Origin: Oscillospiraceae bacterium
Lineage (GTDB): Bacteria > Bacillota > Clostridia > Oscillospirales > CAG-272
DNA: 50,754 bases
Direction: 5' to 3'
Assembly: GCA_015064245.1 (NCBI GenBank)
Contig: SVSQ01000003.1
Coordinates: forward strand, 1 to 50,754
Shown here: positions 1-50,754 of the stretch, piece by piece
How the letters are laid out: every line of letters starts with the position of its first letter
Position numbering within the stretch: the stretch's first letter is position 1
Notes under the pieces: generated by a model
Told to the model about the DNA's origin: nothing
Databases searched by the model: none
Seen by the model: the letters and a program-made list of their open reading frames with translations, nothing else
Translations under genes and position numbers: made by a program

Positions 1-175
1 CTTTCTTCTTTCTTTGCTTCCTTTTCTTTCTTCTTTCTTCGGAAAGAAAGAGGAAAGAAATGAAGAACTAAACGAAAAAGAACTTTTAATAGAAAAATTA
101 TAAAATCTACACTAAATATCCGTCTTAATCAAATAACAAACTTAAAAACAAACTCCCCTATAAATCAAAATTTGA
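1..175 (+). repeat. Mosaic intergenic repeat, truncated by window edge: triplex module A (1-60) plus AT-rich tail
   Basis: ctttcttctttcttt / tttctttcttctttc mirror followed by gaaagaggaaagaaa; tail words taatagaaaaattataaaat and taaatatccgtcttaa recur at 5150-5200. Confidence 0.85.
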
Positions 176-187
176 AAATGACAGAAC

Positions 188-595
188 CTATTTTTCCTCC
201 GGCGCGGAGTAGAGCATAGTCCTCAACCTGTAGATCTCGTCGGAAAGCTCCTCGATCTTCTGCTGGAGACGGTGGTTCTCCATCATTATGGCGTTTTCGG
301 TCTTTTCGATGGGAGCGCTTTCGGGCGCCTCTCCGAGCAGAGCGCTGTTCTTGTTCGTCAGAGCGAATATCTGATCCTGCTGACTGTGGATAAGCTCGGC
401 GTTCTTTTTTAGGTTCTCGGCTTGCATCATTACGGTCATAATGAGCGCGATGTCAACTCTGCCGCCGACGTGCTGCATATTTTTACGCACCTCGGCGTCA
501 AGCGCCGCCGCCATTCGGCGTACTTCTTCGCTTGACGAGGTTTTCAGATTTACGTTGATATCTGCGATGGAAACGGTTATAGACTCCTTTGCCAC
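188..595 (-). CDS. zapA: Cell division protein ZapA family
   Basis: N-terminal ITVSIADINVNL...EEVRRMAAALDAEV pattern then coiled coil; GTG start with GGAG RBS. Confidence 0.65.
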   Translation of the reverse strand: MAKESITVSIADINVNLKTSSSEEVRRMAAALDAEVRKNMQHVGGRVDIALIMTVMMQAENLKKNAELIHSQQDQIFALTNKNSALLGEAPESAPIEKTENAIMMENHRLQQKIEELSDEIYRLRTMLYSAPEEK

Positions 596-789
596 GGTGG
601 TTTCTCCTTTGAATTTTATGAAAAAGGTACTTGATTTTTAATTCATTATGTACTATAATGTAGATGTTAGTTATATTATAATACATGCGAAAGAAAAAAT
701 AAAGGTTTTTTTGAAAATATTATTGATAAAATTTTGCGATATCGGACAGAAGATACGCGTTCTGTTTTCAGAAAGGAATGATCATAAAG

Positions 790-1575
790 ATGAACATAAT
801 AAAGGATGCAAAGAGGATAGTGGTAAAGATAGGCTCGTCAACCCTGACGCACGAGAATTACCGAATGAACCTGCGAAGGATCGAGGCGATAGCAAGAGTG
901 TTGTCCGATTTCAGAAACGCGGGCAAGGAGATGGTATTCGTAAGCTCGGGCGCTATCAGCGCGGGAGTTGCAAAGCTGGGACTCGAGCGGCGCCCAAAGG
1001 CTACTGAGGAAAAGCAGGCGGTAGCCGCGGTGGGACAGAGCGAGCTGATGAAGATATACGAGCACTTTTTCGGAATGTTCGGTCAGAACGTGGCTCAGAT
1101 ACTGCTCACAAGAGATATTATGGAGAATCCCGTCGCCCGTAAGAACGCCGAGAATACCTTCGCGACCTTGCTCAGAATGGGCTGTATTCCGATAGTCAAC
1201 GAAAACGACTCCGTCTCCTTCGACGAGATCGAATTCGGCGATAACGATACCCTTTCCGCGTACGTTTCCGTCCTCTGCCACGCGGACGCGCTGATAATCC
1301 TCAGCGATATCGACGGTCTTTACGATTCAGATCCCCACAAGAACAGCGACGCCAAGCTCATCTCCACCGTGGCTAAGGTGGACGACACCATTCTCGGTTA
1401 CGCGGGGGGAGCAGGCTCAAACAGAGGTACCGGCGGACTTATCACCAAGCTCCACGCCGCTGAGATAGTCACCGGAAACGGCATACCCATGTTCATCGTC
1501 AACGGTCAGAACCCCGAGATCCTTTACGATCTTTTTGAGGGCAAGCACGTTGGAACGTACTTTATGTCGAACTAA
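790..1575 (+). CDS. proB: Glutamate 5-kinase (short form, no PUA domain)
   Basis: RIVVKIGSS, VSSGAI, AAVGQ, PIVNEND, FGDNDTLSA, GTGGLITK motifs; start moved to ATG 790 for RBS spacing. Confidence 0.95.
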   Translation: MNIIKDAKRIVVKIGSSTLTHENYRMNLRRIEAIARVLSDFRNAGKEMVFVSSGAISAGVAKLGLERRPKATEEKQAVAAVGQSELMKIYEHFFGMFGQNVAQILLTRDIMENPVARKNAENTFATLLRMGCIPIVNENDSVSFDEIEFGDNDTLSAYVSVLCHADALIILSDIDGLYDSDPHKNSDAKLISTVAKVDDTILGYAGGAGSNRGTGGLITKLHAAEIVTGNGIPMFIVNGQNPEILYDLFEGKHVGTYFMSN

Positions 1576-1642
1576 GGCGGAATTTTGGTGAATAATAAAA
1601 CGCTGCCACGGCAAAATAATCTTAAAAAAGAAAGGCACAGTT

Positions 1643-3055
1643 ATGAAAAAAATATTCGCAATACTGCTATTTGCGGCGGCTGTATTCGCGCTTGTGGGTT
1701 GCGAAAAGGCAAACACACCTTGTGAGCACAGCTATACCGAGGAAATTATCGAAGAGCCTGGAGTTCTTACTCCGGGAAAGGCAAAATGCGTTTGCTCACT
1801 CTGCGGAGAAAGCTCCGAGTATGAGCTTCCCGCAACCAAGACGCTGAAGATCCTGGCTATCGGAAACTCGTTCAGCGTTGACGGTATGCAGTATCTGTGG
1901 GACATCTGCCGCGACGGCGGAGTTGAAAACGTGATACTCGGAAATATGTATATCGGCGGCTGCTCTCTTAATAAGCATTGGACGAATATGCAGTCGGGCG
2001 CGGGGGCGTACAAGTACTATAAGAATACCGAAGGAAAGTGGGAGACCACGGAGGAATTCAGTATTCCGAACGCCATCAAGGATGAAGAATGGGACATCAT
2101 CACCGTTCAGCAGTCCAGCGGCGACAGCGGAGAGACCGAGACCTATTCCGCTCTTGCTGATATCACCGCGTACATACAGGAGCACAAGACGAATCCCGAC
2201 GCGAAGATATACTGGCATATGACCTGGGCGTATCAGGGCGACAGTACGAATAAGCATTTCCCCAGATACGACAGCGACCAGAAGAAGATGTATGAGGCGA
2301 TCGCAAGCGTCGCTCAGAATTTCGTTTTGAAAAACGAGGATATCGCAGGACTTATTCCTTCGGGAACGGCGATACAGAACCTTCGTTCCTCTTACGTTGG
2401 CGATACTGTGACACGTGACGGCTACCACCTCAGCTACAGCCACGGAAGATATACCGCGGCGCTGACCTGGTTTGCATACATAACGGGCGGAGATATTGAC
2501 GGGATCACCTGGATGTCGGCGGAGCATAACGTTTTTGAAGATATCGAGCCTATAAAAGAAGCGGTCAAGAATGCTCTGGAAGCGCCATTTGAGGTCACAC
2601 CTTCCGCCTTCGATAAGGCGGTAGAGAAGACGGACTTAGACAGAATAATCGCTCTCGGACTGGATCCCGCAAATATGGAGCTTCTCGATTGGGGACCTAC
2701 CGTTGCTTCTTACTGGAATTCAGGCAGTAAATTTGAGCTTATCCACGCGGGCAACAGTAAGGCGTCGAATATCCCCTATTTCATCTCATCCCGCAAGCTG
2801 ACGAAGGATGATCTTCCCGTCGGTTCGGTCATTATCGTTGATAAAGGTTACGGTTACCGCCCGGACGGTTGGCTGGATCTTGACGGAACGAAGGGTGCGC
2901 GTCCCCAAAAGGTCGGCGCGGGCGCCGCGCTGGTCACGGAAGAATGGTGGGGAGAGTACGCTGTACGCGGATTTAACCTTTATTCTCTGGAATCAAATTA
3001 CGTTATGACTACCGGCGATATAGAAGCTATGCGTATCTACGTTCCGAAGAAATGA
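1643..3055 (+). CDS. Lipoprotein with SGNH-like (DUF4886-type) esterase domain
   Basis: Lipobox LVGC; CEH...CxxC motif; ILAIGNSFS, TVQQSS, WHMTWAY, RDGYHLS blocks. Confidence 0.75.
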   Translation: MKKIFAILLFAAAVFALVGCEKANTPCEHSYTEEIIEEPGVLTPGKAKCVCSLCGESSEYELPATKTLKILAIGNSFSVDGMQYLWDICRDGGVENVILGNMYIGGCSLNKHWTNMQSGAGAYKYYKNTEGKWETTEEFSIPNAIKDEEWDIITVQQSSGDSGETETYSALADITAYIQEHKTNPDAKIYWHMTWAYQGDSTNKHFPRYDSDQKKMYEAIASVAQNFVLKNEDIAGLIPSGTAIQNLRSSYVGDTVTRDGYHLSYSHGRYTAALTWFAYITGGDIDGITWMSAEHNVFEDIEPIKEAVKNALEAPFEVTPSAFDKAVEKTDLDRIIALGLDPANMELLDWGPTVASYWNSGSKFELIHAGNSKASNIPYFISSRKLTKDDLPVGSVIIVDKGYGYRPDGWLDLDGTKGARPQKVGAGAALVTEEWWGEYAVRGFNLYSLESNYVMTTGDIEAMRIYVPKK

Positions 3056-3086
3056 TACTTCTGGACGATGAAACTGAACGGAGAGA

Positions 3087-3410
3087 ATGGCTATGTTCGG
3101 ATTTACAAGACTTTCAGCCGAGGTGAAGCAGCGCCGTAAAATGGCGAAAAAGCTTCACGGCATGCATATCAAATACGTCATGGAGCGTCTGGTGGACGAG
3201 GACGACATCATCGTCGGCAGAGAGGGCGCTCTGATCGTGCGCGGGAAGGAGTTTATGGTCTTCGCCTCGCAGCACGACGTTTTCCGAAGCTACGTTGACG
3301 ATACTGATTTTTCCGAGCTTCTCAGTCTGGGCGGCGCGGTGATAATCGGTCACGACCTGCTTTCGGGTAAGGAAAGAACTCTTATCGCGCATTATACGGA
3401 CCTTGCGTGA
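3087..3410 (+). CDS. Hypothetical protein (107 aa)
   Basis: GGAG RBS, co-oriented after lipoprotein gene, normal codon usage. Confidence 0.7.
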   Translation: MAMFGFTRLSAEVKQRRKMAKKLHGMHIKYVMERLVDEDDIIVGREGALIVRGKEFMVFASQHDVFRSYVDDTDFSELLSLGGAVIIGHDLLSGKERTLIAHYTDLA

Positions 3411-3422
3411 CACTGTATATGA

Positions 3423-3589
3423 GTGCGAACATAGCCGGGTGTCACGCCTCGAAGCTTTCTCGCTGACGGCGGTCAGCGCTTTTCCCGATGGGAAAAGACC
3501 GAAATCTTCGCAGAGATTTGGTGTAGAGGAAAGTTACATTGTGTGATAGTGAGTGCGATGGGAATCGGAGATTTGGTGTAGAGGAAAGT
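3423..3589 (+). repeat. Diverged mosaic repeat: module C tail plus branched module D (3450-3510) and 22-bp direct duplication
   Basis: gtgcgaacatagcc also at 44443; aaagaccgaaatcttcgcaga shared with 39322-39342; GAGATTTGGTGTAGAGGAAAGT at 3513-3534 and 3568-3589. Confidence 0.75.
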
Positions 3590-3652
3590 GACCTTTTAAA
3601 AATATTTGTCGGCAGGCGATATTTATCGGCGGGTGGATTTCCCGTCAAAAAT

Positions 3653-3687
3653 AAAAATGCTCATCCTTTATCGGATAAGCATTTTTG
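3653..3687. terminator. Probable bidirectional intrinsic terminator
   Basis: aaaaatgct-catcc...ggat-aagcattttt hairpin between convergent genes. Confidence 0.65.
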
Positions 3688-3699
3688 TTATTTGATATA

Positions 3700-4587
3700 T
3701 TATTCAAAAACCGTTGTGATCTTGTTGACCGCTTCGTCGAAGACGTCGGTCTCCACGGTCTCGATAGTACCTGCGTCGCAGAGAGCGGAGACCTTAGGAT
3801 CCATGGGAACGCGAGCGATGACGGGAATATTGAACTTTTTCGCGATCTCGTCAACGTGCGTCTTTCCGAAGACCTCGATCTTCTCGCCGCAGCAGGGACA
3901 CTTGAGATAGCTGTAGTTTTCAACGATACCGATGATCGGAACGTTCATCATCTTAGCCATGTTCACAGCCTTAGTCACGATCATTGAAACAAGATCGGAG
4001 GGAGTCGTTACGATAACGATACCGTCAAGAGGCAGAGACTGCATGACCGTAAGCGGAACGTCTCCTGTTCCGGGAGGCATATCCACGTACATATAATCTA
4101 CGTCGCCCCAGACGACGTCCTTCCAGAACTGCTTTACAGTTCCCGCGATGAGAGAGCCTCTCCAGATAACGGGAGCGGTCTCGTCCTGAAGGAGCATATT
4201 GATGCTGATAGCGTCGATGCCCGTAACTGTGCTCTTTGGGATGATGCCGTCCTCGCAGCCTGTAAGGTCGCCCTTGAGACCGAACATTTTCGGAATGGAG
4301 GGACCTGTGATATCGGCGTCCAGAATAGCGGTGTTGAAGCCGAGACGGCGCGTCATTACCGCAAGCATAGAGGTGACGGAGGATTTACCTACGCCGCCCT
4401 TACCGCTGACTATACCGATAACGTGCTTGATGTTGCTCGCCTTGTTCTGAGGCTCAAGGAGACTTTCGGGATCGCTCTTTTTGGAGCTGCAGTTTGCGGA
4501 GCAGGTGGAGCAGTTGTGAGTGCAGGATGCTTCAGGCTGCTCGTCAGATTCTTCGATTACTTCGTCATTCATTTCTTCACTGACCAT
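3700..4587 (-). CDS. mrp: Mrp/NBP35 family ATP-binding Fe-S cluster carrier
   Basis: SGKGGVGKS, DADITGPS, VIWRG, VDMPPGTGD, CPCC motifs; Cys-rich N-terminus. Confidence 0.93.
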   Translation of the reverse strand: MVSEEMNDEVIEESDEQPEASCTHNCSTCSANCSSKKSDPESLLEPQNKASNIKHVIGIVSGKGGVGKSSVTSMLAVMTRRLGFNTAILDADITGPSIPKMFGLKGDLTGCEDGIIPKSTVTGIDAISINMLLQDETAPVIWRGSLIAGTVKQFWKDVVWGDVDYMYVDMPPGTGDVPLTVMQSLPLDGIVIVTTPSDLVSMIVTKAVNMAKMMNVPIIGIVENYSYLKCPCCGEKIEVFGKTHVDEIAKKFNIPVIARVPMDPKVSALCDAGTIETVETDVFDEAVNKITTVFE

Positions 4588-4724
4588 TTTATTTTATTCC
4601 TTTCAGATTTATTATCTTTACTTACTTTTATTATTATAATACTTTTTCATAAATATTTCAAGTACTAATAATAAATTTTATGGGAGTATTTGTAAAATTA
4701 TTGGGTTGCTAAAAGGAGAACACA

Positions 4725-5215
4725 GGGATACCGTGTACCTTGTGCGAACATCTGCCGGTATCCCCATCGAATATTTCTTTTCGACGCGGTCGAAACTTTT
4801 TTCTAACGAAAAAAGCCCGAAATATTCGCCAGCCTTGGAGGAAATTTAAGATACCGTGTACCTTGTGCGAACATCTGCTGGTATCCCCGCTTAGCGGAAT
4901 TTTAAATAACAAGCTGTGTAAAGTAATTATTTCCTACCTTGGGTAGTTGCGGGAGCAACTCGGCAGTATTTCATGTACGAAAAACCGCGAGCCTGCTTAT
5001 GCGAGCGCGTTTCAGCGAGCCGTTCCCAATCTACCACGGTCTTTCTTTCTTCTTTTTGCGAGCATTTTTCTTCTTTCTTTCTCGAAAGAAGGAAGAAAAA
5101 CGCGAAATCTATATAAAAAGAAATATTAAATACAAATAATAAAACCTACATTAAATATCCGTCTTAAAAAAAGTAACTTTAATAGAAAAATTATAAAATT
5201 TACTCAAAATAACCT
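4725..5215 (+). repeat. Mosaic intergenic repeat C-D-C-B-slot-A-tail
   Basis: gataccgtgtaccttgtgcgaacatctgc.ggtatcccc twice (4725-4765, 4850-4888); D 4768-4828; gttgcgggagcaac 4946-4959; triplex module 5040-5100; 4940-5120 nearly identical to 26135-26320. Confidence 0.95.
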
Positions 5216-5266
5216 TCTTACACAAATTCAAAATAAAATTTGAAATCAAAAAAAAGGAGCATCAAA

Positions 5267-6010
5267 ATGAATACCGAACTTTTTGAGCTTGCCTGTCAAG
5301 CGGCTATACTCGTCACGCCGAAGAGCAGCGTCGGTACGCTGTCGGAGCATCGGCTTCACAGCGCGATAAAATACTACGTTCAGCCCGATATGGAGTTTCA
5401 CGAGGTCCGCGTGGACGGCTTCATCTGCGACGCAGTCAGGGAAGACGGCGAGGTGCTGGAGATACAGACCGGCGCCTTTTTCCCGCTCAGAAAAAAGCTT
5501 GAGAGACTGCTTCCATCGCACCCCGTAACCGTCATTTACCCCGTTGTGACCGAAAAACGCCTGCTGGTGACCTACGAGGAGAGCGGCGAGTGCAGTATCC
5601 GAAAGAGCCCGAAAAAAGCCACCTCTTACAACGCCTTCGCGGAGCTTTACAGGATCAGGGATTACATTTCAAACGAAAACTTTCATTTTCGTATGATCTC
5701 AGTTACCTGCGACGAGCACCGTCTGTACCTCGGGACGAAGGATGGCAGAAAGCCTTTTCAAAAGCCGATCAAAACGGAGCGCATACCCGTTTCCCTGGTC
5801 GGAGACGTCTGTTTTTACAATATGAAGGAGCTTCGCTCCGTTCTCCCTGCCGACCTTCCCGAAAACTTCGACACGAAGATACTTTCCGATATGGCAGGGA
5901 TCTCCCGCGATCTTGCGGGGATAACCCTGCGCGTGACCACTGAGCTGGGGATAACAGAGGTCGCTTGCGTTATGGGAAGGCGGAAAATATACAGATTTTG
6001 CGGCGATTGA
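5267..6010 (+). CDS. Hypothetical protein, probable PD-(D/E)XK nuclease-like fold
   Basis: GTLSEHRLH...HEVRVDGFICDAV...VLEIQT resembles E..D..ExQ core; possible C-terminal winged helix; AAGGAG RBS. Confidence 0.55.
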   Translation: MNTELFELACQAAILVTPKSSVGTLSEHRLHSAIKYYVQPDMEFHEVRVDGFICDAVREDGEVLEIQTGAFFPLRKKLERLLPSHPVTVIYPVVTEKRLLVTYEESGECSIRKSPKKATSYNAFAELYRIRDYISNENFHFRMISVTCDEHRLYLGTKDGRKPFQKPIKTERIPVSLVGDVCFYNMKELRSVLPADLPENFDTKILSDMAGISRDLAGITLRVTTELGITEVACVMGRRKIYRFCGD

Positions 6011-6027
6011 AAAAATACAAAAAAGTA

Positions 6028-6056
6028 TTGACATTTATATCAAATTGTAGTATAAT
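6028..6056 (+). promoter_or_regulatory. Sigma-A promoter of SipW-type operon
   Basis: TTGACA-N17-TATAAT exact consensus. Confidence 0.85.
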
Positions 6057-6116
6057 TGATTTGAATAAAGCTTTAAAAAGCTTTAAAATATTATTCCACT
6101 ATGGAGGAAAATAATA

Positions 6117-6722
6117 ATGAGAAAACTTAGTATTTTGGTTGCGCTTATTCTTTGCGTAACGATTGGCGGCGTTTACGCTACTTGGAGTTACCCCGGAGCA
6201 GACGTTGCAGACGGTCACCATGAAGTAGTTGTTGAACTTGAGCAGGCTACTCTCGGCGGTTCAAGCGGTTCTTACGCTATTGAATCCAACCTGAGAATCG
6301 GTATCGACCAGACAGGTGTCGGCGATTACAGCGCTAAGCTTCTGTTCCAATCTGCAAATTCCGATGATCCCTACATAAAGCTCACATTTACACCCTCTGA
6401 TCTTGCTCCCGATGACGTTAAGGCAAACGGTCTTGATTCCGAATTCTATCTGGTCACTACCACGGATATGCAGTATAACGGTGACGATATCTTTACCTTC
6501 AGCAATCCTTCTGACGGCACATTCACAAAGAACGTTACCTGGACTAAGGAAGGCAATTCCTTCACCTGTACTTACAATCTGGCTGATATCGAAGAAATGA
6601 TTACTCTTTCCAAGGACTTCGTTCTTGATACCAAGGCTAAGTATGACGAATTTTCTGCCGCTCTTGCCGGCAACATCAAGCTCTGCCTCACAGACGGAAC
6701 TGTAAACAGCAGCCAGGGCTAA
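6117..6722 (+). CDS. Secreted protein with SipW-type signal peptide (TasA/camelysin-like candidate)
   Basis: MRKLSILVALILCVTIGGVYA-TW matches GGxxA-xW/F class; adjacent to SipW-like peptidase. Confidence 0.65.
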   Translation: MRKLSILVALILCVTIGGVYATWSYPGADVADGHHEVVVELEQATLGGSSGSYAIESNLRIGIDQTGVGDYSAKLLFQSANSDDPYIKLTFTPSDLAPDDVKANGLDSEFYLVTTTDMQYNGDDIFTFSNPSDGTFTKNVTWTKEGNSFTCTYNLADIEEMITLSKDFVLDTKAKYDEFSAALAGNIKLCLTDGTVNSSQG

Positions 6723-6740
6723 TCTAAACAACAAAAAAAT

Positions 6741-6780
6741 CGACAAGGACGCCTATGCGACGTTCTTGTCGTTTATTTTA
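6741..6780 (+). terminator. Intra-operon hairpin/terminator
   Basis: cgacaaggacg...cgttcttgtcg followed by tttattttt. Confidence 0.7.
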
Positions 6781-6796
6781 AGAGACGGTACGAAAA

Positions 6797-7891
6797 ATGT
6801 CAAATTACGATATTTACGTTTTCACCTTATGTCTTTTGGTGTTCGTAATGCTTACCGGACTTCTCGGAACGATGCTTGTCGTTCTGCTGAAGCAGGGATT
6901 CAAGCTGATAAGAGCGGGACTTGAGGATGAAAGAATAAAGAAAGAATATATTAAAGAAGCGGAAACAAAGCGCGCTGTGACTATTATTTCTGCCGTTCTG
7001 ACCGTTATTATGCTTATTGCTATTTTCTCGGCGTTTGCGGTGTCGATGTACGTTCAGTTCGTCGGCGACGAGCCCAAGGGCGGCGTAGCCATTCCGAAGG
7101 TAGTACTGTCGGACTCCATGTCCAAAAAACGTGAGTCTAACGATTATCTTGAAAAGCACGGACTGGACGATCAATTTCAGACCTTTGACCTGATATTCAT
7201 TCGCGAGCTGCCCGGAGAATTCGAGCTGGAGCTTTACGATATCGTCGTATACGAATACGAGGATAAGCTGATAATCCACAGAATCATCGGTATCGAAGAG
7301 CCCAACGAAAAGCATCCCGATTGCCGCCACTTTTTGTTGCGCGGTGACGCGGCTAAGTTCTCGGATGAGTTTCCTGTGCTGTACGAGCAGATGAAGGCGA
7401 TCTACGAAGGTCAGAGAATACCGTTTGTCGGAAGCTTTTTCGCGTTCATGCAGTCTCCTGCGGGATATCTGTGTCTGCTTTTGATCGTTTTTGCGGTTAT
7501 CGCAACTCCTATCACGGAGAAGAAGCTTTGGGAGGCAAAGCTTGCCCGTCTGCGCGAGATAGGCTTTATCCCTGCCGAGCCCGAGCCTACCGAGGCTGAG
7601 GCAACAGAGGAAACTGCTGAAAATGATGAAAATGATGAGGAAGTTATCGAAGTCGCAAGCGACGTGGAGCCCGAAGTAACGGAACCTGTCGAAGATGCAA
7701 GCGACGCGGAGCCCGAAGTAACGGAATCCGTCGAAGACGCAAGCGATGCGGAGACCGAAGTAACGGAACCTGCCGAAGATGCAAGCGAGTCCGAACCCGA
7801 CGCAAAAGAGTCCGCAGAAGGCTCAAATGATGCTGACACCGACGAGTCTGAAGACCCCGTCGACGGGCAAAGGCAGCAGAATGGAGATTAA
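6797..7891 (+). CDS. sipW: Signal peptidase I, SipW/ER-type (S26B-like), with acidic repeat tail
   Basis: VVLSDSM (Ser), DIVVY, IIHRII (His), LRGDA, IPFVG then TM helix. Confidence 0.75.
   Translation: MSNYDIYVFTLCLLVFVMLTGLLGTMLVVLLKQGFKLIRAGLEDERIKKEYIKEAETKRAVTIISAVLTVIMLIAIFSAFAVSMYVQFVGDEPKGGVAIPKVVLSDSMSKKRESNDYLEKHGLDDQFQTFDLIFIRELPGEFELELYDIVVYEYEDKLIIHRIIGIEEPNEKHPDCRHFLLRGDAAKFSDEFPVLYEQMKAIYEGQRIPFVGSFFAFMQSPAGYLCLLLIVFAVIATPITEKKLWEAKLARLREIGFIPAEPEPTEAEATEETAENDENDEEVIEVASDVEPEVTEPVEDASDAEPEVTESVEDASDAETEVTEPAEDASESEPDAKESAEGSNDADTDESEDPVDGQRQQNGD
7655..7800 (+). repeat. 42-bp coding tandem repeat, about 3.5 copies (ASDxEPEVTExxED)
   Basis: gcaagcga unit starts at 7655, 7697, 7739, 7781. 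Confidence 0.9.
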
Positions 7892-7892
7892 A

Positions 7893-9038
7893 ATGGGAAG
7901 AAGAAGTCTTTTTCTTGCGATCATGGCTATCTTTTCCATATTCACTCTTCTGACGACCTCGGGCGTTGTTGCCGCGTGGGTGTACGGAACCCCCGTAGAG
8001 CCTTACGAATCGCAGATGACGGTATCTCTCGGTAGCTTTGATCACAATAAACTATACGTACTGAATATCTCGGATCCGTATTCGTCCTCCGGCTATTCAA
8101 GCGCGGATATGGAGAAGGTCTCCGACCTTAACGTCAGCGTTGACGCGACGCTGAATTCAGCCTCGTCGTCATCAGTCAGCTTCGACGTCACTATCTATAA
8201 CGGCTCGGATCTGACCTATTATTACAACGAAACGGAAACTGTTTCCGCAGATAATAACAATATCGCCTACACCGTAAGCGGTATAGAGCAAAAGGATAGC
8301 ATAGGTCCGGAGGAGAGCAAGACCGTAACGGTGACCTTTACATTCAAAAACGGCGCGAGCACAAACGATCCCTCGATCTCGGCTGAATTGCATTTCAATT
8401 TCGTTCTTGACAAGGATTCCATCGGTATCGTGGTCGCAAGAACCGCGGTCGACCGTTTCAGAGAGATCCTTAACAACGTGGTCGCGGCGAATTCTTACGA
8501 GACCCTTGAAAATGCTATGAATAATCGTTCGGGTTGGGACAAGGAATCGGCCGTTACTTATATCGGTAACGTTTACGGCTCAGGCTCGACCGACTCCACA
8601 GCGGTGAAAAATTTGTTCGGTAATGAATTTATGATGATGGATCTGGACGGAGACGGAAAGCCCGAAGAGATCACCATGATGATAAAACGTGAAAATCTGG
8701 ACGGAAACAACGCAACGGGTGACTCTTACACCTATAGAGACGGACGTAATAACGTTACTGTAAGCGGCGTTGAAATGACGGTCTACATAACCTCCGTGAA
8801 ATTCGAAGAGGAGAACATATCAAGGGGAGAAGATATCGTGGTCTACGTCGCAACGTTCACCAAATTGCCCGGCGCGACGGAGTGGATTGAACTCGTTCCT
8901 CTTACAAGCGGTATGGCTCCCGCGAACAGCTACACCTACGGAGATAACTGGGGCGACGCGGACTCCTTCAATACCAACAAGTGGGAATCGGACAGCGGCG
9001 ATACTCTGACGGAGCTGGTAATAGCGGCTATCTCATAA
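7893..9038 (+). CDS. Secreted protein with SipW-type signal peptide, beta-rich domain and DLDGDGKPE Ca-binding-like loop
   Basis: MGRRSLFL...TSGVVAA-W; GGAG RBS 6 nt before ATG 7893. Confidence 0.65.
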   Translation: MGRRSLFLAIMAIFSIFTLLTTSGVVAAWVYGTPVEPYESQMTVSLGSFDHNKLYVLNISDPYSSSGYSSADMEKVSDLNVSVDATLNSASSSSVSFDVTIYNGSDLTYYYNETETVSADNNNIAYTVSGIEQKDSIGPEESKTVTVTFTFKNGASTNDPSISAELHFNFVLDKDSIGIVVARTAVDRFREILNNVVAANSYETLENAMNNRSGWDKESAVTYIGNVYGSGSTDSTAVKNLFGNEFMMMDLDGDGKPEEITMMIKRENLDGNNATGDSYTYRDGRNNVTVSGVEMTVYITSVKFEEENISRGEDIVVYVATFTKLPGATEWIELVPLTSGMAPANSYTYGDNWGDADSFNTNKWESDSGDTLTELVIAAIS

Positions 9039-9099
9039 CGTTTTGAGATCGATACGGCACGCAAAAGATTAGTTACCCGATCATATTCTGATAAAAAAA

Positions 9100-9138
9100 T
9101 AACGCTCGGAGAGAACGAATGTTCCTCCGAGCGTTTTT
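9100..9138. terminator. Bidirectional terminator
   Basis: aacgctcggag...ctccgagcgtt with A-rich/T-rich flanks between convergent genes. Confidence 0.8.
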
Positions 9139-9152
9139 GCTTTTGCTTTGAA

Positions 9153-9959
9153 TCAGTGATTTACCTTGCGTTTCTTGGGCAGTCCCTCGCAGATATAGGA
9201 GTCGAACTTATCCGCGCACTTGCTCCATTCGTCCGCTGTGCGAACGGTCCAAGCCATTACGGGGATATTGAATACCTTTCTGCAGATGACCACGGAAAGC
9301 TTTGCGGGATATTTGTGATCGTAAGCGATGAAGTCCGGCTTTGCGATGCAGTTCGTCAGCAGATGCTCTATTGCGAAATGAGTGGGAGACTTCTTCTCCG
9401 TCTGCATGAACGCCGTGGAAAGCTGACCTCTTACGATGTCGGGACGGCAATCCTTGAACCACTTCAGTATCAGCGGATTGAAGGACTCGACGCAGTAATC
9501 TCCGCGGTACTCGTCCAGTATCTCCGCCGTTATGGGGGCGACGGAAACGTCTCCGCTCTCTCCCTTGAGCTCGACTATCAGCGGTACTTTACCGTCTATT
9601 ACCTTCAGCGCCTCTTCAAGGGTGGGGATACCGTACTCTGCCAGCTCCTCAGCCGTCAGCTCGCAGACCGTCTTGGTCTCGCCGAAGAGTCTGAAAAGCG
9701 TGTAGTCGTGGAAGACTACCGCCTGTCCGTCCGCGCTGAGCTGAACGTCCAGCTCGATGCCGTAGCCGTTCTCAACTGCTTTTTCAAAGGCTTCTATCGT
9801 GTTTTCGACTACCTTCCCGCCGTGCATACCTCTGTGAGCGAACACCTTGCCGTAAAATGGCGAGATGTCGGGGCGGTCCTTGAGACGGGGACATATAGCC
9901 GTCAGATACGCGGCTGTCGCGCCTGCCGCTGCCGCTACCATCATTATTTTCTTTTTCAT
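9153..9959 (-). CDS. Glycerophosphodiester phosphodiesterase family
   Basis: FAHRG, ENT, IELDVQ, VVFHD, VELK, WTV motifs. Confidence 0.92.
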   Translation of the reverse strand: MKKKIMMVAAAAGATAAYLTAICPRLKDRPDISPFYGKVFAHRGMHGGKVVENTIEAFEKAVENGYGIELDVQLSADGQAVVFHDYTLFRLFGETKTVCELTAEELAEYGIPTLEEALKVIDGKVPLIVELKGESGDVSVAPITAEILDEYRGDYCVESFNPLILKWFKDCRPDIVRGQLSTAFMQTEKKSPTHFAIEHLLTNCIAKPDFIAYDHKYPAKLSVVICRKVFNIPVMAWTVRTADEWSKCADKFDSYICEGLPKKRKVNH

Positions 9960-10007
9960 ATAATTCTGACCATTTCCTTTCTTGATCGATCGGACTGTTT
10001 ATTCCGT

Positions 10008-10140
10008 TTTTTCTGTACTTTCAGATTTCTGCAGTACTTTTTGTGTTTTCTGTACTTTCTGTACTTTCAGATTTCTGCAGTATTCTTTGTGTTTTCTGTA
10101 TTTTTCAGATTTTTTCTGTATCTTCTGTACTTTCAGGATT
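10008..10140 (-). repeat. Imperfect tandem repeat spanning the MFS stop codon
   Basis: Recurrent tgaaagtacagaa / gcagaaatc units on the minus strand. Confidence 0.8.
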
Positions 10141-11418
10141 TTCCTTGTTTTGCGTAAGACTTTCGGGAGAGGCTTCGCCGTGGCGGACGAATAACATGGT
10201 TACTATTGCCGCCGCGAGGAACATTCCCGCGTAAGGGAAGAGCAGCTCGAAGCTGATATTGAAGGCTTGGTTGAAGGCGTCGAACATTATTCCCGTCAGA
10301 ACAGGTGTGGCGATCTGTGCCGCCATTGAGAACGTATAATAAAGCCCTGTGTACTTTCCAACGTCCGCGCCTCTGCTCATCTCCACTACCATAGGGTAGG
10401 AGTTGACGTTTATCGCCGCCCAGGATATACCTATGAGCGCGAAGAGCAGGTAGAGAACGGGCGTATATCCTCGGATGAAGGATGTAATGCTTACCGCTGT
10501 GAACAGTACGCCGAGAGAACTGATGATGGTCTTTTTGCGTCCGAGCTTATTTGAAAGTATTCCGATGGGCACGAAGCTGATCAGCGCAACTATGCTTGCA
10601 AAGAGCATAGGCTTTGAATACGCTCCGTTCGTAAGTCCCCAGATATCCTCGGCATATCTTGAATAGTTCGTTTCGATCGCGCTGTACGCCATGTACCAGA
10701 GGAATACGCTGACCAGCAGGATGAACAGACTCTTTCTCTCGCCGCCCGCTATCTTTATTCCCTGGTTTTCCCTTGCGATGCGCTCCTCTTCCGTCTCCAC
10801 GTCCGGCGGCATCTGAGCCACCAGCTTGTTTTCGTCAACGGTGAAGAACATCACCACCAGGCTTACGAGCATAAACAGCGCCACGATGGTAAAGAGCTCG
10901 TTATAATGGCTTTCACCGCCGAGAAGTATCGTCATTCCTTGGATGAAGATAAGTCCGACAGCGCCCATGAGGTTTATGACTGCGTTGCCCGCCGCGCGAA
11001 GAGGCTTGGGTGTTACGTCCGGCATGAGGGCTACCGCAGGAGATCTGTAAAAGCTCATCGCCAGCAGAAGTCCGCCCACCGCTATAAAATACGCGATTAT
11101 CGATTTTTTAGCGAACGCGATAGGCATTACCAGCATAAAGACTACGGAGACCACCGTTCCGATGATAATGAACGGCATTCTTTTACCGATCCTCGTGTTG
11201 ACACGGTCTGAGAGGGAGCCGAAAAATGGCAGCAAAAACAAAGCTGTTACGTTATCCAGTGACATTATGATATTTATGACGAACTCCTTATCGTTTCCGA
11301 TCAGCTCTCTGAGCATAAGCGGCACTTCGTTGTTGTATAACTGCCAGAACGCCGATATCGTCATAAACGCAAGACCGATGAGCGCGGTCCTTCTGTAATC
11401 CAGCTTAGTTGTTTGCAA
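10105..11418 (-). CDS. MFS transporter (sugar/glycoside-type)
   Basis: About 12 TM helices; GSLSDRVNTRIGKRMPF and GILSNKLGRKK motif A; TTG start. Confidence 0.9.
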   Translation of the reverse strand: MQTTKLDYRRTALIGLAFMTISAFWQLYNNEVPLMLRELIGNDKEFVINIIMSLDNVTALFLLPFFGSLSDRVNTRIGKRMPFIIIGTVVSVVFMLVMPIAFAKKSIIAYFIAVGGLLLAMSFYRSPAVALMPDVTPKPLRAAGNAVINLMGAVGLIFIQGMTILLGGESHYNELFTIVALFMLVSLVVMFFTVDENKLVAQMPPDVETEEERIARENQGIKIAGGERKSLFILLVSVFLWYMAYSAIETNYSRYAEDIWGLTNGAYSKPMLFASIVALISFVPIGILSNKLGRKKTIISSLGVLFTAVSITSFIRGYTPVLYLLFALIGISWAAINVNSYPMVVEMSRGADVGKYTGLYYTFSMAAQIATPVLTGIMFDAFNQAFNISFELLFPYAGMFLAAAIVTMLFVRHGEASPESLTQNKENPESTEDTEKI

Positions 11419-11649
11419 TTTCTTTTACTGAACCCCCGTGGTTAAAAAATACAGAATATAAAAATACATTCAAATATATTTTATCACATTTGCAGTAAAT
11501 TTCAACAACAATTTGTAAACACTTGAATATATATTATTTAACACGGTTTAAGTGTTGTGATTTTCGATAAAAAACACAAAAGCGTTTTTTCGATAATTTG
11601 GCTAATATCTAAAATATATCCCCGTTTTTGGGAAAAAATTCAAAAATAC

Positions 11650-11732
11650 TTGACAAATATGGAAAAAAGTGATATAATACACTATGTTAGCAGAGGCTAA
11701 CTCGGCGTATAGGTTAGTTAGCCGACGCTAAT
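11650..11732 (+). promoter_or_regulatory. feo promoter with two GTTAG-N6-CTAA operators
   Basis: TTGACA(11650)-N17-TATAAT(11673) with extended TG; palindromes at 11686-11701 and 11717-11732. Confidence 0.85.
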
Positions 11733-11784
11733 TCCACAGCGGATCGCGTAAGCGTAAGCAGAAAAATAAAACGAGGAAACGTCA

Positions 11785-11997
11785 ATGAATTTAAAGGATG
11801 CTATTGAAGGAAAAGAATATACGATCCGTCAGATCGATACGGATGACGAAGAGCTCAACGCATTCCTTTTCTCTCTCGGATGCTACAGCGGAGAGATGAT
11901 CACCGTCGTTCGCAGAATGAAGGGCGGCTGTATCGTAGCGATCAAGGACGCAAGATATAATATCGATAATCAGCTTGCAGAGGCTATAATAGTTTGA
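11785..11997 (+). CDS. feoA: Ferrous iron transport protein A
   Basis: 70 aa, FLFSLGCYSGEMITVV pattern, upstream of feoB. Confidence 0.92.
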   Translation: MNLKDAIEGKEYTIRQIDTDDEELNAFLFSLGCYSGEMITVVRRMKGGCIVAIKDARYNIDNQLAEAIIV

Positions 11998-12063
11998 TCC
12001 CCGCGGCGGGCGGAGCTATAACGAGGCTATGCTTTTAATGCAAGCGATTATTTTTGGATCGAA

Positions 12064-12079
12064 GTTAGCCGCCGCTAAC
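12064..12079 (+). promoter_or_regulatory. Third GTTAG-N6-CTAAC operator, between feoA and feoB
   Basis: gttagccgccgctaac. Confidence 0.7.
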
Positions 12080-12138
12080 TCTGAATAATTAACCGTAAAC
12101 CATATCCGATAAGGATCAAAAAAACAGGAGGATATCCA

Positions 12139-14151
12139 ATGAAAGTTGCCCTTACAGGTAACCCCAACTCAGGAAAAACAACAATGTTCAACGCTCTGAC
12201 CGGCTCAAGCGAGAAGGTCGGAAACTGGGCGGGCGTTACCGTCGATAAGAAGGAGCACCCCATCAGATCGAAATACGCGGGTAAAGAACAGCTGATCGCA
12301 GTTGACCTTCCCGGCGCCTACTCCATGTCTCCCTTCACCAGCGAGGAGAGCATAACGAGCGCTTACGTCAAGCAAGAGAGCCCCGACGTTATCATCAACA
12401 TCGTGGACGCCACCAATCTCAGCAGAAGCCTTTTCTTTACCACACAGCTTCTGGAGCTGGGGATTCCCATGGTGGTCGCGCTGAATAAGAGCGACATCAA
12501 CGCAAAAAAGGAGACCGAGATCGACGTTGCGGCGCTGTCCGCAAAGCTGGGATGTCCCGTTATCACCACGGTATCCACGTCGTCCAAGGGACTCAAGGCT
12601 CTGGTCGATGCGGCGATCGCCCGCGTTGGAGCGGAGCAGAAGGCTCCTTACGTCCAGAAGGACACCGATACGGAGAGCAGAGAGGCGGTGGCTCAGGCTG
12701 ACCGCGACCGCTTTGAATTCGTAAACGGTATAGTAAAGGAAGTAGAGAAGCGTAAGGTCCTCACCAAGGACAGAAACGCAGGGGACAAGATCGACGCCGT
12801 TCTCACGAACAAATGGCTGGGTATTCCGATCTTCGCTCTGGTTATGTGGGCGGTGTTCTGGATATCTCAGGCAGGTCCCGGCGTGTGGCTCTCCGAGGGT
12901 CTTGACGTAGGGGAAACTCATCTCTGGGGACTGGTCGACTGCATCGGCTGGTTCAAGGAGATCGTCGCGGGCTGGCTCGAGGGCGCTCACGACATCATTC
13001 AGGCTATCATACTCGAGGGTATAATCGAGGGTGTTGCCGCGGTCGTCGGATTTTTGCCCCTGGTAATGGTGATGTACTTTCTCATAGCTCTTCTTGAGGA
13101 TTGCGGTTATATGTCCAGAGCTACGGTAGTTCTCGACCCCATCTTTAAGAAAGTCGGACTTTCCGGTAAGTCCGTTATCCCCTTCATCATCGGAACGGGC
13201 TGCGCTATTCCCGGAGTTATGGCGTGCCGTACCATCCGTAACGAGAGAGAAAGACGCGCTACCGCGATGTTGGCTCCCTTTATGCCCTGCGGCGCAAAGC
13301 TTCCCGTTATCTCCCTTTTTGCGGGAGCGTTCTTCGATAACGCCGAATGGGTGGGTACGGTGATGTACTTCGTCGGTATAATCATCATTCTCCTGTGCGC
13401 TCTGCTCGTCAATAAGCTCACGGGCTTTAACGGCAAAAGATCCTTCTTTATCATAGAGCTTCCCGAGTATAAGATCCCGTCCTTCGTTCAGGCTTTCAAG
13501 TCCATGTGTCAGAGAGGATGGTCCTACATAGTCAAGGCGGGTACTGTTATCCTCGTTTGTAACTTCGTGGTATATATGATGCAGACCTACGGCTGGAACT
13601 TCAAGGCGGTCGAGGATCCTGCGGACTCCATACTCGCGGCTGTCGCTACACCTATCGCGTACGTTATCGCTCCTATCGTCGGCGTTGCTCTCTGGCAGCT
13701 GGCGGCGGCGGCAGTCACGGGCTTTATTGCAAAGGAGTGCGTCGTTTCGACTCTGGCTACGGTATTTATGTTCGAGCATCTCATCAACGAGGAGCTTGAG
13801 GCTGTCGGCTCTATAGGCGCCGCTAATATGGGCGGTATCTCCGTGGCGGCAGGACTTGCGTTCCTTATGTTCAACCTCTTTACTCCTCCTTGCTTTGCCG
13901 CTATCGGCGCGATGAACGCCGAAATGAAGAGCGCGAAGTGGCTTTGGGCAGGTATCGGACTTCAATTTTCGGTTGGATATACGGTAGGATTTCTCGTTTT
14001 CTTCTTCGGAACGCTCTTTACGGGCGGAAGCTTCGGCGCGGCTTGGATGCCTGTTCTCGGATGGTGCATCGTGGCTGCTATCGCCGCTCTGTTTACTGTC
14101 TTGATAATCAGAAAAAATAAAGAGCTCAAAGAGCTCAAAGAGCTCAAGTAG
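12139..14151 (+). CDS. feoB: Ferrous iron transport protein B
   Basis: GNPNSGKT, VGNWAGVT, DLPG, NKSD GTPase motifs; LEDCGYM, PFMPCGAKLP, TPPC membrane motifs. Confidence 0.97.
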   Translation: MKVALTGNPNSGKTTMFNALTGSSEKVGNWAGVTVDKKEHPIRSKYAGKEQLIAVDLPGAYSMSPFTSEESITSAYVKQESPDVIINIVDATNLSRSLFFTTQLLELGIPMVVALNKSDINAKKETEIDVAALSAKLGCPVITTVSTSSKGLKALVDAAIARVGAEQKAPYVQKDTDTESREAVAQADRDRFEFVNGIVKEVEKRKVLTKDRNAGDKIDAVLTNKWLGIPIFALVMWAVFWISQAGPGVWLSEGLDVGETHLWGLVDCIGWFKEIVAGWLEGAHDIIQAIILEGIIEGVAAVVGFLPLVMVMYFLIALLEDCGYMSRATVVLDPIFKKVGLSGKSVIPFIIGTGCAIPGVMACRTIRNERERRATAMLAPFMPCGAKLPVISLFAGAFFDNAEWVGTVMYFVGIIIILLCALLVNKLTGFNGKRSFFIIELPEYKIPSFVQAFKSMCQRGWSYIVKAGTVILVCNFVVYMMQTYGWNFKAVEDPADSILAAVATPIAYVIAPIVGVALWQLAAAAVTGFIAKECVVSTLATVFMFEHLINEELEAVGSIGAANMGGISVAAGLAFLMFNLFTPPCFAAIGAMNAEMKSAKWLWAGIGLQFSVGYTVGFLVFFFGTLFTGGSFGAAWMPVLGWCIVAAIAALFTVLIIRKNKELKELKELK

Positions 14152-14200
14152 CTCAAGTAGCTCAAGTAGCTCAAGTAGCTCAAGTAGCTCAAAAAAGCTC
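14119..14200 (+). repeat. 9-bp tandem repeat across the feoB stop codon
   Basis: (aaagagctc)x3 (aagtagctc)x5 aaaaaagctc. Confidence 0.95.
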
Positions 14201-14244
14201 AAAGCTGCGTAAGCCTTGAGCTGATGAAAGGAAATTATTGCGCT

Positions 14245-14430
14245 ATGAATCCAACTGATATTATTGCTATCGCCGCCATCGTTCTCATCGTGGGACTTGC
14301 AGTGTTCTATATCGTACGCGCAAAAAAGCGCGGGCAGAAGTGCATTGGCTGTCCCTACGCTAAACAATGCTCCGGCAAGTGCGGGCAGAATCCGCCCCGC
14401 GGCGGTGAGGACTCTCCCGCCGGTAAATAA
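14245..14430 (+). CDS. FeoB-associated Cys-rich membrane protein
   Basis: One TM helix then KKRGQKCIGCPYAKQC, downstream of feoB. Confidence 0.85.
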   Translation: MNPTDIIAIAAIVLIVGLAVFYIVRAKKRGQKCIGCPYAKQCSGKCGQNPPRGGEDSPAGK

Positions 14431-14486
14431 ACAGCTCTTCCGAGGACAGATACCGTCTGTCCTCGGAATTATAATTTTTCAAAACA

Positions 14487-14514
14487 AAAAACCGTTGGAG
14501 AACCAACGGTTTTT
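14487..14514. terminator. Bidirectional terminator
   Basis: aaaaaccgttgg-agaa-ccaacggttttt. Confidence 0.85.
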
Positions 14515-14547
14515 ATTGTTGCTTTGTAAGAAGTAAGTAGTTTTAAA

Positions 14548-14928
14548 TTACTTAATCTCAACAGTTGCGCCAACCTCTTCGAGAGCCTTCTTGAGAGCCT
14601 CAGCGTCTTCCTTGGAAGCGCCTTCCTTAAGAGTCTTGGGAGCGCCATCAACGAGGTCCTTAGCGTCCTTAAGTCCGAGACCGAGAGCCTCCTTAACAAC
14701 CTTGATAACGTTGAGCTTCTTGTCGCCTGCAGCAGCAAGAATAACGTCGAACTCGGTCTTCTCCTCAGCAGCGGGAGCAGCCTCGCCGCCTGCAGCGGGA
14801 GCAGCGCCTACCATGATTGCGCCGGATACACCGAACTTAGTTTCGATTTCAGATACGAGCTCTTTAAGCTCAAGAAGAGAAAGCTTTTCGATAGCTTCAA
14901 CAATGCTTGTGATGTTTTCAGCAGCCAT
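14548..14928 (-). CDS. rplL: 50S ribosomal protein L7/L12
   Basis: [34 protein letters not shown]. Confidence 0.98.
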
Positions 14929-15001
14929 TTTAATTATCCTCCGTTAAATTATTGATAGATTTTTTTGTTTTTTTAAGCTGAATTAAGCAATTTTTTGCAG
15001 A

Positions 15002-15517
15002 TTACTCTGCTGCGGGAACGGGCTCGCCGTCCTTTTCCGATACAGCTGTAAGTACTCTTGCGAGGCTGTAGATCGGAGCCTGGAGACTTCCGAGAAGTCT
15101 GCCGAGAAGTACCTCTTTCGAGGGTGTGCTTGCAAGTGCTTCCACCTGCTTTGCGTCGATTACCTTACCGTCAACGAATCCTGCAACAAGTGTGAATGTC
15201 TCGATCTTGTCTGCGTATTCCTTGAGGATCTTTGCGGGAGCAACGGGATCCGTTGCGCTTACTGCAAATGCGTTCATACCGTTCAGGTACTGCTTCATTT
15301 CGCCGTAGCCTGCTGCCTCACATGCGCGGCCTGTCATTGTGTTTTTGTAAACATGATAGTCAACGCCTGCGTTGCGGAGAGCTGTACGGAGAGCTGTATC
15401 CTGCTCAACTGTGATACCCGTGTAATTTACGAGAACACCTGCTGCGGCATTCTTAACTTTCTCAGTAAGAACTTCTGTTGCTGCCTGCTTCTGGGCAAGT
15501 ATTTTTGCGCTTGGCAT
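15002..15517 (-). CDS. rplJ: 50S ribosomal protein L10
   Basis: YTGITVEQDTALR, VYKNT, LASTPSKEVLL; upstream of rplL. Confidence 0.97.
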   Translation of the reverse strand: MPSAKILAQKQAATEVLTEKVKNAAAGVLVNYTGITVEQDTALRTALRNAGVDYHVYKNTMTGRACEAAGYGEMKQYLNGMNAFAVSATDPVAPAKILKEYADKIETFTLVAGFVDGKVIDAKQVEALASTPSKEVLLGRLLGSLQAPIYSLARVLTAVSEKDGEPVPAAE

Positions 15518-15569
15518 AAATTCACCTCCATAACAGATTTGAGTGGGTCCTTTGATCTCAGGAAATAAA

Positions 15570-15724
15570 AAATCTCGGTCTTACCGTTATTTTCGGCAAC
15601 CGAGAGCATAAATACAAAACTATAAGGAGCGGACCTTCGTCTACTCTTTTATTTATTTCGTGTTTACTCGCCTCGGCAGGAAAATCGGCTTGCGATTTAT
15701 TATAAACCTGCTGTCTTAGGTTTG
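15570..15724 (-). ncRNA. Ribosomal protein L10 leader
   Basis: Minus-strand taagacagcagg...cctgccgagg core, then ctcggt...accgag hairpin with U tract, upstream of rplJ. Confidence 0.8.
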
Positions 15725-15736
15725 TTTGACTTTGTT

Positions 15737-15765
15737 ATTATAACATATTCAAATATGTTTGTCAA
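15737..15765 (-). promoter_or_regulatory. Sigma-A promoter of rplJL
   Basis: TTGACA-N17-TATAAT on minus strand. Confidence 0.85.
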
Positions 15766-15799
15766 GTGGTTTTTGTGATTTTACATTTTGTTAATATTT

Positions 15800-16178
15800 T
15801 TTGTTTTACGCCACCGTGGCGTATTGCGGATAATTTTTTATTTTTCTAATATTTCTTTTAATATAGATTTCGCATTTTTCTTCCTTCTTTCGAGAAAGAA
15901 AGAAGAAAAACGGCTCGCAAAAAGAAGAAAGAAAGACCGTGGTAGATTTGGTACGGCTCGCCGAACCCCCTCGCGTAACACACTCCGTGTGCTCGGGGGT
16001 TGGGTACAATAGCTCCGCCAAAGCGGGGATACCAGCAGATGTTCGCACAAGGTACACGGTATCCCTGCTACCGCAACTACCTAAAGAAGGAAATGGGGGA
16101 GTTTTCTTTGTTTGTGGGTGAGATGATGTACGCACATGGTTAAAAAGGGAACACGGACTCATTTCCGAAGGAAATCCA
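15800..16178 (-). repeat. Mosaic repeat G(partial)-C-slot-A-F
   Basis: Reverse complement contains module C, gagcacacggagtgtgttacgcgag, triplex module 15875-15936 and palindrome tacgccaccgtggcgta 15807-15823. Confidence 0.95.
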
Positions 16179-16186
16179 AAAAAATA

Positions 16187-16225
16187 TCAAAGCCGCTGAT
16201 ACCTTCGCGGTGTCAGCGGCTTTGA
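16187..16225 (-). terminator. Terminator of pckG
   Basis: tcaaagccgctga...tcagcggctttga hairpin with U-rich tail on minus strand. Confidence 0.8.
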
Positions 16226-16304
16226 AGTTTTCTATAATAATTACCTTAAAGAGTAAAATCAGTATAGAAGTTTCTTTGCCTACTTTCTTTTCAAAGAAAG
16301 TAGG

Positions 16305-18092
16305 TTATGCCTTGAGTCTTGCTTCGAGAGCAGCGAGTTCGTCGTACATAGTCTGGGGAACAGCGTCGCCTACCTGAGCGTAGAACTCCTTGATATTCTC
16401 GACGTCAGCGAGCCAGGACTCCTTATCAACTGTGAGAAGCTCCTTGATTGTGTCGAGAGTGATGTCAAGGCCTTCGATGTTGATGTCCTCAGCCTTCGGA
16501 ACGTATCCGATAGGAGTGATATCAGCGTCGACCTTGCCTTCGCAACGGTCGAGGATCCAGAGAAGAACGCGCATATTGTCACCGAATCCGGGCCAAATGA
16601 AGTGACCTTCGTCGTCGGTACGGAACCAGTTAACGTGGAAGATCTTGGGAGGATTGGGGATCTTAGTACCCATAGCGAGCCAATGAGCCCAGTAGTCGCC
16701 CATGTTGTAGCCGACGAAGGGACGCATAGCCATAGGATCGCGGCGAACTACGCCGACAGCGCCTGCTGCAGCTGCAGTTGTCTCGGAAGCCATGATAGAA
16801 CCGACGAATGCGCCGTTCTGCCAGCTTGTGGACTGATAAACCAGGGGAGCTGTCTTTGCGCGGCGTCCGCCGAATACGATAGCGGAGACCGGAACGCCCT
16901 TCAGGCTGTTAAACTCGGAGGAGATGCAAGGACAGTTCTGAGCGAGAGCTGTGAAACGGGAGTTGGGATGAGCGCCGCATGTGGACTTATCCTTCTTGTC
17001 GTACTTTGTGCAGTCCCAAGGATTGCCCTTCCAGTCGATAGCGTTGCCGGGAGCGGGGGGATTGTCGTTGAGGCCTTCCCACCAAACTGTATTGTTCTTT
17101 GTATCGTGAACGACGTTTGTGAAGATAGTGTCGCGCATTGTTGTTGCAAGAGCGTTGGGGTTAGACTTGTCGTTTGTACCGGGAGCAACGCCGAAGAATC
17201 CATTCTCGGGGTTAACAGCGTAGAGCTTACCGTCTTCCTTATTTACACGGAGCCAAGCGATATCGTCGCCGACGCACCATACCTTGTAGCCCTTCTCCTG
17301 AAGCATCTTCGGGGGGATGAGCATAGCGAGGTTGGTCTTACCGCAAGCGGAGGGGAATGCCGCTGTAACGTACTTGATGTCGCCGTTAGGATACTCAACG
17401 CCGAGGATGAGCATATGCTCTGCCATCCAGCCCTCTTTGCGTCCGAGGTAGGAAGCGATACGGAGAGCGAAGCACTTCTTACCGAGAAGAACGTTTCCGC
17501 CGTAACCGGAGTTAACGGACATGATGGTGTTATCCTGGGGGAAGTGTGTGATATAACGGTTCTCCTCATCGATATCAGCACGGGCGTGAAGACCCTTGAT
17601 ATAGTCGGGGCTGTCGCCGAGAGCCTCAAGAACGTTGGTGCCAACGCGGGTCATGATGAGCATATTAAGAACGACGTAGATAGAGTCTGTGAGCTCGATA
17701 CCGTACTTAGCGAAGTCGGAGCCTACGACACCCATGGAGTAAGGGATAACGTACATTGTGCGTCCCTTCATGGAGCCTGTGTAGAGAGCCTTGAGCTTTG
17801 CGTACATTTCATCGGGAGCCATCCAGTTGTTGATGTTACCTGCCTCTTCCTTTGTGGGGGTGCAGATGAATGTTCTGCCTTCAACACGGGCAACGTCATT
17901 GATAGCGGTGCGGTGGAGGTAGCAGTTAGGAAGGATCTCCTGGTTGAGCTTGATCATTTCGCCTGTGGAGCAAGCTTCTGCTCTGAGAGCTTCTGCCTGA
18001 GCTTCGCTTCCGTCGATCCAGACGATCTTATCGGGCTGAGTCATAGCAGCCATCTCGTCGATCCAAGACAATACATACTTATTGTTGGTCAT
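16305..18092 (-). CDS. pckG: Phosphoenolpyruvate carboxykinase (GTP)
   Basis: DVARVE, YGGNVLLGKKCFALR, AFPSACGKTNLAM, VGDDIAW, NPENGFFGVAPG, HPNSRF. Confidence 0.98.
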   Translation of the reverse strand: MTNNKYVLSWIDEMAAMTQPDKIVWIDGSEAQAEALRAEACSTGEMIKLNQEILPNCYLHRTAINDVARVEGRTFICTPTKEEAGNINNWMAPDEMYAKLKALYTGSMKGRTMYVIPYSMGVVGSDFAKYGIELTDSIYVVLNMLIMTRVGTNVLEALGDSPDYIKGLHARADIDEENRYITHFPQDNTIMSVNSGYGGNVLLGKKCFALRIASYLGRKEGWMAEHMLILGVEYPNGDIKYVTAAFPSACGKTNLAMLIPPKMLQEKGYKVWCVGDDIAWLRVNKEDGKLYAVNPENGFFGVAPGTNDKSNPNALATTMRDTIFTNVVHDTKNNTVWWEGLNDNPPAPGNAIDWKGNPWDCTKYDKKDKSTCGAHPNSRFTALAQNCPCISSEFNSLKGVPVSAIVFGGRRAKTAPLVYQSTSWQNGAFVGSIMASETTAAAAGAVGVVRRDPMAMRPFVGYNMGDYWAHWLAMGTKIPNPPKIFHVNWFRTDDEGHFIWPGFGDNMRVLLWILDRCEGKVDADITPIGYVPKAEDINIEGLDITLDTIKELLTVDKESWLADVENIKEFYAQVGDAVPQTMYDELAALEARLKA

Positions 18093-18230
18093 AGTGGTAT
18101 TCTCCTTATATTATTAAATTATTATTATTTTCAGTGTCGGGAAATCAATCCCTACCCATCTTACATTATACTATAAAATTTTTCGAAAAGCAAGAGAAAA
18201 TCAAGAGAATTTTTTTGCAAATCCAACTTT

Positions 18231-19070
18231 TTACATATTATTCACTATTTCTGCGAAATCGCGAAGCGTCAGCTTTTCGCCCCGTATATCCTCGCGGAAG
18301 CCGCACTTGACGATGATCTCGGCGAGCTGAGCCTTCGAGTGAGTCTTGATCTCCGCGGAGAGGGCGTTTACCAGCGTTTTACGTCTCTGATTGAAGGTTG
18401 CTCGTATGACTTTGGTGAGCAGCTCCTCGTCCTTGCAGAATATCTCCTCTTTTTCCGCGGGAATGAGCGTTACCACTGCAGAATCGACGCTTGGCATGGG
18501 GTAGAAGCAAGATTTCGGGACGTCGAACAGCTTTTTGACCTTACCGTAGCGGGCGCAGGTGACGGTTATCGCGCCGTATTCCGAGGTTCCCGCCTCGGCG
18601 CAAAGTCTGTCCGCTACCTCTTTCTGGACCATGACCGTGATGCTCTCGAAGCTGACGCCGGATTCCAGCAGATGCATCAGAACGGGAGTGGTAATATAAT
18701 ATGGAAGATTTGCGCAGACGGCGACTCGTTTTCCCGCGAACTCCTCCTCGCAGAGCGCCTTGATATCCGTTTTCATGACGTCTCCGAAGATGACCTTGAG
18801 ATTATCGTGGTGTCCTACCGTGGTCTCAAGCATGGGGGCGAGGGTGGTGTCGATCTCCACCGCCACTACCTTTTCGCACTTTTGGCACAAACAGTCGGTG
18901 AGCGTTCCGATACCCGGACCTATTTCCAGAGCGCAAAGACCTTCCGCGTTCTCCGCGATGTCCATCGGTACGCTGTCTCTGACAATAAAATTCTGCCCGA
19001 ACTTCTTCTTAAATCCGAAGCCGAATTCCGCGCACAGCGCCTTTACAGTTGATATTTCCGTCAGTTTCAT
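18231..19070 (-). CDS. rsmA: 16S rRNA m6,2A1518/1519 dimethyltransferase
   Basis: KKFGQNF, LEIGPGIG, ANLPYYIT, MVQKEVA, FNQRRKTL; start set at ATG 19070. Confidence 0.96.
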   Translation of the reverse strand: MKLTEISTVKALCAEFGFGFKKKFGQNFIVRDSVPMDIAENAEGLCALEIGPGIGTLTDCLCQKCEKVVAVEIDTTLAPMLETTVGHHDNLKVIFGDVMKTDIKALCEEEFAGKRVAVCANLPYYITTPVLMHLLESGVSFESITVMVQKEVADRLCAEAGTSEYGAITVTCARYGKVKKLFDVPKSCFYPMPSVDSAVVTLIPAEKEEIFCKDEELLTKVIRATFNQRRKTLVNALSAEIKTHSKAQLAEIIVKCGFREDIRGEKLTLRDFAEIVNNM

Positions 19071-19112
19071 TATAAATATGACCGATCCTTTTGAATAATT
19101 TTTGATTTTGTA

Positions 19113-19141
19113 TTGACAAACGTGAAAATGTGTGGTATAAT
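19113..19141 (+). promoter_or_regulatory. Sigma-A promoter of tRNA-Thr(CGT)
   Basis: TTGACA-N17-TATAAT. Confidence 0.85.
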
Positions 19142-19162
19142 AATAAAGCTGTAATTCAATAC

Positions 19163-19237
19163 GCTGGTGTAGCACAGTGGCAGTGCAGCTGATTCGTAAT
19201 CAGCAGGTCGTGCGTTCAAATCGCATCACCAGCTCCA
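19163..19237 (+). tRNA. tRNA-Thr(CGT)
   Basis: Acceptor gctggtg/caccagc, anticodon arm gctga-ttCGTaa-tcagc, GTTCAAAT T-loop, encoded CCA. Confidence 0.96.
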
Positions 19238-19239
19238 TG

Positions 19240-19277
19240 ACCGACGGGTATCTTTGATGCCTGTCGGTTTTTGTTTT
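19240..19277 (+). terminator. tRNA terminator
   Basis: accgacgggtatc-ttt-gatgcctgtcggt followed by T tract. Confidence 0.85.
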
Positions 19278-19301
19278 GTCTTCCTTCTCTTAGTATCTCT
19301 T

Positions 19302-19330
19302 AGTATAACATATTTTTTTTCGTTTTGCAA
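19302..19330 (-). promoter_or_regulatory. Leftward sigma-A promoter facing tRNA-Thr and rsmA
   Basis: TTGCAA-N17-TATACT with extended TG on minus strand. Confidence 0.6.
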
Positions 19331-19467
19331 GAAATATTGATGGGTTTGAAAAAATATTTTGCCTGGACCTTTGTTTGCGTCGGTAATGAAAGCAAAGGAC
19401 CGTCTTCGTGACGGCTCGATGCTTCTCGTATGAATACGCCACCGCGACTATCAAAAATACAAATCAA

Positions 19468-19498
19468 AACCGCCGCTTGGCACACCAAGCGGCGGTTA
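19468..19498 (-). terminator. Terminator of CE15 gene
   Basis: aaccgccgcttgg...ccaagcggcggtt. Confidence 0.8.
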
Positions 19499-19526
19499 AT
19501 TGCTGTTTGTGATTTAATATGCGACG

Positions 19527-20606
19527 TTAAATGCTTTTGAGAGCTTCTGCGTAATACGCCCAGTCTTTTCTGGAGAGGAAGTGCTTGCCGCCGCGAAGGT
19601 GGTATTTGATATCGCCTTCCGCGAAATAATCGCCGACCTCGGGCATTCTGTCGGGATGAACGAAGCCTGCCTTACCGTTCAGCTCCCAAGCGGGAGAAGC
19701 GGCGCAAGCGGAAAGGTAAGAGGATTCAGGGTCTGCCCATTCGTCCTCAAGAGCCGAGCCGAGGGCGACCTTCCTGGGAGCGACCGCAGCCACCAGCCAG
19801 TGCTGCTCGAAGGGCATCTCTTCCTCTTTATCGATATAATTCTGATAGTTATCGCAGAACCAGAAGGGGAAATTGTGGGTTATCTGACGGATTCTCTCGC
19901 CCTTCTTGCCTCTTGTGATGGAGTCGCCGGAGCAACCGCTGTTGTTTACGCACGCCATAGCAAAACGGGTGTCGAATGCCGCGCAGACCAGAGCGGTCTT
20001 TCCGAGGCGGGAGTGTCCGACGACGGCGACGTGCTCCTTGTCGCAGTAGTCTGCGGTCTGAAGGTAGTCCATTACTCTGCTTGCAGCCCAAGCCCACATT
20101 CTGATCTTACCCCAAGTGTACTTTTTGCGGTCGAACATAGGCGCGATGCCGCCCTTGAAGTCGTCTCTGCCGTCAAAGGCGATGTCGTTATAGTAAAGCT
20201 GGATGACCGCGCAGCCTGTGTCTATCAGCTCCTCGGTGGGATAGTATCTGTCGGGGACTTCGGGACGGAAGTTGATGAGGACGAAGGTCCTGCGGGGCTT
20301 ATCGCTTATGGGGACGATCTCGGTTGCGGGGAAGGTGAACTCGCCGCAGTCCGTCTCAACGGTGAATGTGAGAGTCTTGGAAACGGCTTTTCCCGCGAAA
20401 TCTGAATAGGGCATCTTGGCATCCTCGGAGACGACCTTCGTTTCCTTGGGCGCGGGGGGCGCGTAGCCGTACTCCTCGAGGCTGAGGATCTCAAGTATCT
20501 CCTGTCTTCTTTCTTCCCAGTTTTCTGCGGTGACCTGACGTCCGTCCGCGAATTTAAGAAGCTCGGGAAGCTTTCTTTCTTCTATAAGTTTTTCTATCAT
20601 TGACAT
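19527..20606 (-). CDS. CE15-like glucuronoyl/acetylxylan esterase (alpha/beta hydrolase), no signal peptide
   Basis: WAWAASRVMDYL, VGHSRLGKTAL, SGCSG, FPFWF, PFEQHWLVAAVAPR, DEWADP. Confidence 0.85.
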   Translation of the reverse strand: MSMIEKLIEERKLPELLKFADGRQVTAENWEERRQEILEILSLEEYGYAPPAPKETKVVSEDAKMPYSDFAGKAVSKTLTFTVETDCGEFTFPATEIVPISDKPRRTFVLINFRPEVPDRYYPTEELIDTGCAVIQLYYNDIAFDGRDDFKGGIAPMFDRKKYTWGKIRMWAWAASRVMDYLQTADYCDKEHVAVVGHSRLGKTALVCAAFDTRFAMACVNNSGCSGDSITRGKKGERIRQITHNFPFWFCDNYQNYIDKEEEMPFEQHWLVAAVAPRKVALGSALEDEWADPESSYLSACAASPAWELNGKAGFVHPDRMPEVGDYFAEGDIKYHLRGGKHFLSRKDWAYYAEALKSI

Positions 20607-20662
20607 GTCTTTTGTTTCTCCTTTTATTTATAGTAAACAATATTTGGTTGATATTTAATGAA

Positions 20663-21001
20663 TTACGCCATTTTATCGGCAAGCTGAGCTCCGCCGAGAA
20701 TGTGGAAGTGCAGATGCTTTACGGACTGGCAGGCGTCAGGACCGCAGTTACTGATAACTCTGTAACCGTTTGTTATTCCCGCTTCCTTGGCGATTGCGGG
20801 GATCTTTTCGAATATCTTCGCTACGATAGCGCTGTTTTCGGGAGTGATGCAGTCAACGGACTCGATGTGCTCCTTGGGAATAACGAGAATGTGGACGGGC
20901 GCCTGAGGATTTACGTCGTAGAACGCGAGAATGTTATCGTCCTCGTAGGCTTTTTTGGACGGGATATCACCGTTTTTTATCATACAAAAAATGCAGCTCA
21001 T
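20663..21001 (-). CDS. hit: HIT family (HINT-like) nucleotide-binding protein
   Basis: CIFC, PQAPVHILVIPKEH, HLHFHILGG. Confidence 0.95.
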   Translation of the reverse strand: MSCIFCMIKNGDIPSKKAYEDDNILAFYDVNPQAPVHILVIPKEHIESVDCITPENSAIVAKIFEKIPAIAKEAGITNGYRVISNCGPDACQSVKHLHFHILGGAQLADKMA

Positions 21002-21120
21002 TTTTACAAATAACTTCCTTTCTTTTGGGTAGTACCTTTTCAAAAACCTTTATTTTTGCGGGTACAGCTTGATTATATCATCATTTTTCCGATTTGTCAA
21101 TAATCTGGAGCAGAACGGAG

Positions 21121-22275
21121 TTAAAAAATAAACTCAAGCAGTCTGAGGAAAACGTCCCAGAACTCCACTCTTTCAATGTCCTCGGTGACGGTGACGGGCA
21201 GTTCCTTCAAGGTCTGATCTCCAAGAACGTACCTGACCGAGCCGACAACGTCGCCCTTTTTCAGCGGCGCGGGTACGTTTTCGGGCAGAGTGACCACCCG
21301 CTCGATCTTGCCTGCGTTCTGCTTTTCGGTGACCAGCTCGAAGCTCTCGTAGCTTATACCGACGGTGTCGGACTTTCCGCCGATGACGTCAAGGCGGGAG
21401 GAGGCGTCGGCGGTGAAGCTTTCGAAGGCGTAGCTCGCAAATCCGAAATCAAAGAGCTTTTTGGCGATCTCGTTACGGCTGTCGCGGGTCGACGCCCCCA
21501 TAACGACGCAGATGAGCTGCATACCGCCGCGCTTTGCCGAGGCGCTGATGCAGAACTTAGCCTTTGAAGTTGAGCCTGTTTTCAGACCGTTTGCGCCGCT
21601 GTAGAATCGGATAAGGCGGTTGGTGTTAGTGAGACCGAACTCGCCGTTTCGGATGCTGTCCATCCAGATCGTCGAGTATTCAAGGATCTTTGGGTGCTTG
21701 CTGATCAGCTCCGCGCTCATTATGGCGATGTCGCGGGCGCTTGTGACGTGGTTTACCGTATCGTCGTCCAGACCGTTGGTGTTTTCGAAATTGGTGTTGA
21801 CCATTCCAAGCTCCGCGGCGCGCTTGTTCATCGCGGCGACAAAGCTCTCCTCGCTTCCCGCGATGTGCTCAGCAAGAGCTACGCAGGCGTCGTTTGCGGA
21901 GCTGACCACCACGCATTTCAGCAGCTCGTGGACGCTGAAGGTCTCGCCCGCTTCAAGGTAGACCTGCGATCCGCCCATGTTCGCCGCGTACTCGCTGACG
22001 GTCACGGTGTCGTCAAGGGTTATCTTCCCGCTGTCAACGGCTTCCATGACGAGGAGCATGGACATTACCTTGGTAACGGACGCGGGAGGCAGAGCCTGAT
22101 CGGCGTTTTTTTCGTAGAGGACCGTGCCCGTTTCCGCTTCGATGAGAATGAGCGCTTTTGCGTCGCTCTCACCCTTGAATTCCGCGGCGAAAAGGGGGGA
22201 GAAAGGCGTGAGCGCCACCAGCATCAGAGAAAGCGCAAGAGCTGCGGCAAAAGTTTTAAAAAGCTTATTTTTCAT
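21121..22275 (-). CDS. dacF: D-alanyl-D-alanine carboxypeptidase (S11, DacF-like)
   Basis: Signal peptide MKNKLF; PASVTK, SANDA, GLKTG; MGGSQVYLE; start at 22275 after AAGGA RBS. Confidence 0.88.
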   Translation of the reverse strand: MKNKLFKTFAAALALSLMLVALTPFSPLFAAEFKGESDAKALILIEAETGTVLYEKNADQALPPASVTKVMSMLLVMEAVDSGKITLDDTVTVSEYAANMGGSQVYLEAGETFSVHELLKCVVVSSANDACVALAEHIAGSEESFVAAMNKRAAELGMVNTNFENTNGLDDDTVNHVTSARDIAIMSAELISKHPKILEYSTIWMDSIRNGEFGLTNTNRLIRFYSGANGLKTGSTSKAKFCISASAKRGGMQLICVVMGASTRDSRNEIAKKLFDFGFASYAFESFTADASSRLDVIGGKSDTVGISYESFELVTEKQNAGKIERVVTLPENVPAPLKKGDVVGSVRYVLGDQTLKELPVTVTEDIERVEFWDVFLRLLEFIF

Positions 22276-22399
22276 TGTTTTCTTCCTTTCGGTTTTTTGT
22301 TTACATATATATTCGAAAAAAAGAAAAATAATGAGGAGTGGGGGATTTAAAATTTTGTTTTTATTTTTTGTTTGTGTAAGACGGTTATTTTGCTTATAT

Positions 22400-22757
22400 T
22401 TTAATATTTTTTTCCGCATCTTTCTTCCTTTCTTTCGGGAAAGAAAGAAGAAAGACGCTCCAGAAAGAAGAAAGAAAGCCCGTGGTATATTTTTGACGGC
22501 TCGCTGAAAATCCTCGCGTAACACACTCCGTGTGCTCGGATTTTGGGTACATGAAATACTGCCGAGTTGCTCCCGCAACACACTAAAGCAGGGAAAAATA
22601 TTTGTACAGCTTGTTACTTAAATTTCCGCAAAGGCTGGCGAATATTTCGGGCTTTTTTCGTTAGAAAAAAGTTTCGACTGTGTCGAAAAGAAATATTCGA
22701 GGGTGATACCCGTATATGTTCACACAAGGTACACGGTATCACTGCTACCGCAACACC
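22400..22757 (-). repeat. Mosaic repeat C-D-B-slot-A
   Basis: Reverse complement matches modules at 4725-5100; D 22639-22699; triplex module 22419-22478. Confidence 0.95.
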
Positions 22758-22834
22758 CTAAAGCATCAAATCAAGCGAAAAACGGATAAAACACCCCGAA
22801 AATGCGAGTGTTTTACGAGCATTTTTGTAGAAAT

Positions 22835-22982
22835 GATCGCAGTAGTATCCTTTTTTACAACCCAAAATTCGCTCCTGCTTTTGAGCGAATTTTCAGTAGA
22901 TGTTCGCACCCGTTTCTTTTTGCTTTCTTTGGTCACTTTCTTTCCTTTTTCTTCGGAAAGAAAAAGAGAAAGAAAGTAACGT
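22835..22982 (+). repeat. Diverged mosaic repeat slot-A
   Basis: acccaaaattcgctc.tgcttttgagcgaattttcag shared with the 28660 copy; triplex module 22913-22976. Confidence 0.8.
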
Positions 22983-23127
22983 AGAAATTTCCACGCAAGT
23001 TATTATAATATTTACAAAAATTTATTAGTAAGTCTTAAATTATATTATATAATAATTGTGTATAACATAGAATTAACTACCATAAAAACTATAAAACACA
23101 TTTGCAAACCGAAAGGAAACTCTTTTA

Positions 23128-25914
23128 ATGGGATTTTTCACAAAGCTTTTCGGCACTTACAGCCAAAGACAGATAAAAAGAATAACATCAAAGGTTAATC
23201 AGATAGAAGCCCTTGCGGACAAATATTCAGCCATGACGGACGATGAGCTGAGAGCTACCACCGATATCCTCAAAAAGCGCCTTGCAGAGGGAGAAACGCT
23301 TGACGATATCCTCGTCGACGCCTTCGCGGCGGTCAGAGAGGCGGCAGACAGAGTTCTGGGCAAGCGCCCCTTCAGAGTTCAGCTCATGGGCGGTATCATT
23401 CTCCATCAGGGACGTATCGCGGAGATGAAGACGGGTGAAGGTAAGACGCTGGTAGCAGTTCTTCCCGCGTACCTCAACGCTCTGTCGGGAAACAGCGTCC
23501 ACATAGTAACGGTAAACGAATACCTCGCCCGCGTCGGAGCGGAGGAGATGGGCAGAGTTTACGGCTTTATGGGTCTGACCACGGGACTTATCGTCCGCGA
23601 CCAGAAAAAAGAAGAGAAGCAGGCGGAATACAACTGCGATATCATATACGGCACGAATAACGAGTTCGGATTCGACTACCTCCGTGACAATATGGTCATA
23701 TACAAGGAGCAAAAGGTCCAGCGCGACCACGCCTTCGCTATCGTTGACGAGGTTGACTCTATCCTCATCGACGAGGCGAGAACTCCCCTTATCATTTCGG
23801 GCGAGGGAGACGAGCCTACCGATATTTACGCTCAAGCCTGCAAGTTCGTTCGCGGACTGCGCGAGTATAGAAAAAAGGAGATCGACTCAAAGACCATCGA
23901 CAAAAAGGTGGAGGAGGAGTACGATTACACAGTGGACGAAAAATCACGTTCCACCGTCCTTACCTCTGCGGGAGTTGAAAAGGCGGAGAGCTTCTTCGGT
24001 ATAGAGAACCTTTCCGATCCCGAGAATTCCGCCCTCGCTCACCAGATAAATATGGCGATAAAAGCCAGAGCCATCATGCACAGAGACGAGGACTATATCG
24101 TCGATCAGACGGGCAAGGTGATCATAGTTGACACGTTTACGGGACGTCTTATGCCGGGACGCCGCTTCAGCGACGGGCTTCATCAGGCTATAGAGGCGAA
24201 GGAGAACGTCAAGATAGAGAAGGAGAGCAAGACGCTCGCTACTATCACCTTCCAGAACTATTTCCGCCTTTACGGAAAGCTTTCGGGTATGACGGGTACG
24301 GCGCTTACCGAGGATATGGAGTTCAGAGAGATATACGCTTTGGATGTCGTTGAGATACCTACGAACAAGCCCATGATAAGAAACGATATGCCCGACGCGG
24401 TGTACCGCACGGTGGAGATAAAATATAACGCTATCTGCGATCAGATAGAGGAGTGTCACAAAAAAGGACAGCCGGTTCTGGTCGGTACGGTCTCCGTTGA
24501 CAAGTCCGAGCTGATCTCCAGAATGCTGCAGAAGCGCGGTATTCCTCATAAGGTGCTGAACGCAAAGCATCACGAAAAAGAGGCTGAGATAGTCGCCGCC
24601 GCAGGTAAGAAGGGCGCCGTCACCATCGCTACTAATATGGCGGGACGCGGTACGGACATCATGCTTGGCGGTAATCCCGAGCACATGGCGAAGAAGGAGA
24701 TGCGCTCTCTCACCGATCCTCAGACAAATCTGCCGCTGTACGACGACGATATGATCGGCGCGGCTGTGGGCTCTTCGGTCAACGTCAGCGATGAGGTGCT
24801 GAAAGCCAGAGAGGTCTATAAAAAGCTTTATGAGAAATATAAGAACGAGATACAGCCCGAGGCTGACCTTATCAAGTCTTTAGGCGGTTTGTATATCATC
24901 GGTACGGAGCGTCACGAGAGCCGCCGTATCGATAACCAGCTCCGCGGACGCGCGGGACGTCAGGGCGACCCCGGCGCCAGCTGCTTCTTCCTCTCTCTTG
25001 AGGACGACCTTATGCGTCTGTTTGGAAGCGAGCGTATAGTCGGAGTAGTGGATAAGCTTGGTATAGGCGAGGAGCGTATATCCGCGGGAGTTATTTCCGG
25101 TGGTATCGAGAGAGCTCAGAAGCAGCTTGAGGGACAGAACTTCCAGCGCAGAAAAAACGTCCTCAGCTACGACGACATCATGAATGAGCAGCGTAAGATA
25201 ATCTACAAGCAGAGAAACGAGGTCCTTGACGGAGCCGATATCAGCGAGAAGATACAGTCTATGATCAGGACGGTCATAAGCGAGGCAGTAGCCCGCTTCC
25301 TGCCCGAGGACGAAAAAGAGGATTGGAAGCTCGACGAGCTTCGCAGTTATTTCTTAGGAGTGCTGTGTGATAAGGACAGTCTTAGATATACGGACGAGGA
25401 GCTTGAAAAGCTTGAAGCAAAGGATGTTGAGGCTTACCTTATCGAGAGGGCTGAGGAGCGTTACGAAGAGCGCAAGAAGATGTTCGGCGACGACCTGAAG
25501 GAGGTCGAGCGAGTCATCCTTCTCGGAAGCGTCGACGCTCAGTGGATCGAGCATCTCGACGCTATGGACGACTTGAAGGGCGGTATCAGCCTGCAGGCGT
25601 ATGCTCAGCGTAACCCTATAAACGAGTTCCGTATCGAGAGCGGAGATATGTTCGATATCATGATCTCCGAGATCAGGGAAGAGACTATGCGTAAGCTTCT
25701 CACCGTCTTCCCGGCTTCCGCTATTCAGCGTAAAGAGGTCGCCAGAGTGACCTCAGTTAGCGCTAACGCCGCTGAAAATTTCAAAGATAATTCCAAGGCT
25801 GAAAAGGGTAGCCGTACTACCGTTATCAGACGCGGAGGCGTCGCTAAAAACGCCGCTTGCCCCTGCGGCAGCGGTAAAAAATTCAAACAATGCTGCGGTA
25901 AAGGTTTGTTCTGA
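23128..25914 (+). CDS. secA: Preprotein translocase subunit SecA
   Basis: EMKTGEGKT, IVDEVDSILIDEARTPL, ATNMAGRGTDI, RIDNQLRGRAGRQG, C-terminal CPCGSGKKFKQCC. Confidence 0.99.
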   Translation: MGFFTKLFGTYSQRQIKRITSKVNQIEALADKYSAMTDDELRATTDILKKRLAEGETLDDILVDAFAAVREAADRVLGKRPFRVQLMGGIILHQGRIAEMKTGEGKTLVAVLPAYLNALSGNSVHIVTVNEYLARVGAEEMGRVYGFMGLTTGLIVRDQKKEEKQAEYNCDIIYGTNNEFGFDYLRDNMVIYKEQKVQRDHAFAIVDEVDSILIDEARTPLIISGEGDEPTDIYAQACKFVRGLREYRKKEIDSKTIDKKVEEEYDYTVDEKSRSTVLTSAGVEKAESFFGIENLSDPENSALAHQINMAIKARAIMHRDEDYIVDQTGKVIIVDTFTGRLMPGRRFSDGLHQAIEAKENVKIEKESKTLATITFQNYFRLYGKLSGMTGTALTEDMEFREIYALDVVEIPTNKPMIRNDMPDAVYRTVEIKYNAICDQIEECHKKGQPVLVGTVSVDKSELISRMLQKRGIPHKVLNAKHHEKEAEIVAAAGKKGAVTIATNMAGRGTDIMLGGNPEHMAKKEMRSLTDPQTNLPLYDDDMIGAAVGSSVNVSDEVLKAREVYKKLYEKYKNEIQPEADLIKSLGGLYIIGTERHESRRIDNQLRGRAGRQGDPGASCFFLSLEDDLMRLFGSERIVGVVDKLGIGEERISAGVISGGIERAQKQLEGQNFQRRKNVLSYDDIMNEQRKIIYKQRNEVLDGADISEKIQSMIRTVISEAVARFLPEDEKEDWKLDELRSYFLGVLCDKDSLRYTDEELEKLEAKDVEAYLIERAEERYEERKKMFGDDLKEVERVILLGSVDAQWIEHLDAMDDLKGGISLQAYAQRNPINEFRIESGDMFDIMISEIREETMRKLLTVFPASAIQRKEVARVTSVSANAAENFKDNSKAEKGSRTTVIRRGGVAKNAACPCGSGKKFKQCCGKGLF

Positions 25915-25919
25915 GTTAC

Positions 25920-26390
25920 ATTCTCGTTAAAAGAGAAAAACGCGCTTTTTGAAGGGGAAAACGGTCGCTTTTGAAAAAGCTCCGCAAAACTTCTTTTCCG
26001 CCGACACCAGAAGGCATCGGCGGAAAAGAATTCGTATGGTGTTTCCTTCGGAAATCGTCCGCGCTCCCCATTCAAGCAAGAGCACACATCATCTCACCCA
26101 CAAACAAGGAAATCCTACACTTAATTTCTTGCTTTAGGTAGTTGCGGGAGCAACTCGGCAGTATTTCATGTGCGAAAAACCGCGAGCCTGCTTATGCGAG
26201 CGCGTTTCGGCGAGCCGTTAAAAATCTACCACGGTCTTTCTTTCTTCTTTTTGCGAGCATTTATCTTCTTTCTTTCTCGAAAGAAGGAAGAAAAACGCGA
26301 AATCTATATAAAAAGAAATTTAATAGAAAAATAACAAAATTTACTCAAATAAAAAAATCTACCCAAACAAAAAAACTTACTCAAAAAATC
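25920..26390 (+). repeat. Mosaic repeat G-B-slot-A-tail
   Basis: G hairpin 25991-26030; gttgcgggagcaac at 26141; triplex module 26235-26295. Confidence 0.95.
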
Positions 26391-26410
26391 ATTTAAAAAG
26401 GAAAAAATCA

Positions 26411-27082
26411 ATGAGACTTGGCTGGCTATTTCTCGGTCTTCTGTTTATGTTTTATCTACCCGTGGGGAGCATAACAGTGCTTCCGCTTGCGGGATTTCTG
26501 CTCATGCTTTTCGCAGTCGATAGGCTCGGAAAATTCGAGCAGGTATTCGGAAAAGCAAAATACGTTCTGTACGGAGCGATACCCGTGTCCGCTGTAATGC
26601 TGGGATTTCAGATCTGGCAGGGGGCGGCGGGGGAGAGCTTCCCCGCGTACGCAAACACAGTCTACATAATTTCCAGACTGCTATGCGAGATGTGCGAGAT
26701 GGGAGTGATGTTCTTCATATACCTCGGAGTACGGCGGCTGGGTGAGAACACAGAGGTGGGAACGCTGACCAAACAGCCGGGCAGAAATATGGCGGTAATG
26801 TTCGTGTTCTTTCTGGTCGAGGTGGTGTTTTCAGTCCTCAACCTTACGGTCCCCGACATTTTCGAGGGCTTTGAGATAGTCAAGCTCTACCCCTTCGCCA
26901 TCGGACTTATCTGGAGAGGTCTGAACGTGCTTATGATCTTCACCTGCCTGATGAAGATCGCCCCCGTTTCGGAAGAGGAGATAAGGGCACAGGAGGAAAG
27001 GATAGCCGAGGAGGAGCGTCTTGAACAGCTCCGCCTTGCGAGAAAAGCAAAGCTCCAAAAACATAATAAAAATAAGAAATAA
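26411..27082 (+). CDS. Integral membrane protein (hypothetical)
   Basis: About 6 hydrophobic helices, charged C-terminal tail, AAGGA RBS. Confidence 0.8.
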   Translation: MRLGWLFLGLLFMFYLPVGSITVLPLAGFLLMLFAVDRLGKFEQVFGKAKYVLYGAIPVSAVMLGFQIWQGAAGESFPAYANTVYIISRLLCEMCEMGVMFFIYLGVRRLGENTEVGTLTKQPGRNMAVMFVFFLVEVVFSVLNLTVPDIFEGFEIVKLYPFAIGLIWRGLNVLMIFTCLMKIAPVSEEEIRAQEERIAEEERLEQLRLARKAKLQKHNKNKK

Positions 27083-27094
27083 AGAGAGGAGAAG

Positions 27095-28459
27095 ATGGAC
27101 GGTATGTTTGAAGAAAGAAAGATGCCGAGAGTTACGGATTTTACGCTGCTGATAATAGGCGCGCTGTTTATGATAAATCCTATGATAGCCTTTGTGGACG
27201 TTATTCCGGACTTTTTCGGCTGCGCATTAATAGTGTACGCTCTTCACAGGCTCAGCTCCGTTTCTCCCGAGCTTGAAGAAGCAGAGAAATATTTCAAATA
27301 TATGATATTTGCGTCTGCGGGCAGAGTGCTGATACTGTTTGCAAATCCGGGCTTTGACGACGTCATGCTGCTGACGATGGCTATGGTATTCGGAGTCATC
27401 GACGTTGGTATAATGCTGGCGGGAATGCCGGCGTTTTACGAGGGACTGGCGTATCTGAACGTACGTTACGGAGGAAAGGCGCAGGAGATGCCCGAATTCA
27501 AGATAGTCGGTATCGCGTTTATCGGAGCGAGAGGATTTTTGTCGATGCTCCCGTATATTGAGTCGCTCATGATAGAGGAGCAGACGGACGAATCAATAAG
27601 CGCAGCGGTGGACGAGCTGGCGACGGGAAGCTATACTCTGCTTCTTATGCTGGTGAACGTGGTAGTCACGCTGATATTCGCGGCGTTCTGGATAGTAATG
27701 CTCTGGACTTATCTCAGAGCGTTCATAAAGGACAGGGAATTTTGCGAGCGTGTTTACGCCGCTTACGAGGAAAAGAATCACAAGGAGCCCGAATTCTTCC
27801 TCAGACGCACCCTGCTTTTCGCCGTTAAGATCCTTATGTGGAGCGCGCCGTTTCTGTTCGACCTTCTCGGCGACGGAAAGAACGTCATTCCCGACGTTAT
27901 CTTCGCCGTGGGCGCGGTCTGGGCGGCGTGGATACTGCGAAAACGCTTCGAGGATATGAAGCCCGTTATGATAAGCGGCGCTGTCTATGGAGTTTTGTCA
28001 GTAGTCAACTTCTTCGTTTATAACGGCTTTATGCAGAAGCGTTTCTTCGCCAGATTCGATATGGTGCTGATCCGTTTTGCCTCGGAATACTACGTCGCTA
28101 TAGCGTTTTCGGTCATTGAAACCGTCGCGCTGATAGTCTTTGCGTACTATCTCCGCCGCGTGTTTATGCCTATGGTGGAGACTCATTCGGTTCAGATAGT
28201 TCCGAGGGAGTTCGTCAGAAGCGCGCGTAATAACGAGATATACGTACAAAATTCCCATAAGCTTCTTAACGCTTATACCGCTCTTCTTGTGACCGTTGCG
28301 GTTTCGGGCACCGGACTTACGGCTTTACTTTTGCCCTTTCCCGAATATCATTTAATTCATACCGCGTTTAATATCGCGTTCTTTGTGGTATCTCTCGTCC
28401 TTACGTCCAGAATGGAAAAGGGTATTCTCGCCAGATACGAAAGAGCGAGTGATGTGTGA
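27095..28459 (+). CDS. Integral membrane protein, internally duplicated (hypothetical)
   Basis: About 12 hydrophobic helices; two (D/N)VIPD motifs; GAGGAG RBS. Confidence 0.8.
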   Translation: MDGMFEERKMPRVTDFTLLIIGALFMINPMIAFVDVIPDFFGCALIVYALHRLSSVSPELEEAEKYFKYMIFASAGRVLILFANPGFDDVMLLTMAMVFGVIDVGIMLAGMPAFYEGLAYLNVRYGGKAQEMPEFKIVGIAFIGARGFLSMLPYIESLMIEEQTDESISAAVDELATGSYTLLLMLVNVVVTLIFAAFWIVMLWTYLRAFIKDREFCERVYAAYEEKNHKEPEFFLRRTLLFAVKILMWSAPFLFDLLGDGKNVIPDVIFAVGAVWAAWILRKRFEDMKPVMISGAVYGVLSVVNFFVYNGFMQKRFFARFDMVLIRFASEYYVAIAFSVIETVALIVFAYYLRRVFMPMVETHSVQIVPREFVRSARNNEIYVQNSHKLLNAYTALLVTVAVSGTGLTALLLPFPEYHLIHTAFNIAFFVVSLVLTSRMEKGILARYERASDV

Positions 28460-28489
28460 TTTGGTGGGAAATATCCCGAGGGATGTATT

Positions 28490-28848
28490 TATTTTTGCGG
28501 TCATATCGCAGGGATTTTATTTGAGTAAGTTTTATAGTTTTTCTATAAATAGTTCTTTTAATATAGATTTCGCGTTTTTCTTCCTTCTTTCGAGAAAGAA
28601 AGAAGAAAAATGCTCGCAAAAAGAAGAAAGAAAGACCGTGGTAGATTTTAAGCGGCTCGCTGAAAATTCGCTCAAAAAGCACGAGCGAATTTTGGGTACA
28701 TGAAATACTGCCGAGTTGCTCCCGCAACTCCACAAGATAGGAAATAATTCGTTTGCGACGATGGCTTTTGCTGTCTTCGTAAACGAAGTTCTTTGCGGCT
28801 TGCCGCAGGCACGCGAGCTTTCATTTCAAGAAAGCGCGTACTTCTTAG
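28490..28848 (-). repeat. Mosaic repeat G-B-slot-A-tail, antisense to flanking genes
   Basis: G hairpin 28748-28787; gttgctcccgcaac near 28715; triplex module 28575-28635. Confidence 0.95.
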
Positions 28849-28861
28849 AAAGGAGCGCAAC

Positions 28862-31800
28862 ATGTCGGAATTCGCGCATTTGCATTTGCATAGTGAATAT
28901 AGCCTGCTTGACGGGGCGTGCCGTATCGCGGAGATAGCGAAGAAAGCGAGATCCGAGGGACATACGGCGGTAGCGATAACGGACCACGGAGTCATGTACG
29001 GCGCGGTAGCGTTTTACAAGGCGTGCAAGGAAGAGGGCGTCAAGCCCATAATCGGATGCGAGGTCTACGTTGCCAAAAGAACGCGCTTTGACAAGGTCTA
29101 CAGCGAGGACGCGGAGTCGCACCATCTGGTTTTGCTCTGCAAAAACGCGACGGGCTACAAAAACCTCATAAAAATGGTCTCGAGAGCCTTCACAGAGGGC
29201 TTTTATATCAAGCCGAGAGTCGATAAGGAGCTTCTGAAAGAGTACAGCGAAGGGCTTATCGCTCTTTCCGCCTGCCTTTCGGGCAGGATACCGTCGCTGA
29301 TACTCAGCGGTATGCCGGAGACAGCGGCGAAGGAAGCGCAGGAGCTTCAGGACATCTTCGGAGAGGGCAACTTCTATTTGGAGCTGCAGGATCACCGTCT
29401 CGAAGAGCAGAAGAGGGTGAACGCAGGTCTGAAGAAGATCGCGGAGCGTCTGAACATTCCGCTGGTCGCCACAAACGACGTTCATTATCTGAACAAAAGC
29501 GACGCCGAGACCCAAGCCATAATGATGTGCATCCAGACCAACTCAAAGATCACCGACGCCAAGAGCATCGGCTTTGAGACCAACGAGTTTTACTATAAAA
29601 GCACCGAAGAGATGAAGGCGCTTTTCCCCGACGTTCCAGAGGCGATAACCAACACGGCGAAGATAGCGGAGCAGTGCAATTTCGATTTCTCCTTTGGTAA
29701 GTACCTTCTCCCGGCTTTTGAGACGCCCGACGGCACCCCACCCGCGGAGTATCTTGAGAAAATGACGATGCGGGGGTTCGATGAAAGGGTATCAAGGGGC
29801 GACGTAATCTTCAGCGAGAGCAACTCCGAGCAGAGCTACCTGGACAGAATAAAATACGAGCTTGAGGTCATCATTTCGATGGGTTACGCGGAATACTACC
29901 TCATAGTAAACGATTTCGTCGGCTTTGCAAAGAGATCCGGCATCCCCGTCGGTCCCGGAAGAGGCTCGGGCGCGGGAAGTCTGGTGGCGTACTGCCTCAG
30001 GATCACGGACGTGGATCCGATGAGATACGGACTGCTCTTTGAGCGTTTCCTCAACCCCGAGCGAGTCAGTATGCCCGACTTTGATATAGATTTCTGCTAC
30101 ATCCGCCGCGACGAGGTCATAAAATACGTTACGGAAAAGTACGGAAGCGAGCGGGTCTCACAGATAATAACCTTCGGTACTATGGCGGCGAAGGCGGCTC
30201 TGCGCGACGCGGCGAGAGCTATGGGTATGCCGTACAGCGACGGCGACGCGGTAGTCCGCGCCATGCCGAAAAAGTACGGAGTAAGCCTTGCGGACGCGGA
30301 GAAGACCAAGGAGTTTTCAGAGATCGCCAACGTCACTCCCGAGATGCGCCGTCTGGTCAACACCGCCAAGCACCTCGAGGGTATGCCCCGCCACGCGTCA
30401 ACTCACGCCGCAGGCGTGGTCATCAGCGACAGGGACATCTCCGATTATGTTCCGCTGGCGCTCAGCGGCGAGATGCGGGTAACGCAGTACGATATGGATA
30501 CGGTGGCGGAGCTGGGACTTTTGAAGTTCGACTTCCTTGGGCTCAGGACGCTGACCGTCATCTCCGACGCGGAGAAAATGATACGTTCATCTGACCCGCA
30601 GTTCGATATTTCGTCTATTCCCGAGGACGACGCCCCTACCTTTGATATGCTGAAGAGCGGTCAGACCACGGGCGTGTTTCAGCTTGAATCGGGGGGCATG
30701 AGACAGATGCTCACCACCTTCCGTCCAAACTCAATAGAGGACATAATGATAGCACTTTCCATGTACCGCCCGGGACCTATGGAAGCTATACCGAAGCTGA
30801 TAGAAAACCGCAAAAAGGGTAAGGTCGAATACGCTATCCCCGCCCTTGCGGAGATACTTGACCAGACCTACGGCTGCGTAGTCTATCAGGAGCAGGTCAT
30901 GCAGATATTCAGACGGCTGGCGGGTTACTCCTTCGGGCGCGCGGATATCGTACGCAAGGCTATCTCGAAAAAGAAGCCGGAGGTCATCGCAAAGCAGCGA
31001 GAGGACTTCCTCGAGGGCTGTAAAAACAACGGTATCGAGGAGCAGAAGGCGGCGGAGCTTTTCGACGAGCTGGTAAGCTTCGCGGGCTACGCCTTCAATA
31101 AGAGCCACGCCGCCTGCTACGCCGTGGTGGCGTACAGGACCGCTTACTTGAAGACTCATTATCCCGCGGAATTTTTCGCGTCTATCATGACCAGCGAGCT
31201 GAATAACCGCCCGAAGCTTTCGCAGTACATGGGCGAGGCGGCGAAATACGGCATAAAGCTGCTTCCGCCCTCCATAAACGAAAGCGGAGTGGATTTTTCC
31301 GCCCGCGGAAGTAACATTCTGTACGGTCTTTCCGCCCTTAAAAACGTGGGGATCGGCTTCGTCTCCCGAATCATCGAGGAGCGCGAAAAGGGAGGCCCTT
31401 ACCGCTCGTTCACCGATTTCTGCGAGCGTCTTTACGCCCGCGATTTCAACAGAAAACAGGTAGAAACTTTGATCAAAGCGGGAGCTTTCGGCTGTTTGGG
31501 GTTATATCGAAGCCGTCTTATCGAGAAATACGACGATATAATCACGTCGATCTCCGAGCGCAGAAGAGTCAACGTCACGGGACAGCTTAATCTCTTCGCG
31601 GGGCTGGGCGGCGAGGACGGCGCGCCGCAGGACGAGTTCCCCGATATTCCCGAATATCCGCTGAAAACTCTGCTGTGTCTTGAGTACGACGCCTCGGGAA
31701 TGTACTTTTCGGGTCACATAACCGACGAATATTCCGAGAACGAGAAGGATATCGGAACGGTGTCCATCGCCTCGGTCATCGCGTCCTTTGACGAGATCTC

Positions 31801-32539
31801 GCCTACGGGCGCGTATCGCGAGGGCGAGAGCGTGGCGATCCACGGAATAGTCCGTTCAAAGGAGATCAAGACCACCCGCGCGGGGGACGCTATGATATTC
31901 GCCGTTCTTGAGGACCGCACGGGGGAGATGGAGATACTCGTCTTTCCGAAGATGTTCATCGAGTACAACCCGATGATAATGCCCGAAGAGGTGCTGGCGG
32001 TCTACGGAGACATCTCCGTCCGTGAGGAAGAGGCGCCAAAGCTCCTGGTCAAACGCATCGCGCCCATGCGCCCGAATAAGTCGTACACCCACCGACCTTC
32101 CCCCTTTGCCGATCTTGTAAATTCGGTAAATGAGAAGCGTCTTGCGCAGAACAAGTATTACGCGGATAACGCGGACAAGCCGAGGCAGACTCAGTCCGCC
32201 CCGAACGCGCCCGCCAAAACCGTTTCAAACGCACCCGCAACTCTGCAAAAGCCGCAAAAACCGCAAAATACGCAGGAGCCTCAAAAGCCGAAGAAGCCCT
32301 GCAAGCTTTACCTGCGCGTCAGCAGTCTTGAGAGCAAGGAAGCAAAGCGCGCTATGGCGATAGTTCTGATCTTCCGTAACGAGGACGCCCCTTCCGACGC
32401 GGACAGTCCCGTCTTTTTCTACGAGACCGAGACGGGAAAGTACCTTTCCCGCGCCGATATGAAAACCGAGGCTTCCGATTTCGTTATCGGTCAGCTGAAG
32501 GCTATCCTCGGAGAAGAGAATGTGATAGCGCGGCAGTGA
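28862..32539 (+). CDS. dnaE: DNA polymerase III alpha subunit
   Basis: HLHLHSEYSLLDG PHP, GRGSGAGS, PDFDIDF, KFDFLGL, YAFNKSHA, OB fold; AAGGAG RBS. Confidence 0.98.
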   Translation: MSEFAHLHLHSEYSLLDGACRIAEIAKKARSEGHTAVAITDHGVMYGAVAFYKACKEEGVKPIIGCEVYVAKRTRFDKVYSEDAESHHLVLLCKNATGYKNLIKMVSRAFTEGFYIKPRVDKELLKEYSEGLIALSACLSGRIPSLILSGMPETAAKEAQELQDIFGEGNFYLELQDHRLEEQKRVNAGLKKIAERLNIPLVATNDVHYLNKSDAETQAIMMCIQTNSKITDAKSIGFETNEFYYKSTEEMKALFPDVPEAITNTAKIAEQCNFDFSFGKYLLPAFETPDGTPPAEYLEKMTMRGFDERVSRGDVIFSESNSEQSYLDRIKYELEVIISMGYAEYYLIVNDFVGFAKRSGIPVGPGRGSGAGSLVAYCLRITDVDPMRYGLLFERFLNPERVSMPDFDIDFCYIRRDEVIKYVTEKYGSERVSQIITFGTMAAKAALRDAARAMGMPYSDGDAVVRAMPKKYGVSLADAEKTKEFSEIANVTPEMRRLVNTAKHLEGMPRHASTHAAGVVISDRDISDYVPLALSGEMRVTQYDMDTVAELGLLKFDFLGLRTLTVISDAEKMIRSSDPQFDISSIPEDDAPTFDMLKSGQTTGVFQLESGGMRQMLTTFRPNSIEDIMIALSMYRPGPMEAIPKLIENRKKGKVEYAIPALAEILDQTYGCVVYQEQVMQIFRRLAGYSFGRADIVRKAISKKKPEVIAKQREDFLEGCKNNGIEEQKAAELFDELVSFAGYAFNKSHAACYAVVAYRTAYLKTHYPAEFFASIMTSELNNRPKLSQYMGEAAKYGIKLLPPSINESGVDFSARGSNILYGLSALKNVGIGFVSRIIEEREKGGPYRSFTDFCERLYARDFNRKQVETLIKAGAFGCLGLYRSRLIEKYDDIITSISERRRVNVTGQLNLFAGLGGEDGAPQDEFPDIPEYPLKTLLCLEYDASGMYFSGHITDEYSENEKDIGTVSIASVIASFDEISPTGAYREGESVAIHGIVRSKEIKTTRAGDAMIFAVLEDRTGEMEILVFPKMFIEYNPMIMPEEVLAVYGDISVREEEAPKLLVKRIAPMRPNKSYTHRPSPFADLVNSVNEKRLAQNKYYADNADKPRQTQSAPNAPAKTVSNAPATLQKPQKPQNTQEPQKPKKPCKLYLRVSSLESKEAKRAMAIVLIFRNEDAPSDADSPVFFYETETGKYLSRADMKTEASDFVIGQLKAILGEENVIARQ

Positions 32540-32588
32540 ACGGCGGTACGTCCGATACAGATACGGTCAGATACGCTGATTAAAATAA

Positions 32589-32635
32589 AAACGCCCCCGA
32601 CGGAATTTTCGTAATTCTCCGTCGGGGGCGCGTTT
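32589..32635. terminator. Bidirectional terminator
   Basis: cgcccccgacgga...tccgtcgggggcg. Confidence 0.8.
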
Positions 32636-32648
32636 GTTATTATGTATT

Positions 32649-33293
32649 TTACATTCCGAGGATCTTTTCGGGGATGCTTACGGCTTCGCTTTTCGCCTTG
32701 GCGAGGTCGTCCTCGGAGATGCCGAGAACGCCGCAGAGATATTTAACTACCGCGCCGCCCATGACCTTTACTCCCTCGGGGGTGTTGAAATGAGTCATAT
32801 CGCTTCGGCAGGCGTCGGGAATGTCCTTCGTTACGGCGTAAAGATCGTTGATCAACGTACCGCTTCCCTCAAGAACGGAACGCGCGATGGCGTTGTATTC
32901 CTCGATGTCGCTGTTGCGGCGCTTGAAATCCCCCTTGTAGCCCTCTTCATTTACGGCGGTCGAGGTGGCGAAAATGATCTTTGCGTTGGGGTACATCATT
33001 TTAAGACGCTTGTTGATCCTTTCGATGAAGCTTTCGTAAGCGGATTTCGGTGTGAGGGGATCGTCTCCGAATATTCTGATAACGTCCCAAAGTCCCGCGT
33101 TCCAATGAACAGCGTCCACCTCTGCGGGCCACGCGCCCTTGGCTTTCCATTCGTGGGCGAAACGCAGGGTGTACTCCGCAAATCTGCAGTTTTCCGTTGG
33201 CGAATAGACCTCTGCCACGCCCTCAAAGGCTTCCTTTACGTATTTTTCATAACCGAGACGGATGGAATCTCCGATAAGCACTATCTTTTTCAT
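32649..33293 (-). CDS. SGNH/GDSL hydrolase
   Basis: LIGDSIR, WNAGLWD, DMTHF. Confidence 0.88.
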   Translation of the reverse strand: MKKIVLIGDSIRLGYEKYVKEAFEGVAEVYSPTENCRFAEYTLRFAHEWKAKGAWPAEVDAVHWNAGLWDVIRIFGDDPLTPKSAYESFIERINKRLKMMYPNAKIIFATSTAVNEEGYKGDFKRRNSDIEEYNAIARSVLEGSGTLINDLYAVTKDIPDACRSDMTHFNTPEGVKVMGGAVVKYLCGVLGISEDDLAKAKSEAVSIPEKILGM

Positions 33294-33312
33294 AACACAA
33301 ATTATCCTTTCG

Positions 33313-34386
33313 TTATTCAGTTATTCTTCTGTCGTCGAGCAGCATCTGCGCGCCGTCGAACGCCTCGATGCCGTACATCACGAGGTTGTCCATCTCACCC
33401 GCAAGCGAGATAACGTGTGTTCCTCTGCCGCGAACGTTCCGTATAGTTATGTTGTAGGTCTCGTCCTTCGTCGCGTGGCGGGTGCCGTAGATACGGTTGT
33501 CTCCGACGCGGACGGCGTATATTCCGCGGTCCATACGCTCGCATTCCGCAGAGGTGTCATACACCCCGTCGATGAGAATGTCGTGGAGCTTTATGTCGCC
33601 TTGATTCAGCAGTCTTACGTTCGTGCAGTACGCCGCGGTACGCACGTTTCGTACCGTTACGTTGAAGATATCGCAAGGCAGACCGTCAACCCCGAAGGTC
33701 TTCTCCAGATTTCCGTTCAGCGCGGTGAGAGCGACGGAATCGTCCTCGGTGAAGCCCGTGATATTTTCAATGACTATGTCGTGACAGCCTTGGCGCAGGT
33801 CAACTCCGTCGGAGTTCTTGACCAGCACGTCGTTGTAAGCCGCGCGCTTTAACCCGTGATAGACGTTTCCTTGCGGATCGACGGCGGTGTCGTTTGAGCA
33901 GAAATGCACGTTCCCGACGTAGCCGTTTGAGCAGTAAACAAAGTTCAGCGCCCACCATCTCTGGTTTATGCAGGATATATCCGAGACCTTAAAGCCTTCA
34001 ACGTTGGTGAAGAGCAGAAGATTGTTCTTCCAGATGGGCGGACGTCCGTCCTTCAACTGATTTCTTTCGGAAAGACCGTTGTATTTTCCGCCGTCCAGTA
34101 CAGCCGCGCCGCGTCCTATGATACTGATATTACGGTCGGTGCCCGCGGGAGTTTTGCCTATATCCGAGCCGTGATTTTCGTTTACGAACATATTACAGAA
34201 GCTATCGTCAGCCATTCTGAGCTCGCAGTTTTCAAGAATGAGAGTGAAGTTTGAGGGAAGACGTATCTCTCGATCGATCTCCCACGCCCCGCTTATGACA
34301 GCCGTACGGCTCCCATCGTCGATCGCAGAGCTGATCATTGACGTAATGTATCCGCTTCCGTTTTTCTGATATTTTTTCTCAGACAT
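33313..34386 (-). CDS. Pectin-lyase-fold (GH28-like) beta-helix protein, no signal peptide
   Basis: IRLPSNFTL, NISIIGRG..LDG, NSDGVDL, TEDDSVAL. Confidence 0.7.
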   Translation of the reverse strand: MSEKKYQKNGSGYITSMISSAIDDGSRTAVISGAWEIDREIRLPSNFTLILENCELRMADDSFCNMFVNENHGSDIGKTPAGTDRNISIIGRGAAVLDGGKYNGLSERNQLKDGRPPIWKNNLLLFTNVEGFKVSDISCINQRWWALNFVYCSNGYVGNVHFCSNDTAVDPQGNVYHGLKRAAYNDVLVKNSDGVDLRQGCHDIVIENITGFTEDDSVALTALNGNLEKTFGVDGLPCDIFNVTVRNVRTAAYCTNVRLLNQGDIKLHDILIDGVYDTSAECERMDRGIYAVRVGDNRIYGTRHATKDETYNITIRNVRGRGTHVISLAGEMDNLVMYGIEAFDGAQMLLDDRRITE

Positions 34387-34517
34387 TTTCACGATTCCTT
34401 TCTTACGCAAAATATCGGCTTGTGTGTATTATAACACAGATCCGCGGATTTTTCAAGTCTTTTGTGAATAAGGGCGCAAGATAAAGTCGTTTTTCTTCCG
34501 ATGCGCGGCAAGCGGGA

Positions 34518-35522
34518 TCATCGGCTTTTTCTTTTACAGATCCTGAAAATGCCGATGCCGATAAAAATAACGCTGATCAGCAAAAGCGATATCAGGCATA
34601 TCATGTAGATATTTCCTTCCAAATACTGCTGCCAATCGTTAAAGTTCACTTGATATGAGCTCCCGTTCTCGCCGAACAGTATATCCACCGCGTATTCCGA
34701 GAAATAATAGATCACCGTGCTCAAAGCGATGCAAATACCGGTTTTTATAAAAGCATCGAAGCGAAGGGCGGAGATGACGGCGCAAAGGATCACGGGAGTG
34801 AAGGCGTAGCAGGTGATCAGCAACGATGAGCCGAGCATAAAGGAATGTCGGGCGCTGATATTCAACAGCAGCAAAACGGTCAGAATACAGCTTGCAGTAA
34901 AGGAGATCACAAACTTAAAGCGGGATATGCGGGTTTCAGACAGTAAGAGGGGAACAAACAAAAGATCGTAACCTATCAAAATGCCGATGCAGGCAGTCAA
35001 GAACCAAGATAAGTCACCGGTATATACCGCGCAGGCGAACAAGAGCAAACAGATGGAGAGGTACGTTGAAATGCAAAAAGCAAGCAGTCTCTTCGATCTG
35101 AAAAAATAGGTCACCGTGGGCACGAACGTGTAGGCGCAGATAAGCGCGGTCAATACGATAAAGAACCAGGACAGAGTTCGGCTCACGGCGAGATTGCAGA
35201 CAAAACAGGTCAGGAGCGCGACGGCGTAGGATACGGTCGGTATCCAAAACCACGCTCCGCGGATCGCGCGGAACTTCCGCGCTTCGCCCTTGATCTTCCT
35301 TGAATCCGTATCGGTCGAGGCGGTGATGAGTTCGTGTTCGCTGATATCAAGGACACGGCAAATATCGGAGATCATGGTAATGTCGGGATAGGAGACACCC
35401 CGCTCCCACTTGCTTACCGCGCCCTCGGTAACGAACAGCATTTCCGCCAGGTCCTTTTGAGAATAGTTTTTTTCGGTTCGTTTGTTTTTTATGAACGAAC
35501 CGAATGTTTTTTTATCAGTCAT
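34518..35522 (-). CDS. XRE-family HTH regulator fused to multi-TM domain
   Basis: SQKDLAEMLFVTEGAVSKWERGVSYPD then about 8 TM helices; own TTGACA-N17-TATAAT at 35596-35624. Confidence 0.88.
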   Translation of the reverse strand: MTDKKTFGSFIKNKRTEKNYSQKDLAEMLFVTEGAVSKWERGVSYPDITMISDICRVLDISEHELITASTDTDSRKIKGEARKFRAIRGAWFWIPTVSYAVALLTCFVCNLAVSRTLSWFFIVLTALICAYTFVPTVTYFFRSKRLLAFCISTYLSICLLLFACAVYTGDLSWFLTACIGILIGYDLLFVPLLLSETRISRFKFVISFTASCILTVLLLLNISARHSFMLGSSLLITCYAFTPVILCAVISALRFDAFIKTGICIALSTVIYYFSEYAVDILFGENGSSYQVNFNDWQQYLEGNIYMICLISLLLISVIFIGIGIFRICKRKSR

Positions 35523-35631
35523 ATTTGCGACCGTTCCTTTCTTACAGAAAAAGGCGTGTTTGAAAGCTTGTTTTAAAGCTTGACCGCTCGATGTTATTAT
35601 ACGGCAAGCAAGGCGGATTGTCAATGGACTG

Positions 35632-35781
35632 TTAAGCCACCCCGCATTTTTTCGATATATCTGATCGGAATTCGGGTTTGTGGGTTAGATGATTTCCCCC
35701 GTCAAAGGCTGATCTGACCGAAAGAGCGCAAACGGATCGCAATACTGTTTTACGAGTACAAATCAATAACAATCTTTTCAT
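35632..35781 (-). pseudogene. Possible truncated cassette gene (49 aa, MKRLLLIC...)
   Basis: ATG follows a strong promoter; the ORF runs into a module-G fragment (catctaacccacaaac). Confidence 0.3.
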
Positions 35782-35804
35782 AGTCGCATCTCGCTTTTGG
35801 TTAC

Positions 35805-35833
35805 ATTATAGCATGAATTTTATTATTTGTAAA
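35805..35833 (-). promoter_or_regulatory. Sigma-A promoter abutting left hairpin ladder
   Basis: TTTACA-N17-TATAAT with extended TG. Confidence 0.75.
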
Positions 35834-35835
35834 GA

Positions 35836-36019
35836 GTGATGTATCGGCTACGCCGAAGTGATGTTATGGCTTCGCCATAGTGATATATTGCTCCTTCGTC
35901 GCAAAGTGATGTGATGTGTTCCTTACTCACGCGCGAAGCGCGCATCACGTTCCGCGTAAGCGGAACACTTAGTTAAAAAAGCCTAATTTGTCTGGTAGAC
36001 AAATTAGGCTTTTTTGTTG
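35836..36019 (-). repeat. Hairpin-ladder element, copy 1 (GTGATG/CATCAC plus terminator)
   Basis: GTGAT at 35836, 35858, 35880, 35906, 35911 separated by small hairpins; CATCAC 35943; aaaaaagcctaatttgtct-ggt-agacaaattaggcttttt. Confidence 0.85.
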
Positions 36020-36113
36020 CCTTAAACGAGCGAAAAGGTGTCTGAACAAGGGTAATTGCGAACAAAAGGTGTCCGGATTTTATTTTTCTGCATCGCGAAA
36101 AATTGGTATTTGT

Positions 36114-36773
36114 TTAAATCGTTTCGGAAATCCATTTCTTCGCCCAAGAAAACAATGTTTCGGACATCGAATTGAAATCTACCGTTCCGCCATTTTTCAA
36201 GATCAAAAAGGTGTCAACGATAATCCTTTCATGATTCGAAACAACATCTCGTAATTCACTTTGATGTTTTACATATTGGCCGATTTGCTTAAAAGCGATA
36301 GCCTGAACAACAAAAGACGCGGATTTATACAATCCTTTCAAAATATCCTCGCTCTTTTCGTGCACCATATTGTGAACGCATCCGTGATAAATATTGCAAG
36401 CACCGATTTTGATTGCTCTGTTAACGGCGGTTTCATCAACAACTTTAACCACCTCATCAAGGCTTCCCTTGATTGGTGTAGTATCGTGGCAAAATTGAAA
36501 AAGATCGGAAGGCTCCCAATCAAGAAGCTCATTCTTTCCTGAAACAAAACCGCAAATCAGTTCTCTGTTGGGAAGGGTATCTAACATTGTATTGTATTTT
36601 TGAATGTCAGTGACGGACAGTTGATTGAGTATAACGACAACATCAATATCGCTTGTTTCGGTTGCTTCACCGCGACCGTAGCTGCCCTGTAATCCCACAA
36701 ACCATACGCGCTCTCCGAAAGTATCGTTTAAGATATTAAGAAATCTATTTATCCAGTCGTTAATATCAATCAT
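36114..36773 (-). CDS. Nucleotidyltransferase (Pol-beta superfamily) domain protein
   Basis: GLQGSYGRGEATETSDIDVVV; start overlaps upstream stop (ATGA); AT-rich codon usage. Confidence 0.88.
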   Translation of the reverse strand: MIDINDWINRFLNILNDTFGERVWFVGLQGSYGRGEATETSDIDVVVILNQLSVTDIQKYNTMLDTLPNRELICGFVSGKNELLDWEPSDLFQFCHDTTPIKGSLDEVVKVVDETAVNRAIKIGACNIYHGCVHNMVHEKSEDILKGLYKSASFVVQAIAFKQIGQYVKHQSELRDVVSNHERIIVDTFLILKNGGTVDFNSMSETLFSWAKKWISETI

Positions 36774-37123
36774 TTGGTGTTCTCCTTTGCTGTTTTGCAA
36801 GATGCAATCAGCATAACTCGCAACGAAGTACATTTGGAGGATAGCGTTTTGAATGTCTGCTCATCGATATATTTTGTGCGATAAAGCAATTCAAGCCAAT
36901 ACCCCGTTTCGCTTGCTTCTTTGAGTGCAATTTCAAATTTTGATATAAAATCCTTAGTACCTTGTGCGTATTGCGCTTCGTGAATATTCGCACCAATCGA
37001 GGTGCCACTTCTGCCAATTTGATTCGCGATAATCGTTTCGTGATTTGCCTTTAAATATTTAACGAGGTTTATGATGTCAACAGAAAAGTCCATTGATAAT
37101 TCTACAAGTTTGTTTTCTTTCAT
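36770..37123 (-). CDS. Four-helix-bundle protein (23S rRNA IVP-like family)
   Basis: NQIGRSGTSIGANIHEAQY, DFISKFEIALKEASETGYWLELL; GGAGG RBS. Confidence 0.92.
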   Translation of the reverse strand: MKENKLVELSMDFSVDIINLVKYLKANHETIIANQIGRSGTSIGANIHEAQYAQGTKDFISKFEIALKEASETGYWLELLYRTKYIDEQTFKTLSSKCTSLRVMLIASCKTAKENTK

Positions 37124-37144
37124 GGCGCACCTCCTGTTGTCGTT

Positions 37145-37173
37145 ATTATATCACAATTTTGGTTGTTTGTCAA
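37145..37173 (-). promoter_or_regulatory. Sigma-A promoter abutting right hairpin ladder
   Basis: TTGACA-N17-TATAAT with extended TG. Confidence 0.85.
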
Positions 37174-37387
37174 ATGATGCATCGTCTGCGGCGATATGAT
37201 GTTTTTCGCTACGCTCAAAATGATGTTGCTCGTTTCACTCGCAATGATGCGATGTTTGCCTCATGTGCCCGCAGGCACACATCATTCGCGTCAGCGTTCA
37301 TCATTAGGCGAAGCCGTCATCATTTGCCGAAGGCAAACATCATTCAAAAAACGCACCTTTGTCGGTAGACAAAAGTGCGTTTTTTGT
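37174..37387 (-). repeat. Hairpin-ladder element, copy 2 (ATGATG x4 / CATCAT x4 plus terminator), fused to tRNA-Tyr 3' end
   Basis: ATGATG 37174, 37196, 37220, 37244; CATCAT 37280, 37299, 37318, 37338; aaaaaacgcacctttgtc-ggta-gacaaaagtgcgtttttt. Confidence 0.88.
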
Positions 37388-37472
37388 TGGTGGGAGCGGG
37401 TGGATTCGGACCACCGAAGTCAGTGACAACAGATTTACAGTCTGCCCCCTTTGGCCGCTCGGGAACGCTCCC
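37388..37472 (-). tRNA. tRNA-Tyr(GTA)
   Basis: gggagcg acceptor, cagactGTAaatctg anticodon arm, long variable arm, CCA end. Confidence 0.96.
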
Positions 37473-37475
37473 GTA

Positions 37476-37550
37476 TGGAGCTGGTGATCGGAGTCGAACC
37501 AACAACCTGCTGATTACAAATCAGCTGCTCTGCCATTGAGCCACACCAGC
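37476..37550 (-). tRNA. tRNA-Thr(TGT)
   Basis: gctggtg acceptor, gctgattTGTaatcagc, GTTCGAC T-loop, CCA end. Confidence 0.96.
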
Positions 37551-37573
37551 ATCGTATTCAATTGACGAGTGAT

Positions 37574-37602
37574 ATTATAACATATTTTTTTTCGTTTGTC
37601 AA
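37574..37602 (-). promoter_or_regulatory. Sigma-A promoter of tRNA-Thr/Tyr operon
   Basis: TTGACA-N17-TATAAT with extended TG. Confidence 0.85.
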
Positions 37603-37796
37603 TAGGTTTTTGAAAAATAATTTTAGTTTTTTGTTTTTTGTTCAAAAGGGGCGTTTTTTTGCGTACGGATTTACTCGCGCGAGACGTGAAAATGATTGAC
37701 ATACGCTTCGCGGTGTGATATAATGCTCTCAGAAGCATTTTTATCGGATTGCAAAATCAAAATGCGGTTCGGCTCAAGAAAGGAACGGTCATAATA

Positions 37797-38630
37797 ATGA
37801 AGACAATAAAGATACTCAGAGCAGTAGTGATCTTATTGCTTGCGGTCGTGGTAGGTCTGTACGTTTACGAGGTCGCGGCGCTCAAAAAGGATCCTACGGA
37901 AAATCTTATGCGGATCGCGATAATAATCGCGGGACTGGTCATAACCTTGATCCGTCTCAGAGTCTCCCGTCCCCGCAGGTCGCTGGATTATTACGAGGCG
38001 CAATATCAGAAGGTGCTCAGAAACGCCTTTGCCGACTCGGTATTCGACCGCAAGAAGCTTCTTTGCGCAGTCCGTCTTTATAATGAAGATAACTTCCGCA
38101 AGGCCGCGAAGTATCTGGTCCAGCTTCAGCCGAAATGCCGTCAGCCCGACGATTATTACGCCGTCGGTATGTTCCTTGCGCTGATATATACCGATCTCAG
38201 TCTTTACGATCAGGCTGTGATGATGTATCACCATCTGATCGGTATGAACCTTGTCTCCACCACCCTTTACGGCAATCTGGGTTACGTCTATTCGATGATG
38301 GGCGATGACGAAAAGACTCTTAGCTGTTACTCCGCGGCTCTTGATCTGGACCCCAAAAACGCTTACGCTCAGCACAATATCGCCAACTTCTATTTCGATA
38401 AGCGCGATTTCGAGAACGCCATCGAAAACGCAAAGAAGGCTTTGGAGCTTGACAGCAAGCTTCGTCCCGCCGCGACGCTTCTCGCGATAATCTATTCTCT
38501 GGAGGAAAACAAGGAGGAGGCGGAAAGATATTTCCACCTTGCCATCACCTGCGGCGAAAAGCCCGATCATCTGAGAGCGGTTATAGAGGAGTACCGAAAG
38601 GGCGCGGCAGAGGCGGAAGAGGAAGAGTAA
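37797..38630 (+). CDS. Membrane-anchored tetratricopeptide repeat protein
   Basis: Two N-terminal TM helices; YGNLGYVY...ALDLDPKNAYAQHNIA TPR pattern. Confidence 0.88.
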   Translation: MKTIKILRAVVILLLAVVVGLYVYEVAALKKDPTENLMRIAIIIAGLVITLIRLRVSRPRRSLDYYEAQYQKVLRNAFADSVFDRKKLLCAVRLYNEDNFRKAAKYLVQLQPKCRQPDDYYAVGMFLALIYTDLSLYDQAVMMYHHLIGMNLVSTTLYGNLGYVYSMMGDDEKTLSCYSAALDLDPKNAYAQHNIANFYFDKRDFENAIENAKKALELDSKLRPAATLLAIIYSLEENKEEAERYFHLAITCGEKPDHLRAVIEEYRKGAAEAEEEE

Positions 38631-38672
38631 AGGTAAAAGGCGAGTTCCCGCAAGAAAGGATTTGTTATACAC

Positions 38673-39182
38673 ATGATATTTCAACCAAAAAAAGACGCGA
38701 GAAAAGCGTCGGTGACCACAGTTTTGCTATTTGCCGCGGGCGGAACGATGTACTTTACGGGTGAGTTCGTTTCGGGCTTCCGTATGTTCTTTCAGTTCTC
38801 GGCGCTGGCGCTGATAGCTCTTGGAATATATCTTATGTCCCGTTATCTGCTGACGGATCACAGATACGTCATTTCCGACATTGAGCGCAGAGGGGACGAG
38901 GTCGCGTTTTCAGTGGTAAGGGTGACGGGTAACCGCGAAAACGTCATGGCGAGCTTTGATTTTGCCGATATCTACGCCTTTGAGCAGATTGGTCTGAAAG
39001 AGTTCGAGACGAAGCACGGAAGGGTGAATAAGGTCTATAACTACTGTCAGAATTACCGTCCTGAGGCGCCTTACCGTATGGGTATAAGCTTTAACGGAAT
39101 GAAGATCGTTTTGGTCATAGAGGCGGACGAGGCTTTGGCGCAGGAGATCAGGGCAAGGCTGACGGAGGATACTGACGTTTGA
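38673..39182 (+). CDS. Hypothetical membrane protein
   Basis: Two TM helices then soluble domain; AAGGA RBS. Confidence 0.75.
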   Translation: MIFQPKKDARKASVTTVLLFAAGGTMYFTGEFVSGFRMFFQFSALALIALGIYLMSRYLLTDHRYVISDIERRGDEVAFSVVRVTGNRENVMASFDFADIYAFEQIGLKEFETKHGRVNKVYNYCQNYRPEAPYRMGISFNGMKIVLVIEADEALAQEIRARLTEDTDV

Positions 39183-39205
39183 TCATATTTAATTTTAACG
39201 TATTG

Positions 39206-39382
39206 AAGGGCGACCGATGGTCGTCCTTATTTTAGGTGCGCTGTGAGTTTAGGGCGAACATATACGAGCGCACCCACTCGAAGTTTTCTTTTCGACAATG
39301 TCGAAACTTTTTCCTACGGAAAAAGACCGAAATCTTCGCAGACATTTGGTGTAGATTTATGTTCCCGAAATCCGAGCACACC
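39206..39382 (+). repeat. Mosaic repeat: REP-like hairpin, C tail, D (39279-39338), slot fragment
   Basis: agggcgaccgatggtcgtcct; gcgaacatatacg; D core; aaatccgagcacac. Confidence 0.8.
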
Positions 39383-39577
39383 TATAAATTGTAAAACAAC
39401 CGTTTAATGCAACATAGGTATATAACCTATATAATAAAATATTTAATAAATAATACTTGTAATTTAATAATATTTGTGTTATCATAGTAATTGTGATAAT
39501 ATTCGAAAAATCGATTTCGATATATGCGGTCATGAGTTTAAACGACAAACGAACAGTAAAAGAAAGGGACGGAGGAA

Positions 39578-42500
39578 ATGAAAAACAAAAAAACGACCAA
39601 CGAAAAAACGGGAGTCAAGACCGGAAGATCATCCGGATCGGCGGTAAGTAAAAAAAGCCGCGAGTACTACATCGCGCCGCTTATTCTGCCCGTGGTGGCT
39701 ATCCTTATCGAGACGCTTCTCATATTTGAGAGCGGAGCGGGTATAGTCGGAGAATTTGCGAGCAAGATCATTTTGGGAGTTTGCGGCGCGGCGGGCTACG
39801 TCGTTCCGATAGGACTGCTGGTGATCGCGTTTTTCTACGGTGAGCTCAAGACGAATAAGAGCCTGAAATTCAAATATATAACCCTTGCGTGCTTTGCGGT
39901 GTTCTTTGCCGCGGCGCAGGCGGCTTTCTCCGGCTCGGATCTTGCCAATATCGCCATAGCCGATTATTTTTCAGATACGGCGGTAAACAGAGCAGGCGGA
40001 GTTGTAGGCGGCGGAGCGGCGAAGCTTCTCGCTATGGCTGCTGGCGCTACGGGCGCGGGCGTGATATCCGTGATGCTTTGCGCGATCTCGCTTTCCTTCT
40101 TTATCGGAACGGGCGCTCTCGGCGTATGGAAGTACGTTTTTGAGGCGGTCCGCGAGAGAAGCGCGGTCAGAGCTCCCAAAAAGAAGAAGTCCGTCAAGGA
40201 ACAGCCCGAGGAAAAGCTTCCCGAAACGAAGTCCGAGGCGCCCGAGGTACCAACTCTTGCATTCTCGGCGTCCAAAAGAAGTTACAGCACTACCATCTCC
40301 GACGGCAGCAAGCCCGCAAGGGAGTTCGATTCCGAGAGCGGATACTATGACGCCGATTCCTACCGCGAGGTAAGGAAGACGGCGGTAGTCGAGGAAACGC
40401 CGGAGGAAAAGGCAAGAGCAGCTCAAAAGGCGAAGAACTGGGCGGATTACGGCTCTGATTTTTCGGGCGAGGAGGAAAAGAAAACCGGTTTTTCTTATTC
40501 CGATATTCCCGCGTATCAGCAGGCTGATAATCCCATGACGGCGCAGGATAAGTCGGGCGTTGGAGCTGTGATCCAGACAGGAGCTTCCGCATCCGGCGCG
40601 CCGAGGTATTCTCCTCTTGAATCAAGCTCGGTAAAATCTACAAGTAATAAGCCCGCGGCAAGCGGCGCATCATATAGCAGGGGGACGTCATCAGGCTATA
40701 AATCTCCTAATCAGAAGGAGGAGAAGCCGAGAGCGTATTCGCCCTTTGCAAATCCGCTTATGACCAGAGAAGATTTTCTGAAGGGCAACACTAAGCCCTC
40801 CGCTCCCGAAAAGAAGGAGAGCGAGTCCGAGCCTGTAGCGTATTCCCCCTTTGCAAATCCTTTGATGAGCATGAGAGCTCCTCACACCAGCCATTCCTCT
40901 ACCCCTCAGGCGTATATCGCCAATAACGCGACTGATAAGTACGTTGACAAGAAGGCGGCTGCCGAGGAAGCGAAGGCGGAGGAAGCGCCTAAGGTGGTGG
41001 ATATAACTCCTATAGTTGAGATCAAGCCCGTCGTCAAGACAGAGGCTGAGAGGGAGGATATTCACGATGACGAGCCTCTGGTGATCTTTGGGAAATCCGT
41101 CGGCAACACTCAGATGGACGACGAGGAATGCACCTACGACGACGGTGACGACGACGATACCGCAGACGAGCCCGCTCCCGCATCTCCCTTTTTGTCTATG
41201 ACATCTCCCGCCACCTCGGTGCTCGGAAAGAGCATAGATAAGCCCGGCTCCGAGAACTATCACAGCGAAGAGCCGTTAGAAGAAGAGGGCGGGGACGGAG
41301 AGTATTCCTTCTACACCTATAAGGAGAAGCGTTATCCCAATTACGTTTATCCAAAATTCGACCTTCTCGATCCTCAGAAGCCCAATAACACCATAACGGA
41401 AGAGGATATCATAGAGGTCCAGCAGAAGCTTATGGATAAGCTTTCGAGACTCGGCGTTGACGTCTCCCTTTCGGGTTACAGCATCGGTCCGTCCGTAACG
41501 AGATACGAGCTTACCCCCGGCGATAAGGTCAAGGTAAAGAACATCACCTCTCTTACAGAGGATATAGCGCTCGGACTTGGCTCCGAGGGCGTGCGTATCT
41601 CCAGCGTTCCCGGCAGAGCGGTGGTGGGCGTTGAGGTGCCGAACAAGAAGGTCACCGTCGTTTCGCTCCGTTCGCTCATCGAGAGCAAGGAGTTTATGAG
41701 CGCGAAGAGCAAGATCACGGTCTGCGTAGGTCTTACGGTAACGGGTAAGCCCGTCTATATGGATATCGACGATATGCCCCACGTCCTTATCGCGGGACAG
41801 ACCAAGTCGGGTAAATCCGTGGCTATCAACTGTATGCTCCTCAGCCTTCTGTACCGCGCCTCTCCCGACGAGGTACAGCTCATTCTTATCGACCCAAAGA
41901 GAGTCGAGCTGAACGTCTATTCCAGACTTCCTCACCTCGTGATGCCCGTCATCGACGATCCTCAGAGAGCGGCGGCTGCCCTTCGTTGGGCTGTCAGCGA
42001 GATGGAGCGCCGTTACAAGCTTCTTGACAAGATGTGCGTTCGTAACCGCGAGGAGTATTACGAGCTGAAGGATGAGAATCCCGATTTTGAATATCTGCCT
42101 CAGATAGTTATAGTTATCGACGAGCTTGCCGACCTGATGCTTCAGGTAAGAGAGCACGTCGAGGAGCTTATCAACCGTCTTGCGGCTAAGGCGAGAGCCT
42201 GCGGTATCCATCTGCTGATCGGTACTCAGCGTCCCTCCGTCGACATCATCACGGGACTTATCAAGGCGAACATTCCCGCGAGAATATCCTTTAAAGTCTC
42301 CTCGAACAGCGACTCCCGTATCATTCTCGGAAACGTCGGCGCTGAGCGTCTGCTCGGTAAGGGCGATATGATCTATCATCCTACGGGCGGCTCTCAGAAG
42401 CGTGTTCAGGGCGCGTACGTCGACGGTAAGGAGATCAAGCGTATTATGAACTATATCGTTGATAATAACGGCTCCGCCCGTTTCGATCCGGAGATCATCT

Positions 42501-42817
42501 ATCAGCTTGACAGCGAGGTGGAGAAGATGAATAAGTCGAATAAGAAGTCCTCCGATGACGAAGAGGACGGAGTTATCGACTGCTCCGACGTGGATTTCGA
42601 CTATCTCTGCCAGGCTATCGAGCTTTCCATCGAGCTTCAGCAGGTAGCGACTAACGCTATCCAGCGCCGTCTCAAGATCGGCTTCAACCGCGCCGCAAAC
42701 CTCGTTGACCGTATGGAAGAGCTCGGCTTTATCTCTAAGCGTAACGGCAGTAAGCCCCGTGACGTCCTCGTCACCTGGGACACCTACAATCAGTGGAAAG
42801 CCGCTAATGCGAAGTAG
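39578..42817 (+). CDS. ftsK: DNA translocase FtsK/SpoIIIE
   Basis: N-terminal TMs, long linker, GPSVTRYE, PHVLIAGQTKSGKS, IDELADLM, TQRPSVD, gamma domain IQRRLKIGFNRA. Confidence 0.97.
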   Translation: MKNKKTTNEKTGVKTGRSSGSAVSKKSREYYIAPLILPVVAILIETLLIFESGAGIVGEFASKIILGVCGAAGYVVPIGLLVIAFFYGELKTNKSLKFKYITLACFAVFFAAAQAAFSGSDLANIAIADYFSDTAVNRAGGVVGGGAAKLLAMAAGATGAGVISVMLCAISLSFFIGTGALGVWKYVFEAVRERSAVRAPKKKKSVKEQPEEKLPETKSEAPEVPTLAFSASKRSYSTTISDGSKPAREFDSESGYYDADSYREVRKTAVVEETPEEKARAAQKAKNWADYGSDFSGEEEKKTGFSYSDIPAYQQADNPMTAQDKSGVGAVIQTGASASGAPRYSPLESSSVKSTSNKPAASGASYSRGTSSGYKSPNQKEEKPRAYSPFANPLMTREDFLKGNTKPSAPEKKESESEPVAYSPFANPLMSMRAPHTSHSSTPQAYIANNATDKYVDKKAAAEEAKAEEAPKVVDITPIVEIKPVVKTEAEREDIHDDEPLVIFGKSVGNTQMDDEECTYDDGDDDDTADEPAPASPFLSMTSPATSVLGKSIDKPGSENYHSEEPLEEEGGDGEYSFYTYKEKRYPNYVYPKFDLLDPQKPNNTITEEDIIEVQQKLMDKLSRLGVDVSLSGYSIGPSVTRYELTPGDKVKVKNITSLTEDIALGLGSEGVRISSVPGRAVVGVEVPNKKVTVVSLRSLIESKEFMSAKSKITVCVGLTVTGKPVYMDIDDMPHVLIAGQTKSGKSVAINCMLLSLLYRASPDEVQLILIDPKRVELNVYSRLPHLVMPVIDDPQRAAAALRWAVSEMERRYKLLDKMCVRNREEYYELKDENPDFEYLPQIVIVIDELADLMLQVREHVEELINRLAAKARACGIHLLIGTQRPSVDIITGLIKANIPARISFKVSSNSDSRIILGNVGAERLLGKGDMIYHPTGGSQKRVQGAYVDGKEIKRIMNYIVDNNGSARFDPEIIYQLDSEVEKMNKSNKKSSDDEEDGVIDCSDVDFDYLCQAIELSIELQQVATNAIQRRLKIGFNRAANLVDRMEELGFISKRNGSKPRDVLVTWDTYNQWKAANAK

Positions 42818-42825
42818 GATGTAAC

Positions 42826-43000
42826 ATTCTCGCTGAGAAGGGGAGAACGCGCTTTCTTGAAAGAAAGCTGCGCAAAGAACTTCATTTACACCGACACCAA
42901 AAGGCATCGGTGTAAATGAATTACTACGTAATTTTCTTCGAAAAAAGTATGTGTATCTCTTTCAACGAGAGCGTACATTTATTACCCCAAAACATCCTTC
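42826..43000 (+). repeat. Module G repeat immediately after ftsK stop
   Basis: cgcgctttcttgaaagaaagc; hairpin 42881-42920; similar to 25920-26120 and 50062-50250. Confidence 0.9.
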
Positions 43001-43006
43001 ATCACT

Positions 43007-43048
43007 GTAGGGGCGACCATTGGTCGCCCGCAAAACCTACACAAAACA
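43007..43048 (+). repeat. GTAG-type REP-like element
   Basis: gtaggggcgaccattggtcgcccgcaaaa, near-identical to 50316-50344. Confidence 0.85.
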
Positions 43049-43060
43049 TCCGTCAATGAA

Positions 43061-43189
43061 AGCCTTCTCCAGTGGGAGAAGGTGGCACCGTAGGTGACGG
43101 ATGAGGTGAAAAAAAGTTGATTTCTTACAAACACCTCATCCGCTTCGCATTATTAAAATGCTCAGCACCTTCTCCCACTGGAGAAGGCT
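43061..43189. mobile_element. 129-bp MITE/REPIN-like element with perfect 24-bp terminal inverted repeats
   Basis: agccttctccagtgggagaaggtg / caccttctcccactggagaaggct; inner IR cggatgaggtg / cacctcatccg. Confidence 0.7.
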
Positions 43190-43284
43190 ATGATAATACC
43201 CCCCACAACAAACGATCGAACTTACACAAACCGATTATAACGCGCTACCACGGTGGCGTAAAAATAAAAAAGGAAATCAACACT

Positions 43285-43833
43285 ATGTTAATGTATATAT
43301 ATCTTGCAGAAGGTTTCGAAGAAACCGAAATGATCGCCCCCCTCGATCTTTGCCGCCGCGCAGGGATCGACGCCAAAACCGTCTCAGTGACAGGTAATAC
43401 CGGCGTTACCGGCTCACACGGAATAACAGTAAAAGCCGATATGCTTGCGTCAGACGCGAATTATACTCCGGAAAATGCTGATATAGTAATGCTTCCGGGC
43501 GGACTTCCCGGAACGAACGGACTTGAGGCAAGCGATGCGGTACAGAACGCCATACATAAGGCGTATGACGGCGGAAAGCTTGTCTGCGCTATATGCGCGG
43601 CGCCTTCCGTTCTCGGAAAAGCAGGACTTCTTCAGGGAAAGAAGGCTACCTGCTATCCGGGATTTGAAAAGTATCTGCTCGGCGCGACTCCCGTTTCAGA
43701 GAAGGTCGTTCGCGACGGTAACGTCATCACGGGCATCGGAATGGGCGCGGCAGTTGAGTTCGGACTTGAGATAGTATCCGCAGTATGCGGAAAAGAAACG
43801 GCGGAGAAGCTAAAAAATGGAATCATCGCGTGA
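43285..43833 (+). CDS. DJ-1/ThiJ/YajL family protein
   Basis: LAEGFEETE, LPGGLPG, AICAAP, ATCYPGFE; start moved to RBS-supported ATG. Confidence 0.93.
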   Translation: MLMYIYLAEGFEETEMIAPLDLCRRAGIDAKTVSVTGNTGVTGSHGITVKADMLASDANYTPENADIVMLPGGLPGTNGLEASDAVQNAIHKAYDGGKLVCAICAAPSVLGKAGLLQGKKATCYPGFEKYLLGATPVSEKVVRDGNVITGIGMGAAVEFGLEIVSAVCGKETAEKLKNGIIA

Positions 43834-44425
43834 AAGAACGAGATATAACGTAAAGGAGCACAAGATACAGCTTCGCTCCGTTATATCCGAAAAGCGCAAA
43901 CAGATAACCTCGGAAGAAAAGCAGCGTATGGACGCCGCCATCTGCCGCAGACTGACGGCTCTTGCCGGCTTCAGGTACGCCGACGAGATTCTGACCTATT
44001 CACCTCTGAAAAACGAGGTTGACATTTCCGAGGTAAACGAAGCGGCTTTGAAAAGCGGTAAGCTTCTTTCCTTTCCCAGATGCGTACCGGGTACGTCCAA
44101 TATGGATTTTTACGAGGTGACGTCTATGGAACAGCTGGAAAAGGGCTCGTTCTCCATAATGGAGCCCCGTACTGACTGCAAGCTGTGGACTCCTTCCGAG
44201 GGGAAGAGCGCGCTGTGCATCATTCCCGCTATGGCGTACGATAAGGAAGGCTACCGTCTCGGCTACGGCAAGGGCTTTTACGACAGGTTCTTAGCCGACA
44301 GAGACGTCATTAAGGTTGGCGTCGTCTATTCAAAGTTCCTCGTCGACTACAAGCTCCCTCGCGGCAGGTTCGATCTCGCCGTCAACGTTATCGTCACCGA
44401 AAAAGGCTGTCATTTTGTTAGATAG
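43817..44425 (+). CDS. 5-formyltetrahydrofolate cyclo-ligase
   Basis: KIQLR, EVD, IMEP, PAMAYDKEGYRLGYGKGFYDRFL, IVTE. Confidence 0.95.
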   Translation: MESSRERTRYNVKEHKIQLRSVISEKRKQITSEEKQRMDAAICRRLTALAGFRYADEILTYSPLKNEVDISEVNEAALKSGKLLSFPRCVPGTSNMDFYEVTSMEQLEKGSFSIMEPRTDCKLWTPSEGKSALCIIPAMAYDKEGYRLGYGKGFYDRFLADRDVIKVGVVYSKFLVDYKLPRGRFDLAVNVIVTEKGCHFVR

Positions 44426-44439
44426 GCGACACTGATTGG

Positions 44440-44795
44440 TTTGTGCGAACATAGCCTTGTGTCGCCCCTCGAAGCTTTCTTTTCGACACGGTCGAAACTT
44501 TTTTCTAACGAAAAAAGCCCGAAATATTCGCCAGCTTTGGCGGAGCTATTGTACCCAACCCCCGAGCACACGGAGTGTGTTACGCGAGGGGGTTCGGCGA
44601 GCCGTTCCGTACTACCACGGTCTTTCTTTTTCTTTCTTTCGCCTACTTCTTTCTTTTTCTTTCTCGAAAGAAAAGGAAAGAAATGGGCATTTACTAAATA
44701 AAAAGAACTTTTAAAGATAAATTACAAAATTTACTCAAATAAAACCTCTTGCGGTATGACCGTAAAAATAATTACACGCCACGGTGGCGTAAAAT
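44440..44795 (+). repeat. Mosaic repeat C tail-D-slot-A-tail-F
   Basis: D 44470-44530; 44535-44605 nearly identical to reverse complement of 15950-16022; triplex module 44621-44682; acgccacggtggcgt 44776-44790. Confidence 0.95.
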
Positions 44796-44900
44796 TAAAA
44801 AACTCACACAAACATATTATCCCACGCGAAACGTGTTTCCCCCTCCCGCCCCTTTTTTACATAGTAAAACCTATGAAAACTTAACAAGGAAAAAAGGGCT

Positions 44901-45983
44901 GTGAAAACTAACAAACAGGAAAAATACAGAAAAATATTAAAATACGCCGCGTCAGTTGCGACCTGCGCCGTAGTCTTTTCGGCGCTGGTACTGATCCTTG
45001 CAAACGACGCCTTCGCCATTACCGCGAAGAACGAAGAGGCAACGGTGACCGTTGAGGACGGCGCTTCTATCTGGGAAGCGTCCGCGCCGCTTAAAAAGAG
45101 CGGACTGATAAAGAGCCGAGCGTGGTTTTCGGCGTATCTTGCGTTGCGCGGAAAGCAGGGAGAGTGCGTCGGCGGCAACTACGTTTTAAACAAGACTGTG
45201 GGATTTGACGGCATCTACCGCGCCATAACCTCAGGTCAGAAGAAGAAGCGCACATCTGTGACAGTAGTTATTCCCGAGGGAAGCACCGTTGACGATATAA
45301 TCAACATCGTATGCGTTCAGCACGGCATATCCTCCCGCGAGGAGATGGTCGAGACTGTGAACTACGGGGATTTTTCAAAATATAAATTCTTATCCGAGCT
45401 TGCGGATTTTGACAAATTAAAAGAAAACGGGCGGAAATACCGTCTTGAGGGTTATCTTTACCCCGATACCTACTGCTTTTACTCGGATTCCTCCGCGTAC
45501 GCGGTCATCGATAAGCTGCTTCTGAATTTCGGGAACAAGTTCGACGAAAAGTACCGCCGCGCTTGCAAGGCGCAGGGCTTGACTATTGACGAGGCGGTCA
45601 CTCTTGCATCCATGATAATCAAAGAGGCGAGGTACGTCTCCGACTATCCGAAGGTCTCGTCGGTGTTTTCAAACCGACTGAAAAGCAAGAGCTTCGGCGG
45701 ACGTCTGGACAGCGACGCCACTCTGGTCTATATTCTCGGCAGACAGATGAAGTCCGAGGATAAGGCTCTGGAGTCCAAATATAACTCGTACAAATACGGC
45801 GGTCTTCCGCCGGGACCTATCGCAAATCCCGACGTCAACGCCTTGTCTTACGCCATCTATCCCGACAAGACGGGCTACTATTATTTCGTGGCGGGAGACG
45901 ACGGTAAGATACTCTATTCATCCACCTATTCGGGGCATATCAGAAATATCGAAAAGGTGAGAAATTCATCAGCGGAACAGTAG
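44901..45983 (+). CDS. mltG: Endolytic transglycosylase MltG
   Basis: N-terminal TM, VVIPEG, LEGYLYPDTY, LASMIIKE, GLPPGPIANP, YYYFV. Confidence 0.93.
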   Translation: MKTNKQEKYRKILKYAASVATCAVVFSALVLILANDAFAITAKNEEATVTVEDGASIWEASAPLKKSGLIKSRAWFSAYLALRGKQGECVGGNYVLNKTVGFDGIYRAITSGQKKKRTSVTVVIPEGSTVDDIINIVCVQHGISSREEMVETVNYGDFSKYKFLSELADFDKLKENGRKYRLEGYLYPDTYCFYSDSSAYAVIDKLLLNFGNKFDEKYRRACKAQGLTIDEAVTLASMIIKEARYVSDYPKVSSVFSNRLKSKSFGGRLDSDATLVYILGRQMKSEDKALESKYNSYKYGGLPPGPIANPDVNALSYAIYPDKTGYYYFVAGDDGKILYSSTYSGHIRNIEKVRNSSAEQ

Positions 45984-46066
45984 GGCGGCGCTCCGCAAAA
46001 TGTAAACCGATTATCCGCTTGCAGGCGCGTGCCTGCCGTCACAAAAACTATAAAGGAAAAACAAAA

Positions 46067-47305
46067 ATGAAAAGACCTGAAATACTCGCCCCTGCGGGCA
46101 ACATGGAAAAACTGAAAAGCGCCGTTGCGTTCGGAGCGGACGCGGTCTATATGGCGGGGAACAGCTTTGGAATGCGTTCCGCCGCCGACAATTTCACTTA
46201 CGACGAGATATTCGAGGCAGTTGAATACTGCCACGCCCGAGGCGTTAAGATATACATAACCGTAAATACGATGCCGCGAAGCGAGGAGTACGAGCGTCTC
46301 CGCGCCCACATTCTGAAGCTGGGCGAGGCGAAGGTGGACGCGCTGATAATCTCCGACCTTGGTGTTTTCATGCTTGCCAAGGAGCTGCTTCCCAAGATGA
46401 CTCTGCACGTTTCCACTCAGGCGAGCGTCGTCAGCGCCCGCACTTGTATTGAATGGCATAAGCTTGGGGCAAGCCGTATAATCCTCGCCCGCGAGCTTTC
46501 ACTTGAGGAGATAAAGCGTATCAGAGCGGAGATACCGGAGGAGCTTGAGATAGAGGCTTTCGTTCACGGCTCGATGTGCGTCGCGTACAGCGGACGCTGT
46601 CTGCTCTCCAACTATCTTACGGGACGGGACGCAAACCGCGGCGCTTGCGCTCAGCCCTGCCGCTGGGACTACAAGATATTCACCGCGGACATCGAGGAGG
46701 TCAAGCGCAAGGACGAGCGCCTGAACATCATCGAGGAGAACGGAGAGAGCTTCACCTTCAGCTCGCGGGATCTGTGTATGATCGAGCATATTCCTGAGCT
46801 TTGCGAGTCGGGGCTGTCCTGCCTCAAGATAGAGGGAAGGATGAAGAGCTCCTGCTACGCCGCTACCGTTACCAATACCTATAAAATGGCGATCGACCGT
46901 TATTTTGAGTCGCCTGAGGATTATGCTTACGATCCGGTCTGGATGAAGGAGCTTGAGAGCGTCAGCCACCGCGAGTACTGTACGGGCTTTTTCTTCGGCG
47001 ATCCAATGGACAACGCCAATATCTGTAAAACTCCCGGTTACATCCGCGAGCAGGCGGCGCTGGGCGTTGCCTACGGCTACGACGCCGAGACGGGCAGGGC
47101 GTACTTTACCCAGAAGAACAAATTCTCCGTAGGCGAGGAGCTCGAGCTTCTCGTACCGGGAAGAACGGCTGTATCCTTTACCGTCGGCAGGATCTGGGAC
47201 GAAAACGGCTCGGAGATCGACTCCGTTCCCCATCCTATGATGAGGTTCGCCATCGAGGTACCGTTCCCCGTTCCTGAGTACGCGCTTATAAGATACGCGC
47301 CGTAA
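46067..47305 (+). CDS. Peptidase U32 family (TrhP-like tRNA hydroxylation protein)
   Basis: PEILAPAG, HVSTQA, ARELS, HGSMCVAYSGRCLLS, NRGACAQPCR, LKIEGR. Confidence 0.93.
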   Translation: MKRPEILAPAGNMEKLKSAVAFGADAVYMAGNSFGMRSAADNFTYDEIFEAVEYCHARGVKIYITVNTMPRSEEYERLRAHILKLGEAKVDALIISDLGVFMLAKELLPKMTLHVSTQASVVSARTCIEWHKLGASRIILARELSLEEIKRIRAEIPEELEIEAFVHGSMCVAYSGRCLLSNYLTGRDANRGACAQPCRWDYKIFTADIEEVKRKDERLNIIEENGESFTFSSRDLCMIEHIPELCESGLSCLKIEGRMKSSCYAATVTNTYKMAIDRYFESPEDYAYDPVWMKELESVSHREYCTGFFFGDPMDNANICKTPGYIREQAALGVAYGYDAETGRAYFTQKNKFSVGEELELLVPGRTAVSFTVGRIWDENGSEIDSVPHPMMRFAIEVPFPVPEYALIRYAP

Positions 47306-47381
47306 ATCGTGGCTCAGATATGCCCTTTGGGCATACCGCTCCAAAACGCTACTTCGGTGTAAGAAAGGTATGGTCATAAAA

Positions 47382-48758
47382 ATGGCTCGGAAAACTAAAA
47401 AACGGCTGTATAACGCTATAATCATCGGATTTTTTGTAATATGCGCTGTGTTTATATTTTTGTTATCGTTCGCGTACGATTCGCTGAAGCCAATAGTTTA
47501 CGGCTGCGTTATAGCCTACATATTCAAGCCCCTTTGCAACAGGTTCAACGGGATATATTTTTCCCTTTTGCGTAAGAAGTGGGAAGAGGAGAAGAGCAGA
47601 AGGTACGCTCACGTTTTAAGCATCGTGTCGACCTACGTAGTCTGGGGAATAGTTCTGTACGTTTTCGTTTCAATAATCGTACCGCAGTTCGTTCAGAGTC
47701 TTCTGAAGATCGCCAACGACATTCCGGGCATCATCGACAAGCTGATAGCCTTCGTGAACACTATGCTCAGCGAGAACGGTATGCTTTCGGGTTACGCGGA
47801 GTACATACTCGAGGAGCTGGATAAGCAGTGGGCGAGCATCTCGTCAAGCGTTATAAATATGCTGAAAAATCTTGCCGCGGGAATGATAACGGGAATAATC
47901 GGAACGGTGACCTTCGTTTTCAATTTTTTCGTCGGAATAATAGTTTCTGTCTATCTGCTCTCAGGCAGAAAAAAGCTTGGAGCGCAGGCAAAGCTGCTTG
48001 TGAGAAGCGTTTTTGACCGCAGCCTTTCGGACCAGATAATTGAGGAGGTCGTCTTTGCGGACAAGATGTTTTCAAAATACTTTGCGGGAAGCATAATTGA
48101 CAGCTCCATCGTAGGACTGGTGTGCTACGCGGGAACGCTGATATGCGGTATCCCGTACGGTATGCTCGTCGCCGTGATCGTCGGTATCACGAATATAATT
48201 CCGTTCTTCGGTCCGTACATAGGTATGATACCGTCGGCGGTGATAATATTTACGGTCTCGCCCGTCAAGGCGCTGATATTCGTCGTAATGATGATAGTGC
48301 TCCAGCAGATAGACGGAAACATTCTCGCGCCGCACATAATCGGAGCGAATACGGGGCTTTCAAGCTTCTGGGTGCTGTTCGCCATATTGCTTTTCGGCGG
48401 ACTTTTCGGATTTGTGGGTATGATAATCGGAGTTCCCGTTTTCGCCTGCATTTACGATATTCTGGGCAAGCTGATGCGCTTCTGCCTTAAAAAGCGCGGC
48501 GAGGACGAGGCTATAACGAATTACGAAAAGGAATTTCTGACAGAGGTCGAAACGAAAGAGCTGAAGGACCGCAAATACATAGTTCATAAGGTGAAGAAGC
48601 TGTTCAACCGCGAAGGTCAGGTGATCTCGGAGGAGGAGGTATTTTACGATCCTGCCGATACCGAGGCGGAAGCCGTGACTGAAAGCGCGGAGGAGACACC
48701 CCCCGAGCCCGAAAGCAAGGCGGTCAAGGAAAAGAAGAGTAAAAAGCAGCAGGCTTGA
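47382..48758 (+). CDS. AI-2E family transporter
   Basis: IAYIFKP, ITNIIPFFGP, QQIDGNILAPHIIG, GGLFGFVGMIIGVP. Confidence 0.93.
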   Translation: MARKTKKRLYNAIIIGFFVICAVFIFLLSFAYDSLKPIVYGCVIAYIFKPLCNRFNGIYFSLLRKKWEEEKSRRYAHVLSIVSTYVVWGIVLYVFVSIIVPQFVQSLLKIANDIPGIIDKLIAFVNTMLSENGMLSGYAEYILEELDKQWASISSSVINMLKNLAAGMITGIIGTVTFVFNFFVGIIVSVYLLSGRKKLGAQAKLLVRSVFDRSLSDQIIEEVVFADKMFSKYFAGSIIDSSIVGLVCYAGTLICGIPYGMLVAVIVGITNIIPFFGPYIGMIPSAVIIFTVSPVKALIFVVMMIVLQQIDGNILAPHIIGANTGLSSFWVLFAILLFGGLFGFVGMIIGVPVFACIYDILGKLMRFCLKKRGEDEAITNYEKEFLTEVETKELKDRKYIVHKVKKLFNREGQVISEEEVFYDPADTEAEAVTESAEETPPEPESKAVKEKKSKKQQA

Positions 48759-48806
48759 GATCAAGCCGTAAATTTGAGCTTTTTAAAAAGAAGGGATAGT
48801 CATACT

Positions 48807-50063
48807 ATGGATAACAATATATACGAATACGTTAAGGAGCTGTGCGTCAGAGCAAAATCCGCAAGCTGTGATCTTGCCGTCCAGACGTCGGCTGAGAAGA
48901 ACAAAGCTCTTGCGGCGATCGCAAGTAAGCTCCGCGAGAACGTTTCTCTGATACTCGCGGAAAACGAAAAGGACCTTTCCTGCGCCGAGGCGAACGGCGT
49001 ACCGAAGACTATGATGGACCGTCTGCGCCTTACGGAGCAGAGGATAATCGGTATGGCGGACGCGGTAATGGAGGTGGCGGCGCTTGCCGATCCTATCGGA
49101 GAGGGAACGGTCAGCACTCGTCCCAACGGTCTGAAAATAACCTGTCAGAGAGTACCGATCGGTGTTGTGGGCATCATATACGAGGCGCGTCCAAATGTCA
49201 CCGTGGACGCGGCGGCGCTCTGCATCAAGAGCGGAAACGCCGTTGTGCTTCGCGGCGGTAAGGAAGCCATAAACACGAACCGTATTCTCGTTAAGCTGAT
49301 GCGTGAGGTCTTTGAGGAGTCCTTTATTTCAAGCGACGCCGTTGCGCTTATCGACGACGTTACCCGAGAGGGTACGAACGCGCTTATGAGTATGCGCGGC
49401 TTGGTGGACGTTCTTATCCCCCGCGGCGGAAAGGGACTTATCAAAGCGGTGGTGGAGAACGCCAAGGTTCCCGTTATCGAGACGGGCGCGGGAAACTGCC
49501 ACGTTTACATTGACGAGCGCGCAGATATGTTCAAGGCGCTGAGAGTCGCCGTAAACGCCAAGGTCTCCCGTCCTTCCGTTTGCAACGCGGCTGAGACGCT
49601 TTTGGTTCACCGCGCGGTGGCGGAAGAGTTCCTGCCTAAGTTTTACGACGAGACTCGGGACGTCGCTCTTGAGATACGCGGCTGTGAGCGGACTTGCTCC
49701 ATTCTCCCCCAAGCCTTGCCCGCTACCGAGGAGGATTATGATACCGAGTACAACGATTACATTATTTCCGTGAAGGTGGTAGACGACGTCCACGACGCCG
49801 TTACCCACATCAGAAAGTACACCACAGGTCACAGCGAGGCGATCGTTACCGAGGACTATACCTCTGCCCGATATTTTACTACTCTTATCGACGCCGCCGC
49901 TGTTTACGTCAACGCCTCTACCCGTTTCACCGACGGCGGAGAGTTTGGCTTTGGCGCTGAGATCGGCATCTCCACTCAGAAGCTTCACGCCCGCGGTCCT
50001 ATGGGCCTTTCTCATCTCACTACCGTCAAATACATCGTCGAAGGTAACGGTCAGGTTAGATAA
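48807..50063 (+). CDS. proA: Glutamate-5-semialdehyde dehydrogenase
   Basis: PIGVVGIIYEARPNVT, IPRGG, CNAAETLL, NASTRFTDGGEFGFGAEIGISTQKLHARGPMG. Confidence 0.98.
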   Translation: MDNNIYEYVKELCVRAKSASCDLAVQTSAEKNKALAAIASKLRENVSLILAENEKDLSCAEANGVPKTMMDRLRLTEQRIIGMADAVMEVAALADPIGEGTVSTRPNGLKITCQRVPIGVVGIIYEARPNVTVDAAALCIKSGNAVVLRGGKEAINTNRILVKLMREVFEESFISSDAVALIDDVTREGTNALMSMRGLVDVLIPRGGKGLIKAVVENAKVPVIETGAGNCHVYIDERADMFKALRVAVNAKVSRPSVCNAAETLLVHRAVAEEFLPKFYDETRDVALEIRGCERTCSILPQALPATEEDYDTEYNDYIISVKVVDDVHDAVTHIRKYTTGHSEAIVTEDYTSARYFTTLIDAAAVYVNASTRFTDGGEFGFGAEIGISTQKLHARGPMGLSHLTTVKYIVEGNGQVR

Positions 50064-50255
50064 GGGAATACGGTCGCTTTTAGAAAGAAAGCCTTGTATG
50101 CCTTCGGCAAACCCGCAAAACTTTTTTCTACGCCGACACACAAGGCATCGGCGTAGAAAAAATTATTGGGTGTTTCCTTCGGAAAGAGTCCGTGGTTCCC
50201 ATTTCAAAGAGAGCATACATCATCTAACCCACAAACGAAAAAAACTCCTACAAAA
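50062..50255 (+). repeat. Module G repeat immediately after proA stop
   Basis: Hairpin 50122-50162; tttccttcggaaa; catcatctaacccacaaac. Confidence 0.9.
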
Positions 50256-50258
50256 TTG

Positions 50259-50386
50259 GTAGGGGACGGCGCCTCGACGTCCCGCAAAATCTACACAAAA
50301 TATCCCTGTGATATTGTAGGGGCGACCATTGGTCGACCGCAAAATCTACGCGAATAAAAACGGGGCGTCGAGGCGCCGCCCCCTAC
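50259..50386. repeat. REPIN-like cluster of three GTAG REPs
   Basis: Inverted pair 50259-50284 / 50361-50386 with an internal REP at 50316-50344. Confidence 0.85.
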
Positions 50387-50463
50387 GAAATGGTTGAAAA
50401 TTTCCTACAAAATCTATAGGGGTGTTCCCCGTTACCGCTCGTAAAAATTATATATAAATCCAT

Positions 50464-50754
50464 ATGATCAAAATTCTCTATTCCAACAAAAACATAATTA
50501 TCTGCATAAAACCCTGCGGCGTTTTATCCCAAAAAGACGCAAAGGGCGAAGAGGGACTTCCCGAAATACTTTCGGCGCAAACGGGCTGCAAAGCCGTATA
50601 TCCAGTTCACCGTCTTGACCGTCCCGTCGGCGGAGTTATGGTCTACGCCAAGAACTCCAAAACCGCGGCGTTACTTTCCGCCGAGGGCGCTTTTGAAAAG
50701 ACCTACCTTGCCCTTGTCAGCGGTTGCCCCGAGGAGAAAAGCGGTATTCTTTCC
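50464..50754 (+). CDS. RluA-family pseudouridine synthase (partial, runs off window)
   Basis: Translated by hand: MIKILY...IKPCGVLSQ...PVHRLDRPVGGVMVYAK...KTYLALV. Confidence 0.92.
   Translation, partial: MIKILYSNKNIIICIKPCGVLSQKDAKGEEGLPEILSAQTGCKAVYPVHRLDRPVGGVMVYAKNSKTAALLSAEGAFEKTYLALVSGCPEEKSGILS

Follow-up and report, generated by a model that had tools for sequence, protein, structure and literature searches.

Introduction

The REP unit is an imperfect palindrome of about 35 bp with a conserved GTAG-type head, and within BIMEs the REPs alternate in orientation. The BOX elements of Streptococcus pneumoniae have a modular boxA-boxB(n)-boxC organisation and, together with RUP and SPRITE, are over-represented between convergent genes (PMC3049150). 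The intrastrand triplex repeats known as PIT, BoxC or TMECO (Hoyne et al. 2000, from Maher's group; Holder et al. 2015) are multi-copy in bacteria and are linked to genome rearrangement (PMC4666352). Holder et al. describe TMECO as a G/C-rich purine-motif repeat of class II (Y-R-R) with 9-nt stems, place 4% of the motifs surveyed in class IV, find that stems longer than 11 nt never occur in scrambled genomes, and record from Maher's group no correlation between the orientation of PITs and their associated genes; they also state that a pyrimidine-motif triplex is possible in RNA and a purine-motif one is not. Triple helices of the ENE and MALAT1 type stabilise the 3' ends of certain RNAs of eukaryotes or viruses and have no more than about 10-11 triples, and U.G-U ranks among the more stable non-canonical RNA triples (PMC7583470).

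Here we analyse a window of 50,754 nt from the genome of an uncultured gut Oscillospiraceae bacterium (contig SVSQ01000003.1 of assembly GCA_015064245.1, positions 1 to 50,754), in which a first-pass annotation had noticed mosaics of a few recurrent modules filling many intergenic gaps and belonging to no family it recognised. The triplex module, A, does fit a described kind, that of PIT, BoxC and TMECO, as its rare pyrimidine-motif class IV in the scheme of PMC4666352. Like those repeats of E. coli and other Proteobacteria, it has three homopurine or homopyrimidine blocks on the same strand, related by complement and mirror symmetry, with which a single strand could fold back twice, and its copies are multiple, intergenic, patchily distributed between close relatives and linked to rearranged loci. 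In contrast to them, it is A/T-rich and follows the pyrimidine motif of class IV in the strand order H-Y-R (Hoogsteen, pyrimidine, purine, 5' to 3') with 15-17 triples; unlike PIT, it sits in a polar mosaic of 300-500 nt whose orientation follows the genes. The A/T-rich pyrimidine motif and the stems of 15-17 nt thus place A in the same kind as TMECO and outside the TMECO sequence family; the A family is a pyrimidine-motif version of an already described kind of intrastrand triplex repeat that is rare and poorly understood.

As organised wholes, the mosaics resemble the BIMEs of E. coli in being extragenic, in combining palindromic units and conserved linkers in many ways, in the tandem amplification of unit pairs and in their sites between operon genes and at 3' ends, and a REP-like family with a GTAG palindrome is also present in this genome. 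They differ in that their modules run collinearly in a single polarity, a GTAG-type head is missing from C, D, B, G and A, the elements are much longer and have separate 3'-end and 5'-end modules, and no RAYT (PF01797) was found in an assembly that is 79.6% complete. With BOX they share a modular organisation in a Firmicutes genome, predicted RNA folds, about 100 or more copies, the want of a known mover, and acquisition after close species had diverged (PMC3049150); BOX, compared here by organisation alone, shows no clear target duplication and has no triplex module. The strand order of A (U-rich Hoogsteen, U-rich Watson-Crick, purine-rich), its predicted triples, mostly U.A-U with few C.G-C, and its mid interruption recall ENE and MALAT1 (PMC7583470), whereas the number of these triples, 15-17, and the location in 5' regions, often upstream of promoters, set it apart. 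We favour, with about even confidence, the reading that these are lineage-specific, BIME/BOX-like, non-autonomous structured repeats that carry a PIT/BoxC-type triplex module.

Loci in the window and their copies across the assembly

Module models were built from the window copies and run as HMMs (nhmmer) across the assembly, which comprises 2.15 Mb in 116 contigs (232 contig ends). Within the window they return 12 loci, in keeping with the dozen or so first claimed, and recover all the architectures then listed. The locus that was flagged (C-D-C-B-A, 4727..5215, + strand; nhmmer C-D-C-B-A 4727-5106) is composed of C 4727-4764, D 4767-4842, C 4850-4887, linker E 4888-4929, B 4936-4978, a slot hairpin 4979-5012, the A0 hairpin 5013-5041, the A triplex module 5043-5106 and an A-rich tail to 5215; the ATG of the next gene is at 5268. 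The slot, at first taken to be variable, proves not to be free sequence: it is occupied by a limited repertoire of A-run/hairpin/T-run stem-loops whose stems are compensated. Before this locus, an A of subfamily III, cut by the contig start and followed by an A-rich tail (1..120, +; nhmmer A 1-62), was read with its three segments, and a variant C hairpin (loop GTGCGAACAT, stem GTGACAC/GTGTCAC) with a D three-way junction occupies 3405..3530 (+; D hit 3449-3525), directly 3' of the stop codon at 3410 and with the C loop motif at 3422.

Further along, a G0-G-C-slot-A0-A-tail element with palindrome F (15790..16300, -; nhmmer G0-G-C-A 15868-16231) has its G0-G (16231-16107) after the PEPCK stop at 16305, followed by C (16063-16026) and A (15933-15868), and downstream of it come a 12/12 sigma-70 promoter and the L10 leader (15738-15558). 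A C-D-linker-B-slot-A0-A-tail element (22390..22780, -; nhmmer C-D-B-A 22412-22740, A 22476-22412), facing the D-Ala-D-Ala carboxypeptidase gene, stands head-to-head with J-K-slot-A0'-A (22800..22980, +; nhmmer A 22915-22973), which lies directly upstream of the genus-conserved secA promoter. At the secA stop begins a G0-G-B-slot-A0-A-tail element (25916..26400, +; nhmmer G0-G-B-A 25978-26301; G0-G 25978-26108, B 26130-26171, A 26238-26301) that fills the gap of 497 nt. The G0-B-slot-A0-A-tail element at 28490..28800 (-; nhmmer G0-B-A 28569-28798, A 28632-28569) is anti-oriented to both neighbour genes; its tail hairpin, read on the + strand, is terminator-like for the upstream gene. The remaining loci are a variant C hairpin with D (39250..39360, +; D hit 39278-39354; family D9/D12/D19), G0-G directly 3' of the ftsK stop (42818..43000, +; nhmmer 42866-42992), a variant C-D-slot-A0-A (subfamily II)-tail with palindrome F in the gap that separates the 5-FTHF cyclo-ligase gene from yceG (44428..44760, +; nhmmer D-A 44469-44684; D 44469-44545, A 44629-44684), and G0-G directly 3' of an aldehyde dehydrogenase stop (50064..50245, +; nhmmer 50113-50239).

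Self-alignment extends the observation to the whole genome, at a level well above what chance would give: blastn with 4700-5230 gave 254 HSPs at a per-base depth of 35-113 across the assembly, and the HMMs count 132 copies of A, 107 of G0, 103 of G, 78 of D, 50 of B and 39 of C on 70 of the 116 contigs. Many A copies are identical, and at least 10 share an identical 64-mer. The modules chain into 245 loci with 36 architectures, and the fixed polarity claimed for them is borne out, since the order G0<G<C/D<B<A is broken in one of the 245. The common arrangement is G0-G-(C-D)n-B-slot-A-tail, with tandem multiplication of C-D units (C-D-C-D-D-C-C-D-A, for example); 56 loci consist of A alone and 52 of G0-G alone, so that 108 have one 'end' only. 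The mosaics amount to about 5% of the genome, and sequence repeated 3-5 times or more makes up 27-29% of crudely defined intergenic bases vs 1.3-2% of coding bases.

MAG contigs and Logan unitigs break at element edges, as might be expected if the mosaics were assembly chimeras of short-read repeats. We find this hardly credible, since one order runs through the 245 loci, unique genes flank many elements in the interior of contigs (on contig C63 five follow one another), and five contigs from an independent metagenome project join the same modules in the same order to orthologous genes. Element bins are moreover 10-30x deeper than unique bins in three DNA runs from three studies; taken with the independent-project contigs, this means that the assembly did not create the mosaics. 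Contigs break at identical element edges in strains of three independent DNA runs, which indicates that many insertions are old and fixed, a point against the favoured reading.

Placement relative to genes and promoters

Placement was scanned in 1106 intergenic gaps of at least 30 nt, with all counts resting on gene calls from a crude, purpose-made codon-usage ORF finder; 166 of these gaps, about one in seven, contain a module. The neighbours are core genes (secA, dnaE, ftsK, rplJ and recA). In tandem gaps, co-oriented and anti-oriented copies stand at 57:16 for A, 71:9 for G, 72:11 for G0 and 23:3 for B. A replication-strand cause of this polarity is ruled out, because module orientation tracks the flanking genes in both the 'leading' and the 'lagging' local GC-skew class. 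G0-G starts at stop codons and is tied to gene 3' ends; A, B, C and D are associated with 5' regions, in many cases immediately before a consensus promoter. A itself precedes promoters or ribosome sites at a median of 187 nt ahead of start codons and lies in 23 divergent vs 4 convergent gaps (p = 3e-4), a placement that needs targeting or function. Its depletion from convergent (3'-3') gaps separates it from BOX, and the siting of ENE and MALAT1, at a transcript's 3' end where they clamp an A-rich 3' tract, is likewise not found.

A possible, if rather unlikely, explanation is that the modules are host-selected RNA cis-elements that punctuate transcripts, their repeat nature being secondary. 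G0-G after a stop would guard the upstream mRNA from 3'-to-5' exonucleases, and, ahead of the following cistron, the hairpins and the A triplex would stop 5'-to-3' decay or act as insulators for the unit downstream; RNase J-type 5'-to-3' decay is a Firmicutes property. That modules follow transcription and not GC skew, with G0-G at 3' ends and A at 5' regions, speaks for such a role, as does the finding that 51 of 99 loci have nothing better than an 8/12 promoter between A and the start codon. In another genus (locus L152) 22 nt, which include a Shine-Dalgarno, lie between the end of a triplex and an ATG, and the secA junction of congeners is operon-like; both would suit an element within a transcript. 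However, a promoter of at least 11/12 lies between A and the gene in 19 of the 99 loci, and one of at least 10/12 in 33. A stops shortly before the -35 box, and hence outside the transcript of the gene concerned, at rplJ, secA, feoA (sister-species locus L103) and the L107 gene, and none of the 23 divergent gaps has an upstream co-oriented gene or a promoter of at least 10/12 to transcribe the element. In one metatranscriptome run, contigs cover 22645-22761 and 22807-22980, from an element that is multi-copy and with DNA carry-over possible. Canonical terminators are absent from the G0-G at 25916-26120; a terminator-like site occurs in 23 of 76 G0/G gaps, mostly where an internal slot or A0 hairpin precedes a T-rich run, against a baseline of 136 in 737 module-free tandem gaps, which are shorter.

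The promoter-proximal copies could instead act as DNA, as non-B structures (the intrastrand triplex and cruciforms under transcription-driven negative supercoiling, or scaffolds for DNA-binding proteins) that would serve as topological or transcriptional insulators between units. We regard this as improbable. In its favour, A lies 93-197 nt upstream of 12/12 consensus promoters in 9 loci and upstream of one of at least 11/12 in 19 of the 99, and at least 6 divergent promoter regions are filled by head-to-head element pairs that share one junction. It leaves the siting of G0-G at stop codons unexplained, gene-relative orientation would matter little to a supercoil sink, and no protein partner is known.

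Sequence relations of module A

The first reading of A as a triplex is borne out at the sequence level, where A is a predicted intrastrand triplex repeat of class IV (pyrimidine motif). A pyrimidine/purine hairpin of at least 10 bp is present in 128 of the 132 A loci, and the main haplotypes would form 15/16, 15/17 and 16/17 perfect T.A-T or C.G-C triples. The pattern holds across 69 haplotypes, with a Hoogsteen match of 0.80 vs 0.44-0.55 when the segments are slid, and the mirror and complement relation of the three segments is kept in sequence-distinct subfamilies, that is, with three-way covariation. An extra Watson-Crick helix, also covarying, joins loop 1 to the bases after segment 3.

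Some features of A bear on the strand and molecule in which it would fold. Subfamilies I-III conserve a central G.T wobble, and subfamily II has a T.G in its extension helix; read as G.U pairs of the sense strand, they favour transcript elements, and the central irregular triple would then be U.G-U, one of the more stable in RNA (PMC7583470). A pyrimidine-motif triplex can form in RNA by the account in PMC4666352, and by that account the strand complementary to A is a purine-motif triplex of class II, which makes folding conceivable for either strand, as insulation at the DNA level would allow. Against the latter, plain H-DNA needs a mirror repeat only, whereas the same-strand purine segment and the wobble pairs suggest the folding of one strand. 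Folding energy favours the sense strand for A0+A in 83 of 103 cases and the antisense strand for G0-G in 73 of 81; as a strand test this was set aside, being confounded by the C/A-rich sense strand of G. At gathering score, Rfam models match only three tRNAs and the L10 leader in the window and none of the elements, and among 18 related loci the sole match is one tRNA; the highest score below threshold on an element, 23.9 bits for the rpsB sRNA model (gathering 40), is a chance alignment of pyrimidine runs.

Structure of the other modules

The other modules are hairpins or junctions in which conserved loops sit on covarying stems. In an alignment of 50 copies of G0-G, 92.4% of cells are paired vs 35-47% with the partners slid, and 152 cells are changed on both sides vs 20-28 slid, the observed value being reached by none of 500 shuffles. 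In hairpin 2, compensatory changes affect 12 of 13 pairs and G.U is not in excess (about 8 G.U vs 7 A.C cells); stems so strictly Watson-Crick are as for DNA palindromes and argue for insulators of non-B DNA and against selection on a transcript. G helix 4, by contrast, has 36, 19, 15 and 8 G.U cells at four pairs and points back to RNA.

The hairpin loop of C, GTGCGAACAT, has 98 copies vs about 4 expected and is carried on at least four different complementary stems. This 10-mer is present in both orientations, as the C loop and, inverted, within A0', a pattern in line with a role in DNA; a full palindromic LexA-type box around its core gave no match. G0 hairpin 1, taken together with its linker, bears a loose likeness to a short A in inverted orientation. 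Hairpin 1 and the purine tract after it were also tried as a short class II triplex and rejected, as they would form 5-6 triples and the parser missed 71 of 107 loci.

Turnover and distribution among relatives

Filled and empty sites were compared in relatives. BLAST finds no match to the elements in any of 12 congeners, and in 11 of them the spacer from secA to the next gene is 10-250 nt, compared with 497 nt here, the congener junctions being empty. A sister species in a separate assembly shares the element family, with filled/empty and module-swap differences. At its loci L103 and L107 it has A and a tail where our genome has unique sequence of repeat depth 0 (window 11420-11650 and C3:4813-5003), the far side of both pairs being cut by contig ends and no target-site duplication or exact insertion boundary being delimited; at L104 and L105 it carries different modules at orthologous sites, and at L106 it is without the 2.2 kb that lie between two copies. 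The empty-site joint was not seen in public runs (Logan contigs). The module swaps at L104 and L105 bear out the claim that pieces are recombined. The further idea of one long master element is favoured by the collinear order and by the reshuffling between sister species; it does not account for placement, which is not that of random fragments (G0-G at 3' ends; A, B, C and D at 5' regions).

A pattern match is absent from 95 of 100 genomes of the family. This patchiness, and the fact that congeners do without the elements, counts against cis-elements kept by the host for their action in RNA. Multi-copy triplex repeats of a comparable kind, though unrelated in sequence, are present in a few further genera of this family; a sample of 250 other genomes from the class had none. 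A covariance model of A0+A (R1) gave three weak matches in the 100 family genomes, of which that in G069 is a true triplex of other sequence, so that sequence models do not carry across genera. A search of metagenome contigs anchored on the 454-aa neighbour gene gave 54 stretches that fit a pattern, none of which encoded a relative. In genus G074, a stretch of ~190 nt of AT-rich DNA is flanked by a facing pair of triplex modules in a TIR-like arrangement.

Spread of the elements and proposed mechanism

Matches to RVT_1 (PF00078), Y1_Tnp (PF01797), the TnpB TNB domain (PF07282), IS110 DEDD (PF01548), DDE_Tnp_1 (PF01609) and rve (PF00665) are all absent from the 79.6%-complete assembly, in which no RT, Y1/RAYT, TnpB, IS110, DDE or rve gene was found. 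No sequence TIRs were seen in reading the window loci, which agrees with the first-pass annotation; since six enzyme families are without match as well, its wording 'BIME-like', with a mechanism unknown, is a fair description. The modules might still be ends or MITEs of a known IS family (IS200/605 with REP/RAYT, IS110, IS630 and so on) whose autonomous copy lies outside the bin, an origin that we judge very unlikely. IS copies frequently drop out of assembly or binning, and the 79.6% completeness, with a module within 300 nt of 40 of the 232 contig ends, implies that repeats and IS copies are under-assembled here; the facing modules of G074 and the classical REP-like GTAGGG family in the same genome also lend it some support. 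Against such an origin stand the absence of the six transposase or RT families, the lack of any repeat longer than 1 kb at 95% identity or more in the assembly, an orientation that tracks genes and not the replication-related skew expected of single-strand HUH elements, and the solo A and solo G0-G loci, which have no second end. An A and a B pattern found no match in viral contigs, which also disposes of a viral origin. An integron-like cassette array is ruled out by the core-gene neighbours and by copies on 70 contigs.

Based on the above data, we return to non-autonomous structured repeats as the favoured reading and propose the following mechanism. Copies would be spread in trans by a function for which this incomplete assembly yielded no candidate, and homologous recombination between modules would then shuffle, multiply and delete them. 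The survivors would be insertions that spare expression, with 3' modules after stops and 5' modules before promoters or ribosome-binding sites, laid along the direction of transcription. Selection may keep the fold of one strand, the sense strand, as transcript or as non-template DNA, and where transcribed the elements probably behave as repeats of this sort do elsewhere, blocking exonucleases with a stem-loop or triple helix and spacing transcription units. It is worth noting that G0-G at 3' ends, A at 5' regions and the three-way covariation would fit host-selected cis-elements as well.

A more speculative proposal, which we hold to be doubtful, is that A and its counterparts in other genera are a functional helix of 15-17 triples in the sense transcript, in 5' leaders or between cistrons, that acts as a decay block or insulator with G0-G as its 3' partner, the whole cassette being a self-propagating 'intergenic punctuation'. 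If this is true, A would be without precedent among bacterial mRNA elements as one of the ENE or exonuclease-resistant-RNA type, and no natural RNA triple helix would be longer. Intrastrand triplex repeats are among the least understood bacterial repeats, and the purine motif of the TMECO/BoxC repeats studied forms in DNA only, whereas the pyrimidine motif of A, gene-polar and present in about 130 copies in 2 Mb, could form in RNA as well as DNA. The subfamilies of A and the look-alikes in a few sister genera offer covariation data of natural origin on a long triple helix, and make it tractable to ask whether RNA decay or promoter insulation in bacteria employs such folds. In addition, the mosaics break short-read assemblies, which matters for the quality of gut MAGs and for the reading of intergenic DNA.

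The gene trapped between two of the elements on C63 was considered as a mobility enzyme and is instead a rimO/miaB-like radical-SAM gene. The mosaics appear to mediate deletions, for example of this rimO-like gene between two copies. A separate REP-like family, in which GTAGGG is followed by a palindrome, is present in the window at 43006-43045, 50260-50299 and 50315-50354, sometimes after G.

Genome-wide census of the modules

The assembly comprises 2.15 Mb in 116 contigs (47.7% G+C, completeness 79.6%), the window being the entire contig C17, and its closest SecA loci belong to gut or rumen Clostridia (Eubacteriales, Ca. Flemingiibacterium, Ruminococcus sp. CAG:382), with a top identity of 65%. 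The stretch 4725-5215, flanked by a divergent Mrp/ParA-like gene and an unknown gene, reads C-D-C-linker-B-slot-A0-A-tail. Searched by blastn against the assembly, 4700-5230 gave 254 HSPs, with a depth of about 35-50 at C, D and B and above 100 at the triplex module, A. A repeat search of the window retrieved the modules of the first-pass annotation as repeat families D1-D19.

Iterated nhmmer models built from the window copies, with double hits across both strands removed, detected 132 copies of A, 103 of G, 107 of G0, 78 of D, 50 of B and 39 of C. Modules are present on 70 of the 116 contigs and at 40 of 232 contig ends, and they occupy 166 of the 1106 gaps of at least 30 nt. Chaining of the six modules yielded 245 loci with 36 architectures, among which a single exception (D-G) departs from the order G0-G-(C-D)n-B-A; the largely fixed polarity first described for the window thus extends to the genome. 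On contig C63, each gap of five successive co-directional genes (pgsA-like, rimO-like, recX, recA and neighbours) holds a mosaic element. In a whole-genome self-BLAST, bases repeated at least 3-5 times make up 27-29% of intergenic vs 1.3-2% of coding DNA, the intergenic figure also taking in J-K units, tails, slot hairpins, a GTAGGG-palindrome REP-like family and a long composite palindrome family.

Module A as a predicted intrastrand triplex

In module A, a pyrimidine segment is followed, after a short loop, by its exact mirror image; a second loop, of 4-6 nt, leads to a purine segment complementary to that mirror image. The triplex reading of A in the first-pass annotation is borne out at the sequence level: 128 of 132 loci hold a pyrimidine/purine hairpin of 10 bp or more. 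The main subfamilies are distinct in sequence and nevertheless keep T.A-T or C.G-C triples at 15/16, 15/17 and 16/17 positions, each with a single irregular position at the centre, in most cases a G.T wobble to which T is added as third base; between subfamilies I and Ib, one whole triple has changed from T.A-T to C.G-C. The Hoogsteen match over 37 distinct haplotypes reaches 0.80, a value inflated because the register was picked for maximal match; it falls to 0.44-0.55 when the first segment is slid and to 0.59 when its letters are shuffled. A further helix, again with covariation (GTTC/GAAC, CTTC/GAAG, GCCTA with TGGGC or TAGGC), joins the 3' portion of loop 1 to the bases that follow the purine segment. 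We take the three-way covariation to reflect selection on a folded single strand, since hairpin-templated repair cannot yield the mirror relation. In the scheme of Hoyne/Maher and Holder et al. (PMC4666352), A is a predicted class IV pyrimidine-motif intrastrand triplex, and the opposite strand would fall in class II, the purine motif. In the openly accessible literature we found neither an A/T-rich class IV family nor these Clostridial mosaics described, and for bacterial intrastrand triplex repeats only Holder et al. and reviews citing it.

Every module is a hairpin or a junction. In an alignment of 50 copies, the long G0-G hairpin carries compensatory double changes at 12 of 13 pairs with almost no G.U; with two added helices, 92.4% of cells are paired vs 35-47% when the partners are slid, and both sides have changed in 152 cells vs 20-28, a value reached by 0 of 500 shuffles. 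The fourth helix, derived from one sequence, is rich in sense-strand G.U. Module C contains an invariant GTGCGAACAT (98 occurrences vs about 4 expected) carried by at least four different complementary stems. The slot, described earlier as variable, is instead one of a few stem-loops between an A-run and a short T-run, with compensated stems such as CCCCC/GGGGG vs AATCC/GGATT. Hairpin 1 of G0 (e.g. 25960-26000 and 42850-42890) is a short pyrimidine/purine hairpin, and the purine tract behind it is a mirror image of its purine arm; the linker joining the two is similar to loop 1 of A in inverted orientation. The resulting 5-6 triples would be of class II, weakly so, as the parser missed 71 of 107 loci; combined with A, they hint at a full element with triplex-type motifs inverted at both ends.

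Triplex repeats in other genera

A structural pattern (12 pyrimidines, gap, 13 pyrimidines, gap, 13 purines) has 180 + 187 overlapping matches in the assembly and 0 for its mirror-read control. Of 100 other genomes in the family, 95 had zero matches. Of the remaining five, G074 (about 20 loci), G090 and G043 contain multi-copy triplex families of unrelated sequence, G069 has one true triplex locus and G100 two doubtful matches. The mirror-read R-Y-Y pattern (class III, with the opposite strand order) is multi-copy in two further genomes, G033 and G075 (loci L154-L159), the G075 version being G/C-rich. In G074, G043 and G090, as here, the triplex closes a hairpin-rich repeat on its 3' side, and at L143, L145 and L152 it is co-oriented with an ORF starting 22-100 nt downstream. 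G043 and G090, which belong to different genera, have a common hairpin-hairpin-hairpin-triplex layout with compensated stems (L148-L153), and in G074 (L140-L147) triplexes occur in facing pairs with about 190 nt of AT-rich DNA in between. None of 250 genomes from other families of the class has multi-copy loci, and six have a single, non-mirrored locus. Triplex repeats are therefore patchy and, in the genomes sampled, limited to one family.

Turnover and mobility

At least ten copies of A have an identical 64-mer in common. In 30 relatives, including 12 congeners with SecA 69-83% identical, 4725-5215 had no real match, only two chance-level hits in one genome of another family. The gap from secA to the orthologous membrane-protein gene measures about 10-250 nt in 11 congeners vs 497 nt here, where G0-G-B-slot-A-tail fills it throughout.

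One exact-pattern scan of metagenome contigs returned five contigs of one project with genes 80-91% identical to ours; they represent a sister species with the same repeat family. The first-pass annotation had called for a comparison of filled and empty sites in close relatives: L103 and L107 carry A plus tail directly upstream of conserved TTGACA promoters, and the counterparts here (window 11420-11650; C3:4813-5003) are unique, with repeat depth 0. L104 and L105 have different modules at orthologous sites. L106 is without 2.2 kb found here between two copies (C63:15478-17692, beside recX-recA), comprising a rimO/miaB-like gene and one element equivalent; this looks like a deletion or insertion through recombination between repeat copies.

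Copy identity, lineage patchiness, filled and empty sites, tandem module amplification and recombination scars lead us to favour, at about even probability, selfish, non-autonomous repeats of the BIME/BOX kind. The enzyme that might move them was sought with RVT_1, Y1_Tnp, the TnpB TNB domain, IS110 DEDD, DDE_Tnp_1 and rve, each with 0 hits in the assembly and hits in control genomes. The earlier remark that no transposase was seen is upheld, if weakly: with the assembly 79.6% complete, 20% of the genome is missing, and these six negatives are weak evidence of absence. The assembly also has no high-identity repeats above 1 kb, and descent of the modules from a known IS family seems to us improbable.

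That the mosaics are an artefact is scarcely credible. Element bins in the Logan contigs of three DNA runs, each from a different study, are 10-30 times as deep as unique bins, and in all three runs the contigs break off at the same element edges, which implies that many insertions are common to strains. Several short contigs of the bin are 81-89% identical over 1-4 kb to others (C1 and C11 vs C31, C70 and C36), pointing to admixture of a second, related organism in the MAG, whose contamination value is given as 2.74%. C1 (10.6 kb, 11 genes) is without any module.

Placement relative to genes

Genes were placed with a crude codon-usage ORF caller of our own, whose weakness carries into all placement counts. 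In gaps between co-directional genes (binomial tests), co-oriented exceed anti-oriented copies for A (57 vs 16), G (71 vs 9), G0 (72 vs 11), B (23 vs 3), C (20 vs 4) and D (32 vs 18). This orientation follows gene direction, not local GC skew, as A is at 30:10 in 'leading' and 27:6 in 'lagging' genes. A occupies 23 divergent vs 4 convergent gaps (genome totals 195 vs 192; p = 3e-4), and the lean is reversed for G (5 vs 11) and G0 (5 vs 13), with G0 starting within a few tens of bases of the upstream stop codon. At least six divergent gaps hold head-to-head element pairs with a common central junction. Avoidance of convergent gaps and the 5' position of A do not fit a merely tolerated parasite, nor does the dependence of module identity on which gene end adjoins; such placement implies that the elements are targeted or doing something.

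They could be host-selected RNA cis-elements, a minority reading that we hold at roughly half the weight of selfish repeats. Sense-strand wobble pairs and the pyrimidine motif would allow it, as would the absence, at many loci, of a promoter separating A from the gene: a start codon with Shine-Dalgarno follows the end of A at a median of 187 nt (99 of 132 loci), and a consensus sigma-70 promoter intervenes in 19 of these 99 at ≥11/12 and in 33 at ≥10/12. Two observations argue against RNA as the full explanation, however: at some loci A lies upstream of the promoter, as at rplJ (a 12/12 promoter, then the L10 leader), at secA (promoter kept across the genus) and at feoA of the sister species, and 0 of 23 divergent gaps have a promoter of ≥10/12 feeding the element. 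A role at the DNA level is rather unlikely in our estimate, albeit somewhat less so than an IS origin.

Other repeats in the window

A near-consensus promoter module (TTGACA, 17 nt, TATAAT, with conserved spacer; family D13) is repeated at 15742-15770, 19301-19330, 37144-37173 and 37573-37602, preceding rplJ and near tRNA genes. In another, separate multi-copy family, found at 43006-43045, 50260-50299 and 50315-50354 and in clusters 12, 13, 18, 19 and 28, a GTAGGG head precedes a G+C-rich palindrome; this family often comes after module G. Such a head plus palindrome is the classical REP signature, but the search for a Y1/RAYT gene in the assembly gave no hit. Unrelated to the mosaic modules is a multi-copy composite palindrome of 110-190 nt (43055-43110 and clusters 14, 22, 24 and 27), in which GCCTTCTCC...GGAGAAGG arms enclose GACGGATGAGGTG...CACCTCATCC. 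About ten tandem 9-nt units (AGCTCAAAG / AGCTCAAGT; family D5) lie across the 3' end of the FeoB gene and continue past it (14105-14201), and four 42-nt in-frame repeats at 7605-7814 (family D4) give a protein without a Pfam family an acidic stretch rich in Glu, Asp and Pro.

What the first reader, a model, noticed from the sequence alone, without database searches (positions are those of the whole stretch)
35805..37472. tRNA-anchored cassette array: [terminator, hairpin ladder, promoter, gene] units
Seen on the minus strand: tRNA-Tyr CCA, terminator, ladder, TTGACA-N17-TATAAT, four-helix-bundle and NTase genes; then a second terminator, ladder, TTTACA-N17-TATAAT and a short ORF. Both terminators share a core TTTGTC(T)GGTAGACAAA and end in ttttttgttg on the plus strand, which in copy 2 runs straight into the tRNA 3' end. 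The cargo is visibly more AT-rich than the core genes. No integrase is in the window. Inference: an integron-like or tRNA-targeted gene-capture system in which each cargo gene arrives with its own insulator and promoter, and the structured repeat serves as the recombination site.
Basis: partly seen in the sequence, partly recalled or inferred. Interest (0 to 1): 0.85.

Follow-up and report, generated by a model that had tools for sequence, protein, structure and literature searches.

The report
Hairpin-ladder cassettes behind tRNA genes
Behind a tRNA gene of an uncultured gut Clostridia bacterium sits a small foreign two-gene cassette, bracketed by two copies of a terminator, hairpin-array and promoter module that recurs behind many tRNA genes in over a hundred related species and brackets ever-changing genes there.

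Summary

The ladder has a known relative. Each ladder is two inverted halves built like Rfam Gut-1 (RF01706), an orphan gut motif. Four paralogous ladders in this genome pass Gut-1's threshold; the window's two do not.

The genome holds about 21 ladders, 9 of them right behind tRNA or 5S rRNA terminators.

One 27-base word of the module occurs in at least 119 contigs of Oscillospirales-type gut MAGs. Of 122 copies, 68 start just behind the CCA of an intact tRNA, covering 27 anticodons. The gene that follows is PF05635 in 15 of 38 cases and otherwise unique.

Arrays of 2-3 modules bracket AT-rich genes. Hairpin stems covary. Loops are TNC in one half and GNA in the other, so the element has dyad symmetry and probably folds as DNA.

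No integron integrase, HUH transposase, IS110, rve or reverse transcriptase was found in this 80%-complete genome.

The cassette reading is supported. The ladder as recombination site, and any integron-like enzyme, are not. The few breakpoints seen lie in the terminator tip and at scattered places in ladders.

The parts
37574..37602 (-). Promoter of the tRNA-Thr/tRNA-Tyr operon (TTGACA-17-TATAAT)
   Evidence: 12 of 12 matches
37476..37550 (-). tRNA-Thr(tgt)
37388..37472 (-). tRNA-Tyr(gta) with encoded CCA; anchor of the array
37345..37387 (-). Terminator T2: AC, A-run, 19-pair hairpin and T-run. Its lower stem varies between copies while its tip (TTTGTC-TACC-GACAAA) is conserved.
37174..37344 (.). 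Ladder 2: 4 units of ATGATG plus hairpin, a centre, then 4 units of hairpin plus CATCAT. It is Gut-1-like but below threshold (21.8 bits).
37145..37173 (-). Promoter P2 (TTGACA-17-TATAAT) abutting the last ladder word
36770..37123 (-). Four-helix-bundle gene (PF05635 / TIGR02436), 117 aa
36114..36773 (-). Nucleotidyltransferase-fold gene, 219 aa. Its start overlaps the stop of the previous gene. It reaches no curated NCBIfam family.
36018..36076 (-). Cassette 3' segment: two direct copies of GACACCTTTT about 31 nt apart, ending GGCA just before the next terminator. The same segment closes cassettes with unrelated cargo in other genomes.
   Evidence: (D5)
35975..36017 (-). Terminator T1 (perfect 19-pair hairpin, same tip, different lower stem)
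35834..35972 (.). Ladder 1 (GTGATG / CATCAC words); Gut-1-like, 29.4 bits
35805..35833 (-). Promoter P1 (TTTACA-17-TATAAT) abutting ladder 1
35632..35781 (-). 49-aa ORF with no family; may not be a gene

Best explanation
The stretch is one two-gene cassette (PF05635 four-helix-bundle gene plus a nucleotidyltransferase-fold gene) held between two copies of a junction module of about 300 bp and anchored on the CCA end of tRNA-Tyr.

Shown: a module consists of three parts. (i) An intrinsic terminator whose lower stem varies with compensating changes while its tip stays the same. (ii) A ladder: 2-4 units of a 6-nt word RTGAWN plus a short variable hairpin, a centre, then as many units carrying the complementary word. 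Each ladder amounts to two Gut-1-like halves in inverted orientation. (iii) A sigma-70 promoter that abuts the last word. Cassettes end in a conserved 3' segment just before the next terminator.

Inferred: the module is portable punctuation. It stops the strong stable-RNA transcription, interposes a spacer that carries no promoter-like site of its own and folds strongly, and restarts transcription for whatever gene lies behind it.

Inferred: because near-identical modules lie behind many tRNA genes in many species, they serve as shared landing pads. Genes bracketed by two modules are gained, lost and swapped by recombination between modules. This is most likely done by general host recombination after DNA uptake, not by an integron-type integrase.

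Inferred: the hairpins fold as single-stranded DNA in the same way on both strands, and are not a trans-acting RNA.
For: Module and junction. Alignment A1 shows homology beginning just behind CCA of five different tRNAs. Of 122 copies of one module subtype in 119 public contigs, 68 directly follow an intact tRNA (27 anticodons), 12 follow a copy of a tRNA tail and 15 follow a CCA-ended stretch.

Variable cargo. The first ORF behind the module is PF05635-like in 15 of 38 cases and a singleton in the other 23. At tRNA-Tyr, 7 of 22 relatives have ladders, with different genes behind them. Arrays are seen in G011, G036, G102 and G003, and 14 of 80 loci have two or more ladders. Cargo GC is 0.27-0.41 against about 0.5 in the flanks. 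Among the listed matches, the module and its cargo match relatives at 71-96% identity while the flanking core genes gave no listed DNA match.

Recombination traces. Hybrid terminators whose two arms belong to different types occur in L127, L147, L002 and L054. Terminators keeping only the right half occur in L087 and L091. Hybrid or truncated ladders occur in G011 and in rows such as L083, L141, L129 and L102 of alignment A2.

No dedicated enzyme. In this genome the only tyrosine recombinase is Xer-like (XerC model 219 bits; integron-integrase model 85 bits against a cut-off of 265). There are no Y1, RVT, IS110 or rve hits. No tRNA-tail repeat lies at the far end of arrays: 0 of 38 loci, and none within 20 kb in the window.

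Structure. Of 29 consensus pairs, 18 show double compensatory changes across 71 sequences. Loops are TNC in 153 of 173 first-half hairpins. In the second half (181 hairpins) 93 loops are GNA, 33 are GCGNAGC-type and 16 are GNRA. This means dyad symmetry with triloops typical of stable DNA mini-hairpins; that last link is my recalled knowledge.

Position. The ladder lies between a terminator and a promoter, and no promoter-like site points into it on either strand. In 52 of 90 complete ladders a promoter-like site starts 5-6 nt into the last word.
Against: No recombination event was observed directly, and strain-level variants of this locus could not be obtained. Homologous recombination cannot explain how the module first reached the same CA|ACAAAAAA junction behind 27 kinds of tRNA, so some targeted step is missing. 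The invariant terminator tip beside a freely covarying lower stem suggests recognition by a protein. The conserved 3' segment with two direct 10-nt words also looks like a binding site. Most ladders in this genome lie between ordinary-GC genes or contig ends and only 5 of 21 loci adjoin low-GC ORFs (my reading), so the ladder may have a function unrelated to gene exchange. Hybrid terminators are rare, about 4-5 among roughly 140 sites. The DNA-versus-RNA inference rests on loop statistics and consensus promoter scans only. T:G pairs in second-half hairpins on the sense strand (33, against 2 C:A) would also fit folding as RNA. The genome is 80% complete, so an enzyme could be missing.
Confidence: 0.45

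Rival explanations
1. A dedicated site-specific gene-capture system. An unidentified recombinase or nuclease would act at the conserved terminator-tip palindrome, the 3' segment or the folded ladder. It might be encoded elsewhere, supplied in trans, or be the host Xer. It would insert circular cassettes behind tRNA genes.
For: The terminator tip is invariant while the lower stem covaries. Hybrid terminators join exactly at the tip (L127, L147, L002, L054). Right-half-only terminators begin at the loop/arm border (L087, L091). The same junction lies behind 27 tRNA types. The cassette 3' segment with two direct words is conserved behind unrelated cargo. Twelve copies follow a duplicated tRNA tail, which shows that site-specific events do happen at these tRNA ends.
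Against: No integron integrase, Y1/HUH, RT, IS110 or rve was found in an 80%-complete genome that carries about 21 ladders. None lies next to the arrays in the loci inspected by eye. Ladder breakpoints are scattered, not fixed. Arrays are short, with at most 3 ladders per locus among 80 loci. One viral contig carried the module word, and no T-L match was found in the phage or plasmid collections.
Confidence: 0.25
2. The ladder is a REP/BIME-like structured extragenic repeat with a housekeeping role at the ends of highly transcribed units, such as buffering supercoiling, binding gyrase or a nucleoid protein, or insulating promoters. On this view the variable genes behind tRNAs are ordinary hot-spot gene flux that has nothing to do with the ladder.
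For: About 21 ladders lie in one 2.15-Mb genome. Nine lie behind tRNA or 5S rRNA terminators, and most of the rest lie after ordinary genes of normal GC. The motif occurs in 64 of 151 genomes of the order, with up to 28 hits per genome. Architecture is dyad-symmetric with DNA-type triloops. The ladder always lies between a terminator and the next promoter.
Against: This does not explain why terminator, ladder, promoter and PF05635 gene travel together at 84-97% identity behind different tRNAs in different species while core flanks gave no listed match. It also does not explain the conserved cassette 3' segment or the n cargos between n+1 modules. No RAYT was found.
Confidence: 0.2
3. Gut-1 in its original reading: the ladder halves are genes for a small non-coding RNA that acts in trans.
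For: Rfam and Weinberg et al. 2010 list Gut-1 as a likely non-coding RNA (passages read). Stems covary. Sense-strand T:G pairs occur in second-half hairpins. Contigs of one metatranscriptome run cover parts of related ladders, though DNA carry-over cannot be excluded.
Against: No promoter-like site faces the ladder on either strand, and it starts directly after a terminator T-run. Both strands carry a Gut-1-like half, which an RNA gene does not need. Triloops predominate over tetraloops.
Confidence: 0.05

Closest known systems
Gut-1 RNA motif (Rfam RF01706; Weinberg et al. 2010, Genome Biol 11:R31)
   Same: The build is the same: a repeated 7-nt word (GUGAAAU in the model) separating three short variable hairpins. 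Four ladders of this genome score 51-63 bits against a threshold of 50. Ladders in relatives score up to 91 bits.
   Different: The window's two ladders use other words (ATGATG, GTGATG) and score only 21.8 and 29.4 bits. Here the motif comes as inverted pairs, directly behind terminators of tRNA and 5S genes, and brackets cassettes. None of this is in the passages of the paper I could read. Its Additional file 1 may say more but was closed.
REP / BIME elements of enterobacteria and pseudomonads (description recalled)
   Same: Both are extragenic, lie after gene ends, consist of clusters of small palindromes in opposed orientation joined by short conserved linkers, and run to many copies per genome.
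   Different: REP copies share sequence and a 5' GTAG and come with a RAYT gene. Here only the 6-nt word and the structure are kept, the stems differ in every unit, and no Y1 transposase was found.
Integron cassette arrays and integrase-less attC clusters (CALINs)
   Same: Both show short arrays of small, diverse, often AT-rich genes separated by structured, imperfectly palindromic repeats whose structure is better conserved than their sequence.
   Different: There is no integron integrase. Each cassette has its own promoter and terminator. The repeat is about 300 bp with many hairpins. The anchor is a tRNA CCA end, not an attI site.
tRNA-targeted genomic islands (tyrosine-integrase type)
   Same: Foreign, low-GC genes sit directly behind a tRNA gene.
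   Different: There is no integrase nearby and no repeat of the tRNA tail at the far end (0 of 38 loci; none in the window).
PF05635 genes inside 23S rRNA intervening sequences, and Avd of diversity-generating retroelements (recalled)
   Same: It is the same protein family, again the only recurrent ORF of a small structured insert attached to a stable-RNA gene.
   Different: Here the gene lies behind tRNA genes rather than inside rRNA helices, and no reverse transcriptase is present in the genome.

Membership tests
Rfam Gut-1 (RF01706) | Covariance-model score at or above the gathering score (50 bits) | tested here: not met
   The window ladders score 29.4 bits (35834-35917, +) and 21.8 bits (37312-37382, -).
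Rfam Gut-1 (RF01706) | Paralogous elements of the same build in the same genome pass the threshold | tested here: met
   C92 63.3, C69 56.0, C4 52.6 and C18 51.2 bits; 26 matches at E<=1. In G102 both strands of each ladder pass the threshold.
Integron / CALIN | Integron integrase (IntI) in the genome or next to the array | tested here: not met
   There is one PF00589 hit, on another contig. It scores 84.8 bits on the integron-integrase model (cut-off 265) and matches XerC best. The genome is 80% complete.
Integron / CALIN | attC sites (R''/L''...L'/R' boxes, GTTRRRY core) | not testable with these tools
   No attC model is on hand. By eye there is no GTTRRRY at the cassette borders. The attC consensus is recalled.
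Integron / CALIN | Promoterless cassettes read from one common promoter | tested here: not met
   Each cassette has its own promoter (12/12 and 11/12 in the window; 52 of 90 elsewhere), and each has its own terminator.
REP/BIME with RAYT | Extragenic clusters of small palindromes in opposed orientation | tested here: met
REP/BIME with RAYT | Copies share sequence, including a fixed 5' tetranucleotide | tested here: not met
   Stems differ in every unit and covary. Only the word RTGAWN is kept.
REP/BIME with RAYT | Y1 (HUH) transposase gene present | tested here: not met
   PF01797 gave 0 hits in this 80%-complete genome.
tRNA-targeted integrative island | Direct repeat of the tRNA 3' end at the distal border | tested here: not met
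   0 of 38 loci with at least 1.5 kb downstream; none within 20 kb in the window.
PF05635 / TIGR02436 four-helix-bundle protein | Score over the curated cut-off | tested here: met
   PF05635 97.3 bits (cut-off 33.8). TIGR02436 105.9 bits (cut-off 24).
Type VII toxin-antitoxin MntA nucleotidyltransferase | NCBIfam MntA score over the cut-off | tested here: not met
   23.6 bits against a cut-off of 60. The two genes also occur apart in relatives.
Aminoglycoside nucleotidyltransferases (ANT) | NCBIfam ANT model over the cut-off | tested here: not met
   The best is ANT(4')-II at 22.5 bits against 350.
MITE | Terminal inverted repeats plus a target-site duplication | tested here: inconclusive
   The two halves share only the 6-nt word, and no duplication is seen at the CCA junction. 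Ends were not mapped for ladders outside tRNA loci.

The most novel reading that the evidence does not exclude
The terminator-ladder-promoter unit together with its most frequent passenger, the PF05635 four-helix-bundle gene, would be a new kind of mobile element that homes to the 3' ends of stable-RNA genes without any canonical recombinase. It would use hairpin-folded single-stranded DNA, or an RNA/cDNA route that joins on to the CCA end, and would pick up other genes between its copies. This would link three orphan facts: the Gut-1 motif, PF05635 genes in 23S rRNA intervening sequences, and Avd as a helper of reverse transcription. Facts that leave it open: PF05635 is present in 56 of 64 Gut-1-positive genomes against 16 of 87 Gut-1-negative ones (my hand tally; related genomes are not independent). 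Ten of the 29 best PF05635 loci have a ladder within 150 nt upstream, with six word types. The junction behind CCA is the same at 27 tRNA types.
Probability: 0.12. Interest if true: 0.9.

Novelty: new variant of a known kind. Interest (0 to 1): 0.68.

Why it matters
First, it gives a genomic setting to Gut-1, an Rfam motif that has stood since 2010 with no function. It also argues that Gut-1 is half of a dyad-symmetric DNA element placed behind stable-RNA terminators rather than a free-standing small RNA.

Second, it describes a recurrent way in which dominant but mostly uncultured gut Clostridia (contigs labelled Oscillospiraceae, Acutalibacteraceae, Faecousia, Ruminococcus and others) package and exchange small accessory genes. 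Each gene comes with its own terminator, spacer and promoter, at tRNA ends, with no visible integrase. If a dedicated mechanism exists, it is undescribed.

Third, it ties the enigmatic PF05635 family once more to stable-RNA genes.

Fourth, naturally insulated terminator-spacer-promoter units are of practical interest for expressing genes in these bacteria.

Tried and rejected
- Public reads. The best runs hold at most 0.46 of the sampled words. Laying contigs of X1, X2, X3 and X20 gave low depth on the flanks (about 3-8) and very high summed depth on ladder and tRNA from other organisms. The joints found (35924>37299, 36014>37399, 37379>36010) have short sides (20-37 letters) at 90% likeness. 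They are best read as other copies of the repeat family, so they give no verdict on circles or empty sites. RNA-run contigs touch related ladders and genes, but DNA carry-over cannot be excluded.
- Strain variants through the neighbouring TPR gene in metagenome contigs. The first try got no answer from the machine. The repeat found only one distant relative at 29% identity.
- Synteny of the right flank. Of six window proteins tested against 21 tRNA-Tyr loci, only one weak match appeared (a GDSL-like protein, 38.5% identity, in G001). The outer border of the variable region therefore stays unmapped.
- Plasmid and phage collections. Only the conserved part of the PF05635 gene matched. One viral contig out of 2.9 million carries the module word.
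- Classical island model. It is rejected because no distal tRNA-tail repeat exists.
- RAYT, RT, IS110 and rve. None was found in this genome.
- Minimum-free-energy folds of single ladders disagree on local hairpins versus one long imperfect hairpin, so I used covariation instead.
- RNAalifold did not recover hairpins 2-4 of the first half because the alignment is poor there.
- Literature. Searches on Gut-1, PF05635 names, tRNA, cassette, hairpin and Clostridia terms, and REP, Firmicutes, tRNA and terminator terms listed no paper describing this arrangement. Passages of PMC8040213 mention palindromic candidates only in general. Supplements were closed.
- Folding of the spacers that sit between tRNAs and duplicated tRNA tails was not done, so the shape of that small insert is left open.
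Full report
WHAT IS THERE. Read on the minus strand, the window carries the following in order.
- A 12/12 promoter at 37602-37574.
- tRNA-Thr and tRNA-Tyr.
- Directly behind the encoded CCA, the letters AC, an A-run, a 19-pair hairpin and a T-run (T2, 37345-37387).
- Ladder 2 (37174-37344). It has four copies of ATGATG, each followed by a 4-7-pair hairpin, a centre, and four hairpins each followed by CATCAT.
- A 12/12 promoter whose -35 box touches the last word.
- A PF05635/TIGR02436 four-helix-bundle gene, and overlapping it by ATGA a 219-aa nucleotidyltransferase-fold gene.
- A 59-nt segment with two direct copies of a 10-nt word (36018-36076).
- A second terminator T1 with the same tip but another lower stem.
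- Ladder 1, with GTGATG/CATCAC words.
- An 11/12 promoter and a 49-aa ORF with no family.

Cargo GC is 0.37-0.41 against about 0.5 around it. It is also far from chance. RNA folds give z-scores of -3.1 to -4.6 and the DNA fold -2.6. The word architecture occurs 12 times in the genome against 0-2 in shuffles. The terminator core occurs three times in 2.15 Mb, twice here and once behind tRNA-Ser.

THE LADDER HAS A NAME. Rfam's Gut-1 model (RF01706) matches ladder 1 weakly (29.4 bits against a threshold of 50). Its consensus is the same design: a repeated word, GUGAAAU, between three variable hairpins. Run over the whole genome, Gut-1 gives 26 matches at E<=1 and 4 above threshold. Together with my word scans, this makes about 21 ladder loci with at least seven word types that fit RTGAWN. 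Within one ladder all words are alike, and the second half carries their exact complement. Each ladder is thus two Gut-1-like halves in inverted orientation. In G102 both strands of each ladder pass the threshold. Weinberg et al. 2010 list Gut-1 as a likely non-coding RNA known from human gut metagenomes only, with no function. I read those passages but could not open the supplement that holds their notes.

WHERE LADDERS LIE. Of 23 tRNA-cluster ends in this genome, 8 are followed by terminator plus ladder; 5 of the other 15 are cut by contig ends within about 120 nt. One more ladder follows 5S rRNA and its terminator. The remaining ladders follow ordinary genes. By flanking-ORF GC, 5 of the 21 loci adjoin low-GC ORFs and the rest lie between ordinary-GC genes or contig ends. 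None of the 14 control genomes has a match.

THE MODULE MOVES AND ITS CARGO CHANGES.
- A 4.2-kb query gave no listed DNA match to the flanking core genes in 40 relatives. The nucleotidyltransferase gene, the PF05635 gene, the ladder and the terminator matched at 71-88% nucleotide identity, often at several places per genome (80 weaker matches were not listed).
- Alignment A1 shows the unit terminator-ladder-promoter-PF05635 beginning just behind CCA of tRNA-Tyr (G000, G024), Leu-CAG (G020, protein 96.6% identical), Met (G014, gene truncated), Thr-GGT (G011) and Arg-ACG (G026).
- Behind tRNA-Tyr itself, 7 of 22 genomes have a ladder, of five word types and with different genes. Fourteen have a plain terminator and one is ambiguous. 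Within the genus, G003, G005, G006 and G011 have a ladder while G001, G007, G008, G010 and G012 do not.
- Arrays exist. In G011: tRNA, module, an unknown ORF of about 130 aa, module. In G036: tRNA-Ser, module, an ORF of about 190 aa, module. In G102: tRNA-Ala, module, a 137-aa ORF (GC 0.29), module, a 66-aa ORF (GC 0.27), module, then core genes.
- Cassettes with unrelated cargo end in the same 3' segment just before the next terminator.

All are gut MAGs labelled Oscillospiraceae, Acutalibacteraceae, Eubacteriales, Clostridia, Faecousia, Ruminococcus, Ructibacterium and the like. The 122 copies break down as follows:
- 68 directly follow an intact tRNA, covering 27 anticodons.
- 12 follow a copy of at least 14 nt of the tail of a tRNA lying 140-250 nt upstream.
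- 15 follow a CCA-ended stretch with no tRNA called.
- 6 follow the cassette 3' segment by a strict rule. Several of the 15 classed as "other" are variants of it.
- 6 were too near an end to judge.

In the first 80 loci the first ORF behind the ladder could be called in 38 cases. Fifteen are PF05635-like, behind at least 8 tRNA types, and 23 are singletons. Fourteen of the 80 loci hold two or three ladders.

STRUCTURE AND STRAND. Across 71 sequences, RNAalifold finds 29 pairs, 18 of them with double compensatory changes. The lower stem of the terminator covaries freely (for example CG 39 against GC 25 at one pair), whereas its tip is invariant. Among 354 ladder hairpins the loops are TNC in 153 of 173 first-half hairpins. 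In the second half, of 181 hairpins, 93 loops are GNA, 33 are GCGNAGC-type and 16 are GNRA. So GNA loops always lie on the strand that carries the NWTCAY word, and the whole element has two-fold symmetry. GNA triloops closed by C:G are, from memory, the hallmark of very stable DNA mini-hairpins, while structured RNAs favour tetraloops. No promoter-like site faces the ladder on either strand, and it begins right after the terminator's T-run. I therefore favour folding as single-stranded DNA over a free RNA. This is inference, and the sense-strand T:G pairs in the second half (33 against 2 C:A) keep RNA folding possible.

HOW CARGO IS EXCHANGED. Traces of crossing-over exist.
- Four terminators have arms of two different types joined at the tip (L127, L147, L002, L054, among roughly 140 sites).
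- Two keep only the right arm (L087, L091).
- In three copies the 3' segment is fused to the T-run (L096, L103, L123).
- Several ladders switch word type or break off part-way (G011; L083, L141, L129, L102 and others).

No enzyme is in sight. The one tyrosine recombinase is Xer-like. There are two large serine recombinases on other contigs. There are no Y1, RVT, IS110 or rve hits. The genome is 80% complete. Arrays are not bounded by a distal tRNA-tail repeat (0 of 38).

My best reading, at 0.45, is exchange by general recombination between shared modules, which at the same time serve as terminator-spacer-promoter punctuation. A dedicated site-specific system acting at the invariant tip or the 3' segment stands at 0.25. 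It would better explain how the module reached the identical junction behind 27 tRNA types. A housekeeping REP/BIME-like role with unrelated gene flux stands at 0.2, and a trans-acting RNA at 0.05.

THE CARGO. The PF05635 gene is a clear family member. The nucleotidyltransferase reaches no curated family: MntA 23.6 bits against 60, ANT(4')-II 22.5 against 350, and PADLOC only partial matches. The two genes occur separately in relatives, so an obligate toxin-antitoxin pair is unlikely. PF05635 and Gut-1 co-occur: 56 of 64 Gut-1-positive genomes against 16 of 87 negative ones (hand tally; kin are not independent). Ten of the 29 best PF05635 loci have a ladder within 150 nt upstream. This is the basis of the bolder reading given in the section on the most novel reading.

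LIMITS. No strain-level variants, circles or clean expression data could be obtained. The right border of the variable region is unmapped. Counts rest on one module subtype found through an exact 27-mer, so other subtypes are under-sampled. Searches of the paper library found no description of this arrangement, but supplements were closed and subscription journals are not covered.

Noticed in passing
L058, L063, L073, L078, L082, L094, L105, L126, L129, L130, L162, L164; L043:4330-4500: In 12 of 122 module copies the module follows a 14-24-nt copy of the tail of a tRNA that lies intact 140-250 nt upstream. Between them are the tRNA's own plain terminator and a spacer that begins with an inverted copy of the T-arm. 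Four of the spacers share one hairpin. No Rfam family matches at gathering score. This looks like a tiny insert or structured element specific to tRNA ends. Its fold was not computed.
   Followed up: partly
L004-L010; window 36096-36110: Homologues of the nucleotidyltransferase gene (69-76% aa) in six relatives lie in unrelated places with no ladder. Each is bracketed by a direct repeat of about 13 nt, just before the ribosome-binding site and just after the stop. A similar word follows the window's gene. This may be an independent mini-cassette.
   Followed up: partly
G000 C10:1-300, C52:3620-3965, C115:1-215, C4:7080-7310, also C3, C13, C18, C90, C91: A GTGATA-word subfamily of ladders is not linked to tRNAs. 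It carries its own conserved flank of about 100 nt with a terminator, plus a closing hairpin made of the word itself. Many copies sit at contig ends.
   Followed up: no
G000 C59:1-340: A ladder lies directly behind the end of a 5S rRNA gene and its terminator, so the link is to stable-RNA operons in general, not only to tRNAs.
   Followed up: no
L077:2139-4350: A second full tRNA-Tyr copy sits inside an array, between two modules.
   Followed up: no
L013:650-1175 (G014): Behind tRNA-Met the module's PF05635 gene is reduced to its last 37 codons, directly behind the intact promoter and start region, and is followed by another ladder.
   Followed up: no
window 37353-37380 and alignment A2 columns 15/54: The commonest terminator type keeps a T:G pair in its lower stem on the tRNA-sense strand (33 of 71 sequences). 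It is therefore a better hairpin as sense RNA than on the other strand.
   Followed up: no
window 37190-37265 versus 37330-37344 (minus-strand centre of ladder 2); alignment A2 columns 205-236: The nearly invariant centre of the ATGATG-type ladder repeats the right arm of the first hairpin plus the complement of the word. The first unit can therefore pair either locally or with the centre.
   Followed up: no
window 39200-39600: A GC trough (0.35-0.40) lies upstream of the FtsK-like gene. It was not examined.
   Followed up: no

Follow-up and report, generated by a model that had tools for sequence, protein, structure and literature searches.

The window analysed here, a stretch of 50,754 nucleotides (contig SVSQ01000003.1 of assembly GCA_015064245.1, from an Oscillospiraceae bacterium), contains a tRNA operon with a non-coding array of short boxes and hairpins directly behind it, followed by a small gene cassette and a second copy of the array. 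On the tRNA strand, the order is tRNA-Tyr with its CCA, a bidirectional terminator, four box-hairpin units, a centre, four hairpin-box units, a promoter-like site and the gene for an Avd-like protein (PF05635/TIGR02436); the window genes flanking the element encode a nucleotidyltransferase, an HTH protein and a TPR protein. In the direction of tRNA transcription, the features are as follows.

37476..37550, minus strand: tRNA-Thr(tgt), first gene of the tRNA operon, with its promoter at 37602 to 37574 (12/12 match)
37388..37472, minus strand: tRNA-Tyr(gta), whose 3′ CCA is immediately followed by the element
37345..37386, bidirectional: intrinsic terminator hairpin T, 19 pairs, with an A-run before and a T-run after; called by a scan tool
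37280..37343, minus strand: tRNA-proximal arm, four ATGATG boxes, each followed by a hairpin (CATCAT on the plus strand)
37323-37337, 37306-37317 and 37287-37296, minus strand: hairpins H1, H2 and H3 of the tRNA-proximal arm
37332..37341, minus strand: 5′ strand of the predicted long-range helix P0, comprising the end of box 1 and the 5′ half of hairpin 1; partner at 37251-37260
37250..37279, minus strand: centre, with hairpin H4 (37264-37279) and the 3′ strand of P0 (37251-37260)
37174..37249, minus strand: promoter-proximal arm, four hairpins, each followed by CATCAT (ATGATG on the plus strand)
37145..37173, minus strand: promoter-like site from a scan tool, TTGACA-17-TATAAT (12/12), with TG before the −10
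36770..37123, minus strand: gene for an Avd-like four-helix-bundle protein of 117 aa
36114..36833, minus strand: ORF with a nucleotidyltransferase domain (PF01909), coordinates as in the ORF list
36016..36113, minus strand: cassette tail, carrying GACACCTTTT twice on the minus strand (at 36033-36042 and at 36064-36073)
35975..36015, bidirectional: second terminator hairpin, 19 nt arms, 100% complementary, heading copy 1
35834..35968, minus strand: copy 1, a second head in which the arm on the tRNA side is truncated
35805..35833, minus strand: promoter-like site, TTTACA-17-TATAAT (11/12), abutting copy 1

The preliminary description of this DNA had related the fold of the 117-aa protein to Avd, and profile searches bear this out, with 97.3 bits to PF05635 and 105.9 bits to TIGR02436; the protein also matches PDB 2rld_A (E 1.9e-29), an entry with 5 chains. 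PADLOC returned nothing for this protein and only weak nucleotidyltransferase hits for the neighbouring ORF, the true start of which is likely the ATG at 36773-36771, overlapping the TGA of the upstream gene (ATGA). The promoter-like site at 37145..37173 faces the four-helix-bundle gene, and the array abuts its −35 hexamer with the last box. The inner TTTGTC-TACC-GACAAA of terminator T is common to other heads, and T is thus part of the repeated element; the second terminator contains the same core (TTTGTC-TACCA-GACAAA). The interval originally delimited, 37174..37387, also includes the terminator hairpin at 37345-37386. In genomes G003 and G011, comparable tails are found ahead of the next terminator.

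The plus strand carries ATGATG boxes starting at 37174, 37196, 37220 and 37244 (spacing 22, 24 and 24 nt) and CATCAT boxes starting at 37280, 37299, 37318 and 37338 (spacing 19, 19 and 20 nt). A pattern of three boxes 13-19 nt apart has 4 matches in the window, all of them within this array, and none in 100 dinucleotide-preserving shuffles; the arrangement of four ATGATG and then four CATCAT boxes with palindromic spacers is thus real and far beyond chance. The self-complementarity ascribed to the spacers is evident in gtgcc-cgca-ggcac (within 37264-37279), ggc-gaa-gcc (within 37306-37317) and tttgcc-gaa-ggcaaa (37323-37337), but the spacers at 37227-37243 and 37202-37220 are weak and close only with tandem G.A mismatches. 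Such mismatches occur in two stems of the promoter-proximal arm, the loops of which are GAA, GTA and GCA. In the centre, the 3′ strand of P0 repeats, in direct orientation, the 3′ half of hairpin 1 and then continues into a partial reverse box. Copy 1 (35836-35966) does exist and uses GTGATG with CATCAC, as described before, but it is not a ladder of four and four: its plus strand contains four boxes at intervals of 22-26 nt (GTGATG three times and GTGATA once), an adjacent overlapping GTGATG and a single CATCAC (35943-35948), which on the minus strand reads as a first hairpin (35949-35968), one GTGATG and then four units of the hairpin-CATCAC type.

The 221-nt stretch folds much more stably than shuffled sequences, with z-scores of −6.8, −6.7 and −6.1 (RNA or DNA, strands tested), with −6.8 for RNA; the RNA minimum-energy fold joins the box-1 region to the box-8 region, and the ensemble is diffuse. 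We compared 8 homologues of the ATGATG subfamily as the test set for the local hairpins, for helix P0 and for the ladder of stacked four-way junctions that the preliminary description had drawn by nested pairing of the boxes. In the local hairpins, 12 pairs were changed on both sides, a number reached by 0/500 shuffles, and the palindromic spacers can thus be regarded as hairpins maintained by compensatory change. The ladder model, with 24 pairs, showed 0 changes on both sides and 4 non-standard cells that were uncompensated. The boxes and P0 hardly vary among these homologues, so that the counts for the ladder and for P0 inside the subfamily are uninformative. Between families, compared with our own script rather than an R-scape-type test, P0 (pairing unit 1 with the centre) was found in 15 of 18 heads at ≤3/500 shuffles and outscored a unit-2 control in 16/18; nine sequence versions of the helix were recognized by the script and two more by eye. 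In one element (L021), box 1 and its P0 partner are of the A/T type and the remaining boxes are of the G/C type. Taken as comparative evidence, these data support both the predicted local hairpins and a covarying P0 helix; they lend none to rungs formed between boxes. The earlier observation that the box type varies between elements while both arms always match was confirmed; all boxes of one element are alike, however, and matching arms are therefore no proof of rung-by-rung pairing.

Gut-1 is reportedly an orphan RNA that has been in Rfam since 2010, with gut metagenomes as its only known source. The preliminary description had stated that its proposal would be refuted if the array matched a repeat family described before and of known function; this applies in part, as a described family does match, namely Gut-1 (RF01706), but it is one of no known function. 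Copy 1 scored 29.4 bits (35834-35917, plus strand) and copy 2, the array behind tRNA-Tyr, 21.8 bits (37312-37382, minus strand), neither of which reaches the Rfam gathering score of 50 bits. The same genome contains 26 Gut-1 matches at E ≤ 1, typically in convergent pairs, 4 of which exceed the cut-off (51.2-63.3 bits). In the cmscan alignment, three hairpins and linkers of copy 1, and likewise one arm of copy 2, fall on model positions 1-77, and the window copies display the at least three tandem hairpins with a conserved GUGAAAU-like linker that define the motif. Since they score under the gathering threshold while four loci of the same genome pass it, we filed them as a variant or relative rather than as strict members; judged by alignment, the window arrays are classified as a diverged variant of the catalogued motif, and all intermediates exist. 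Gut-1 matches were present in 68 of the 151 sampled genomes of the order, so that the motif is now located in genome assemblies from a single order, which bear the labels Oscillospiraceae, Faecousia and Clostridia where they are named.

The window arrays share with Gut-1 the tandem short hairpins, the C(UUC)G-type loops, a conserved 7-nt linker (GUGAAAU, or GUGAUAU in some seed members) and the occurrence in gut bacteria. By contrast, the linker here is AUGAUG/GUGAUG; the Rfam model comprises one arm with three hairpins, whereas the element here is a two-armed head with a terminator, a long-range helix and a promoter, located behind a tRNA gene; and the asymmetry of loops and mismatches points to the strand opposite to that of Rfam. 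Gut-1 was rated as likely RNA, with no function given, by Weinberg et al. 2010 (PMC2864571), and is filed as an sRNA in Rfam; in the searched parts of that article and its supplements, we found no description of the two-armed head, the terminator, the long-range helix, the promoter, the tRNA placement or the strand asymmetry. Nor did we find a description of this module in the literature on Gut-1, on PF05635/TIGR02436, on Avd with tRNA cassettes or on REP-like repeats in Oscillospiraceae.

The strand asymmetry was analysed on 53 arrays with 157 units. On the Rfam strand, the loops are C(TNC)G in 68 cases and C(TNNC)G in 35, and C.T (12) and A.C (6) mismatches prevail over A.G (2) and G.T (2); read on the opposite strand, these are GNA/GNNA loops and G.A/G.T pairs. 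The uncleaned set contains 41 G.T versus 43 A.C on the Rfam strand, that is, no G.U excess. The strand of the folded type, with the special loops and tolerated G.A pairs, switches between the two arms. GNA triloops have special stability in DNA. GNRA-like loops and sheared G.A pairs are stable in RNA too, and the preference for DNA hence depends on the excess of GNA triloops. Most simply, the strand opposite to that of Rfam would be the folded one, and it would fold as DNA, suggesting that the strand and the RNA label assigned to Gut-1 in Rfam may be wrong.

With a 19-pair terminator on one side of the array and, on the other, a promoter that faces away from it, no mapped promoter transcribes the array, and no promoter-like site was found on the opposite strand of the heads. 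In genome G021, an RBS and ATG follow immediately after four one-armed arrays that have the orientation of the Rfam model; these arrays would be part of an mRNA leader. Four public RNA runs yielded unstranded contigs amounting to a 0.05-0.07 share of the stretch, in which neither strand nor DNA carry-over is separable. In these metatranscriptome contigs, the tRNAs are strongly covered, and the terminator and tRNA-side arm are covered at a low level that falls away from the tRNA, with the depth over the arrays 1-2 orders of magnitude under that of the tRNAs; one contig of 123 nt, an exact match, runs from tRNA-Tyr into the terminator. The weak coverage of the array might stem from read-through transcripts or from carried-over DNA.

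A strong association links the element to the adjacent gene, as the proposal of a partnership between the two had anticipated. An array lies directly upstream of 18 of the 29 PF05635 genes in relatives, with 10 of the 29 loci lacking one according to a crude detector. At 13 of 28 PF05635 loci, a tRNA, a terminator, an array or heptads and then the gene follow each other on one strand, and in 10 of those 13 the tRNA ends 250-300 nt before the ATG; in the window, the gene is located 264 nt downstream of tRNA-Tyr. Across the 151 genomes, 59 contain both Gut-1 and PF05635, 9 only Gut-1, 13 only PF05635 and 70 neither, corresponding to an odds ratio of 35 (phylogeny not corrected for). Furthermore, the clades of the PF05635 proteins track the box type across host families, an agreement that simple co-inheritance of neighbours would also produce. 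Gut-1 and PF05635 are thus tied both physically and across 151 genomes, in a fixed, dispersed module behind tRNA genes. The linkage is statistically strong but not obligatory: an orthologous array in genome G011 precedes an unrelated small gene, 7 tRNA-linked arrays in G021 precede other ORFs without likeness to the PF05635 gene, some cassettes in G003 carry other genes, and the commonest box types in the genome of the window and in G021 (GTGATAT and ATGATAT) have no cognate PF05635 gene in those assemblies. A dismissal of the protein link on the basis of the G011 array alone was overturned by the 29 loci and the 151 genomes.

The architecture recurs behind many different tRNAs, and the element disperses and turns over. 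Copy number ranges from 0 to 30 within one genus, and genomes contain anything between 0 and about 35 matches. Of the relatives, 3 lack an array behind this tRNA-Tyr, 2 carry a different type of head there, and in G011 the head is the same but the gene after it is another; heads of one type are also found behind different tRNAs. Two tandem cassettes in G003 each consist of a tail, terminator, array, promoter and gene. Copies share a common hairpin order and differ by indels of whole units, and many lie at contig ends. One-armed arrays are common, and three loci (L050, L051 and L062) consist of contiguous heptads without hairpins. Downstream of the tRNA-Thr/Tyr locus, the genes differ between members of the genus, so that exact cassette ends and target duplications are not definable there.

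Several known systems resemble the element in part. REP/BIME elements of enterobacteria and pseudomonads, together with RAYT, are short intergenic palindromes with a conserved flanking word, which form alternating clusters, are patchily distributed and often lie behind terminators. The arrays here likewise occur in many intergenic copies, consist of palindromes next to a conserved word, cluster in opposed orientation and are patchy between relatives; unlike REPs, their units are much shorter (4-7 bp stems) and free in sequence, and are set in a fixed 4+4 head with a promoter. A Y1/RAYT transposase was rejected as the mobiliser, as PF01797 had 0 matches in the three carrier genomes G000 (79.6% complete), G021 (98%) and G030 (85%), which contain 17-35 Gut-1 matches each; PF01797 is present in G020 and G025 and weak in G014. 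The attC site of integrons is a cis site conserved in structure and read strand-specifically as folded single-stranded DNA, with cassettes in tandem. Small, exchangeable tandem cassettes are common to both systems, but here each cassette has its own terminator and promoter-like site, and the head consists of eight mini-hairpins rather than one imperfect hairpin and is situated behind tRNA genes instead of at attI.

Avd works with nucleic acid, and the adjacent 117-aa protein belongs to the same four-helix-bundle family, PF05635, as Avd and the proteins of 23S rRNA intervening sequences. PF05635 members encoded in small insertions associated with stable-RNA genes are mentioned in PMC10053308. 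The locus itself shows no sign of a diversity-generating retroelement, with no RT domain among the 5 window ORFs scanned and no template or variable repeat in the cassette, or of a 23S intervening-sequence element, with no rRNA match in 35000-38000 and the gene located behind a tRNA rather than inside a 23S rRNA. Repressors of the omega/ParG type bind arrays of 5′-WATCACW-3′ heptads, direct and inverted, upstream of promoters. Here too, 7-bp boxes in direct and inverted orientation precede a promoter, and the box ACATCAY/ATATCAC resembles WATCACW; in contrast to those operators, the boxes are separated by hairpins of 9-20 nt, and the neighbouring gene encodes a four-helix bundle, with no ribbon-helix-helix gene. 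With regard to integrative elements that target tRNA genes, a head in a Faecousia MAG (L143) is flanked by repeats of the tRNA-Ala 3′ end, whereas no copy of the tRNA-Tyr 3′ end (last 16-30 nt; ≤25% mismatch on the tRNA strand, ≤20% on the other) is found within 9.4 kb downstream in the window.

With about even confidence, we interpret the interval as the non-coding head of a small tRNA-adjacent gene cassette, one that would work at the DNA level as a folded track for protein binding. The cassette promoter would drive the Avd-like gene and the nucleotidyltransferase gene; a second, partly deleted head (copy 1) comes after them. On the strand that reads hairpin-CATCAT, the short hairpins, with their C-GNA-G triloops, GNNA tetraloops and tolerated G.A and G.T pairs, would fold out and thereby line up the conserved 7-nt boxes as a repeated binding track, and the two opposed arms would leave one arm foldable whichever strand is exposed. 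The track may be bound by a sequence-specific protein, most likely the Avd-like protein of the cassette, which could regulate the promoter next to the array and/or tag the cassette for insertion at specific sites behind tRNA genes; the cassette crossover would be expected near CCA/ACAAAAAA.

Two alternatives assign the structure to a nucleic acid fold of another kind. It is unlikely, in our estimate, that the array acts as a structured RNA, whether as a Gut-1 sRNA, as a read-through 3′ trailer of the tRNA or, in one-armed form, as an mRNA leader, with its 7-mers serving as a sponge or recruiting an RNA-binding protein. The Rfam classification and the rating by Weinberg et al. would fit such a role, as would the covarying hairpins, the RNA fold energy, the four G021 arrays before an RBS and the contigs on the terminator and tRNA-side arm, including the bridging one. 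Against it stand the position of the head arrays between a strong terminator and an outward promoter, the lack of a G.U excess on the Rfam strand, the location of the GNA/GNNA loops and G.A pairs on the opposite strand, which switches between the arms, and the possibility that the shallow, unstranded contigs derive from DNA. The ladder, in which the four boxes of one arm would pair with the four of the other, within a single RNA or DNA strand, as rungs of 6-7 bp with hairpins on both sides, is a fold possible on paper but not what evolution visibly preserves, and we regard it as highly improbable. The boxes of the two arms are indeed complementary throughout at least 9 box types; by k-mer count 7 of 19 heads are exactly 4+4, and of the other 12, 8 have 3-5 boxes in both arms and 4 have an arm of only 2; and the RNA minimum-energy fold brings the outermost boxes together. 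Yet the boxes within an element are all alike, and one protein reading one motif in both directions would account equally well for the matching arms; moreover, box 1 is engaged in P0, no two-sided change was found in the rungs, and the arms are unequal in copy 1, L020 and L035, besides the one-armed and hairpin-less variants. L022, the one mixed element that is informative, does not have its A/G and C/T boxes in complementary order, and L021 and L036 each leave an A.C rung, although these are thin data.

There are two further alternatives. The element might be a selfish repeat of the REP/BIME or MITE type, mobilised in trans by a transposase and without a role for the neighbouring gene; a preference in insertion, or hitch-hiking, would then account for its closeness to tRNA and PF05635 genes. 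BIMEs show opposed orientation within clusters, which these arrays resemble, and the patchy copy number even within a genus, the copies at contig ends and the whole-unit indels are in line with such spread; we nevertheless hold this to be distinctly unlikely, given the missing PF01797 in the three carriers and the fixed head, in which the terminator, P0, similar arms and a promoter at a fixed distance from the tRNA are maintained across families with unrelated hairpins. Conservation of this architecture across unrelated hairpin sequences argues for a function beyond spread. Alternatively, the array could be an ordinary double-stranded operator or a centromere-like site, its 7-bp boxes being recognized in B-form DNA by a repressor or a protein of the partition type and its palindromic spacers being incidental. 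That the array abuts the −35 hexamer, that the boxes resemble omega heptads and that the hairpin-less variant, with contiguous heptads first direct and then inverted, lies upstream of the same kind of gene would all suit an operator, but the box spacing of 16-29 nt in the 53 arrays is not phased with the helix, compensatory change keeps the spacers palindromic, and the strand-specific spacer loops are tied to box orientation, making this very unlikely.

Extending the preferred reading, in which the interval is a folded DNA track, we would only speculatively, as an unlikely generalization, propose that Gut-1 is not a small RNA but the folded-DNA recognition head of a hitherto undescribed class of promoter-bearing cassettes that, in gut Clostridia, home to tRNA and tmRNA genes at their 3′ ends, with an Avd-like protein of the pentamer type reading the four boxes and the partial box of P0 and directing insertion and/or the promoter. 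To our knowledge, outside diversity-generating retroelements no function has been assigned to PF05635/TIGR02436 proteins, which rank among the most common such orphans in bacteria. If the proposal were true, stand-alone PF05635 proteins, including those of 23S rRNA intervening sequences, would gain a first function, and the cassettes would represent a new way to move and insulate single genes in abundant gut bacteria.

A scan of the collection for three ATGATG boxes returned at least 120 stretches; most of the 80 listed come from unrelated phyla and are probably chance matches in coding sequences. The pattern is thus unspecific, and the scan supplies labels of organisms rather than a distribution. 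Among 7 Clostridia-labelled loci that we viewed, 4 are heads and 3 are chance matches (L079, L105 and L151), and those 4 heads are the only ones among the 80 matches listed to display convergent matches on both strands.

On the minus strand, which is that of the tRNA genes and the simpler reading direction, the element runs from the tRNA-Tyr CCA through a terminator, four ATGATG boxes each followed by a hairpin, a centre, and four hairpins each followed by a CATCAT box, to a promoter-like site. The four ATGATG and four CATCAT boxes of the preliminary description are indeed present, and a three-box pattern has 4 matches in the window, all at this element, and none in 100 shuffles. Such a non-coding unit of terminator, box-hairpin arms and promoter before a cassette gene is called a head here; this one (37174-37386) is copy 2, and another, copy 1, lies at 35834-35968.

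37476-37550, minus strand: tRNA-Thr
37388-37472, minus strand: tRNA-Tyr; the element begins right after its CCA
37386-37345: bidirectional terminator hairpin of 19 pairs, directly behind the tRNA-Tyr CCA
37280, 37299, 37318, 37338 (starts), plus strand: CATCAT boxes, read from the sequence
37174, 37196, 37220, 37244 (starts), plus strand: ATGATG boxes, read from the sequence
37173-37145, minus strand: promoter-like site TTGACA-17-TATAAT (12/12), adjoining the last box and aimed at the 117-aa gene
36770-37123, minus strand: 117-aa four-helix-bundle gene (PF05635, 97.3 bits; TIGR02436 'four helix bundle protein', 105.9 bits)
Behind the nucleotidyltransferase-domain gene: cassette tail with GACACCTTTT repeats
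35975-36015: second terminator hairpin, with the core TTTGTC-TACCA-GACAAA also found in the first
35834-35968: copy 1, after the second terminator, its tRNA-side arm reduced to one hairpin and one box
35833-35805, minus strand: promoter-like site of copy 1 (11/12)

The 117-aa product matches PDB 2rld_A, from an entry with five chains (E 1.9e-29), and an excerpt of PMC10053308 likens PF05635 to Avd, a protein of diversity-generating retroelements, in agreement with the relationship proposed initially. This gene and the nucleotidyltransferase-domain ORF overlap at 36770-36773, where ATGA holds the stop codon of the former and the likely start of the latter, which suggests that the two may be translationally coupled; the ORF list puts the latter start 60 nt further upstream.

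The mostly palindromic spacers behave as hairpins: in an alignment of eight ATGATG-type heads (the window, G011 and six from G003, both relatives), 12 pairs in the local hairpins and terminator changed on both sides, a count matched by 0 of 500 shuffles, with slid controls at ~40-45% pairing. In four G003 heads (L067, L069, L070, L071), the first hairpin (tttgcc...ggcaaa) carries in its loop a nested 8-bp hairpin, which shows compensatory change of its own. The preliminary description had further proposed a ladder, in which the boxes of both arms pair in a nested fashion and covary. Across families the boxes of the two arms are always complementary (ATGATG, GTGAAG, ATGAAG, ATGAAAT, ATGATAT, GTGATAT, AGTTATA, ATGTAATC, GCTAAAT and GGTAAAT types), and the minimum-energy fold predicted for the window element as RNA joins box 1 to box 8. 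However, the 24 ladder pairs of the alignment contain no two-sided change and four uncompensated non-standard cells, a count which is uninformative rather than negative, and in L022, the sole informative mixed element, the box order is not complementary. Because boxes within an element are alike, matching arms would be just as expected if a single reader recognised one motif in either orientation. Moreover, one-armed arrays are common, the arms of copy 1, L020 and L035 are unequal, and three PF05635 loci (L050, L051 and L062, in G015, G009 and G002), whose proteins form one clade, have contiguous heptads, direct then inverted, and no hairpins at all. There, the tRNA terminator is followed by four TTTCACT-type heptads and, after a stretch complementary to the terminator's 5' half, by three or four AGTGAAn heptads in inverted order; the promoter comes last, behind a second hairpin. 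We therefore regard the ladder as highly improbable.

A different long-range pairing, the predicted helix P0, is conserved instead. In the window, the end of box 1 and the 5' half of the first hairpin (37332-37341) are complementary to a centre segment (37251-37260) placed just before the first reverse box. P0 measures 10-16 bp in 18 heads; no centre shuffle out of 500 reaches it in 12 heads and at most 3 do in 15, and in 16 of the 18 it does better than unit 2 under the same test. In L056 and L052 the script chose box complementarity and a 10-12 nt match was seen by eye; L015 has none. The P0 sequences differ wholly between families (nine versions by script, two by eye), and L021 has A/T-type sequence in box 1 and in the centre segment paired with it but G/C-type in every other box. 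P0 is absent from the minimum-energy RNA fold of the window element. The 3' half of hairpin 1 recurs as a direct repeat in the centre strand, so that a recombinational origin is an alternative to a folding constraint: in L035 (G021:C16), units 2-4 of the tRNA-side arm are absent, and the junction, exactly between these two repeats, looks like the product of recombination between them.

Leaving tRNAs aside, the best Rfam matches are to Gut-1 (RF01706): copy 1 scores 29.4 bits and one arm of copy 2 scores 21.8 bits, and neither reaches the gathering score of 50. The Gut-1 consensus has three hairpins with CUUCG loops and GUGAAAU between them (GUGAUAU in some seed sequences). The genome containing the window (2.15 Mb, 116 contigs, 79.6% complete) yields 26 matches with E<=1, of which four exceed the cut-off; many are a plus match followed by a minus match within ~20 nt, i.e., convergent arms, and a GTGATAT-type subfamily was found at many contig ends. 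The sub-threshold matches of both copies, together with above-cut-off copies in the same genome, indicate that the window copies are a diverged variant of this catalogued orphan motif. In an excerpt of Weinberg et al. 2010 (PMC2864571), Gut-1 is rated as likely to be a non-coding RNA; its 43 representatives all come from metagenomes of the human gut, and no function is given for it. The preliminary description had counted against itself a match to a described repeat family of known function; a described family is matched, but it has no known function. Gut-1 matches occur in 19 of 31 relatives and in 68 of 151 genomes (44 of 97 genera) evenly sampled from the order, and ATGATG-type heads in MAGs labelled Oscillospiraceae, Faecousia and Clostridia, in a scan otherwise unspecific.

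For a survey of loops and mismatches, 53 arrays remained after cleaning, with 157 units and 828 Watson-Crick pairs in their stems; all are given here on the strand that Rfam uses for its Gut-1 model. Loops of the form C(TNC)G (68) and C(TNNC)G (35) and mismatches C.T (12), A.C (6), A.G (2), G.T (2) and C.C (2) become, on the opposite strand, GNA triloops, GNNA tetraloops and G.A or G.T pairs (18 vs 4). Since loop types and tolerated mismatches favour it, the hairpin-CATCAT strand is probably the folded one, which means minus for the promoter-side arm and plus for the tRNA-side arm. C-GNA-G triloops, e.g., GCGAAGC, are exceptionally stable in DNA and, given that triloops outnumber tetraloops, we hold with moderate confidence that folding of DNA is favoured.

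The arrangement recurs in relatives. In 13 of their 28 PF05635 loci, each oriented on the strand of the gene, a tRNA gene on that strand comes first, then a terminator, then an array or heptads, and the gene follows behind a promoter-like site. The tRNAs concerned (Tyr, Thr, Trp, Leu, Arg, Lys, Gln, Cys and Met among others) end 250-300 nt ahead of the start codon at 10 of these 13 loci. G021 has seven two-armed heads behind tRNA genes, a probable tmRNA and one unassigned stable RNA; their terminators are near-identical although the tRNAs differ, and the terminator therefore belongs to the repeat. Behind the same tRNA-Tyr within the window's genus, G001, G007 and G008 have a plain terminator without an array, G006 and G003 have heads with other box types, and G011 has the orthologous ATGATG head before a small, unrelated gene; behind that gene comes a second head (first ~66 nt identical in both). 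Contig 169 of G003 holds two complete tandem cassettes, each with tail, terminator, array, promoter and gene. In a Faecousia sp. MAG (L143, ~300-640), an ATGATG-type head without obvious cargo gene is bordered at either end by imperfect repeats of the final ~25 nt of the tRNA-Ala next to it, which resembles an att duplication; no repeat of the tRNA-Tyr 3' end lies within 9.4 kb in the window. The patchy heads behind one tRNA-Tyr, the tandem cassettes and the tRNA-Ala repeats show that the cassette-like module undergoes dispersal and turnover.

The proposed tie to the adjacent protein holds statistically but is not obligatory. Across the 151 genomes, 59 have both Gut-1 and PF05635, 9 Gut-1 only, 13 PF05635 only and 70 neither (odds ratio 35, Fisher p 3e-19, uncorrected for relatedness), and with a crude detector 18 of 29 PF05635 genes have an array immediately before them and 10 of the 29 loci show none. 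Besides the G011 head before another gene, the seven G021 heads precede other ORFs, and the assemblies with the abundant GTGATAT and ATGATAT arrays contain no PF05635 gene cognate to these. Supported clades in a tree of 26 PF05635 proteins track box type and not host family: the ATGAAAT clade spans families f1 and f8, the xxTAAAT clade f3 and f4, the heptad type two genera, and a near-identical GTGAAG pair f1 and f3. This agreement fits cognate recognition, but also simple co-inheritance of linked head and gene. The motif family is already known, and the window adds a diverged ATGATG variant; new here, with no paper found in our literature search, are P0, the mismatch asymmetry, the PF05635 co-occurrence in 151 genomes, the agreement of protein clade and box type, and the tandem cassettes with tails.

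The most likely reading of the interval, held with even confidence for and against, is that it forms the head of a cassette next to a tRNA gene and works at the DNA level. Mini-hairpins would fold out of one DNA strand and set the 7-nt boxes in a row, giving a binding track for a protein, probably the Avd-like one; once bound, this protein would act on the abutting promoter and/or on cassette placement. An RNA role of the arrays is unlikely. It would suit the rating of Gut-1 by Weinberg et al. and four G021 arrays that end right before an RBS and ATG, but the Rfam strand has no G.U excess (G.T 2 vs A.C 6 in the cleaned set; 41 vs 43 in a second count), the special loops are on the opposite strand, and in heads the arrays sit between a strong terminator and an outward-pointing promoter, the promoter scan finding no promoter-like site on the other strand of the head. 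In metatranscriptome contigs, which are unstranded and may include DNA, tRNAs reach depths of hundreds to thousands; in run X1, depth is 90 at the terminator, 32 at the tRNA-side arm and <3 beyond. That the element is merely a selfish REP-like repeat is quite unlikely: the 0 to 30 Gut-1 matches per genome within the window's genus would be expected of one, yet no RAYT/Y1 transposase (PF01797) was found in three carrier genomes. Still less probable is a plain duplex operator, for which the hairpin-less heptads upstream of PF05635 genes speak, since the box spacing of 16-29 nt leaves the boxes unphased on a B-form helix.

G021 is also rich in one-armed arrays of a second subfamily with a common hairpin order (L024, G021:C18, 1949-10277; L023, L025, L028, L030), intermingled with other GC-rich palindromic repeats, e.g., ggctcccctgtgcaaggggagc. 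The window itself contains a tandem repeat (7647-7842, period 42/84 nt, 80-88% matches) and, at 22534-22658, 4890-4998, 26125-26193 and other sites, an unrelated interspersed repeat of ~70-135 nt (contig C18:221-355 of the same genome) with >50 blastn matches on many contigs of that genome.
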